This document shows, piece after piece, positions 1-40,034 of a DNA stretch of 40,034 nt. The stretch comes from a virus, in UHGV virus genome UHGV-0388909, one strand, 5' to 3'. The notes beneath the pieces are model-generated. The model searched no databases. It was given only the letters and a program-made list of their open reading frames with translations, and was not told the origin of the DNA. Position numbers and translations under genes: made by a program. The stretch's first letter is position 1; every line of letters begins with the position of its first letter.

Positions 1-102
1 GCTAACTCCTGCTGTTTATAATATGTCTGGATTACCGCACTATCATAAGCAGGAGTTAGCAAAAGAGAGGCAACTGATTCAGCCAAAGCCGTTTACAGCT
101 GA
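1..102. repeat. Terminal repeat block: 1-55 is the reverse complement of 39938-39992; 49-102 is a direct copy of 39981-40034
   Basis: Direct string comparison of window start and end. Confidence 0.9.
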
Positions 103-520
103 GCTTCCACCTGGAGTGTCAACGCGTCCGGCATATCATGGAAGATTCCCTGGTGATGACATATCGTCTCAGTCATCTAAAAAAGCACCTCAGGCAGTAT
201 CAGAGCCAGCAAGAATACCTTCTGTATCGCCGCCAAAAGAAGAATCAGCTAACAGAGTTTCAAGTGGCCGCAAGCAGTGTTTGCGATGCAGAATAAACCT
301 TCCATATGACAAATTCCGGAAATCGTCAAAAAATCCAGATGGATTGACTAAGTGGTGTGCAAGGTGCCTCGATGGCCCAAAGAATACACGCCATATGAAG
401 TGGTGCCCAATTTGTAATGTCCGCAGAAAACGGACCAGCTTTTACCCTAATAATCAAAATGCGGACGGCTTAATGGCATGGTGCAAAACGTGCTGGGACG
501 AGCACAAAGCGAAACGATAG
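23..520 (+). CDS. C-terminal part of a Cys-rich protein with tandem CxxC...WCxxC zinc-ribbon-like repeats; probably continues from 39724-40034 across the circular junction
   Basis: ORF track; residues from position 49 onward are encoded by the same sequence as the end of the window; the annotated N-terminus (23-48) lies in the inverted duplicate and is probably artefactual. Confidence 0.5.
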   Translation: MSGLPHYHKQELAKERQLIQPKPFTAELPPGVSTRPAYHGRFPGDDISSQSSKKAPQAVSEPARIPSVSPPKEESANRVSSGRKQCLRCRINLPYDKFRKSSKNPDGLTKWCARCLDGPKNTRHMKWCPICNVRRKRTSFYPNNQNADGLMAWCKTCWDEHKAKR

Positions 521-542
521 GCCGCTCTTGCGGCCTTTAAAT

Positions 543-800
543 TTACCGGGTTTGTTTTCGTAATTGTTCGGCACAATAGTCGAGATGTGTTTGCAGATCC
601 TGCATAGACATCTGTGAGCTGGTGACGTAGTTAATCAGTGCAGTCAGTTCGGCAAGTGGGCCATCGACATTAAATCCATCCTTATCGAGATCCCGGAGTA
701 ATTTCATCAAGTGCGATCCCTCCACCAGTGACCTGACGCCTCCCGGCGTGTGAATCCTTTCGGTAAATCCGTCTTCCAGTGGATAGTGATACTGCTGCAT
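543..800 (-). CDS. Small SOS-regulated protein (85 aa); candidate antirepressor or induction trigger
   Basis: ATG at 800 preceded by GGAGAA; the longer ORF to 923 would run through the LexA box and promoter; no family recognised. Confidence 0.5.
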   Translation of the reverse strand: MQQYHYPLEDGFTERIHTPGGVRSLVEGSHLMKLLRDLDKDGFNVDGPLAELTALINYVTSSQMSMQDLQTHLDYCAEQLRKQTR

Positions 801-819
801 CTTATCTTCTCCATGCAAT

Positions 820-839
820 AACTGTATGTTTATACAGTA
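820..839. promoter_or_regulatory. LexA (SOS) box, CTGT-N8-ACAG
   Basis: TAACTGTATGTTTATACAGTAA about 20 bp upstream of the ATG at 800; strong match to the E. coli LexA consensus. Confidence 0.75.
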
Positions 840-876
840 ACAAATAATTTGTTTGCTATCCAGCACGTTTTGCAAA

Positions 877-891
877 TTACCCGAAAGGTAA
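877..891. promoter_or_regulatory. TTACC-N5-GGTAA palindrome (TTACCCGAAAGGTAA) in the divergent promoter region between the SOS gene and the tailspike
   Basis: Exact member of the genome-wide palindrome family. Confidence 0.6.
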
Positions 892-995
892 TATCTATTG
901 GTATTTATAGTCTTTTTATCCATATATGGTTTTTCAGGTAATAGAATAACCAGATATGCGGCGCAACGGGTGCTGCGACTATCTGGAGATTTAAC

Positions 996-3900
996 ATGAC
1001 GGTCTCAACCGAAGTTGACCACAACGAATACACCGGTAACGGCGTTACGACATCGTTTCCGTATACTTTTCGAATTTTCAGAAAATCAGACCTGGTTGTT
1101 CAGGTGTCTGACCTGAACGGGAACGTAACAGAATTGGTCCTGGATACTGGTTATACGGTAACTGGGGCGGGCACTTATAGTGGCGGTTCTGTGGTTCTTC
1201 CGTCTCCGCTTGCTACTGGATGGCGAATTACGATAGATCGTGTGCTTGATGTAGTGCAGGACACAGACCTTCGCAATCAGGGAAAATTTTTCCCCGAAGT
1301 GCATGAAGATGCCTTTGACTACCTGACGATGCTGATCCAGCAATGTTTTGGGTGGTTCAGACGTGCATTGATGAAACCATCTTTGCTTGCAAAATATTAC
1401 GATGCAAAGCAAAACAAAATTTCTAACCTTGCAGATCCATCATTTGAGCAGGACGCTGTAAATAATCGCTCAATGCGTAATTATGTCGATGCTGCAATCG
1501 CCGGAGTTGTTGGTGGTTTTGGTTGGTTTATTCAGTATGGTTCTGGGGCTGTGTACCGAACGTTCCAGGATAAAATGCGTGATGCTATTAGCCCCAAAGA
1601 TTTTGGAGCTGTTGGTGATGGTATAAATGACGACTCCACTGCAATAAGCGCGTGCCTTGAAGCCTCATCTCCAGGTTATAAAATTGACGGATTAGGGCTT
1701 ACTTTTAAAGTATCAACTCTTCCGGATGTCAGTCGATTTAAAAATGCTCGTTTTTTATTTGAGAGAATACCGGGCCAGCCTCTTTTTTATGCTTCTGAAG
1801 ATTTTATCCAGGGAGAGTTATTTAAAATTACAGATACACCGTGGTACAACGCCTGGACGCAGGATAAAACGTTTGTATATGACAATGTCATCTATGCGCC
1901 TTTTATGGCTGGAGACCGCCATGGTGTAAATAACCTCCATGTTGCATGGGTTCGCTCAGGAGATGACGGGAAGACCTGGACAACGCCGGAATGGCTTACA
2001 GATTTACATGAAAACTATCCCACAGTTAACTATCACTGCATGAGTATGGGGGTTGTCAGAAATCGCCTTTTTGCTGTAATTGAGACGCGGACCGTGAGAG
2101 GAAATAAACTGCAGGTTGCAGAGTTGTGGGATCGCCCAATGAGTCGCAGCCTTCGCGTTTATGGTGGTATAACGAAAGCAGCAAATCAGCAAGTCGCTTA
2201 TATTCGCATTACTGATCACGGATTATTTGCTGGTGATTTTGTCAACTTCTCAAACTCTGGTGTTACAGGTGTTACCGGGAATATGACGGTGACTACTGTT
2301 ATTGATAAAAATACTTTTACAGTTACGACGCAAAATACTCAGGATGTGGATCAGAATAACGAGGGTAGATACTGGAGTTTTGGCACATCATTTCACTCGT
2401 CACCATGGAGAAAAACCAGTCTTGGAACTATTCCTTCTTTTGTTGACGGAAGCACTCCTGTTACTGAGATTCACAGTTTTGCGACGATTAACGATAACAG
2501 TTTTGCTGTTGGCTACCATAATGGTGATATTGGTCCACGCGAGCTTGGGATACTCTATTTCTCTGATGCTTTCGGTTCTCCTGGTAGCTTTGTTCGCAGA
2601 CGCATACCTGCAGAATATGAGGCGAATGCATCTGAGCCATGTGTAAAATATTATGATGGCATTCTGTATCTGACGACCAGGGGGACATTAAGTACTCGAC
2701 CCGGTAGTTCATTGCACAGAAGCTCTGATTTAGGTACATCATGGAATTCTCTTCGCTTCCCAAATAATGTTCATCACTCAAACCTTCCTTTTGCCAAAGT
2801 TGGCGATGAGCTGATTATTTTTGGCAGTGAGCGCGCATTTGGTGAGTGGGAAGGAGGAGAACCTGATAACCGTTATGCAGGAAATTATCCAAGAACATTT
2901 ATGACCAGAGTTAACGTCAATGAGTGGAGTCTGGATAATGTAGAGTGGGTTAATGTTACTGATCAGATTTATCAGGGCGGAATAGTTAACTCTGCGGTTG
3001 GTGTTGGTTCAGTTTGTATCAAAGACAACTGGCTGTACTACATTTTCGGTGGGGAAGATTTTCTAAACCCATGGAGCATAGGGGATAACAACAGAAAATA
3101 TCCTTATGTTCACGATGGTCACCCGGCTGATTTGTATTGTTTCAGGGTGAAAATTAAACAGGAAGAATTTGTTTCAAGGGATTTTGTCTACGGAGCCACT
3201 CCTAACAGAACGCTTCCTACTTTTATGTCGACGTCAGGCGTGAGGACGGTTCCTGTACCCGTTGATTTCACAGATGATGTTGCCGTCCAGTCACTGACTG
3301 TCCATGCAGGTACATCAGGACAAGTTCGCGCGGAAGTCAAACTTGAGGGTAATTACGCCATTATTGCGAAGAAAGTACCGTCTGATGATGTTACCGCTCA
3401 GAGATTAATCGTTAGCGGCGGTGAAACAACGTCTTCAGCAGATGGTGCAATGATAACGTTGCATGGTTCCAGAAGCAGTACTCCACGTCGCGCGGTATAT
3501 AACGCACTCGAACATCTTTTTGAGAACGGAGATGTTAAACCTTATCTTGATAATGTAAATGCTCTTGGTGGTCCGGGAAACAGGTTCTCGACAGTTTATC
3601 TTGGCTCCAATCCTGTGGTTACCAGTGACGGAACATTAAAGACAGAGCCGGTCTCTCCTGACGAAGCATTGCTGGATGCCTGGGGTGACGTCAGGTATAT
3701 CGCTTATAAATGGCTGAACGCTGTCGCTATAAAGGGGGAAGAAGGGGCGAGGATACATCATGGTGTAATCGCGCAGCAACTTCGTGATGTTCTTATTTCT
3801 CACGGACTCATGGAAGAAGAAAGCACAACATGCCGCTATGCCTTTCTTTGCTATGACGATTATCCCGCAGTATATGATGACGTCATTACTGGCCAAAGGG

Positions 3901-4115
3901 AAATGCCGCTGACTGATAATGACGGGAGCATCATTGTTGATGAGGATGATAATCCAGTGATGGTAATAGAAGACATCATTGAGCGCGTTGAAATAACGCC
4001 AGCAGGATCTAGATGGGGGGTCAGACCTGATCTCTTATTCTATATCGAGGCAGCATGGCAGCGCAGAGAAATGGATAAGATAAAAGAGCGGGTTCAGTCT
4101 CTGGAAGAACGTTAA
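996..4115 (+). CDS. Tailspike/tail fibre: N-terminal anchor domain, central sialidase-like depolymerase, C-terminal intramolecular chaperone (peptidase S74-like)
   Basis: Two Asp-box motifs (SGDDGKTW, SSDLGTSW); beta-helix-type motif DFGAVGDGINDD; C-terminal ...VTSDGTLK...HHGVIAQQL... typical of self-cleaving chaperone domains. Confidence 0.75.
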   Translation: MTVSTEVDHNEYTGNGVTTSFPYTFRIFRKSDLVVQVSDLNGNVTELVLDTGYTVTGAGTYSGGSVVLPSPLATGWRITIDRVLDVVQDTDLRNQGKFFPEVHEDAFDYLTMLIQQCFGWFRRALMKPSLLAKYYDAKQNKISNLADPSFEQDAVNNRSMRNYVDAAIAGVVGGFGWFIQYGSGAVYRTFQDKMRDAISPKDFGAVGDGINDDSTAISACLEASSPGYKIDGLGLTFKVSTLPDVSRFKNARFLFERIPGQPLFYASEDFIQGELFKITDTPWYNAWTQDKTFVYDNVIYAPFMAGDRHGVNNLHVAWVRSGDDGKTWTTPEWLTDLHENYPTVNYHCMSMGVVRNRLFAVIETRTVRGNKLQVAELWDRPMSRSLRVYGGITKAANQQVAYIRITDHGLFAGDFVNFSNSGVTGVTGNMTVTTVIDKNTFTVTTQNTQDVDQNNEGRYWSFGTSFHSSPWRKTSLGTIPSFVDGSTPVTEIHSFATINDNSFAVGYHNGDIGPRELGILYFSDAFGSPGSFVRRRIPAEYEANASEPCVKYYDGILYLTTRGTLSTRPGSSLHRSSDLGTSWNSLRFPNNVHHSNLPFAKVGDELIIFGSERAFGEWEGGEPDNRYAGNYPRTFMTRVNVNEWSLDNVEWVNVTDQIYQGGIVNSAVGVGSVCIKDNWLYYIFGGEDFLNPWSIGDNNRKYPYVHDGHPADLYCFRVKIKQEEFVSRDFVYGATPNRTLPTFMSTSGVRTVPVPVDFTDDVAVQSLTVHAGTSGQVRAEVKLEGNYAIIAKKVPSDDVTAQRLIVSGGETTSSADGAMITLHGSRSSTPRRAVYNALEHLFENGDVKPYLDNVNALGGPGNRFSTVYLGSNPVVTSDGTLKTEPVSPDEALLDAWGDVRYIAYKWLNAVAIKGEEGARIHHGVIAQQLRDVLISHGLMEEESTTCRYAFLCYDDYPAVYDDVITGQREMPLTDNDGSIIVDEDDNPVMVIEDIIERVEITPAGSRWGVRPDLLFYIEAAWQRREMDKIKERVQSLEER

Positions 4116-4121
4116 AAAAAA

Positions 4122-4141
4122 GCCCGCAAAATATTGCGGGT
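4122..4141. terminator. GC hairpin after the tailspike gene, flanked by A8 upstream and an A-rich run downstream
   Basis: Stem cccgcaa/ttgcggg; better oriented as a minus-strand terminator (U8 on that strand). Confidence 0.4.
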
Positions 4142-4421
4142 ATCAAAAACGGAGTTGGTGAAAAGTTATCTTTGAATTCTATCATGAATCAGTACGTATT
4201 TTAAATACATGTTCAGGTTTATTACACCATAGCATTATTAAATACAAAATTAAGTCTATGGTTCCTGTACAACTGCCCCCACTCTGCTGGCTCGTTCTGT
4301 AAAATCATTAGTACTTTTATTGAGATATATGATATGGAACAATAATGATTCATATATGGTTTACTATGCGGGTTTAGTCATCAATAATTGACTGGCTTAT
4401 AGATAGTAAACAGGAGAAAGT

Positions 4422-4826
4422 ATGTCTGCTCAAGTAACAAGTGAGCAATTAAATCAGTTGCTTAGTTTTGGTTCTCTTGCTGCAGTTATTGCAGGTGTCC
4501 CTCCGGAGGTTGCTTTAGGGGCTTTGGCTGGGGCGGTAATTTTTGTTACCTCTGCAGTAGAGTACCCCATCCGTCGCCGGGTGCTCCTGTCGATGCTCAG
4601 CTTTCTTTGCGGCCTTCTCTTTTACAAACCAGCAGCATCAATTCTTATCGGCATAGCCAGCCTGATCCCTACCATCACGCAGGACTCTTTTGAAAAAGGG
4701 ATTGTTTTCTCTGCAGGCGCATTCGTGTCAGCAATTGTCGCTGTGCGTATTGGTATATGGCTCTATCACCGTTCCGATAATCCACGCGAGTTAATTCCGG
4801 GGAGAAAAGACGATGGTAACGCATGA
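4422..4826 (+). CDS. Holin-like membrane protein (multiple predicted TM segments)
   Basis: Hydrophobic segments; immediately upstream of the endolysin; good Shine-Dalgarno. Confidence 0.55.
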   Translation: MSAQVTSEQLNQLLSFGSLAAVIAGVPPEVALGALAGAVIFVTSAVEYPIRRRVLLSMLSFLCGLLFYKPAASILIGIASLIPTITQDSFEKGIVFSAGAFVSAIVAVRIGIWLYHRSDNPRELIPGRKDDGNA

Positions 4827-5121
4827 GTTTTTTTTGCTTATCACTAATGCAGTTATTTGCACTGGCATAGCAATTCGCGTTGTCACATTCCGGCGTAACG
4901 GCTCTCAACATCGAAGGTGGGGAGGATGGCTTGCTTATTTCCTGATTGTTGCTGCGGCCAGTATTCCTGTTCGAGTCGCCTATGCAATCTGGTTACGTAC
5001 GCCAATGGCTGTGGATTTATCTGAGGTCATTATCAACGCTGTCATGCTGGCTGCGGTTATTAAAACGCGCGGTAACGTCGTTCAAATTTTTAAAGTATCG
5101 AGGTCTAAACATGGAGATTAA
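4813..5121 (+). CDS. Second small membrane protein of the lysis cassette (holin/antiholin-like)
   Basis: About three hydrophobic segments; overlaps both neighbours; GGAG 8 nt before the ATG. Confidence 0.5.
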
Positions 5122-5740
5122 ACAATTCCAGCGAGCTGCTGGTATCAGCGAGGCACTGGCCGCACGCTGGTTCTCGCATATAACTTCTGCGATGAAAGAG
5201 TTTGGTATCAGCAAAGCAGAAGATCAGGCAATGTTTATTGCTCAAGTCGGGCATGAGTCTGGGGGCTTCACCAGGTTGCAGGAGAATTTCAACTACAGTG
5301 TCAGCGGACTGGCTAACTTCGTTCGGGCTGGGCGTCTCACTCAGGGGCAGGCTAATGCACTGGGGCGCCGTGCTGGTGAACCACCATTGCCACTTGAGCG
5401 CCAGCGCGCGATCGCAAATCTGGTATACAGCAAACGCATGGGGAACAATGCCCCTGGTGATGGCTGGAATTACCGAGGGCGCGGACTTATCCAGATTACC
5501 GGTTTGAATAACTATCGTGATTGCGGAAACGGTCTGAAGGTTGACCTGCTGGAGAGCCCTGAACTGCTGGCGCAGGACGGATATGCGGCTCGTAGCGCGG
5601 CGTGGTTCTTCGCCAGCAAAGGATGCATGAAGTATACCGGCGATATTGCACGTGTAACTCTGATTATCAATGGTGGCCGGAACGGCATCGACGACCGGCG
5701 AGCGCGGTACATCACTGCCAGTAAGGTGCTGGCGGTATGA
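5111..5740 (+). CDS. Endolysin, glycoside hydrolase family 19-like
   Basis: Motif [12 protein letters not shown] and overall GH19-type pattern; start ATG at 5111 with GAGG upstream; the ORF-track start at 4946 is probably an upstream extension. Confidence 0.75.
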
Positions 5741-6219
5741 TCTGGGCATTCGTAAAAGCATACTGGAAACAGTTTCTTATCGTGGCAGTGCTTGCTGTTC
5801 TGGTCATATCAGGAGTGGTTGCCTGGAATATACACGGCAGTCGCCAGTACGATGCCGGGTATGCTCAGGCGGAAGAAGACCGCAAAGCCGAAGAAGACAA
5901 AGTTCGTCAGTACTACGAACAGGAGAAAGTGACCAATGAACGTGAAGCTCAGCAGAGGATCGACCAGGCGCGCAATGATGCTCTTGATGCTGCCGCTAGC
6001 GCTGGCCGGTTGCAGCAACAACTCTTTGCCATCCGTGAGCAGCTCAGGCAGTATAACGCCATTGTCGGCGCTGGGTCGTCAGCCGCAGACACCGGAGTTT
6101 TGCTTGCCGACGTGTTCAGCAAATCTCTCGAGAGAAACAGACAACTGGCAGAGTATGCTGACCGGGCAGCCGAAGCCGGAAGAGTCTGCGAAAAACAGTA
6201 CGACACTTTGACCAGATAG
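5737..6219 (+). CDS. i-spanin (Rz-like): N-terminal TM, coiled-coil periplasmic domain
   Basis: ATGA overlap with the endolysin stop; TM helix followed by a charged, Q/E/R-rich region. Confidence 0.7.
5936..6211 (+). CDS. o-spanin (Rz1-like) lipoprotein embedded in the +1 frame of Rz
   Basis: Signal sequence with lipobox LAGC; entirely nested in Rz; start ambiguous (5936 or 5975). Confidence 0.65.
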   Translation: MNVKLSRGSTRRAMMLLMLPLALAGCSNNSLPSVSSSGSITPLSALGRQPQTPEFCLPTCSANLSRETDNWQSMLTGQPKPEESAKNSTTL

Positions 6220-6239
6220 CATGGCATTTTTCATGGTAC

Positions 6240-6510
6240 TGATTTCCGGTGACGGTATATAAAACGGTACGGGAAAAATTGAGATTTGGAAAAATGTTAT
6301 CACTCAATTGGTTATGGTTATCGTAAATAATTGAGTGGGAATGATTAACAGCTAACTCATAGCAACTCATTCCTATTCAGATACTAATTTAACCCTCTGT
6401 TTTTACAGAGGGTTTTTGTTTTTATGTATTCATTTCTATTCACTCTACACCATATTTTTCGTCGGTACAGGTGACGGTATTACCTTAAAGGTATACTCTC
6501 ATACCGTCAT
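6240..6510. other. Candidate attP region with repeated arm-like sequences
   Basis: Non-coding stretch between the lysis genes and int; GGTGACGGTAT at 6249-6259 and 6470-6480, inverted partner ATACCGTC at 6501-6508, degenerate TTACC palindrome at 6480-6494. Confidence 0.35.
6393..6423 (+). terminator. Rho-independent terminator after the lysis cassette
   Basis: Stem ccctctg/cagaggg followed by TTTTTGTTTTT. Confidence 0.75.
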
Positions 6511-6536
6511 GAAAATGGTTTCTATACGGGTGAATT

Positions 6537-7793
6537 GTGCTTACCGATACAAAATTAAAAAACCTCAAGCCGCAGGACAAACTGTACAAGGTCTCCGATC
6601 GTGACGGGCTGTATGTAGCTGTGCTTACGTCAGGCACGGTCTCGTTTCGCTATGACTACCGTATCAACGGTCGCCGCGAAACACTGGTAATCGGGCAGTA
6701 TGGGCGTGACGGTATCAGCCTGGCAGAAGCGCGAGAAGAACTGATTGCTGCAAAGAAGCTGCTTAAAGCAGGCCAGTCACCGGCTGCGGCTAAACGTGAC
6801 GGTATTAAAAAGATTCGTGGTGCCGAGACGTTTGCGGTACATACCGACAGTTATATGAAACACGTCATCCTGGCTGACAGTACCCGCGCAATGAAGCAGG
6901 CGGTGATCGACCGTGACATACTTCCGGTTCTTGGCAACAAAATGATGGCTGAAATTACCACATCAATGGTTCGTGATTTGTGTGACCGGATTGTCGAACG
7001 CGGTGGTCGGGCAACAGCAGTACAGGCCAGGGAGATCATCAGCAGCGTATACCGTCACGCCAATGACCGTGGTCATGGTTTGTTTAATCCTGCGGCTGAC
7101 ATTAAACCTTCGTCTATCGCCATATTTAAACCACGAGAGCGAACACTGACACCAGAAGAAATTGGCCTGTTCTTCCGCACGCTGGATGCCATTGGTGCTA
7201 TGGGCACTATGAAAATGGCTTTAAAGCTGGTGCTTATCACCATGGTTCGTAAGGGAGAATTCACCAATGCAACGTGGGATGAAATAGATTTTAAAAAATG
7301 GACATGGACAATTCCTTCAGACCGCATGAAGGGAAGTCGGGCGCACGTTATTTACCTGCCTAAACAGGCACAGGATATATTAGTCGGGTTGCAGATGTGC
7401 GCTGGTGGAAGTGAATATCTGGTTCCTGGTCGTTACAATTTCCGGAAGCCATTATCTAATGCCGCGCTGAACTCTCTGATCGACAGAACGGTGAAAATAA
7501 TAAATGAAGATGGTGAGCATATTCAGGATTTTACTGTACATGATATGCGCCGTACAGCCAGTACATTGTTGCATGAGGCTGGTTATCCTTCAGACTGGAT
7601 TGAAAAGGCTCTGGCACACGAGCAGAAAGGTGTGCGCGCCGTATATAACAAAGCGGAATACGCCAGACAGCGCGCCTACATGTTGCAGCAGTGGGCCGAT
7701 ATGATTGATTCCTGGATTAACGGGGAGCATACGGATCTGATTCCGTTCTCCCCGTCGAAGTTTGAGAAGTGGATGGAAGACAGTAATAAATAA
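6537..7793 (+). CDS. int: Tyrosine site-specific integrase
   Basis: GTG start; N-terminal arm-binding-type region; C-terminal HDMRRT...Y catalytic signature. Confidence 0.85.
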   Translation: MLTDTKLKNLKPQDKLYKVSDRDGLYVAVLTSGTVSFRYDYRINGRRETLVIGQYGRDGISLAEAREELIAAKKLLKAGQSPAAAKRDGIKKIRGAETFAVHTDSYMKHVILADSTRAMKQAVIDRDILPVLGNKMMAEITTSMVRDLCDRIVERGGRATAVQAREIISSVYRHANDRGHGLFNPAADIKPSSIAIFKPRERTLTPEEIGLFFRTLDAIGAMGTMKMALKLVLITMVRKGEFTNATWDEIDFKKWTWTIPSDRMKGSRAHVIYLPKQAQDILVGLQMCAGGSEYLVPGRYNFRKPLSNAALNSLIDRTVKIINEDGEHIQDFTVHDMRRTASTLLHEAGYPSDWIEKALAHEQKGVRAVYNKAEYARQRAYMLQQWADMIDSWINGEHTDLIPFSPSKFEKWMEDSNK

Positions 7794-7795
7794 TT

Positions 7796-8455
7796 CTATC
7801 CTTCCTGGACTTTGGTAAGCGTCAGATTTCCGCAGAACACTGCGCCGGTGTCGATGTACATTTGGTTTGCATACACCAGTGGGTGATGTGCTGGCGTATG
7901 ACCGAAGATGAACAAATCGGCACCGGTTATCTCCGAGACAATACCGTCCTGCGCGTCGCTAACCCGCTCACGATTCCATATCACCATTTCTTCCGGTACT
8001 GGCTTATCGAATGCGTATTCGTTGTGCGGGTAGTCTGCGTGGCAGATGACGACCTTCTTATTGCCGGTAACCAGTTCGATAATCATCGGGAGGTTGGTAA
8101 CCTTTGGCAGAAGGTATTTGAGTTGCACATCCTGCTCAGAATCAAGTTGGTGCCACCATCCACCGCCGTTTGACATCCAATGTCCGAAACTTCCGCCGTT
8201 GACCAGTGCATCCAGCATCATCTGCTCATGGTTGCCACGAACAGCTCGGAACCACGGCATAGTAATCAAATCCAGGCATTCGACGTTTTCAGCGCCGCGG
8301 TCAACAAGGTCACCAACGGAAATAAGCAAATCGCGCGCCGGGTCGAATGAAACTTTGTCGAGTTCGTTCATCAGCAGCGTGTAGCACCCATGCAGATCGC
8401 CGACGACGAAGATATTGCACCAGTCAGCGCCATTGATGCGTTGATATAGGTTCAT
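7796..8455 (-). CDS. Ser/Thr protein phosphatase (calcineurin-like metallophosphoesterase)
   Basis: GDLHG, GDLVDRG and GNHE motifs; start ATG at 8455. Confidence 0.8.
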
Positions 8456-9102
8456 GCTGCACGCTCCCGCCCCTGGTTGTCTGTTGGTGACAGCGGAGCA
8501 TTGCTGAATGCATTTGTTAATCCGCCGATATCCAACGCGTATCCAGGGTGTAGTTGCACTGCCGGGTCTTCGCACTGATTACCCCAAACATCGAAGCCAT
8601 GAGACGTCTGGCGGGCGAACAGTTCAATGCGAGAAACATCGCCTAATAATTGCACAAGTTTTTCACGAACGATATCTGGCTTTCTTGAATGCTCAAGCCG
8701 CGGTGCGGTAAATGACTGAACGATCCCTGCATTAATGCGCGTAGGTAGTTTTCCCTTTACCGCAAACAGGCAATCTTCACTATTGGCGCGAGTCATGTGT
8801 CCCATACCCATAACCAGTTTATCTGGTTGTCGACTACCACATTTTATCCACGTGAAGCCCTTCATCGTCATCAGACGGAATCCCCAGGCTTCAACAACTT
8901 TTAGTGCTTCGAGTGGTTGTGTTGGCACCCACCACATGGCCAACAGACAGTTTTCATCGGCCAAATCCCACACAGGAAGGCGGCAGATATCCAGCACACT
9001 CATAACCGGATATTTAAAACCGGCACCGCGATTACCATCTGCGGCTTTGTCCCGGTATACCCAGGGTGGATCTGCATAGATTAGTGTGTATTTCTTAGTC
9101 AT
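8452..9102 (-). CDS. MT-A70-family DNA N6-adenine methyltransferase
   Basis: IYADPPW motif; ATG at 9102 with GGGGTGG upstream. Confidence 0.75.
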
Positions 9103-9120
9103 AAACCACCCCACAACATC

Positions 9121-9393
9121 CTATGCCGCTATAGTCGCCACGGCGAAGGCCGTTCCTTTTGTGATACATTGGTCCCTGCGAACCGCGATCCTTGCACGTT
9201 CAACATCACCAGAAGCAACATCCATACACTGAAGCCAAAGGTGAGCGGCAATGCGGAATTGCCCTTTTTTCTCTCTTTCAATCGCGCGTTTTTCGATCTC
9301 TATCGCCGCAGGAGTAACGGCGACAATCTTTGACGGACTGCGCATTGAAACCTTATTCATGTGATATTTTTCAAGTCGGCTTAACTTTCTCAC
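9121..9393 (-). CDS. Hypothetical early protein
   Basis: ORF track only; start may be internal (about 9360). Confidence 0.4.
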   Translation of the reverse strand: MRKLSRLEKYHMNKVSMRSPSKIVAVTPAAIEIEKRAIEREKKGQFRIAAHLWLQCMDVASGDVERARIAVRRDQCITKGTAFAVATIAA

Positions 9394-9502
9394 TTAATCC
9401 AACCCTCTCTGAAAATTAATGCCAGCAGATAAAGCCATGCTGAAACAGAGGCCAGGAATAAGTACCATCCTGACCATTTGCTCCAGTGCCTTAGCAGCGC
9501 AC

Positions 9503-9751
9503 TCATGCAGCGTTGCTCACGGGACGATATACACGTTGCTGAACAGGAGGCTTTTTACCCTGGAACTCTGCCGGGCTTGCTGCCTGACGTTCATCAAGCC
9601 AACGCTCAACTTCATCACGGTTCCATGCGCAGCGTTTATCGGTGATATACCAGCGTTTAGGAAATTCCCCTGCGCGCTCCATACGGTCGATAGTGCTCCA
9701 TGACAGTGGCACCACCGCCAGGAGTTCTTTCTTACCTAATGCACCTTTCAT
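9503..9751 (-). CDS. Excisionase / AlpA-like HTH protein
   Basis: Winged-helix-like pattern ...LSWSTIDRMERAGEFPKRWYI...W..DEVERWL. Confidence 0.55.
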   Translation of the reverse strand: MKGALGKKELLAVVPLSWSTIDRMERAGEFPKRWYITDKRCAWNRDEVERWLDERQAASPAEFQGKKPPVQQRVYRPVSNAA

Positions 9752-9800
9752 GAATACCTCTCTTGGTTGCAGTGCGGCGCACGTGGCGCCGCGGTGGTGG

Positions 9801-10742
9801 TTACATAGATGTTTCGTTTAATTCTTCCCGACGAACGCTGTAAACGTCGGTTGCTTTTGCCAGCAGTTCGTCATCATCTGAAAGTTTTTGTGCAATGTAT
9901 TTGTAAGCCTTATCCAGTTCGGAGACAGTGCTGTAATTCATCGCTGCGCTGGTAAAGGCCATCAGCATTTCTTCTGGATCACGGCTGTCCGATTTACGCG
10001 TTTGCTCATCAGGCTTTTTCGCTGGTTTAGCGTTGATCAGACTGTTCATTCCCGCAGCAGTGGTCGTTTGCGGAGTAATGTCTCGCTCAACGCGCGGTGC
10101 CGTTTCCTGTAATTCGTCTGGGGTGTAGACGCCCATGATTACGTCAGGACAGTGCAGGCGAGACCAGCGTTTTGTCGCAAGGTATGCGAGTTGTTGTTTC
10201 GGATCACTGGCCCAAAGTGTGGAGTTTCTTACCTGTGCTTGAAACAGCATTAACTCAAGCACTCGAGGTTGATCCTCGCCCTTCATGGTTGCCCATACGC
10301 GAACACCGCAGCCTTCTTCGTCTTTTAGAGTCCAGCCTGGTGCGATATATGGATTGCCGTTTTTGGATGTTTTCTCAACAAACTTACCGATCACGCGTTC
10401 CCACGGCCCGAACCACTCGTAGTTGATGCGATCTTTTGTTGGCGACATCGTTGAGATAACTGCGTTTACTAATTGGGCTTCATAACCTAGCGTGCCGTTC
10501 ACAACATGGGTTTTCTGAGCCACGGCAAACGGGTTCATTCCCCACTGCGCAGCCTGCATTGCCACGGCCATGCAATCAGCTGGTTTCCCGGCGAGGTGCG
10601 CCGGTACCGTTACGCGGCTTTGCGCCATTACCTCGGCGAATTTCATCAGTTGGTTCAAGCCGTCTGGGCTGAAAATAGTTGCAGCAGTTCCAGCGATTGC
10701 TGTGTCTACTGGTGCGTTGATGTTTGCGATGTCGTTGCTCAT
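9801..10742 (-). CDS. Single-strand annealing protein (Bet/RecT superfamily)
   Basis: AQWGMNPF motif resembling Bet-family QYGLNPW; ATG at 10742 overlaps the exonuclease stop (ATATGA). Confidence 0.55.
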   Translation of the reverse strand: MSNDIANINAPVDTAIAGTAATIFSPDGLNQLMKFAEVMAQSRVTVPAHLAGKPADCMAVAMQAAQWGMNPFAVAQKTHVVNGTLGYEAQLVNAVISTMSPTKDRINYEWFGPWERVIGKFVEKTSKNGNPYIAPGWTLKDEEGCGVRVWATMKGEDQPRVLELMLFQAQVRNSTLWASDPKQQLAYLATKRWSRLHCPDVIMGVYTPDELQETAPRVERDITPQTTTAAGMNSLINAKPAKKPDEQTRKSDSRDPEEMLMAFTSAAMNYSTVSELDKAYKYIAQKLSDDDELLAKATDVYSVRREELNETSM

Positions 10743-11560
10743 ATGTACATATCCTGTTTGCGTGCCCACTCAGGGCGTTTAATGATTTCCACACCGCCCC
10801 ATTCATCATTGATGCGGCATTCGTGATAGGTATTCAGATCCCGGCGGAACAGAGCGTGCCCGGCATCGACATCCGGCGCATCCAGCCCGAACACGCGTAC
10901 CGGATACCGACCACAATCAATGCTTTCGCTCACGGCAAGAAAGAAAAAACCATGCGGCTGACCAGTAACCCTCATTGCGCCTTCGCGGTACATTGCGTCC
11001 TGCACGTGGTAGCGGAATTCCTCGATGTGACGTGCAAAACGGTCCATATCTGCAACCTTTTTCACGTCGACGATCACGTTGTGCTCGTTCAGCCATTTGT
11101 CTGGACGAATTCGGCACAACTCACCCGTCTCTTCATCGTTCCAGTACATTGATGCTTCGCAGTAACCAGGTGCTTCCAGCATCCAGCGTGCCGCCGGGTG
11201 AGCCATTGCGCTATCACGCATCAGCTCCAGTTTCCGCCACTGCTCGGCATCAAGTACCGTAATCCCCATATCCGCTACATCACGAAGAAATGCTTCTTCG
11301 TCAGCTTTACCTTGTTTCGTCCGACGATCGAACTTCGGTGAAACAATGAAGCGTTTGTCGAATTCTCCAGGCTCCAGAAGCAGACAGTGCAATGCGGTTC
11401 CCATATCCAGTGCAGACTTTTTCTCTTCGTCTTCTGGTGCTGCCTGAACCCATTTAAGAAGCGCCGGATTCTTGGCAACCATGTCCAGTTGCGACTTACT
11501 CACGCCGTCACCGGCGTGGTAGTCTTCGTTGCTGATGTCGAAATAAATTCCCGGTTTCAT
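10739..11560 (-). CDS. Recombination exonuclease (PD-(D/E)XK-type), partner of the annealing protein
   Basis: Position and translational coupling with the annealing protein gene; nuclease family not verifiable without search. Confidence 0.5.
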   Translation of the reverse strand: MKPGIYFDISNEDYHAGDGVSKSQLDMVAKNPALLKWVQAAPEDEEKKSALDMGTALHCLLLEPGEFDKRFIVSPKFDRRTKQGKADEEAFLRDVADMGITVLDAEQWRKLELMRDSAMAHPAARWMLEAPGYCEASMYWNDEETGELCRIRPDKWLNEHNVIVDVKKVADMDRFARHIEEFRYHVQDAMYREGAMRVTGQPHGFFFLAVSESIDCGRYPVRVFGLDAPDVDAGHALFRRDLNTYHECRINDEWGGVEIIKRPEWARKQDMYI

Positions 11561-11856
11561 GCCGCTTCCCTCTGCCCATCAATCCGATCCGCCAGATCCC
11601 AGCGGGCGATAATTGCCATTGCCTCGCGCCGGTAGGCATCCATTAGTTCTTCGAACTCAGGGCTGTCTTTAGCTGCTTCCAGTACTTCCTGACGAACGCC
11701 TTTGCCTGTTACAACGTCGAAAGTTGAGGACAGTTGATGAAGTCGGATGCTCTCAATCAGTTCAACTTGTCGGTCATATAGCTGTTCTGACAGGCGGTAG
11801 TCCTTGTCGAATGCCAGCATGATTTTTTGAAGATTTTTCTGCTGATTAACGTTCAT
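11557..11856 (-). CDS. Hypothetical protein adjacent to the recombination genes
   Basis: Start ATG at 11856 with GGGAGGG upstream; ORF track extends to 11871. Confidence 0.45.
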   Translation of the reverse strand: MNVNQQKNLQKIMLAFDKDYRLSEQLYDRQVELIESIRLHQLSSTFDVVTGKGVRQEVLEAAKDSPEFEELMDAYRREAMAIIARWDLADRIDGQREAA

Positions 11857-11858
11857 TA

Positions 11859-12011
11859 TCAGCCCTCCCATATCTCGTTATCGTTGGCCACATCGCGAGC
11901 TTCTTTGCTGACGAAAGCCCACTTAATGCCTTCCTGTAAGGTGCGGAACTTCCAGCTCATGAATCCGCATGCAGTAACGCAGTACCAACCGTTGATGATT
12001 TTCCACTGCAT
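11859..12011 (-). CDS. Small ORF (50 aa), first gene of the leftward early operon
   Basis: Own translation; below ORF-track size cutoff; no homology claim. Confidence 0.3.
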   Translation of the reverse strand: MQWKIINGWYCVTACGFMSWKFRTLQEGIKWAFVSKEARDVANDNEIWEG

Positions 12012-12030
12012 AACTTGTTACCTCGGTCTG

Positions 12031-12107
12031 TTACCGTTGAGGTAATAATTATGCTTATTTGGTTTGGTGTCAATAGATATGAGTTAAAAAAATTACCCGT
12101 AAGGTAA
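12031..12107. promoter_or_regulatory. Leftward operator region: two perfect palindromes (12031-12045 TTACCGTTGAGGTAA; 12093-12107 TTACCCGTAAGGTAA)
   Basis: Between the repressor gene terminator and the start of the leftward operon. Confidence 0.6.
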
Positions 12108-12120
12108 TCTATCTGGCAAT

Positions 12121-12146
12121 AAAAAAGCCGCCATGAGGCGGCTTAC
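12121..12146 (-). terminator. Rho-independent terminator of the repressor gene
   Basis: Minus strand reads aagccgcc-tcat-ggcggctt followed by T6. Confidence 0.75.
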
Positions 12147-12164
12147 TTACTGAAAACTATAGTT

Positions 12165-12749
12165 TTATTGTTTGTTTTTTTCGTTCTGGTTGATGACAAA
12201 TTCAATGTAACTTTCGATCTTTGCTTTCTCGGTTTCGGGTAACAATGCGTAGCGTGAGCGGTCATAGTTGATAGTCGCAGGGTCGTGCGGGTGAATCAGT
12301 AGTTCATATCCGTGACGCCCGAATGCGGATGCAACATTCTCCAGGGTGGAAATGGAAACGCTGACCTCATTGTTTAACAGGCGGCTGATTGTCACCTGGG
12401 CGACGCCGGATGCGCGGTGAAGTTTTCCCTGTGTTGAAAGGTCGCGGCTTTCGCTCATCCAGCGTTCCAGGTTGTGAGCCGCCAGCTGACCTATATCGCT
12501 CGGGCCGACAGGCTGAAAACCCTCCTGAGAAAGCGAACGATCAATATCAAGCCAGTTACGGGGTTTATTGGCGGCCGCTTCAATTTTTCGTGCAACCTGG
12601 TCGCCGATAACCTTCTTGCCAAGAGCCCAGCGGTTTACCAGATTTGCCTGAGTTCCAAGTTTTTCTGCCATCCGCGTCTGAACACCATTGAATTCACGGT
12701 CGATCAAGTCGTTGAGATTTTGCCTGCGGACGTCCTGGATACTTTTCAT
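12165..12749 (-). CDS. Immunity repressor candidate: two HTH domains, no LexA-like peptidase domain
   Basis: HTH-like segments near residues 20-45 and 110-140; no GDSM/Ser-Lys peptidase motifs; divergent from the Cro-like gene. Confidence 0.6.
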   Translation of the reverse strand: MKSIQDVRRQNLNDLIDREFNGVQTRMAEKLGTQANLVNRWALGKKVIGDQVARKIEAAANKPRNWLDIDRSLSQEGFQPVGPSDIGQLAAHNLERWMSESRDLSTQGKLHRASGVAQVTISRLLNNEVSVSISTLENVASAFGRHGYELLIHPHDPATINYDRSRYALLPETEKAKIESYIEFVINQNEKNKQ

Positions 12750-12804
12750 TTTCTGGAAAATCGCCTCATATATGAATCAGTAGATGATTCAATTTAAAGC
12801 AATA

Positions 12805-12867
12805 TTACCCAACAGGTAAATGCACCTCATAGGTAACTATCCTTGATTTTTGTTACCTTATGGGTGA
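12805..12867. promoter_or_regulatory. Rightward operator region: one perfect palindrome (12805-12819) and two degenerate copies (12822-12836, 12853-12867)
   Basis: Three sites about 20-25 bp apart between the divergent repressor and cro-like genes. Confidence 0.6.
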
Positions 12868-12903
12868 ATATTTATTATCTGAAATAAATATCAGGCAATA
12901 GCT

Positions 12904-13134
12904 ATGAGCGATAACGGACATTTCGATTTCAAAAAGCACTGGCTTGCACTTACTCCGGATGAGCGTGAAGCCTTCGCACAGGAAGCCGGAACGACGAGTC
13001 ACTATATCCAGACTCACTTAACAGGTAAGCGCAAAATGCCAGGTAAGGTATTGATGAATGGGCTTTTTAAAGCCTGTAAAACAAGACAATGGCTGCGCTC
13101 AAAAGCGGAACTGGCATACTTCTTCTACTCATGA
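12904..13134 (+). CDS. Cro-like small DNA-binding protein
   Basis: 76 aa, basic, divergent from the repressor gene. Confidence 0.5.
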   Translation: MSDNGHFDFKKHWLALTPDEREAFAQEAGTTSHYIQTHLTGKRKMPGKVLMNGLFKACKTRQWLRSKAELAYFFYS

Positions 13135-13156
13135 TATCTGGCAACAACCCTCTGTA

Positions 13157-13180
13157 GACCGCCATCCGGCGGTCTTTTCA
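13157..13180 (+). terminator. Rho-independent terminator after the cro-like gene
   Basis: Stem gaccgcc/ggcggtc with loop atcc, followed by TTTTC. Confidence 0.7.
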
Positions 13181-13284
13181 TATCTATTCGTACCTCAAAG
13201 GTAATAAAAAACCAAATCTGGTTGATCTTTTTTTTGTGTCAGCACAAAATAACCGTAATCCCAATACTAATAACAGGGCTTACC

Positions 13285-13485
13285 ATGGAAATCATTACAC
13301 GTATTGATGCCGCAAAGCGCGGACTTAAACGCTACTACACCGGAAAACCATGTAAGCACGGACATGACAGTGAACGCTGGGTTTACAACGGACACTGTGT
13401 TGAGTGCACCATGGAGTCAAACCGTCGCATCAGGGCAGAGATTAAGCAGATCATGATTAATTCCTCCCCACAACACTCAAGCTGA
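13285..13485 (+). CDS. Small zinc-ribbon protein (putative early regulator)
   Basis: CKHGHDSERWVYNGHCVEC motif; ATG at 13285; degenerate palindrome at 13190-13204 upstream. Confidence 0.45.
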   Translation: MEIITRIDAAKRGLKRYYTGKPCKHGHDSERWVYNGHCVECTMESNRRIRAEIKQIMINSSPQHSS

Positions 13486-13500
13486 TAGCGGAGATTAATC

Positions 13501-14334
13501 ATGAGCAGACATGCAACAGATTGGGCCTGGGAGACAGATCCAGGTAGCTCATCATTAAAGCTCATACTGCTCTCGATGGCTGACAGAGCCGATGAATATA
13601 ACCTCTGCTACCCCAGCATAGAACGCCTCGTTAAAGACACTTGCCTGAATAAAAAAACCGTGCAGGCCGGGCTTATATCGCTCATGAAAATGGGGCTTAT
13701 TTCAGATACCGGAGAGAGAAAGGGAGCGACAAAAAGAGTGCGGGTTTTCTCTCTTAATATAACCAAAAACGGGAACATTAAAGGCAACCGGGAGGGGGGC
13801 AATGATCCCGAAAACGGTAATGTTACCGAAAACGGGAATATACCCAAAAACGGGATGTTGAATGATCCCAAAAACGGGATGTTGAATGATCCCAAAAACG
13901 GGATCCAGAACCAGTCATATAACCAGTCATTTAACCAAGAGAGGGAGAGCAGGACAAAAACCGGGGATTCTGTGCCTCATGACCCCGTCGCAAACAACGC
14001 CGTGATGAATAACTTTGTTCCTCCTGGTGGGCCAGGGCAATTAGGTAAATTTGTCATGCATGAACAATGGCAGCCATCAGATGACTTTCTTCGGAAAAGC
14101 TCATTGCAGGGAATCTACCTGGACAGTCTGCCAACGGCACAGGAACTTGCAGAGTTCAGAATTTACTGGATGGCTGAGGGTAAGGCATACCATCAGGCAC
14201 AGTGGGAGCAGAAGCTGGCAAGGCGCATCCAGTTCTGTAGACAGAAATCAGGTGAAGTCAGAAAGAGCCTTGACTGGCATAACACTGACTGGATAGATGA
14301 GGTGTGGGATGAAATCAACTCCAGAACTTCTTAA
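13501..14334 (+). CDS. Replication initiator (lambda O-like organisation) with internal iterons
   Basis: N-terminal HTH-like domain; central low-complexity region encoded by iterons; position after cro. Confidence 0.6.
   Translation: MSRHATDWAWETDPGSSSLKLILLSMADRADEYNLCYPSIERLVKDTCLNKKTVQAGLISLMKMGLISDTGERKGATKRVRVFSLNITKNGNIKGNREGGNDPENGNVTENGNIPKNGMLNDPKNGMLNDPKNGIQNQSYNQSFNQERESRTKTGDSVPHDPVANNAVMNNFVPPGGPGQLGKFVMHEQWQPSDDFLRKSSLQGIYLDSLPTAQELAEFRIYWMAEGKAYHQAQWEQKLARRIQFCRQKSGEVRKSLDWHNTDWIDEVWDEINSRTS
13763..13906 (+). repeat. Iterons: about six copies of CC(C/G)AAAACGGGA(A/T), last three at 24-25 bp spacing; candidate replication origin
   Basis: Direct repeats including exact 24-bp duplication cccaaaaacgggatgttgaatgat. 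Confidence 0.7.
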
Positions 14335-15091
14335 TGAGTACGATCGCTTTCGTGGTGGGCATGACCACTCGACGGCGGTTGCTTCTGCTGACGATGAAAG
14401 GGCAAAGAAGGAGCAGGTTGCAAGAATTTTCAACGAAATGTTTGTCCAGTTACAGGCTGCATTTCCAGGCAGCATCGCTGCTATCAGCGAGCAAGGAAAG
14501 CTAAACGAATTTCGAAAACAATGGATGCTTGCGTTTCTGGAGAATGGGATCACAACAATGGAACAGGTTAACGCTGGTATGCGCCACGCCCGCGCCAGTG
14601 AATCTCCGTTCTGGCCGTCGCCTGGGCAATTCATCAAGTGGTGCAAAGACAGCAAGATGGTTCTTGGCGTCACCATTGACGATGTGATGGCGGAGTTTCA
14701 CCGGTACAGCAAGGAAAAAAGTTTATATCCTGGTGGTCCCGAAAGATTCCCGTGGCGACATCCGGTTATGTACTGGGTCGTATGTGATACCCGCCGTGCA
14801 ATGTATCAGCGCCAGCTTAGCGAGATTGAGGTTGAGAAACACGCGCGCAGGCTGCTCGATGATTGGGCGAAAAAGGTGGCTTCCGGACAGCAGATACCCG
14901 ATCCGGTGATCAGCATACAGGCAAAGCCAGAACCCATGAGTACACCTCCGGACACAGGGAGAGACGTTTACCATCCACCAGGGCGAAGTTTCGGGTGCAT
15001 GCCTAACGCCGCCACCCTTGGGGGAATAACACCGGCGCAGTGGCTGATGGAGGAATACAGGCGGGGAAAGGCGGCAGGATTTATCAAGTAA
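14297..15091 (+). CDS. Replication protein, possible helicase loader (lambda P-like position)
   Basis: Follows and overlaps the initiator gene; function assigned by synteny only. Confidence 0.4.
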   Translation: MRCGMKSTPELLNEYDRFRGGHDHSTAVASADDERAKKEQVARIFNEMFVQLQAAFPGSIAAISEQGKLNEFRKQWMLAFLENGITTMEQVNAGMRHARASESPFWPSPGQFIKWCKDSKMVLGVTIDDVMAEFHRYSKEKSLYPGGPERFPWRHPVMYWVVCDTRRAMYQRQLSEIEVEKHARRLLDDWAKKVASGQQIPDPVISIQAKPEPMSTPPDTGRDVYHPPGRSFGCMPNAATLGGITPAQWLMEEYRRGKAAGFIK

Positions 15092-15128
15092 TACCAGCGC
15101 GATAGCGCATTTTTTTACGTCTCGATGA

Positions 15129-15205
15129 TTACCTACTGGGTAATAAAATATTCTAAAATCTATTGATTTAGTGTCTTATGTGGTTTTTAATTACCTCAGG
15201 GGTAA
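15129..15205. promoter_or_regulatory. Two perfect palindromes (15129-15143 TTACCTACTGGGTAA; 15191-15205 TTACCTCAGGGGTAA)
   Basis: Second site ends 3 nt before the ATG at 15209. Confidence 0.55.
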
Positions 15206-15208
15206 ATC

Positions 15209-15553
15209 ATGAGAAAACAGATACAGGCTCTTGGTCGACTCAAAACAGGCCAGATGAACAAAACAGAATCTGCGTATTGCCAGCACCTTGAGCAGCGTAA
15301 ACGTGCAGGGGAAATCGCCTGGTATCGGTTCGAGGGTATCAAGCTGCGGTTAGCTGATAACACGTTTTATACGCCAGATTTCGCTGTGATGCTCGCCACC
15401 GGCGAGATGGAACTGCACGAAGTGAAAGGTTTCTGGACCGACGACGCCAGGGTGAAAACCAAAGTCGCCGCAGATCAGTATCCGTTCCGAATCATCGGGG
15501 TAACGGTTAAGCCAAAGAAAGCAGGTGGTGGCTGGAACATCGAAGAGTTCTAA
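15209..15553 (+). CDS. Small nuclease-like protein, possible PD-(D/E)XK fold (DUF1064-like)
   Basis: Motif ...TPDF...ELHEVKG... consistent with a D/E-x-K active site; family not verified. Confidence 0.35.
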   Translation: MRKQIQALGRLKTGQMNKTESAYCQHLEQRKRAGEIAWYRFEGIKLRLADNTFYTPDFAVMLATGEMELHEVKGFWTDDARVKTKVAADQYPFRIIGVTVKPKKAGGGWNIEEF

Positions 15554-15614
15554 ATCGACGATCTTTTTAGTTATCAATGTAATCAATAAGTTATGTGGAT
15601 AAGCGAGGGTAAAG

Positions 15615-16127
15615 ATGGAAAGTAATATCAAAGGGTTAGTTTCCGCCGGGCATGAGATGGCTTCGGAACTGAAAGCAGAATGTGGTGCCGTTGATATGCG
15701 CAGTGTGGCAAAGCTGATCAGCGATTTGGCAACGCAACTGGAAGTGCAACTGGTGCGTGCTAATGCGCTGGCGGCGGAGAATGCGGGGCTTAAACAGTCG
15801 GAGAAGGAATTTAATAACTTCTGTCGTCAGGAGTACTACGGTTGGGAGGACAACTTCACGGAAACCCCAGCCACCGACGCTTTCCTGGCTGAAGTGAAGA
15901 CTGAAGCACGCAAGGAGGGCGCTTACTTTGTGGCGAACAGAATGCTGGCTGCCTGGGAAGCTGGTTTTATTGATGATACTGCGAAGAACGCCGCGGATAT
16001 TGCCCGGATGATTCTTACCTCTACTGAGTTTATGGCTAATGCGCCGGAAGGCGATTTTGACCGCTCATTCTCTGATGGCGTTCTCGAAGATATCGCCGCC
16101 CAGCTTCGCAAAGGAGGCAACCAGTGA
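15615..16127 (+). CDS. Hypothetical protein
   Basis: ORF track; ATGA overlap with next gene. Confidence 0.4.
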   Translation: MESNIKGLVSAGHEMASELKAECGAVDMRSVAKLISDLATQLEVQLVRANALAAENAGLKQSEKEFNNFCRQEYYGWEDNFTETPATDAFLAEVKTEARKEGAYFVANRMLAAWEAGFIDDTAKNAADIARMILTSTEFMANAPEGDFDRSFSDGVLEDIAAQLRKGGNQ

Positions 16128-16759
16128 GCAAGATTGACTATCAGGCACTGCGTGAGTTAGCAAAACAGGCAACACAGGGCGAATGGGTCGCATTTATTTC
16201 GTCTGGTACTGGTACGTATGCGGTGCATACGCCCGGTGATGAACGATGTGAAGACGTTATCAAATGGACCGGCTTTGATGGACAGAAAAACGCAGAGAAC
16301 AACGCCCATTATATCGCAGCTTTCAACCCTGAAGTAGTGCAGGCATTACTGGATGAACTGGAAGCCAAAGACAAAGCATGGTCCGCTCAGGACAACCATA
16401 TCAACCAGCTGGCTGAACGAATTGAATCGCTGGAGAAGAAGAATGGCGAGATGGGAAGATCGCTGGAAGCCGCAGAGAAGCGCATAGCAGAACTGGAAGC
16501 ACGGGAAATAAAACCAGCCAAAGGCGAAGTTCTTGTCGTTGTTTCTGGTTTTACTGGTTGCGGAAAAAGCGCCATTGCCGGGGAAATAGAAATCGCGATG
16601 AAGGCTATTGGTGTACCGGTTAAGTGGACTAATGGCGATGCAGAAAAGCGCATGACTGGCGCTGACTGGCTGACAGCGATTGAGATGTACAAACCAACTG
16701 TGCGCATCGTGGAAGTTAATGTGCCACGCGTCGCTGGCATTCGCATCAAAGGAGAGTGA
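16124..16759 (+). CDS. Ead/Ea22-like protein (coiled-coil)
   Basis: N-terminal pattern ...QGEW...NAHYIAAFNPEVVQALLDELEA... recalled from lambdoid prophage Ea22-like proteins. Confidence 0.45.
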   Translation: MSKIDYQALRELAKQATQGEWVAFISSGTGTYAVHTPGDERCEDVIKWTGFDGQKNAENNAHYIAAFNPEVVQALLDELEAKDKAWSAQDNHINQLAERIESLEKKNGEMGRSLEAAEKRIAELEAREIKPAKGEVLVVVSGFTGCGKSAIAGEIEIAMKAIGVPVKWTNGDAEKRMTGADWLTAIEMYKPTVRIVEVNVPRVAGIRIKGE

Positions 16760-16760
16760 T

Positions 16761-17537
16761 ATGAGCGCTATAACCAAAGAACGTATCGAATTATTCATTA
16801 AAAATCCGCTTGATAACGGGCTTACCCGTGGCGAACAAATGGAAGTGGCACGAATTGCACTGGCATCGCTTGAGACAAAACCAATAGGTGCATTCCACAT
16901 TGCAGAACAGCAAGTTGACGGTACAAGTGACTACATCAAGGATGGAGAGTGGCCTATTGATAATGGGACAATTGAAGTATACGCCGCTCCCCCCGTTCCC
17001 GTAATACAGGCTGATGTCGCGCAAGCAATTGAAAATCTCAAGCAGAAGTTAGTGGAATGCAATCGCTATAACTACTGTGCAGATGCAGTTAAAGGCGTAG
17101 AGGATGCCTGCCGTGCTGTTAGCTATAGCCAAGTCGACAATCAGCCAGCATCTGGCAACCAGGCTGCCGAATCCAATCGCGGTAATGAGTGGACCGGCAA
17201 TCCTGATATTGATAACGCAATCATCATGCTCGACCGCATAGATACGGCGGAAAGTTACGATGATGACCGTATTGAGGCTGTTAAGGCTGTTTTGCGTAGA
17301 CTGGCAGGCAACTCTCCGGTAATTCCGGAGGGTTGGATAAGCTGTAGTGAGCGAATGCCGAAAGAAACGGGTGACATTATTGTTGTTTCGGATGGCATTG
17401 TAATGTCCGGGATTTCTTATTCTCGTCGTGACGGGTTCTATATAGCCGCATTGGAGTACGACGACGATGAGCCAATTGGCGGTGTAACCCACTGGATGCC
17501 GCTACCGAAACCGCCGCAGGAGGTTAACCGTGGCTAA
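16761..17537 (+). CDS. Hypothetical protein with DUF551-like C-terminus
   Basis: ATG at 16761 with GGAGAG upstream; C-terminal ...THWMPLPKPP. Confidence 0.45.
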   Translation: MSAITKERIELFIKNPLDNGLTRGEQMEVARIALASLETKPIGAFHIAEQQVDGTSDYIKDGEWPIDNGTIEVYAAPPVPVIQADVAQAIENLKQKLVECNRYNYCADAVKGVEDACRAVSYSQVDNQPASGNQAAESNRGNEWTGNPDIDNAIIMLDRIDTAESYDDDRIEAVKAVLRRLAGNSPVIPEGWISCSERMPKETGDIIVVSDGIVMSGISYSRRDGFYIAALEYDDDEPIGGVTHWMPLPKPPQEVNRG

Positions 17538-17811
17538 CCTGCAACTTGCCGTTAAAGGTGAATACTTCGATGCCATGATTCGCGGAGAGAAAACGGAAGA
17601 GTATCGCCTGTGTAATGACTATTGGAATAAGCGAATTATGTTCCGAAAGTATGACCGTCTGATTATCACAAAGGGATATCCGAAGCGCGACGATTCCAGC
17701 CGCAGAATTGATATTCCGTATGACGGATATGAAATCAAGACAATCACACATCCCCACTTCGGCGATAAACCGGTAAAGGTGTTCGCGATAAAGGTGAATA
17801 TTGATGGCTAA
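17530..17811 (+). CDS. Small hypothetical protein, possibly ASCH/PUA-like
   Basis: GTG start overlapping the previous gene; weak family call. Confidence 0.35.
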   Translation: MANLQLAVKGEYFDAMIRGEKTEEYRLCNDYWNKRIMFRKYDRLIITKGYPKRDDSSRRIDIPYDGYEIKTITHPHFGDKPVKVFAIKVNIDG

Positions 17812-18142
17812 ATCAGCAGCAGAGCGCAAAGCCGCTCAGAGAGCCAGACAAGCTGCATCTGGTGTGCGTAAGCTGGAGATTGTGCTTGATGCTCAGGAAA
17901 TTGAAATGCTGGAGCGGAACTGCGCCGCCCGGCGCCCTGGTCGAGATCCCTATGAAATGGCCGAGTACATCGCGCTGCTGATCCGCCAGGATGATGCCCG
18001 GGTGCGCGGGCGTATAAAATCGATCAGCAGAAAACGTTGCGGTAAGTGCGGCGAGAGAGTTCCAGTTAATTCATGCCCGTGTAATGGTGACTCGCAATGC
18101 TGGGTGACTAAAGGCTGGCATGAAACGAAATTAATAGTGTGA
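17801..18142 (+). CDS. Small basic protein with C-terminal Cys cluster; candidate late-gene regulator
   Basis: CGKCGERVPVNSCPCNGDSQC; last gene before the terminator and late operon. Confidence 0.35.
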   Translation: MMAKSAAERKAAQRARQAASGVRKLEIVLDAQEIEMLERNCAARRPGRDPYEMAEYIALLIRQDDARVRGRIKSISRKRCGKCGERVPVNSCPCNGDSQCWVTKGWHETKLIV

Positions 18143-18191
18143 CATGTCACGAGTAGATTATGCATGATGAATTTGATGGGGTTTGAATACT

Positions 18192-18218
18192 GCCGCCAAC
18201 TATGGCGGCTTTATTTTG
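18192..18218 (+). terminator. Rho-independent terminator between the early-right operon and terS
   Basis: Stem gccgcca/tggcggc, loop acta, followed by TTTATTTT; lies inside the ORF-track extension of terS. Confidence 0.7.
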
Positions 18219-18228
18219 CATGGTACTA

Positions 18229-18260
18229 TTACCACAACGGTAACTATTACCACGGTGGTT
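18229..18260. promoter_or_regulatory. Perfect palindrome (18229-18243 TTACCACAACGGTAA) plus degenerate copy (18246-18260) directly before terS
   Basis: Same palindrome family. Confidence 0.55.
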
Positions 18261-18857
18261 ATGATGCCTGCTGAACCTAAAGCCTATAAACGCAAATCAA
18301 CGCAATTTAAGCCACTAACAGCAATGCAGGAGGCTTATTGCCAGTCATACATCAAAACGCCTGAAAACCAGACTCAGGCAGCGATTAACGCAGGATTCTC
18401 CCCAAATACAGCGGCAGTTAAAGCCAGTGTCATGATGCGCGATGAACGCATTCAAAAACGGATTGCCGAGTTGATGGAGGAGCGCAACAAACGAATGCGC
18501 GTCAGTGCTGATTACGTTCTCATGCGCCTGGTGGAGATCGACCAGATGGACGTGATCGACATCCTCAACGACGATGGGAGCCTTAAGCCAATCCGCGAGT
18601 GGCCGAAAATCTGGCGCACTACGCTTAGTGGCTTTGATCTGTCATCGACCATCATGAACATGAACGAGGATTCGATAGAGACAATCCTCAAAAAAATTAA
18701 ATGGCCTGACAAGGTGAAGAACCTCGAACTGATTGGTAAGCACGTCGACGTCAACGCATTCAAAGAACGCCTGGATGTTAATGTGAATGTGACAATTGCT
18801 GATCGCATAGCGGCAGCCAGGAAGAGACTGAAAGAACGTCAGGATGGCAATCAGTGA
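18261..18857 (+). CDS. Terminase small subunit
   Basis: Directly upstream of and coupled to terL; start ATG at 18261 after the terminator. Confidence 0.55.
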   Translation: MMPAEPKAYKRKSTQFKPLTAMQEAYCQSYIKTPENQTQAAINAGFSPNTAAVKASVMMRDERIQKRIAELMEERNKRMRVSADYVLMRLVEIDQMDVIDILNDDGSLKPIREWPKIWRTTLSGFDLSSTIMNMNEDSIETILKKIKWPDKVKNLELIGKHVDVNAFKERLDVNVNVTIADRIAAARKRLKERQDGNQ

Positions 18858-20329
18858 CAGATACAGCGTTATCTCCTGAAGAGCAGTTAATCGAGGATAT
18901 TGCAGGGTTCACTCACGATCCGCTTGGCTATGCCCTCTATGCGTTCCCGTGGGGGGAAGAGGGGACTGAACTGGCACATGCCACCGGCCCACGTCAGTGG
19001 CAGGCTGATGCGTTCCGAGAGATACGTGATCACCTGCAGAATCCAGAGACGCGCTATCAGCCGCTTATGCTGGCACGCGCTTCTGGTCACGGTATTGGTA
19101 AATCCGCATTCATCTCAATGCTGATCAACTGGGGCATGTCCACTTGCGAGGATTGTAAGGTCGTGGTGACCGCCAACACCGACAACCAGCTACGAACGAA
19201 GACCTGGCCGGAAATTATCAAGTGGTCGAACCTTGCTATCACGAAAGACTGGTTTACCTGTACCGCTACCGCGATGTACAGCAATGACCTAGGGCACGAC
19301 AAGCGGTGGCGGGCTGACGCAATACCCTGGTCTGAGCACAACACCGAGGCATTCGCCGGACTACACAACGAGCGCAAACGCATCATCGTGGTATTCGATG
19401 AAGCGTCGAACATTGCGGATCTGGTGTGGGAAGTTGCTGAGGGTGCGCTTACGGACGAAGACACGGAAATTATCTGGGTGGCGTTTGGGAACCCGACGCG
19501 TAACACCGGGCGCTTCCGCGAATGCTTCCGCAAGTACAAGCACCGCTGGAAGTGCGCGCAGATTGACAGCCGCACCGTGGAAGGCACAAACAAGCAGCAG
19601 CTGCAGAAATGGGTTGACGACTACGGCGAAGACAGCGACTTCGTGAAGGTCCGCGTGCGGGGGATCTTCCCTGACGCGTCAGAACTCCAGTTTATCCCAA
19701 CAGGCCTTACAGACGAGGCCATGAAGCGGGTGGTTACCGCTGCGCAGGTTGCACATGCTCCGGTGATAATCGGTGTTGACCCGGCATATTCAGGCGTTGA
19801 TGACGCGGTGATATACCTGCGGCAGGGGCTACACAGTAAGGTGCTGTGGACTGGCAACAAGACTACCGACGATCTGATTATGGCGAAGCGTATCGCTGAC
19901 TTTGAAGACCAGTATCAGGCTGACGCGGTGTTCATCGACTTCGGTTACGGAACCGGTTTGAAGTCAATCGGTGATGGCTGGGGACGTACATGGCAACTTG
20001 TTCCGTTCGGTGGCGCGTCTACTGACCCGCAGATGCTCAACAAGCGTGGGGAGATGTTCAACTCATGCAAGACATGGCTGAGGCTCGGCGGCATGCTGGA
20101 TGACCAGGAAACTGCAGACGACCTGTCGGCGGCAGAGTACAAAGTTCGTGTGGACGGTAAAATCGTTATCGAACCGAAGGAAGATATCAAGGAGCGGCTT
20201 GGGCGTTCGCCGGGTAAAGGCGATGCGCTACTGCTGACGTTTGCGTTCCCTGTGTCTAAGCGTCTGCGAATTCCCGGGCAGCAGAACCAGCAAGGCAAGG
20301 CCATTACAGATTATGATCCCTATGCTTAA
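18854..20329 (+). CDS. Terminase large subunit
   Basis: P-loop-like SGHGIGKS; acidic residues in nuclease half (VIIGVDPAYSGVDDAVI); 491 aa. Confidence 0.8.
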   Translation: MTDTALSPEEQLIEDIAGFTHDPLGYALYAFPWGEEGTELAHATGPRQWQADAFREIRDHLQNPETRYQPLMLARASGHGIGKSAFISMLINWGMSTCEDCKVVVTANTDNQLRTKTWPEIIKWSNLAITKDWFTCTATAMYSNDLGHDKRWRADAIPWSEHNTEAFAGLHNERKRIIVVFDEASNIADLVWEVAEGALTDEDTEIIWVAFGNPTRNTGRFRECFRKYKHRWKCAQIDSRTVEGTNKQQLQKWVDDYGEDSDFVKVRVRGIFPDASELQFIPTGLTDEAMKRVVTAAQVAHAPVIIGVDPAYSGVDDAVIYLRQGLHSKVLWTGNKTTDDLIMAKRIADFEDQYQADAVFIDFGYGTGLKSIGDGWGRTWQLVPFGGASTDPQMLNKRGEMFNSCKTWLRLGGMLDDQETADDLSAAEYKVRVDGKIVIEPKEDIKERLGRSPGKGDALLLTFAFPVSKRLRIPGQQNQQGKAITDYDPYA

Positions 20330-20380
20330 TCCGTTAGCGGGGATAATGACGGAGATATCCTCTGGTGAGGATAAAACAAA

Positions 20381-20398
20381 GCCAGCTCATCGGCTGGC
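20381..20398. terminator. Hairpin between convergent terL and the minus-strand island
   Basis: Stem gccagc/gctggc, loop tcatcg, T-rich on both sides. Confidence 0.45.
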
Positions 20399-20419
20399 TG
20401 TTTGTGACATGTCACGGTG

Positions 20420-20791
20420 TTATTGCTCGCTTAACTTCTGCTTCAGCAAGTAACCTTCAAGCATCCAGATTTTGTTTACAGCATTCTGCCGGGCAATCTT
20501 CCGACCAATTTCCGCATCAAAGTTTTCCGGGCTTGCACAGGCGCTCTCTCCGGTGACGGTGAAGCCGTTGCGCAGCACCAGGACGCAGAACGTCAGCAGA
20601 GAAAGTGATTCGTGCGGCTGGTAGTTTACCTCTCCGCCAGTATGTTTCGCTTTTATGGCTACGCCAAAGGCACCATCTTCTGCTGTGAAATATGCCTCCT
20701 GAGCAATAATGCTCTCGATATGGTCTGGCGTAACGCGCGGCGCGGCTAAACCTTTAGCCTGAATTTCAGATTCAATGTCTTTGTCACTCAT
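20420..20791 (-). CDS. Hypothetical protein in an antisense island within the late region
   Basis: ORF track; same strand as and downstream of the tRNA. Confidence 0.45.
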   Translation of the reverse strand: MSDKDIESEIQAKGLAAPRVTPDHIESIIAQEAYFTAEDGAFGVAIKAKHTGGEVNYQPHESLSLLTFCVLVLRNGFTVTGESACASPENFDAEIGRKIARQNAVNKIWMLEGYLLKQKLSEQ

Positions 20792-20994
20792 AGTCTAATC
20801 TCACCTTAAAAAAATGCCCGGCGAACCGGGCGAACTGGAAGCAATGAGTTATGCCTTCCGTGGCTGTACTGGTTTACAGCATGAAGTCATCGCAATGGCG
20901 TCCTGCTGTAAAAAGGGCGGTGATAGTCCTTCAAGGGAAACCATCACCGCCAAGCACCTGGAACTTCTGGCATCACGGTCCTTAGGCGTGATTC

Positions 20995-21071
20995 TGGCGT
21001 GGCATGCAGGATTCGAACCTGCGACCAACCGCTTAGAAGGCGGTTGCTCTGTCCAACTGAGCTAATGCCAC
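20995..21071 (-). tRNA. tRNA-Arg, anticodon UCU
   Basis: Minus-strand 77 nt GTGGCATTAGCTCAGTTGGACAGAGCAACCGCCTTCTAAGCGGTTGGTCGCAGGTTCGAATCCTGCATGCCACGCCA folds as a cloverleaf with encoded CCA. Confidence 0.85.
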
Positions 21072-21393
21072 AACGCTGAGAGCACTTAGCCTGTTAAGGC
21101 GCCACACTTTGTCGCGGCTCCATAAATGCTCTCATCGTTGTACCCTCGTCTCTTCCGAGGCGTCACACCGAATCGCCGGGATGGTGAATCCCCGTGCGCG
21201 GAATAAAACCGCTCGACTTGCACATTCCGGCTACCTGGTTCGTTTGCCCGAGCAAGGGAGGGTGCCCCTTAAACGTATCCAGACCGCTATCGGCGCATGT
21301 GCCATACGCCGTACTGCTCAAAATAAAAGCTCACTCCACCTGTTCAATTTAACGACAAGCCAGTCAGGTTAGTAACCGGAATGAACTCTTTGG

Positions 21394-21408
21394 TTACCTG
21401 AAAGGTAA
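21394..21408. promoter_or_regulatory. Perfect palindrome TTACCTGAAAGGTAA upstream of the portal transcription unit
   Basis: Same palindrome family. Confidence 0.55.
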
Positions 21409-21498
21409 TAATTTGTGCGTTAAATGTCAACTATCTACGATAAATAAATCATATGTGGTTAAATTGGTAATAATTTAATTGCGTACGGAGTCATTGAT

Positions 21499-21705
21499 AT
21501 GTGCATGGGTAGCTCACCATCAGTGCCTGCAACACCAGAAGTTCAGGCAGCACCACAGGAGCAGGATGCCGCCGTTGTTGATGCCCGCGACGAAGAAACA
21601 CGTCGCCGTCGCGTTGCTGCTGGTCGTAGTTCTACGCTGCTTACCGGTTCTCAGGGCGACACATCAACCGCTAATACCAGCGGTAAAACGCTGCTTGGTC
21701 AGTAA
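21499..21705 (+). CDS. Small Ala/Pro-rich protein upstream of portal
   Basis: RBS context GGAGTCATTGA(T/A)ATG is shared with the portal start. Confidence 0.4.
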   Translation: MCMGSSPSVPATPEVQAAPQEQDAAVVDARDEETRRRRVAAGRSSTLLTGSQGDTSTANTSGKTLLGQ

Positions 21706-21719
21706 CCGGAGTCATTGAA

Positions 21720-23399
21720 ATGGCGGAAACAACTAAAGAGCGATTGAACAAACAGTTCGCACAACTTGAAAGCGAGCGTCAGTCGTTCGAGCCGCACTGG
21801 CGCGAGTTGAGTGATTACATCAACCCGCGTGGTTCCCGCTTTCTGACTTCTGAGGTTAACCGTAACGATCGACGCAATACACGCATTATTGATTCGACCG
21901 GGACTATGGCGGCGCGCACTCTCGCCAGCGGCATGATGTCAGGCATCACAAGCCCCGCGCGTCCGTGGTTTCGCCTGGCTACGCCAGATCCTGAAATGAT
22001 GGATTATGGCCCTGTTAAGTTGTGGCTTGAGGCGGTGCAGAACCGCATGAACGATATGTTCAATAAGTCGAATCTCTATCAGTCGCTGCCGCAGTTATAC
22101 GGAAGCCTCGGCACATACAGCACTGGTGCAATGGCAGTGCTGGAGGATGACGAGGACATCATTCGCACAATGCCATTCCCGATAGGCAGTTACTACCTGG
22201 CTAACTCACCTCGTGGCAGTGTGGACACCTGTTTTCGCAAGTTCTCTATGACTGTTCGTCAGCTTGTTCAGGAGTTCGGGCTAAATAACGTCAGCGAATC
22301 CGTAAAAAGCATGTGGGAAAGCGGAACCTACGAGAAGTGGATTGAAGTGATGCATTCGGTTTACCCGAACATTGACCGCGATACATCGAAGCTGGATAGC
22401 AAGAACAAGCCATTCAAATCGGTTTATTACGAGGTTGGTGGCGATAACGACAAGTTGTTGCGTGAGTCCGGATTCGATGAGTTTCCAATTATGGCCCCGC
22501 GCTGGGAAGTTAACGGCGAAGATGTTTATGGATCATCATGCCCGGGTATGCTGGCGCTTGGACCTGTTAAGGCATTGCAGCTTCTCCAGAAGCGCAAGTC
22601 GCAGTTGATTGATAAAGCCACCAATCCGCCGATGGTTGCTCCGAATTCCCTCAAGAATCAGCGTGCCTCCCTTCTTCCTGGCGACATCACGTATATCGAT
22701 CAGATTACTGGTCAGGATGGTTTCAGGCCTGCTTATCTGGTTAACCCCAGTACAGCAGATTTGGTGGCAGACATTCAGGACACTCGTCAAATCATTAACA
22801 GCGCCTACTTTGTCGATCTGTTCATGATGTTGCAGAACATCAATACCCGCTCGATGCCTGTGGAAGCGGTGATCGAAATGAAAGAAGAAAAACTTCTGAT
22901 GTTGGGGCCGGTTCTGGAGCGCCTGAACGACGAATGTCTTAATCCTCTCATTGATCGCTCTTTCTCGATGATGGTGCGTAAAAACATGCTGCCGCCACCG
23001 CCTGACGCGATGGAAGGCATGCCCCTGAAGGTCGAATACATTTCCGTCATGGCTCAGGCGCAGAAGTCTATCGGCCTGTCCAGTCTGGCGTCCACGGTTA
23101 ACTTCATTGGTCAACTTGCGCAAGCGAAACCAGAAGCTCTCGACAAACTCAACGTTGATCAGGCGATCGATGCATTCGCTGATATGTCCGGAGTGTCTCC
23201 AACCGTCATTGTTCCGCAGGAACAGGTTGAGCAGGCTCGCCAGCAACGGGCACAGCAACAACAGCAGCAACAAATGATGGCGATGGGGATGGCGGCGGCA
23301 CAGGGTGCCAAGACGCTAAGCGAAGCTAAAACTTCGGATCCGAGTGTTTTGTCAGCTATGGCGAATGCAGTTAGTGGTCAGGGTGGGCAATCACAATGA
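21720..23399 (+). CDS. Portal protein
   Basis: 559 aa, first large gene of the head module, Q-rich C-terminus; assigned by position and size. Confidence 0.6.
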   Translation: MAETTKERLNKQFAQLESERQSFEPHWRELSDYINPRGSRFLTSEVNRNDRRNTRIIDSTGTMAARTLASGMMSGITSPARPWFRLATPDPEMMDYGPVKLWLEAVQNRMNDMFNKSNLYQSLPQLYGSLGTYSTGAMAVLEDDEDIIRTMPFPIGSYYLANSPRGSVDTCFRKFSMTVRQLVQEFGLNNVSESVKSMWESGTYEKWIEVMHSVYPNIDRDTSKLDSKNKPFKSVYYEVGGDNDKLLRESGFDEFPIMAPRWEVNGEDVYGSSCPGMLALGPVKALQLLQKRKSQLIDKATNPPMVAPNSLKNQRASLLPGDITYIDQITGQDGFRPAYLVNPSTADLVADIQDTRQIINSAYFVDLFMMLQNINTRSMPVEAVIEMKEEKLLMLGPVLERLNDECLNPLIDRSFSMMVRKNMLPPPPDAMEGMPLKVEYISVMAQAQKSIGLSSLASTVNFIGQLAQAKPEALDKLNVDQAIDAFADMSGVSPTVIVPQEQVEQARQQRAQQQQQQQMMAMGMAAAQGAKTLSEAKTSDPSVLSAMANAVSGQGGQSQ

Positions 23400-23692
23400 C
23401 AGATTACGAAGACGATCAACTGAAAGAAGAAAACGCCCGTAAGCAACGTGACATGGCACAGCGTGAAATTGATGACATTCGCTTTGTCATGAGCAGTGAA
23501 CAGGGGCGTCGCGTTGTCTGGTCGGTGCTGGAGAAAGGCCGTGTGTTTTCCGCTATCTCACCGATGGACGCTATGGCAATGGCATTTAATGAGGGGCAAC
23601 GCAATCTGGCGCTGGAACTGTTTCAGCGCGTTATGGCGCATTGCCCTGAACAGTATTTGAAGATGGCCAAAGAGGCCAGTGAACAGGAGTGA
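23396..23692 (+). CDS. Hypothetical head-module protein
   Basis: ORF track; translationally coupled. Confidence 0.4.
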   Translation: MTDYEDDQLKEENARKQRDMAQREIDDIRFVMSSEQGRRVVWSVLEKGRVFSAISPMDAMAMAFNEGQRNLALELFQRVMAHCPEQYLKMAKEASEQE

Positions 23693-24390
23693 TCATGAAT
23701 TTATTTGAGCGTTTGCTGTATCGCCGTCTTTGCAATGAGCAACCAGTCGATGGTGGAGCAGCTCCTGCTGCGTCAGAACCGTCAGCGCCTGCAGGTGATA
23801 ACCCTGCTCCAGTTGGTGATCAATCACAACAGGAAGGTGATAAGCCACAACCTGTTGCTGATGGCGATAAACCTGCTGATGACAAAAAGCCTGAAAACGA
23901 TAAGCAGGATGAAAAAAAGGGCGGCGATAAACCAGAGGGTGCGCCTGAGAAGTACGAGTTTCAGGCTGCCGAAGGCGTAGAGCTGGATACAGAAGCGTTG
24001 AAGGAATTCGAGCCGGTGGCGCGAGAACTAAACCTGACCAACGAGCAAGCGCAAAAGCTGGTTGATGCTTATCCGAAGATTCTGGCAGGTGTGCAGCAGC
24101 GCCAGGCAGAAGCCTGGCAGAAAACAACCGAGCAGTGGGCTGCTGATGTAAAAGCTGACAAAGAAATCGGTGGCGACAAGTTGATTTCTAACCTTAGCGC
24201 CGCACAGCGTGCGCTTGACCAGTTCGGGACACCTGAACTCAAAGAATATCTGAACACCACCGGGCTGGGTAATCACCCTGATCTGGTCAAAACGTTCGTG
24301 AAAATCGGAAAGGCGATGTCTGAAGATGGCATGGTCACCGGTGGTAATGAAGGCCAGCGTAGTGCGGCCGAAGTGCTCTATGGCAAATAA
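23689..24390 (+). CDS. Scaffolding-like protein (acidic, low complexity)
   Basis: Pro/Ala/Asp/Lys-rich; immediately before the capsid gene. Confidence 0.5.
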   Translation: MIMNLFERLLYRRLCNEQPVDGGAAPAASEPSAPAGDNPAPVGDQSQQEGDKPQPVADGDKPADDKKPENDKQDEKKGGDKPEGAPEKYEFQAAEGVELDTEALKEFEPVARELNLTNEQAQKLVDAYPKILAGVQQRQAEAWQKTTEQWAADVKADKEIGGDKLISNLSAAQRALDQFGTPELKEYLNTTGLGNHPDLVKTFVKIGKAMSEDGMVTGGNEGQRSAAEVLYGK

Positions 24391-24398
24391 GAGAGGAA

Positions 24399-25391
24399 AT
24401 GACAATGGCTGTTAAAGGCTTAACTGCGCTGACGCTGGCTGACTGGGGTAAGCGCGTCGATCCAAACGGGAAAGTCGATAAGATTATCGAGCTTCTCGGT
24501 CAAACTAACCCGATCCTTCAGGATATGCCTTTTGTCGAAGGGAACCTTCCTACCGGACACCGAACCACCATTCGTTCTGGTTTACCTTCAGCTACCTGGC
24601 GTTTGCTGAACTATGGCGTACAGCCAAGCAAATCAACCACAGTGCAGGTAACCGATTCCGTTGGCATGCTGGAAACCTATGCGGAAGTCGATAAGTCACT
24701 GGCTGATCTGAACGGCAATACCGCCGAATTCCGCCTGTCTGAAGACCGCGCATTTATTGAAGCGATGAATCAGCAGATGGCGCAGACGCTGTTTTATGGT
24801 GATTCCAGCGTTAACCCTCAGCAGTTTATGGGACTGTCCTCCCGCTATTCCAGCCTGTCTGCGGGTAATGCTCAGAACATCATTGATGCTGGTGGCACGG
24901 GTACAGATAACACCTCAATCTGGTTAGTGGTGTGGGGCGAAAACACCGTGCATGGCATCTTCCCGAAAGGGCAGAAGGCTGGCATCCAGATGGAAGATAA
25001 AGGCCAGGTGACACTGGAAGATGCTAATGGCGGCAAGTACGAAGGCTATCGCACCCATTACAAATGGGATAACGGACTTGCTCTGCGTGACTGGCGTTAT
25101 GTTGTTCGCATTGCAAACATCGATGTCAGCAATATTTCAGAACCATCCTCTGCCGCAAATATTGCGAAGTTGATGGTTAAAGCACTACATCGCATTCCAA
25201 ACCGTGGCATGGGCCGCCCGGTGTTCTACATGAACCGCACTGTAGGCCAGGCTCTTGATCTGCAGTCTCTGGAGAAAACATCTCTGGCTATCAGCGTAAA
25301 AGAGACAGAAGGCGAGTGGTGGACTTCATTCCGTGGTGTACCAATCCGTGAAACTGATGCGCTTCTGGAAACAGAAGCCCGCGTGGTGTAA
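24399..25391 (+). CDS. Major capsid protein
   Basis: 330 aa after scaffold, followed by a stabilising hairpin; start may be ATG at 24405. Confidence 0.6.
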   Translation: MTMAVKGLTALTLADWGKRVDPNGKVDKIIELLGQTNPILQDMPFVEGNLPTGHRTTIRSGLPSATWRLLNYGVQPSKSTTVQVTDSVGMLETYAEVDKSLADLNGNTAEFRLSEDRAFIEAMNQQMAQTLFYGDSSVNPQQFMGLSSRYSSLSAGNAQNIIDAGGTGTDNTSIWLVVWGENTVHGIFPKGQKAGIQMEDKGQVTLEDANGGKYEGYRTHYKWDNGLALRDWRYVVRIANIDVSNISEPSSAANIAKLMVKALHRIPNRGMGRPVFYMNRTVGQALDLQSLEKTSLAISVKETEGEWWTSFRGVPIRETDALLETEARVV

Positions 25392-25442
25392 CGCCTGTTA
25401 TTAACCTGTGGGTCGTAACAGACCCACCAATGGAGAAAGAAG

Positions 25443-25880
25443 ATGATCACCGACAAACTGTTGATGTTCTCCGAAGCTCAGGCGGTTACGAATACCGCGG
25501 CTTCTACTGACGTAATCGATCTCGGTCCAATTGACGGAAAACGTCGTGATATCGGCGTGGGTTACCCGCTTGAGTTTTGGGCGCTGGTTAACACAGCCGC
25601 CGCGGCAAGCGGTGATGCAACTGTAAACATCCAGTTGCAGACGAGTGAGAATAACAGCTCATGGACCACTATTTATGATAGTGGCGCACTGGCAAAGACC
25701 GCCCTGACAGCAGGTAAACGAGTTGTTTCTGCAAAGGTGCCTGCCGGTGTTCAGCGATATCTGCGTGTTAACTACTCCGTCGCAACTGGCCCACTAACGG
25801 CTGGCAAATTCACTGCGGGTATCAGTCTGGATGTTGATGCCAATACGCCGTACCCGATCCGCTCAAAAGTAACTGGTTAA
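25443..25880 (+). CDS. Capsid accessory/decoration-like protein (hypothetical)
   Basis: Position after the capsid gene; Ala/Thr-rich. Confidence 0.35.
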   Translation: MITDKLLMFSEAQAVTNTAASTDVIDLGPIDGKRRDIGVGYPLEFWALVNTAAAASGDATVNIQLQTSENNSSWTTIYDSGALAKTALTAGKRVVSAKVPAGVQRYLRVNYSVATGPLTAGKFTAGISLDVDANTPYPIRSKVTG

Positions 25881-25881
25881 G

Positions 25882-26226
25882 GTGATATCGATGTCAGGTG
25901 AGAAACCAAGATACCGCGTTCTGCGCCTCTCTCATATCCATAACACTCTGTGGCCGGAGGGGGCAGAAATCGAATACGAAGGTGAGCCTGGTAGCGCACT
26001 GGAACCTGTTAACGATGCAGCCAGACAGGCAAAAGCAAAAGTTGCAGGAAAGGTGTCAATGGCAGCAACCAGCACCAAAATCATCAACGATGTGTCAGAT
26101 GATGGTGAACTGGATAAGCTCCGTGAAGAGTACGAATTGCTCTTTAACGAGAAGCCACACCATAACGCCAAAGCCGAAACGCTACGCGAGAAGATCGCAG
26201 ATAAGCGTAAAGAACTGGGCGTGTAA
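25882..26226 (+). CDS. Hypothetical protein
   Basis: ORF track. Confidence 0.4.
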   Translation: MISMSGEKPRYRVLRLSHIHNTLWPEGAEIEYEGEPGSALEPVNDAARQAKAKVAGKVSMAATSTKIINDVSDDGELDKLREEYELLFNEKPHHNAKAETLREKIADKRKELGV

Positions 26227-26242
26227 GCCTCGCGAATCAGAC

Positions 26243-26265
26243 AAGGGGCTTCGGCCCCTTTATTG
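26243..26265 (+). terminator. Rho-independent terminator with UUCG tetraloop
   Basis: aaggggc-ttcg-gcccctt followed by TATT. Confidence 0.6.
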
Positions 26266-26282
26266 CAGGAGTATAGAAACTT

Positions 26283-26888
26283 ATGGCCTCTGTAGTAGAG
26301 ATCTGCAATCGTGCGCTGTCCAATATTGGCAACAGCCGCAGTATTAACAGCCTGACGGAAGCCAGCAAGGAAGCAGGGGAATGTTCGCTGCACTTTGAGG
26401 CCTGCCGTGATGCTGTGCTTTCTGATTTTGACTGGAACTTTGCTACCAAACGCGTGGCGCTTGCAGATACGAGCAATCCACCGCCTGACTGGGAATATGC
26501 GTACCAGTACCCGTCAGATTGTCTGCGCATTACTGAAATTATGCTTCCTGGTGTACGCAATCCAACAGCAGCAATGCGCGTTCAGTACGAAGTTGGTGCA
26601 GACACCAACGGAACAGGAAAGTTGATCTACACAGACCAGCCTCAGGCATGGCTCAAGTATGTCTCTCGCGTTACAGATGTGAACATGTTTGATGCCATTT
26701 TTATGGAGGCGTTGGCCTGGCGTCTTGCGGCAGCTATTAACATGGCGCTGACTGGGAATGCAGACCTCGGTACGTTTGCCCTCAATATGTACAATCGCGT
26801 GATTCTTAGTGCTGGCTCGCATAGCCAGAATGAATCACAGGAACCACAGCCACCGGTTGACGAGTTTACCATTGCGAGGTTGTCCTGA
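26283..26888 (+). CDS. Tail/adaptor protein (T7 gp11-like position)
   Basis: 201 aa; assigned by gene order and size. Confidence 0.4.
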   Translation: MASVVEICNRALSNIGNSRSINSLTEASKEAGECSLHFEACRDAVLSDFDWNFATKRVALADTSNPPPDWEYAYQYPSDCLRITEIMLPGVRNPTAAMRVQYEVGADTNGTGKLIYTDQPQAWLKYVSRVTDVNMFDAIFMEALAWRLAAAINMALTGNADLGTFALNMYNRVILSAGSHSQNESQEPQPPVDEFTIARLS

Positions 26889-29359
26889 TGGCTATCAGTT
26901 GGATCCAGCCCAGCTTTGCTGGTGGTGAGATTGGACCGTCGTTGTACGGACGTATCGACATGGCGAAGTACCAGGTGGCATTGCGCAAGTGCGATAACTT
27001 TATCGTGCGGCAGTATGGCGGCGTTGAGAATCGACCTGGTACGCGTTTTGTCGGTGCCGCCAAATATCCAAATCGGAAATGCCGCCTGATCCCGTTCCAG
27101 TTCTCGACGGTTCAGACTTATGCTCTGGAGTTCGGACACCAGTACATGCGCGTTATCAAAGATGGTGCGTTGGTGCTGAACAGCAGCAATGTTATTTATG
27201 AAATTTCCACGCCATATACTGAAGCCGATCTGTTCCGAATTAAATTCACGCAAAGCGCAGACGTGCTTACGCTGGTTCATCCGGCATACCCGCCGAAAGA
27301 GTTGCGCCGCTATGCGCATGACAACTGGCAACTGGTTGATGTGGTAACGAAGAACGGGCCATTTGAAGATATCAATATTGACGAGTCAGTGACGGTTTAT
27401 GCCAGCGCCAGCACCGGGACAATTACGCTAACGGCAAGCGCCTCTATTTTTGGCGCGGAGCAGGTAGGCAAATTGTTCTATCTGGAACAGCCTGCAGTGG
27501 ATTCTGTGCCGGTATGGGAAACCAGTAAGAGTACGTCGATTGGCGATATTCGCCGAGCAGACAGTAACTACTATCGCGCCGTTAAAGCAGGCAAAACAGG
27601 TACTTTGCGCCCTTCGCATACAGAAGGCACATCATGGGATGGCTGGGGCGGATCCGGTGATGATGATACTGGCATTGAGTGGGAATATCTGCACAGTGGT
27701 TTTGGCATTGCCCGTATCACTGCTGCAAATGGAACTACTGCAACTGCCGAGGTGATTTCCTATATCCCTTCGCAGGTAGTTGGCGAGGATAATGCCAGCT
27801 ATAAATGGGCTAAATATGCCTGGAACAGTGTTAATGGTTATCCTGGCACTGTTGTTTATTATCAACAACGTCTTTACTTCGCCGCATCGACTGCGTTTCC
27901 TCAGACTATCTGGGCCAGCCGTACCGGGGATTATAAGGATTTTGGCAAAAGCAATCCTACGCAGGATGACGACAGAATTATCTACACCTATGCCGGGCGT
28001 CAGGTTAATGAGATCCGTCACCTGATTGATGTTGGTTCGCTGGTGGCGCTGACTTCCGGAGGTGAGTACGTCATCACTGGCGACCAGAACAAAGTGCTTA
28101 CCCCATCATCATTTGCATTCAGCTCTCAGGGATCAAATGGCTCGAGCAATGTCCCACCAATTGCCGTGGCGAATATTGCTCTGTTCGTCCAGGAGAAAGG
28201 CAGTGTTGTCCGTGATCTGGCCTACTCATTCGATGTTGACGGCTATCAGGGGAACGACCTGACCATCCTTGCCAATCATCTTTTTCAGAAGCACAGTATT
28301 GTTGACTGGTGCTTCTCTATTGTCCCTTACTCCAGCGCCTTCTGCATTCGTGATGACGGTAAATTACTGGTGATGACCTATTTGCGTGATCAGCAGGTTT
28401 TTGCATGGGCACCACAATCCAGTACCGGAAAATATGAAAGCACATGCAGTATCAGCGAAGGAAATGAAGATGCGGTGTATTTCGTCGTTAACCGAACCGT
28501 TAACGGGCAAACAGTGAGATACATCGAGCGACTGTCCAGCCGTTTATTTACCAGCGATGAAGATGCTTTCTTTGTTGATTCTGGCCTTAGCTATGATGGA
28601 AGAAATACGTCTGACAGAACGATGACCATCACTGGTGGTTCTGGTGAATGGGATTACCGCGCGGAATATACAATCAGTGTTTCTGGTGGTGCGTACTTCA
28701 CCAGTAGTGATGTCGGTGCTCAACTACAGTTCCCTTATACCGGAACTGATCCTGATACTGGCGATGAAGTGTCAAAAGAATTACGTTGCGACATCATTTC
28801 TGTAACCAGCAATACCGCTGTAGTGGTTCGTGCTAACAGGAACGTCCCGCCATCCCTCAGGAATACGGCCACCACGAACTGGCAGATGGCGCGCCGGACA
28901 TTTGGAGGCCTGTCTCATCTTGAAGGACAGACCGTAAACATTCTTTCTGATGCGAATGTTGAGCCACAGAAAGTTGTTTCCGGAGGTGCCGTCACACTGG
29001 AATCTCCGGGGGCTGTAGTGCACATCGGCCTGCCAATAACTGCTGAATTCGAAACACTGGATATCAACATTAACGGACAGGAAACGCTGCTGGACAAAAA
29101 ACAGGTGATCCCCTCCGTTACTCTGGTTGTGAATGCCAGTCGCGGCATCTGGGCGACTACGCCCGGCGGTAAATGGTACGAATATCCACAGCGTGAATTC
29201 GAGTTCTACGATGATCCTGTTGATGACGCTACCGGAAAAGTAGAAGTGAAACTGGACAGTAACTGGGGCAAAAACGGGCGTGTAAAAATCCGTCAGCTTG
29301 ACCCGTTGCCGCTGTCTGTTCTTGCCGTTATTCCTCGCCTTACTGTTGGGGGATTCTGA
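26888..29359 (+). CDS. Large tail protein (T7 gp12-like position)
   Basis: 823 aa; gene order. Confidence 0.45.
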   Translation: MAISWIQPSFAGGEIGPSLYGRIDMAKYQVALRKCDNFIVRQYGGVENRPGTRFVGAAKYPNRKCRLIPFQFSTVQTYALEFGHQYMRVIKDGALVLNSSNVIYEISTPYTEADLFRIKFTQSADVLTLVHPAYPPKELRRYAHDNWQLVDVVTKNGPFEDINIDESVTVYASASTGTITLTASASIFGAEQVGKLFYLEQPAVDSVPVWETSKSTSIGDIRRADSNYYRAVKAGKTGTLRPSHTEGTSWDGWGGSGDDDTGIEWEYLHSGFGIARITAANGTTATAEVISYIPSQVVGEDNASYKWAKYAWNSVNGYPGTVVYYQQRLYFAASTAFPQTIWASRTGDYKDFGKSNPTQDDDRIIYTYAGRQVNEIRHLIDVGSLVALTSGGEYVITGDQNKVLTPSSFAFSSQGSNGSSNVPPIAVANIALFVQEKGSVVRDLAYSFDVDGYQGNDLTILANHLFQKHSIVDWCFSIVPYSSAFCIRDDGKLLVMTYLRDQQVFAWAPQSSTGKYESTCSISEGNEDAVYFVVNRTVNGQTVRYIERLSSRLFTSDEDAFFVDSGLSYDGRNTSDRTMTITGGSGEWDYRAEYTISVSGGAYFTSSDVGAQLQFPYTGTDPDTGDEVSKELRCDIISVTSNTAVVVRANRNVPPSLRNTATTNWQMARRTFGGLSHLEGQTVNILSDANVEPQKVVSGGAVTLESPGAVVHIGLPITAEFETLDININGQETLLDKKQVIPSVTLVVNASRGIWATTPGGKWYEYPQREFEFYDDPVDDATGKVEVKLDSNWGKNGRVKIRQLDPLPLSVLAVIPRLTVGGF

Positions 29360-29823
29360 TGATCGATGTTCAAATTATTCCCGCTACCGAAGAGCATCTT
29401 CAGATGATTTTGCCGGATGTTCGTCAGGCTGATATTGACGAACTGTATGCGGTATCGCTGATGACTACCGAAGATGCGCTGCGCGTTGGTCTTCGCACTG
29501 CGACTATGGCCTGGTCAGGGTTCGCGAACGGAGAACTGGTAACCATGTTTGGTGTATCTCCGGCGTCAATGATCGGTGGCAATGGTACGCCCTGGCTGGT
29601 CGGAACCAGCCGCATCGAAAAATATCAGAAGACATTTCTTCGCCACTGCCGCCCTGTATTGCAGCAGATGCTGGCAGTTTATCCGCGCCTGGAAAACTAT
29701 GTCGACGAGCGAAACCATGTTGCCAAAGCATGGCTGCACTGGCTTGGATTCAGGCTTGAAGAAGCCGCGCCTTATGGTGCTCTTGGTCTTAATTTCCACA
29801 GATTTCACATGGAGAGAAAATAA
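29359..29823 (+). CDS. Virion-associated protein
   Basis: Gene order. Confidence 0.35.
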   Translation: MIDVQIIPATEEHLQMILPDVRQADIDELYAVSLMTTEDALRVGLRTATMAWSGFANGELVTMFGVSPASMIGGNGTPWLVGTSRIEKYQKTFLRHCRPVLQQMLAVYPRLENYVDERNHVAKAWLHWLGFRLEEAAPYGALGLNFHRFHMERK

Positions 29824-30398
29824 TGTGCGATCCGGTTATTGCTGGTGGCGCAATGCTCGCCATGAGTGGCATTCAGGCATACACCCAGTACCAACAGGGA
29901 AAGTATGCCTCGAAGGTTGCAGAAGCGAACGCAGATATAGCCACTGCTCAGGCAAATGATGCAATAAACAGAGGTAACGCTGAAGCTGAGCAACGGCGCA
30001 GAGAGACCCGACAGCGGCTTGGTACTCAAGCGGCGACAATGGGGGCGACCGGCGCCGATTTATCTACCGGTAACGCGCTGGATATATTTGGCGACACTGC
30101 CCAGTTTGGCGCTCTTGATTCGCTGACGACGGTGAATAACGCGCAACGCGAGGCTTACGGTTATCAGGTTCAGGCTGCCAACTATAAAGCAGAAGCCAGT
30201 TCAGCCCGTAAACAGGGGAATGTGGGAGCAGCAACAACATTGCTCACTGCGCCTCTGAAGGCATACGGTGCGTACCAGATGTTTGGTGGGACGTGGAGTC
30301 CGTTCTCTAAAGGAAGTACATCTAGTGGTGGGACGCCAATGTTATCTAACTCAGGTTTTATGAATTCTGACTCCCGATTCAAAATAGGAGGTTACTGA
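29823..30398 (+). CDS. Internal virion / ejection protein (small)
   Basis: Gene order; Ala/Gln-rich. Confidence 0.4.
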   Translation: MCDPVIAGGAMLAMSGIQAYTQYQQGKYASKVAEANADIATAQANDAINRGNAEAEQRRRETRQRLGTQAATMGATGADLSTGNALDIFGDTAQFGALDSLTTVNNAQREAYGYQVQAANYKAEASSARKQGNVGAATTLLTAPLKAYGAYQMFGGTWSPFSKGSTSSGGTPMLSNSGFMNSDSRFKIGGY

Positions 30399-33145
30399 TG
30401 CCTGTTGTTCCTACTACATCCGGACGCCAGGTGCAAAGTCGTGGTGTGCAAACCGGTGGTTTTCAAACCTTCGATGTTCCTCAAGCAGGTCAGGTGCTGG
30501 CGAATGTCGCAGATCAGTATGCGGTGGCATATGGTGAAGCCAGGCAGAAAGCGAATGTTGCTATGGCCCAGGAGGCGTTACTGCAATTTAACCAATTTGC
30601 AGATGACCAGATTAACAACCCAGAAAATGGGCTGATTTCTAAACAGGGTAAAAACGCTCTTGGTCAGAGTGACGCTGTTATGAAAAATATGCAGGAAAGG
30701 GCTCAGGCATTATTAGGCTCAATTCCTGAAAGTGAGGAAAGGAATAAATTATCCTTTCAACTCCAGCAGTCTATGCAGTCTTATTACAATCAGGCACGTC
30801 GATATGAAGTTGGGCAGTTTCAGCAATTCCAAGATCAAACGTATTTGTCAGGAAATGCATTGGCTGTCACTCAGTCTGCGGGGCTATATAGCGATAACCA
30901 AGCATTTGTCGATTTAGCCAAGCAGCGATTTGAATCTATTGATCAATACGCTGATGCGCATGGGCTTCCTGATGAGTGGCGTGTTCAGCAGAAAACTCAG
31001 CTCAAGGAACAAATGGGGCAGCAAGCATGGATAGGAAATATCGCTCAAAAATACAACGAGTTTCTTCAGGTTAATGGAGAGCCAGGGGATCTTGACGGTG
31101 TGAGCCGTGCAATGTCACATGGTAATTCATTGGATGCTCGTGGTTTACGTAATAATAATCCTGGTAATATTGAAGCGAGCAAATCTAACCCGTGGGAAGG
31201 TCAGATCGGTAGCGATGGACGTTTTGCAACGTTTGCTACCCCTGAGCATGGAATCCGCGCGTTGGGTAAAAATATGTTGTCTTACCAGCGTCAAGGCTAT
31301 GACACCGTTAGCGAGATTGTTAATCGTTATGCTCCGGCTAGTGATGGTAATAATACTGATGCTTATATTAGGGCATTGTGTGGTGAGCTTGGTGTTGGGG
31401 AGAATGATCAGCTTGATATCTCTAACCCAAAGACACTAGCTGCTTTATGTGCTGGGATTATTAAACACGAAAATGGCAGTATGCCTTATAGCACCGAACA
31501 GCTTGAAACTGGTATCTCGGCAGCCCTTGGTCTAACTAACCTTGATTCACCTAAGCGTTATACGGGCAATGCGGCATTTGATGCTATGAGCCCTCAAATG
31601 CAAATACAGGCATTGAGGCAGGCTAATGAGCTGAGAAATCAGTACCGCCAGCAGTATGCGGACCAGCTTAGCACCGTAGTTAAAGATGCATATTCAGCCC
31701 TTGATGAAGGATTGAAACCTGAGCAGTTACCTTCTGAGGACGATTTTATCCGGGCCAATGGTCCGCGCATTGGCGCTATGAAGTGGAAGGATATGCAGGC
31801 GCAGATACAATATGGAGGTGTCATTGGTGCCGCTAAAGACCTCACTCCAGAAGGACGACAAGACATTCTTGAACGTTTACGTCCACAGGATCCAAACGCT
31901 CCTGGATTTGCAGCTAACCAGCAACGCTGGGAGAAAATGCAGGCCAAATTTAAAGAGATGGATAGGGAGTGGGAGATTCAGCAGGGAAGAAACAGGTTCG
32001 TGTCTTCAATGCAAAATAACTTCCCGCTGGACCCGAACGACAAAAACAATCAGGCAGTGGTAGACCGTTATTTCGCGCAGGATATCGCGCCTTCGTTTTC
32101 CATATCTGATCCGCAGAGCATCAATACACTGGTCACCGTCACAACTAAAAGCGGCATGATACCAACTCAGGTTAAAACAATGCTTAACAGTGGAGCAACA
32201 TCAAGAGATCCTGCGCTGGTTGTCCCGATGGCAAAATTCTACGGTCAGTTATTCGATAATAATCCGGCGGCAGCGGCAACACTTGATAAAAGTACGATGG
32301 CATTTTACGGCAAGGTTTACGATTATTCCCGCGCTGGCGTGCCGGAGGATAAGGCTGTTGATATGGCTTACAGCCAGGTGTTCCAACAGGATGACCGAAT
32401 GAAACAGATGCTTTCCACTGCCATGCGAGACAAAAAATATGTCGCGGCGAGGGCAACTGCTGCACAAAATAACGCCAGCAGTCTGACTTCCTTTGGTTCG
32501 TGGTCTCCGGATATTACCGATCCAGGAAAATCAAATGCGGCCTATCAGCGAGATTACCAGACAATTTACGATGCTAACTTTGTACAGACAGGTGGCGATG
32601 CAGAACAGGCTGAGAAAATGACCAATGCCATGATCAGAACCACTTGGGGAGTTTCTACGGTTAATGGCAAAGCAGAGGTTATGAAGTATGCACCTGAGGC
32701 ATTGTACGGAGTAAATAATGGTGCTGGTAACTGGATACAGGGGCAGTGGGAGCAGGAAAAACGCGAGCTTAAATCAAAATCCTTTGGCGGTCCTCGCAGT
32801 GATACGGACTTAATACTTGTTTCTGATGGCCTTACGGCAAGGGATAGGAGTTATGCTGTTATGGTTTTACAGCCTGACGCAAACGGAGCGATAGAACCGA
32901 GAAATTATATTGGAGAAAATGGTCTCCCTGTTCGTTTCAAGCCGGATCAGCTGACATCTCCAATGTACAGGCAAACCATTCAGTTCCAGCAACAGCGTGT
33001 TGATGAGGCTAGAGTGCGGAGAGAAGGCAATCCGCTGCCGCAGTTCAGCAATAAAGATGGATATACTCCTCCAGATCTGACCAAACCATTCGGTTATGGT
33101 TCAGCCAATTACCTTCCGAGCAATATATACGCAGGGGGCAAATAA
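30398..33145 (+). CDS. Internal virion / ejection protein (915 aa)
   Basis: Gene order and size; contains LRNNNPGNI-type segment. Confidence 0.45.
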   Translation: MPVVPTTSGRQVQSRGVQTGGFQTFDVPQAGQVLANVADQYAVAYGEARQKANVAMAQEALLQFNQFADDQINNPENGLISKQGKNALGQSDAVMKNMQERAQALLGSIPESEERNKLSFQLQQSMQSYYNQARRYEVGQFQQFQDQTYLSGNALAVTQSAGLYSDNQAFVDLAKQRFESIDQYADAHGLPDEWRVQQKTQLKEQMGQQAWIGNIAQKYNEFLQVNGEPGDLDGVSRAMSHGNSLDARGLRNNNPGNIEASKSNPWEGQIGSDGRFATFATPEHGIRALGKNMLSYQRQGYDTVSEIVNRYAPASDGNNTDAYIRALCGELGVGENDQLDISNPKTLAALCAGIIKHENGSMPYSTEQLETGISAALGLTNLDSPKRYTGNAAFDAMSPQMQIQALRQANELRNQYRQQYADQLSTVVKDAYSALDEGLKPEQLPSEDDFIRANGPRIGAMKWKDMQAQIQYGGVIGAAKDLTPEGRQDILERLRPQDPNAPGFAANQQRWEKMQAKFKEMDREWEIQQGRNRFVSSMQNNFPLDPNDKNNQAVVDRYFAQDIAPSFSISDPQSINTLVTVTTKSGMIPTQVKTMLNSGATSRDPALVVPMAKFYGQLFDNNPAAAATLDKSTMAFYGKVYDYSRAGVPEDKAVDMAYSQVFQQDDRMKQMLSTAMRDKKYVAARATAAQNNASSLTSFGSWSPDITDPGKSNAAYQRDYQTIYDANFVQTGGDAEQAEKMTNAMIRTTWGVSTVNGKAEVMKYAPEALYGVNNGAGNWIQGQWEQEKRELKSKSFGGPRSDTDLILVSDGLTARDRSYAVMVLQPDANGAIEPRNYIGENGLPVRFKPDQLTSPMYRQTIQFQQQRVDEARVRREGNPLPQFSNKDGYTPPDLTKPFGYGSANYLPSNIYAGGK

Positions 33146-36100
33146 TGCCGATATATGAACAGGATCCTAAAGAGTTGCTTGGCGAGGATATTCAGCAAAT
33201 AGCAGCACCTGATGACAGTAATTTCTATATGGAAACACCTTCTTTGCTTTCTGCTGTGAACCCATTTACCAGTGATCAACGCGTTCAAAGGTCTAGACAA
33301 GCAGCATTTCGTATAGATAACACGCTGGGTAGCTTTATTGCCAGTGCTCCTTTCAGTCAGTTTGACAGGGTTGAAGGATATAACCCATTTGATAACGATG
33401 CAGCAGATATTAAAGGCTATGAAGATTTTGCAGATTCGTTTATCAACTCCGGTTCGCATGAAGAAACAATGGCAATTAAACATCGAATCGATAAGCAAAG
33501 AACAGATAGAGAATATCTATCTGAAATGGGTGGTGCTGGTACTATTTCAAGCTTAGCAATGGGAATGATAGACCCGGTTAATGTGGCTGCAATGTTCATC
33601 CCTGTAGGGGCGGTAGCGCGTGGAGGAAGTATTGCTGAGACGGCAGGGCGTTTTGCCCTGGCGAATGCTGCTGGTGGGGGAGTATCAGAAGCCGCATTAC
33701 AGGCCACTCAGGAAGCTCGCTCACCGATGGAGAGCGTATCGAACGTTGTTGTTGATGCTCTCGTTGGTGGGATCCTTGGTGCTGGTGCACAGCTACTTGC
33801 TGGACCTAGCGCGCGCGAGGCAGTGGTTAACTCAGTAGGTAATCATTTGCGAGGTATGGATTCTCCTCAAAGCATTGGTGCAGCTCAGGTTTTCAATACC
33901 ACACTCGATCAGGAACAGCTCGCTGGACTTGGACTTGCTAACAAAACGTTGAGTGTCACTCCTGCTGGCCGCTTGGCGCAATCACCATCTCTTGTCTCCC
34001 GTCAGATTAACCAGCAGCTTGCCGAAAATAACTATTTCTTCGCCAAAAATGATGAGGGGTTGGCTACGTTTACGGCAGTCGAGACTAAGATTAAGCAATA
34101 CGACGCCATGCTTTATAAGCAGATGGAAGCCACTCGTGATGCTTATCAGCAGTACAGCAAATCTGTTAGCGCCCGCGGCGTGAAGAGGATGAACTTTATT
34201 GATTTCAATGAAGCTGTTGGCATGGCCATGCGCCGTGGTGATCAGAGTGATATTCCTGAGGTTTCACAAGCAGCCGCCAGAATCCGCCCCATTTTCGAGA
34301 TCACAAAAGCCCGTATGCAGGAACTGGGGATCCTTCCTGAGGATATCGATGTCGTGACGGCGAAAAGTTATCTTCCCCGCATTTATAAGTTCGATAAGAT
34401 ACTTTCCGACCGCACTGAATTCAGAGGGCGAATTGCCAACTGGATACAAGGGATTAGTGCCAAAGGTGCTGACAAGGCAGGTCAGCGAATTGAAAGGATA
34501 AATTCATTGCTAAAAACTGCAGAGGAATCGGCACCGCGCGCTGATGCTCTCGCTAGTGAAATCGCTGAAGCGGAGAAATGGTCTGGTAAAAAAATTCTAC
34601 TCATGGAAGAACTGGATAAACGAAATAAGCTTATATCTCAGGAGACTGACACACAGGCGCGTCTTACAAGAATAGAAAAAGAGTTGGCCGAGACTTCATC
34701 AGAAAAACTTCAGGCAAGAATGATGAAAGAAAGCTCTGACCTTAAAACACGCCTTGATGATATAGCGCAGGCAAAGAGTGAGCTTCCTGTCTATCAGCGC
34801 CATATGGAGTTGCTGGATAATCCACGGAAATATCGTTCTGAGCTTCGCCGACTGCAAAAACGGGCAAATTCAACCACAAGGCTGAATGCAAGCCGCGAAC
34901 GAGCACTGAAGCAGATGGAGCCTCTATCCCGAGAGGAAGCAGAGGACGCTGCTGACGAGATCGTGAATAAAATAATAGGCGCACCTTCCGGGCTTGTACC
35001 AGCCGATATTATCCCAGAGAGACTCGTTGGTCGGGCTGGTTTCACTAAAAGCAGAACGCTGCTTATTCCTGATGAGCGTATAGAAGATTTTCTTGAATCA
35101 GATGTTAACTACATCATGGAAAGTTATCTCCGGCAGGTGGCACCAGAAATTGAGCTGACTGCGCAGTTTGGCCGTAAAGATATGGGGGAGCAAATCCGTC
35201 AGGTTAGTGAGGAATATACCCGGCTAATAAAAGAGGCTAAAACACCTAAACGACGTGCAGTTCTTGAGAAGCAACGGGAGGCTGATATTAGGGATATTAC
35301 GGCTATGCGTGATCGACTGCTTGGTACTTACGGTGCACCTCAAGATCCACGCAGTTTCTTTGTTCGTGCCGGGCGAGTTGCTAGGAATATTAACTTCCTC
35401 CGTTTGCTTGGTGGAATGACTGTCTCCGCTGCAACTGATCTGATGCGACCGATGATGCAGCATGGCCTGAGAAAATCTCTCGGACCAATGGTAAGCATGC
35501 TTAAAAATATGGACTCAGTGAAAATTGCAACCAGGGATTTGCGAGAAATGGCCGTTGGGCTTGATTATGTCCTGTCTACGCGTACAAAGGCTATAGCGGA
35601 TCTTACTGACCCCTATAGCCGGAGAAGCGCCGCTGAGCGAGGTCTGAACTGGATGACGCAGAAATTCGGTAACTGGACGCTGATGAATCAGTGGAACAGC
35701 GCACTTAAATCATGGTCTGGGATGATAGTGCAGTCGAGGATACTTGACGCGGCTCGCCAAGTTTCTGCTGGTGGCACGCTCTCCAAAAGTGAAATGCGGA
35801 AGATGGCACAGGTCGGCATCAATGAAGATGTTCTGCGTCGAATCGGGGAGCAATTCGGGAAGCACGGAGAGGATATGGACGGGCTGTTAACCGGGCATAG
35901 TCATCTGTGGGATGACCGTTTCGCTAGAGAGATTTTCCAGTCTGCAGTGCTGAAAGATGTAGACTCAGTGATTGTAACGCCTGGCGTAGGTGATACACCG
36001 CTGTTTTTTAGTAAAGAAGGCTGGAAGATGATCACGCAGTTCAAAACGTTTATCTTCGCACAGCATAACAGGGTGCTGGTATCTGGTATCCAGCAGGGCG

Positions 36101-36534
36101 ATGCTGCATTCTATCTTGGTGCGCTTGGCACGATTGCGCTTGGCTCAATGGTCTATATGATGAAACAGAAGTTAAGCGGTCGCGATATTGACTACAGCTG
36201 GAATAACCTTGTGAAAGAGGGGATCGACCGGGGCGGAATGCTTGGCTGGCTCTCTGAGCCGCTGAATACCGTTGAGAACATAAGCGGTGGTAGGTTTGGT
36301 CTTGGCGCGATGTTTGGTGCGCCTCCGGTATCAAGGTTTCAGAGTCGTAATGCTATTGGTGCTTTACTTGGTCCTACCTTTGATCTTGGCGGTGATGCCG
36401 CGACGGTTGCGAATGGTGTACTTAACGGAGAATTTGACAGCCAGCAAACCCACGCGGTCCGTAAAATGCTACCTTTTCAGAACCTGTGGGCGATATCACC
36501 ATTACTAAATAAAGTTGAAGAGCAGATGAAATAG
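33145..36534 (+). CDS. Large internal virion / DNA-ejection protein (1129 aa)
   Basis: Gene order; coiled-coil-rich centre. Confidence 0.45.
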   Translation: MPIYEQDPKELLGEDIQQIAAPDDSNFYMETPSLLSAVNPFTSDQRVQRSRQAAFRIDNTLGSFIASAPFSQFDRVEGYNPFDNDAADIKGYEDFADSFINSGSHEETMAIKHRIDKQRTDREYLSEMGGAGTISSLAMGMIDPVNVAAMFIPVGAVARGGSIAETAGRFALANAAGGGVSEAALQATQEARSPMESVSNVVVDALVGGILGAGAQLLAGPSAREAVVNSVGNHLRGMDSPQSIGAAQVFNTTLDQEQLAGLGLANKTLSVTPAGRLAQSPSLVSRQINQQLAENNYFFAKNDEGLATFTAVETKIKQYDAMLYKQMEATRDAYQQYSKSVSARGVKRMNFIDFNEAVGMAMRRGDQSDIPEVSQAAARIRPIFEITKARMQELGILPEDIDVVTAKSYLPRIYKFDKILSDRTEFRGRIANWIQGISAKGADKAGQRIERINSLLKTAEESAPRADALASEIAEAEKWSGKKILLMEELDKRNKLISQETDTQARLTRIEKELAETSSEKLQARMMKESSDLKTRLDDIAQAKSELPVYQRHMELLDNPRKYRSELRRLQKRANSTTRLNASRERALKQMEPLSREEAEDAADEIVNKIIGAPSGLVPADIIPERLVGRAGFTKSRTLLIPDERIEDFLESDVNYIMESYLRQVAPEIELTAQFGRKDMGEQIRQVSEEYTRLIKEAKTPKRRAVLEKQREADIRDITAMRDRLLGTYGAPQDPRSFFVRAGRVARNINFLRLLGGMTVSAATDLMRPMMQHGLRKSLGPMVSMLKNMDSVKIATRDLREMAVGLDYVLSTRTKAIADLTDPYSRRSAAERGLNWMTQKFGNWTLMNQWNSALKSWSGMIVQSRILDAARQVSAGGTLSKSEMRKMAQVGINEDVLRRIGEQFGKHGEDMDGLLTGHSHLWDDRFAREIFQSAVLKDVDSVIVTPGVGDTPLFFSKEGWKMITQFKTFIFAQHNRVLVSGIQQGDAAFYLGALGTIALGSMVYMMKQKLSGRDIDYSWNNLVKEGIDRGGMLGWLSEPLNTVENISGGRFGLGAMFGAPPVSRFQSRNAIGALLGPTFDLGGDAATVANGVLNGEFDSQQTHAVRKMLPFQNLWAISPLLNKVEEQMK

Positions 36535-36535
36535 G

Positions 36536-37387
36536 ATGAAAAAAATAAATTTGTTTTTTGGCATAGTGCTTTCAATAGTCTCTGTAAATCCTACAGCTGC
36601 CAGTTCATTGCAATGCAATAAGGATAACTTTGATGCATGCAAAACGTGTGAACAATTATCAAAGGCTATCGACTTAAAAGAACCTAATCGTGGCGATTAC
36701 TATAGAGGGGCTTTATGGAATGGGCTTTACGCCTCTTATGTAATTAATTGCCCTGTGGTTGCTGAGAAGTTACTGAGCCATGGTGCTATACCATCATATG
36801 GCGGATATATGGGGTCTATGGGGGCGGTTCTGACAGGAAAATGGCCTCATAACAATGAATCAATAAATCTTTCATGGGCAGATTTGCTTATAAAACATGG
36901 ATTTGATGTTAATAGGCATACGGGGAATTATAAATCAGCTACTGAAGTATGGGCTATAGATAAAAAACAGATTGAATATAAGTCAGTTTTTGACAAGTTA
37001 ATTCAATCCAGCGAAGTAAAACCACTCGATCCTTCAAGAAATTTAGAATGGTGTGCGTCTGAAGGGTATCGCTCAGTTGTCGTTTATTCCCTTAACTCAT
37101 GTATAGAAAATGCTATAAAACGTTTGGATGATGGTGTTTCTTCAGCGTCTGATATTTCATCAGCAGCCGTAAATTCCTGTACTAGCGATGTAGAAAATTT
37201 CAATAAGCATTTGGCATGCAAAGCAGCTGTTAAAGAAAACTCTGATAAAGAGAGAAGCGACGTTTACCAGTTATTAACCAGTGATAGTCAAATGAATAAA
37301 AATGTTATTGATATGCTGAAGGAAAGAAATATTGAAACGGTTCTTGAATTTAGAGCTGAAAATCGATCAGCGAAAACTGCACAGTGA
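36536..37387 (+). CDS. AT-rich moron: secreted protein with possible ankyrin-like repeats
   Basis: N-terminal signal peptide; visibly lower GC than neighbours; motifs AEKLLSHGA and ADLLIKHGFDVN. Confidence 0.45.
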   Translation: MKKINLFFGIVLSIVSVNPTAASSLQCNKDNFDACKTCEQLSKAIDLKEPNRGDYYRGALWNGLYASYVINCPVVAEKLLSHGAIPSYGGYMGSMGAVLTGKWPHNNESINLSWADLLIKHGFDVNRHTGNYKSATEVWAIDKKQIEYKSVFDKLIQSSEVKPLDPSRNLEWCASEGYRSVVVYSLNSCIENAIKRLDDGVSSASDISSAAVNSCTSDVENFNKHLACKAAVKENSDKERSDVYQLLTSDSQMNKNVIDMLKERNIETVLEFRAENRSAKTAQ

Positions 37388-37416
37388 TCAAACAGGCCGC
37401 TTTCGCGGCCTTGTTT

Positions 37417-37578
37417 TTAACGAATGCCACCGCCGCCCGGGCGGGAATCCGCAGAACGCCCACCGCAGCGGGAGCCGTCAGCAGCAGTATCGCTGTCGTG
37501 CTGACAACGACCGGCAAAGGCCTGAGTTGAAGCTACCAGAGACAACAAAACGAACAGTGCAGCAAATGCTTTTTTCAT
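37417..37578 (-). CDS. Small secreted peptide (about 53 aa with signal peptide)
   Basis: Signal sequence then Gly/Arg/Cys-rich tail; start at internal ATG 37578. Confidence 0.35.
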   Translation of the reverse strand: MKKAFAALFVLLSLVASTQAFAGRCQHDSDTAADGSRCGGRSADSRPGGGGIR

Positions 37579-37659
37579 TGTGAAATTTCCATCTATAAAC
37601 CACCTCAATGTGGCGTCAATGAGTGTAGCACTGACTTTTGTTTCGTCCATAAAAAACTA

Positions 37660-38172
37660 CTATGCAGGCTTTTTGGATTTGTACGAATAATCCCACGGAT
37701 AAACATTTCTACTAAGTGGAGCTGTATTCGTTCGTTCATGAAATAATTTTGTGAAATTCAATACGGAATCCATCCAAACTTTTGCGTTAGCTTTGGTGTG
37801 TGCGGGCGGGTCCCAATAAGCTAGTAAGGCTGCATCTCTTATTTCATTGACTGCATATATGAGATATGCGTTACTGGTTGGTTTTGGCCTGTAATTTCCT
37901 TGTTCATCAATCAATCCATATGACCACTCATCCCAACACTGTTCAGTACATGAGTATGAATATGATGCATATTCACCAATATTGACATGAACCTTTCTGA
38001 GATGGAAGCCTAATACTTCCTCTGGTCTTTCAAAAAGAGTATCTTTTCCCAGATCAGGATGATGACCATGACGCCAGTGTTGTTTAAAAGCATCTTTTAG
38101 CGAAATCAGAAAGTCATCAGTTTTAAACTCACCAGTAGGTATAACCTTCCCGCTATACTCACTCAAAAACAT
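37660..38172 (-). CDS. YafO-like toxin candidate
   Basis: Recalled resemblance to E. coli YafO blocks; overlaps the upstream gene. Confidence 0.4.
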   Translation of the reverse strand: MFLSEYSGKVIPTGEFKTDDFLISLKDAFKQHWRHGHHPDLGKDTLFERPEEVLGFHLRKVHVNIGEYASYSYSCTEQCWDEWSYGLIDEQGNYRPKPTSNAYLIYAVNEIRDAALLAYWDPPAHTKANAKVWMDSVLNFTKLFHERTNTAPLSRNVYPWDYSYKSKKPA

Positions 38173-38485
38173 CGAATTCCTCTTCCTTCATATGCGTTTC
38201 TAATGAGTTAAGCTGGCGGAAAGATATCTCTTTTGATTCTGCAGATGAGAGCTTTTTTATCCGCTTTATATTCTTTGTGATAGGAATAGACATTGTATGC
38301 ACATCAGCGGATGCTCTTGGCTTTGTGCTGATAAAAATATGGCGCAATGCCGCATTTTCACTATTGAACGAGCCAATAGCTGATTTACGTGCTACAACCT
38401 TACCAGTAAAAATACGACTCTTGCTACGCTTTGCATGAGTTCCGCTTCTTACCGGACCTCTCATCACGAATCCAAGTTTTGTCAT
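38159..38485 (-). CDS. Basic small protein with acidic C-terminal tail; candidate antitoxin of the YafO-like gene
   Basis: Upstream and overlapping the toxin candidate by 14 nt; not recognisably Phd/YefM-like. Confidence 0.35.
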   Translation of the reverse strand: MTKLGFVMRGPVRSGTHAKRSKSRIFTGKVVARKSAIGSFNSENAALRHIFISTKPRASADVHTMSIPITKNIKRIKKLSSAESKEISFRQLNSLETHMKEEEFDVFE

Positions 38486-38527
38486 CTTTAATCTCCGGTA
38501 AGTTACAGGTATAAAATAAAAACAGGT

Positions 38528-38542
38528 TTACCTTTAAGGTAA
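38528..38542. promoter_or_regulatory. Perfect palindrome TTACCTTTAAGGTAA over the promoter of the toxin-antitoxin-like operon
   Basis: Same palindrome family; identical to the copy at 39689-39703. Confidence 0.55.
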
Positions 38543-38577
38543 TAGTACGCTATTCACCCACAGTCTGCAATCTGTAC

Positions 38578-38606
38578 AGAATTATTTAAAGGCACATCCC
38601 TGTGCC
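38578..38606 (-). terminator. Terminator after the antirepressor gene
   Basis: Hairpin ggcaca-ggga-tgtgcc on the minus strand followed by U-rich sequence. Confidence 0.55.
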
Positions 38607-38615
38607 GCCGTTCTG

Positions 38616-39326
38616 TCAGAAGAACCCTGCCTTGTCGTTGATGTACTCCGCGTGCGTCTGGATATCACGCAGGCATTTGCTCACACCAACGATGTAGCAG
38701 AACATGGTGGTCAGCTCCGCCGCCGCGCCCGATACGTCGTGCCCGTCTTCCTGTAACTGGTTCAGCAAATTCATCAGCAGTGAGTTCTCCGTCAGGCCGA
38801 GAACACCAGACGGCGAATGAATCAGGCTACGGTAGCCGGGCTTCAGTGGGGCGCTGTAGGTTTTGTTCTCTATCTTCATCGCCTGCATTACTGCTGACGC
38901 CGTGGCGTTGGCTACCTGGTCGGCAACCATCTTTATGCGTTCTTCCTGCGGGAGCGAGTTTTTAATGTAGCTTCCGGTGCGGCGGATCTGAGGAAGAACC
39001 TCACCTGTAACCCATTTACGAAAGCGGTAGGGGATAGTGCCTGGTGTCACTGCGTCGCGGCAGCGGAGGATCAGTGTGTAGAGGCCTGACTCGGAGATGA
39101 TGTTGATCTCTTTTACTCGGCTGTCAAAAATTGCACGATGTTCATGCCCTATGTTGAACATAGACCTTTCATCATCATCCAGTTTTTCAAGTGCTTGGGT
39201 GACGTTTTGGATACGCAGCGCACTACAAACGTCTTGGGCTACAAACCATGGTTGGCCATCGATAATGATGGAACGGATAGGGTTAACAGATTCAAATTTG
39301 AAGATGGAAGTTTGAGCATTAGCCAT
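38616..39326 (-). CDS. Antirepressor with Bro-N domain
   Basis: N-terminal ...IIIDGQPWFVAQDVCSALRI... typical of Bro-N/antirepressor proteins; ATG at 39326 with GGAG; the ORF-track start at 39341 is GTG inside the RBS. Confidence 0.7.
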   Translation of the reverse strand: MANAQTSIFKFESVNPIRSIIIDGQPWFVAQDVCSALRIQNVTQALEKLDDDERSMFNIGHEHRAIFDSRVKEINIISESGLYTLILRCRDAVTPGTIPYRFRKWVTGEVLPQIRRTGSYIKNSLPQEERIKMVADQVANATASAVMQAMKIENKTYSAPLKPGYRSLIHSPSGVLGLTENSLLMNLLNQLQEDGHDVSGAAAELTTMFCYIVGVSKCLRDIQTHAEYINDKAGFF

Positions 39327-39341
39327 GGTGGTTATCTCCAC

Positions 39342-39620
39342 TTAGTGATTTTAATCACCACCGCAACGCCAATTACTGGTGGTGAACTGGACAAGGTTGG
39401 CGTACCGGCCTAAGTGGTACCGGCGTCCTTTCGGACCCCTGCCCAGCCCACCATAATTCGGATATAGCTGTGCTTAACGCATAAAAAAACCACGTCTGGC
39501 GTGGTATGCGCCACTTAGTAACCCGGGACGCCAATCCCGGCACTGGATTTTGCCAGTGCCCGATTACTATGGCACAAGAGGAGTGCGATGTAAATTTACC
39601 GCAAAGGTAATGATAAACGC
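39342..39620 (-). promoter_or_regulatory. Structured 5' leader of the antirepressor gene with three 8-nt elements, an internal terminator hairpin and a palindrome operator (39596-39610)
   Basis: CCACTTAG at 39338-39345 and 39511-39518; complementary CTAAGTGG at 39410-39417; hairpin ccacg-n5-cgtgg plus U7 at 39482-39504. Confidence 0.5.
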
Positions 39621-39688
39621 GAAGAAATATTAAAATCAACCGTATTTGGTTGATTGCGTTTAACGCTTGATCACCTGAAAGCAAGATA

Positions 39689-39703
39689 TTACCTTTAAGG
39701 TAA
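39689..39703. promoter_or_regulatory. Perfect palindrome TTACCTTTAAGGTAA just upstream of the RBS of the junction-spanning gene
   Basis: Same palindrome family. Confidence 0.55.
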
Positions 39704-39723
39704 TGTTATTGTGAGGAAAAGCA

Positions 39724-40034
39724 ATGGAAGTTTTCTGGATAGTTGTTGGTGTGGTTGCGGTGATTATTTACGTTATCAACCAGAACAAGACTAAGATCTC
39801 TGATCGTACGGTCGTTAATCAGAACAAAACGATAAAGACCGAAGATGGGGAGGTAACGATTAGTCGTACACAGGTGATAGAACACACATCTACTCAGTTT
39901 CAAAAAACTGGAGGTAACGCGCCTGATATTTCCGTACCTCCTGCTTATGATAGTGCGGTAATCCAGACATATTATAAACAGCAGGAGTTAGCAAAAGAGA
40001 GGCAACTGATTCAGCCAAAGCCGTTTACAGCTGA
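39724..40034 (+). CDS. N-terminal part (TM anchor plus linker) of the Cys-rich protein continuing at 103-520
   Basis: ATG at 39724 with GAGGA upstream; hydrophobic N-terminus; reading frame continues through the terminal overlap into ORF 23-520. Confidence 0.5.
   Translation, partial: MEVFWIVVGVVAVIIYVINQNKTKISDRTVVNQNKTIKTEDGEVTISRTQVIEHTSTQFQKTGGNAPDISVPPAYDSAVIQTYYKQQELAKERQLIQPKPFTA

What the first reader, a model, noticed from the sequence alone, without database searches (positions are those of the whole stretch)
37417..38542. Accessory operon with a YafO-like toxin and a non-canonical upstream partner
Two overlapping minus-strand genes (108 aa basic protein with acidic tail, then 170 aa) lie between the antirepressor and the virion genes under their own palindrome-containing promoter. 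The 170-aa protein shares blocks with the YafO family as I recall it, but its partner does not resemble the usual Phd/YefM-type YafN. A small secreted peptide gene follows on the same strand. This could be a toxin-antitoxin or abortive-infection style module carried as a prophage moron.
Basis: inference. Interest (0 to 1): 0.55.

Follow-up and report, generated by a model that had tools for sequence, protein, structure and literature searches.

The report
Prophage YafO-type toxin-antitoxin cargo
A temperate E. coli phage carries a two-gene cassette that is very probably a toxin-antitoxin pair: a divergent YafO-type RNA-cutting toxin and a previously undescribed antidote protein, plugged in behind a promoter that carries the phage's own repressor-binding site. 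It is an interesting variant of a known kind of system rather than something new in kind.

Summary
Two minus-strand genes overlap by 14 nt: 108 aa at 38159-38485 and 170 aa at 37660-38172. A 53-aa signal-peptide gene and a terminator follow.

**Toxin.** The 170-aa protein is a divergent, longer member of the YafO toxin family.
- Its own Pfam match is below the curated cut-off (20.1 vs 25 bits).
- 28 of 43 relatives hit PF13957, and the family profile matches E. coli K-12 YafO (hhalign 95.9%, E 5e-9).
- The invariant residues F29, G42, H62 and H125 are shared with YafO.
- RefSeq already names it a YafO-family toxin.

**Partner.** It belongs to a small family of enterobacterial proteins with no Pfam match, and it is unrelated to YafN or Phd/YefM. 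It evolves faster than the toxin. It shares only a C-terminal acidic/aromatic module of about 35 aa with the partners of other long-YafO genes.

**Setting.** The cassette (37657-38525, low GC) sits in a swappable cargo slot of phiV10/epsilon15-like prophages. The promoter palindrome is not specific to this operon. It is one of 15 copies of the phage-wide operator TTACC-N5-GGTAA, which also occurs between the repressor and cro-like genes.

Toxicity, neutralisation and any anti-phage role are untested. Verdict: a new variant of a known kind, of moderate interest.

The parts
38565..38570 (-). Putative -35 hexamer TTGCAG of the cargo-slot promoter
   Evidence: Read from the sequence. It lies 17 nt from the -10 hexamer, the same geometry as the strong PL-like promoter TTGACA-17-AATTAT-TACC at 12031. 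It matches only 3 of 6 positions, so this is an inference.
38542..38547 (-). Putative -10 hexamer TACTAT; its last T is the first base of the operator
   Evidence: The arrangement in which the -10 hexamer ends 1 nt into the operator recurs at five other operator copies (12031, 12853, 18247, 21394 and 39596).
38528..38542 (.). Operator-type palindrome TTACCTTTAAGGTAA, one copy of the phage-wide TTACC-N5-GGTAA motif
   Evidence: The window has 15 sites with at most 1 mismatch against 0.84 expected, including two in the intergenic region between the repressor and cro-like genes. phiV10, which lacks this cassette, has 14 against 0.73 expected. The conserved flank shared with TL-2011b and phiv142-3 starts at 38526/38527, two nucleotides or one nucleotide before the operator. 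The motif is present upstream of the homologous cassettes in other genera.
37657..38525 (-). Variable cargo cassette: 5' UTR plus the partner and toxin genes
   Evidence: blastn against TL-2011b, phiv142-3 and EC.W1-9 shows conserved flanks ending at 37656 and resuming at 38526/38527 (TL-2011b, phiv142-3) or 38573 (EC.W1-9). GC is 0.38-0.41 in the cassette and 0.50-0.57 in the Bro-N gene beside it and the virion gene beyond the 283-aa gene. Other phages carry different cargo in the same slot.
38159..38485 (-). Partner gene, 108 aa: putative antitoxin from a family with no Pfam, NCBIfam or PDB match
   Evidence: PHROG 5933, function unknown. No Pfam, NCBIfam, PADLOC or PDB match. The alignment has 20 family members, all named ones from Enterobacterales. 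Conserved parts are the N-terminus MTKLGFVxRG..KRRK and the C-terminus ELSFRMLNSLEDRMKEExFDVFE; the middle is variable. It is 31-49% identical where the toxins are 69-79% identical. The AF2 model is poor; the C-terminal helix 89-107 is its best-supported element.
37660..38172 (-). Toxin gene, 170 aa: a long YafO-family protein
38159..38172 (-). 14-nt gene overlap, suggesting translational coupling
   Evidence: The same 14-nt overlap occurs in the 21 IMG/VR loci that carry the same partner family and in the Citrobacter, Serratia and JGI-metagenome loci.
37417..37578 (-). Small secreted-peptide gene (53 aa, signal peptide, two Cys); a backbone gene of the same transcription unit
   Evidence: PHROG 14503, 'membrane associated protein', and PHROG 3117. 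It lies inside the conserved left flank and is present in TL-2011b and phiv142-3 with other cargo. It is missing beside the pair in L006 and L009-L012.
37394..37411 (.). Terminator hairpin shared by the convergent minus-strand unit and the plus-strand 283-aa gene
   Evidence: 7 pairs, 6 of them G-C, followed by a T run. The same element is annotated as a terminator in phiV10.
38591..38606 (-). Hairpin GGCACA-GGGA-TGTGCC followed by TTTAAATAATT, after the Bro-N gene; a possible weak terminator separating the ant operon from the cargo unit
   Evidence: Read from the sequence. It is conserved in the flank of the related phages. The terminator scan did not call it, so this is an inference.

Best explanation
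This is a type II toxin-antitoxin cassette carried as exchangeable cargo by a phiV10/epsilon15-like (Uetakevirus-like) temperate phage.

**Toxin.** The 170-aa protein is a divergent, longer member of the YafO family. By homology it is a ribosome-dependent mRNA endonuclease with a RelE-like core that arrests translation. Compared with K-12 YafO it has an extra Cys/Trp-rich insertion of about 30 residues and a C-terminal extension.

**Antitoxin.** The 108-aa protein encoded just upstream is translationally coupled through a 14-nt overlap. It is largely disordered and fast-evolving. I infer that its conserved acidic/aromatic C-terminal helix (about residues 75-108) binds and blocks the toxin. Its conserved basic N-terminus has an unknown role; it may contact nucleic acid or act as a protease tag. 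It has no recognisable DNA-binding domain.

**Regulation.** Transcription comes from a backbone promoter whose -10/+1 region is covered by one copy of the phage-wide operator TTACC-N5-GGTAA. Expression is therefore most likely set by the prophage repressor/Cro circuit rather than by antitoxin autoregulation.

**Biological pay-off.** The most likely benefit is protection of the lysogen or prophage: growth arrest when the labile antitoxin is no longer replenished, either through abortive infection or through post-segregational stabilisation.

**Shown:** gene anatomy, family membership at profile level, conservation of the pair, cassette boundaries and operator distribution.
**Inferred:** toxicity, neutralisation through the C-terminal tail, repressor control and biological role.
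For: **Toxin family**
- Pfam YafO_toxin E 7e-4.
- 58 representatives in the exhaustive search. 28 of 43 aligned relatives hit PF13957, best E 6.8e-23.
- Family profile against K-12 YafO: 95.9%, E 5e-9, covering YafO residues 11-128 of 132.
- F29, G42, H62 and H125 are invariant in all 47 sequences, including K-12 YafO; D44 and Y106 are nearly invariant and also kept in K-12 YafO, and S100 is nearly invariant but is N there.
- RefSeq naming.

**Pairing**
- The upstream partner keeps the same 14-nt overlap in E. coli, Citrobacter, Serratia and 21 IMG/VR loci.
- The toxin is 69-79% identical where the partner is 31-49% identical.
- pN/pS is 0.16-0.23 for the toxin and about 0.6-0.7 for the partner.

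**Tail module**
- Partners of other long-YafO clades have different N-termini, but their last 38 aa align without gaps.
- The type-A tail HMM beats all but 2-224 of 3000 shuffles.

**Cargo slot and operator:**

**Repressor:** it is 100% identical to phiV10 p40. PMC9782041 reports that this is the same protein as the ZX5 ORF21 repressor, which blocks the lytic cycle when overexpressed.
Against: - The protein's own Pfam score is below the gathering cut-off, and NCBIfam has no YafO hit.
- Direct BLASTP against K-12 YafO is not significant.
- Both AF2 models are of low confidence (pLDDT 46.6 and 61.7), so the fold evidence is weak and no complex could be modelled.
- No toxicity or neutralisation data exist.
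- PADLOC finds no defence-system match.
- The promoter hexamers are weak (7 of 12 matches), and the consensus scan did not call them.
- It is not shown which protein binds the operator, or with what sign. A one-mismatch copy also lies about 40 nt upstream of the phiV10 lysogenic-conversion gene oac.
Confidence: 0.7

Rival explanations
1. The pair serves the lytic programme and is not a toxin-antitoxin addiction or defence module. The YafO-like RNase would be made on derepression to shut off or remodel host translation, and the partner would be a timing inhibitor or chaperone.
For: The operator overlaps the putative -10/+1 in the same way as at the PL-like early promoter. That predicts silence in the lysogen and expression after induction or infection. 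The unit lies directly downstream of the antirepressor operon.
Against: The cassette is dispensable and swappable: phiV10 has nothing there, and other phages carry unrelated cargo. Low GC marks it as accessory. A ribosome-dependent mRNA interferase would cut phage mRNAs as well. A single operator usually represses incompletely.
Confidence: 0.15
2. It is a three-component system in which the secreted 53-aa peptide works together with the two proteins.
For: The peptide gene is on the same strand, lies 81 nt downstream of the toxin stop and shares the terminator.
Against: The peptide gene belongs to the conserved flank. It occurs with unrelated cargo in TL-2011b and phiv142-3. The pair occurs without it in L006 and L009-L012. 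A possible promoter of its own (TTGACG-16-TATAGA) lies between the toxin stop and its start (read by eye).
Confidence: 0.04
3. The 108-aa protein is a conventional autoregulating antitoxin that binds the palindrome through its basic N-terminus.
For: The invariant basic N-terminus MTKLGFVxRG..KRRK. The palindrome at the promoter. This is the classical type II design.
Against: The palindrome is a backbone motif, present 14 times in phiV10, which has no such protein. It also lies in front of unrelated cargos. No DNA-binding domain is detectable. No other palindrome is present in the 5' region.
Confidence: 0.08
4. The YafO-like gene is a decayed or non-toxic relative that has been co-opted, or is hitch-hiking with no function.
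For: The Pfam score is sub-threshold, and the protein carries a large insertion and an extension relative to YafO.
Against: Purifying selection is strong across genera. All family-invariant residues are retained. The partner is always retained with a conserved overlap.
Confidence: 0.05

Closest known systems
E. coli K-12 YafN-YafO type II toxin-antitoxin system (dinB operon)
   Same: The toxin belongs to the same family at profile level. It shares the core motifs F..G[KR]D..[HK]xH..S[DN]..L.Y..AH. The antitoxin gene lies immediately upstream. Both partners end in an acidic/aromatic tail (FDVFE in this window, FNDFKE in YafN).
   Different: - The toxin is 170 aa rather than 132 aa. It has an insertion of about 30 aa containing conserved C79, W80 and W83, and a C-terminal extension of about 25 aa.
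- The partner has no Phd/YefM domain and no significant similarity to YafN.
- The genes overlap by 14 nt, whereas yafN and yafO are separated by 2 nt.
- The context is a phage cargo slot with a phage operator, not the SOS-regulated dinB operon.
Other long-YafO pairs in phiV10/epsilon15-like phages: TL-2011b gp45/gp44 in the same slot, and the second pair of EC.W1-9 and E. coli N10 in the slot between Bro-N and the tailspike
   Same: Same toxin clade (33% and 47% identity). An upstream overlapping partner. An operator-preceded slot. The partner C-terminal module is related.
   Different: The partners differ in length (59, 139-175 aa) and have unrelated N-terminal parts. DNA similarity is confined to the flanks.
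RelE/HigB/YafQ/YoeB ribosome-dependent mRNA interferases
   Different: There is no sequence-level match. The model confidence is low. The candidate catalytic set here is His/His/Tyr rather than the RelE Arg/Lys/Tyr set (inference).
Cargo ('moron') hotspots of temperate phages and satellites that hold defence or toxin-antitoxin genes
   Same: A fixed slot with conserved flanks and alternative low-GC cargos.
   Different: Here the slot sits behind a backbone promoter that carries the phage's own operator, rather than each moron bringing its own promoter and terminator. No known defence family is detected.

Membership tests
YafO toxin family (Pfam PF13957) | Match to the family profile at the curated threshold | tested here: not met
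   20.1 bits, E 7e-4, against a gathering score of 25; the match covers profile positions 7-100 of 101. NCBIfam has no YafO hit.
YafO toxin family (PF13957) | Homology to bona fide YafO shown through intermediate sequences or profile-profile comparison | tested here: met
   28 of 43 relatives from the exhaustive search hit PF13957, best E 6.8e-23. hhalign of that alignment against K-12 YafO gives 95.9%, E 5.1e-9 over 110 columns.
YafO toxin family (PF13957) | Conserved core residues shared with K-12 YafO | tested here: met
   F29, G42, H62 and H125 are invariant in all 47 sequences, including K-12 YafO and a Pseudomonadales YafO; D44 and Y106 are nearly invariant.
YafO toxin family (PF13957) | Growth arrest through ribosome-dependent mRNA cleavage | not testable with these tools
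   This needs expression and toeprint or primer-extension assays. The K-12 activity is known from Zhang et al. 2009, as cited in PMC3337138.
YafO toxin family (PF13957) | RelE-like fold | tested here: inconclusive
Phd/YefM antitoxins (YafN) | N-terminal Phd/YefM domain or sequence similarity to YafN | tested here: not met
   BLASTP gives no alignment. No family member has a Pfam match at E up to 1 to PhdYeFM. hhalign pairs only the two C-terminal tails, at E 0.14. Tail HMMs score YafN no better than its shuffles.
Type II toxin-antitoxin system (generic) | Two small co-oriented adjacent genes, antitoxin first, conserved as a pair | tested here: met
Type II toxin-antitoxin system (generic) | Antitoxin with a DNA-binding domain that autoregulates the operon | tested here: not met
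   No DNA-binding domain is detected. The only palindrome is the phage-wide operator.
Type II toxin-antitoxin system (generic) | Direct neutralisation by protein-protein binding, and a labile antitoxin | not testable with these tools
   No complex prediction was available. The conserved C-terminal module shared among partner types is indirect support only.
Known anti-phage defence systems (PADLOC-DB v2) | Match to any defence-system protein model | tested here: not met
   None of the four proteins tested gives a hit at E up to 1.

The most novel reading that the evidence does not exclude
The long-YafO cassettes of phiV10/epsilon15-like phages may be toxin-antitoxin modules that have given up antitoxin autoregulation. 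The antitoxin would be reduced to a swappable N-terminal part plus a shared toxin-binding tail of about 35 aa. Transcription of the whole cargo slot would be handed to the prophage immunity repressor through a single backbone operator. The toxin/antitoxin balance would then be wired to the lysis-lysogeny switch. For example, toxin could be released when repression, translation or the prophage itself is lost. The same operator-controlled slot would accept alternative cargos.
Probability: 0.3. Interest if true: 0.55.

Novelty: new variant of a known kind. Interest (0 to 1): 0.36.

Why it matters
- YafO is one of the least understood mRNA-interferase toxin families. A profile search of PDB sequences found no solved structure, and the family is small. 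In 2011 it was reported as absent from phages and plasmids (PMC3141249).
- This locus shows a phage-borne, longer YafO clade with a family of modular partners. Their only shared part is a short C-terminal tail, which gives a compact, testable candidate for the toxin-binding element.
- The locus also points to a cargo slot in a common group of E. coli, Citrobacter and Serratia prophages whose expression appears to be governed by the phage's own operator. That bears on when prophage accessory genes are switched on.
- The practical consequence is modest: a better annotation for the partner, currently 'hypothetical protein', and a candidate prophage-stabilising or anti-phage module in clinical E. 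coli, including K1 strains.

Tried and rejected
1. **Tail homology between the partner and YafN.** By eye it is attractive (..MKEEEFDVFE against ..MTDDDFNDFKE), and hhalign pairs exactly the two tails. But HMM tests against shuffled sequences give no support (2048 of 5000 and 929 of 3000 shuffles score as well). I kept it only as a lead.
2. **The palindrome as a boxB/nut-like RNA hairpin.** I rejected this. The loop sequences are not consistent on the transcribed strand, the sites overlap -10 elements on either strand, and two copies lie between the repressor and cro-like genes.
3. **The palindrome as the antitoxin's own operator.** I rejected this because phiV10 has 14 copies without the cassette.
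4. **Structured 5' UTR.** None was found (z = 0.51).
6. **The search for related loci with broad alignments** failed for lack of conserved stretches. The single genome-contig scan, run with K-12 YafO, returned only 8 loci, too few for a YafN family profile.
7. **P0053.** This 1133-aa hit with 13 matched stretches is a tandem-repeat junk translation, not a relative.
8. **The epsilon15 genome paper (PMC2698709),** which I recall as describing an operator consensus of this type, is not held. That recollection is unverified.
9. **Weak matches to fucose lectins** and to DUF1319 are treated as chance.

Full report
**1. What is in the sequence**

The window is a complete phage genome of about 40 kb, of the phiV10/epsilon15 type.
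- Its repressor is 100% identical to phiV10 p40.
- The gene order matches phiV10.
- It carries a K1 endosialidase tailspike.
- Its last 55 nt repeat positions 48-102, which is a circular-assembly overlap.

On the minus strand, between the Bro-N antirepressor gene (38616-39308) and the virion genes, lie the following:
- a 108-aa ORF at 38159-38485;
- a 170-aa ORF at 37660-38172, overlapping the first by 14 nt;
- a 53-aa signal-peptide ORF at 37417-37578;
- a hairpin terminator at 37394-37411.

A perfect palindrome, TTACCTTTAAGGTAA, lies at 38528-38542.

**2. The 170-aa protein is a long YafO-family protein**

- On its own it scores 20.1 bits (E 7e-4) against Pfam YafO_toxin. That is below the cut-off of 25, although almost the whole profile is covered.
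- NCBIfam, PADLOC and the PDB sequences give nothing.
- BLASTP against K-12 YafO is not significant.

An exhaustive profile search of 1.84 billion cluster representatives found only 58 relatives.
- Of 43 that I aligned, 28 hit PF13957, with a best E of 6.8e-23.
- The shortest members (133-135 aa) look like classical YafO.
- The profile of this alignment matches K-12 YafO with 95.9% probability and E 5e-9, over YafO residues 11-128 of 132.
- F29, G42, H62 and H125 are invariant in all 47 sequences, including K-12 YafO. D44, P50, W80, S100 and Y106 are nearly invariant.

Relative to YafO, the window protein has an insertion of about 30 residues (about 64-98, with conserved C79, W80 and W83) and a C-terminal extension.

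RefSeq already names the protein 'type II toxin-antitoxin system YafO family toxin'. Purifying selection is strong: pN is 0.13-0.19 against saturated synonymous sites.

**3. The partner**

The 108-aa protein has no Pfam, NCBIfam, PADLOC or PDB match, and no similarity to YafN.

I aligned 20 members of its family. Those that carry an organism name are from Escherichia, Citrobacter, Serratia and Klebsiella.

| Region | Sequence | Conservation |
|---|---|---|
| N-terminus | MTKLGFVxRG..KRRK | nearly invariant, basic |
| Middle | variable | poorly conserved |
| C-terminus | PKIKxISAxxSxELSFRMLNSLEDRMKEExFDVFE | conserved |

In the same loci the partner is 31-49% identical where the toxin is 69-79% identical. 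That is the usual antitoxin pattern.

**4. Partner diversity points to a tail module**

An IMG/VR scan returned 32 loci, most of them on contigs of about 40 kb. Every long-YafO gene in them has an upstream overlapping gene, with an overlap of 14, 11 or 5 nt.

There are at least four partner architectures, with different N-terminal parts and lengths of 100-175 aa. Their last 38 residues align without gaps. An HMM of the type-A tail scores the other three types better than all but 2-224 of 3000 composition-matched shuffles.

I take this as moderate support for a shared C-terminal toxin-binding module joined to swappable N-terminal parts.

The same tests give no support for homology with the YafN tail, although hhalign pairs exactly those two tails at E 0.14.

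**5. The cassette sits in a backbone cargo slot**

Against TL-2011b and phiv142-3, DNA similarity stops at 37656, four nucleotides beyond the toxin stop codon. It resumes at 38526/38527, immediately before the operator.

The promoter/operator, the peptide gene and the terminator are therefore conserved backbone. Only the 5' UTR and the two genes (37657-38525) are cargo. GC is 0.38-0.41 in the cargo and 0.50-0.57 in the backbone on either side, the Bro-N gene and the virion gene beyond the low-GC 283-aa gene.

| Phage or genome set | Content of the slot |
|---|---|
| phiV10 | empty |
| phiv142-3 | two small ORFs |
| TL-2011b | a 59-aa partner plus a 33%-identical long YafO |
| EC.W1-9 | a 108-aa protein plus a DUF2335 membrane protein |
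| 69 of 5426 complete E. coli genomes | this cassette |
| Deposited phage genomes (INPHARED) | none carries this cassette |

**6. The palindrome is the phage-wide operator**

TTACC-N5-GGTAA occurs 15 times in the window with at most one mismatch, against 0.84 expected. Copies include:
- two between the divergent repressor (12165-12749, two HTH domains) and cro-like genes;
- two at the strong leftward promoter TTGACA-17-AATTAT;
- one at the promoter of the isrK/C4/ant operon.

phiV10, which lacks the cassette, has 14 copies at homologous places. The motif is also found within 160 nt upstream of the partner's start codon in 27 of 32 IMG/VR loci, and in the Citrobacter, Serratia and EC.W1-9 versions even where the promoter sequence differs.

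At the cassette, the best promoter candidate is TTGCAG-17-TACTAT. Its -10 element ends one base into the operator, the same geometry as at the leftward early promoter.

I infer that the slot is controlled by the immunity circuit, and most simply repressed by it. The repressor is experimentally validated in the identical ZX5 protein (PMC9782041).

Which protein binds the operator, and with what sign, is not shown. A one-mismatch copy also lies near the lysogenic-conversion gene oac in phiV10.

**7. Mechanism and rivals**

My best reading (confidence 0.7) is a type II toxin-antitoxin pair. It consists of a YafO-type ribosome-dependent mRNA interferase and a labile, largely disordered antitoxin that blocks the toxin with its C-terminal helix. 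Transcription would be set by the phage operator rather than by antitoxin autoregulation.

The rivals are:
- a lytic-phase RNase (0.15);
- a conventional autoregulating antitoxin (0.08);
- a decayed gene (0.05);
- a three-component system with the peptide (0.04).

**8. Comparison and novelty**

In 2011 the YafO superfamily was described as small and restricted to one phylum. It was reported as absent from phages and plasmids, and as paired with Phd or with unclassified partners (PMC3141249). No structure was known then (PMC3337138), and a profile search of PDB sequences finds none now.

The toxin here is already labelled by RefSeq, so the family assignment is not new. What is new is the description of:
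- the partner family and its shared tail module;
- the longer toxin clade in phiV10/epsilon15-like phages;
- the operator-controlled cargo slot.

This is a new variant of a known kind. Interest is moderate (0.36).

Noticed in passing
window 877, 6480, 12031, 12093, 12805, 12853, 13190, 15129, 15191, 18229, 18247, 21394, 38528, 39596, 39689: A phage-wide palindrome, TTACC-N5-GGTAA: 15 copies against 0.84 expected. Copies lie between the repressor and cro-like genes and at several promoter -10/+1 positions, so it is probably the immunity operator. phiV10 has 14 copies at homologous places.
   Followed up: partly
window 39375-39458 (-) and 39483-39559 (-): Rfam matches to C4 antisense RNA (66 bits) and to the isrK Hfq-binding sRNA (67.7 bits), directly upstream of the Bro-N antirepressor gene. 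This is a P1 immI-like layout of antisense control of ant, in a podophage.
   Followed up: no
window 543-923 (-), SOS box at about 825-840: A canonical LexA box (CTGTATAAACATACAG on the minus strand) and an operator copy (877) precede an ORF of about 87 aa (543-806). The C-terminal part of that ORF resembles the C-terminus of the Bro-N antirepressor by eye. It may be a LexA-controlled, Tum-like antirepressor.
   Followed up: partly
window 39725-40034 continuing into 23-520 (+): A second cargo slot lies between the ant operon and the tailspike. Here it holds a membrane-anchored Cys-rich protein (weak Stc1 match). In E. coli N10 and phage EC.W1-9 the same slot holds a second long-YafO pair (139-147 aa partner, 168-aa toxin, 47% identical). 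Some prophages therefore carry two YafO-type pairs.
   Followed up: partly
window 36536-37387 (+): A low-GC (0.35-0.42) gene of 283 aa with a signal-peptide-like N-terminus, PHROG 6118, no Pfam match. It converges on the same terminator and is probably another accessory gene.
   Followed up: no
window 1-55 and 39980-40034: The last 55 nt repeat positions 48-102, which is a circular-assembly overlap. The first 55 nt are the reverse complement of 39938-39992, which looks like an assembly artefact at the contig end.
   Followed up: yes
window 996-4115 (+): The tailspike is a K1-type endosialidase with all endosialidase Pfam domains, so this phiV10-like temperate phage should target K1-capsulated E. 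coli. The best genomic match is a prophage in a CSF isolate.
   Followed up: no
window 20998-21071 (-): A tRNA gene (Rfam, 73 bits) lies between the terminase and portal regions, next to an operator copy at 21394.
   Followed up: no
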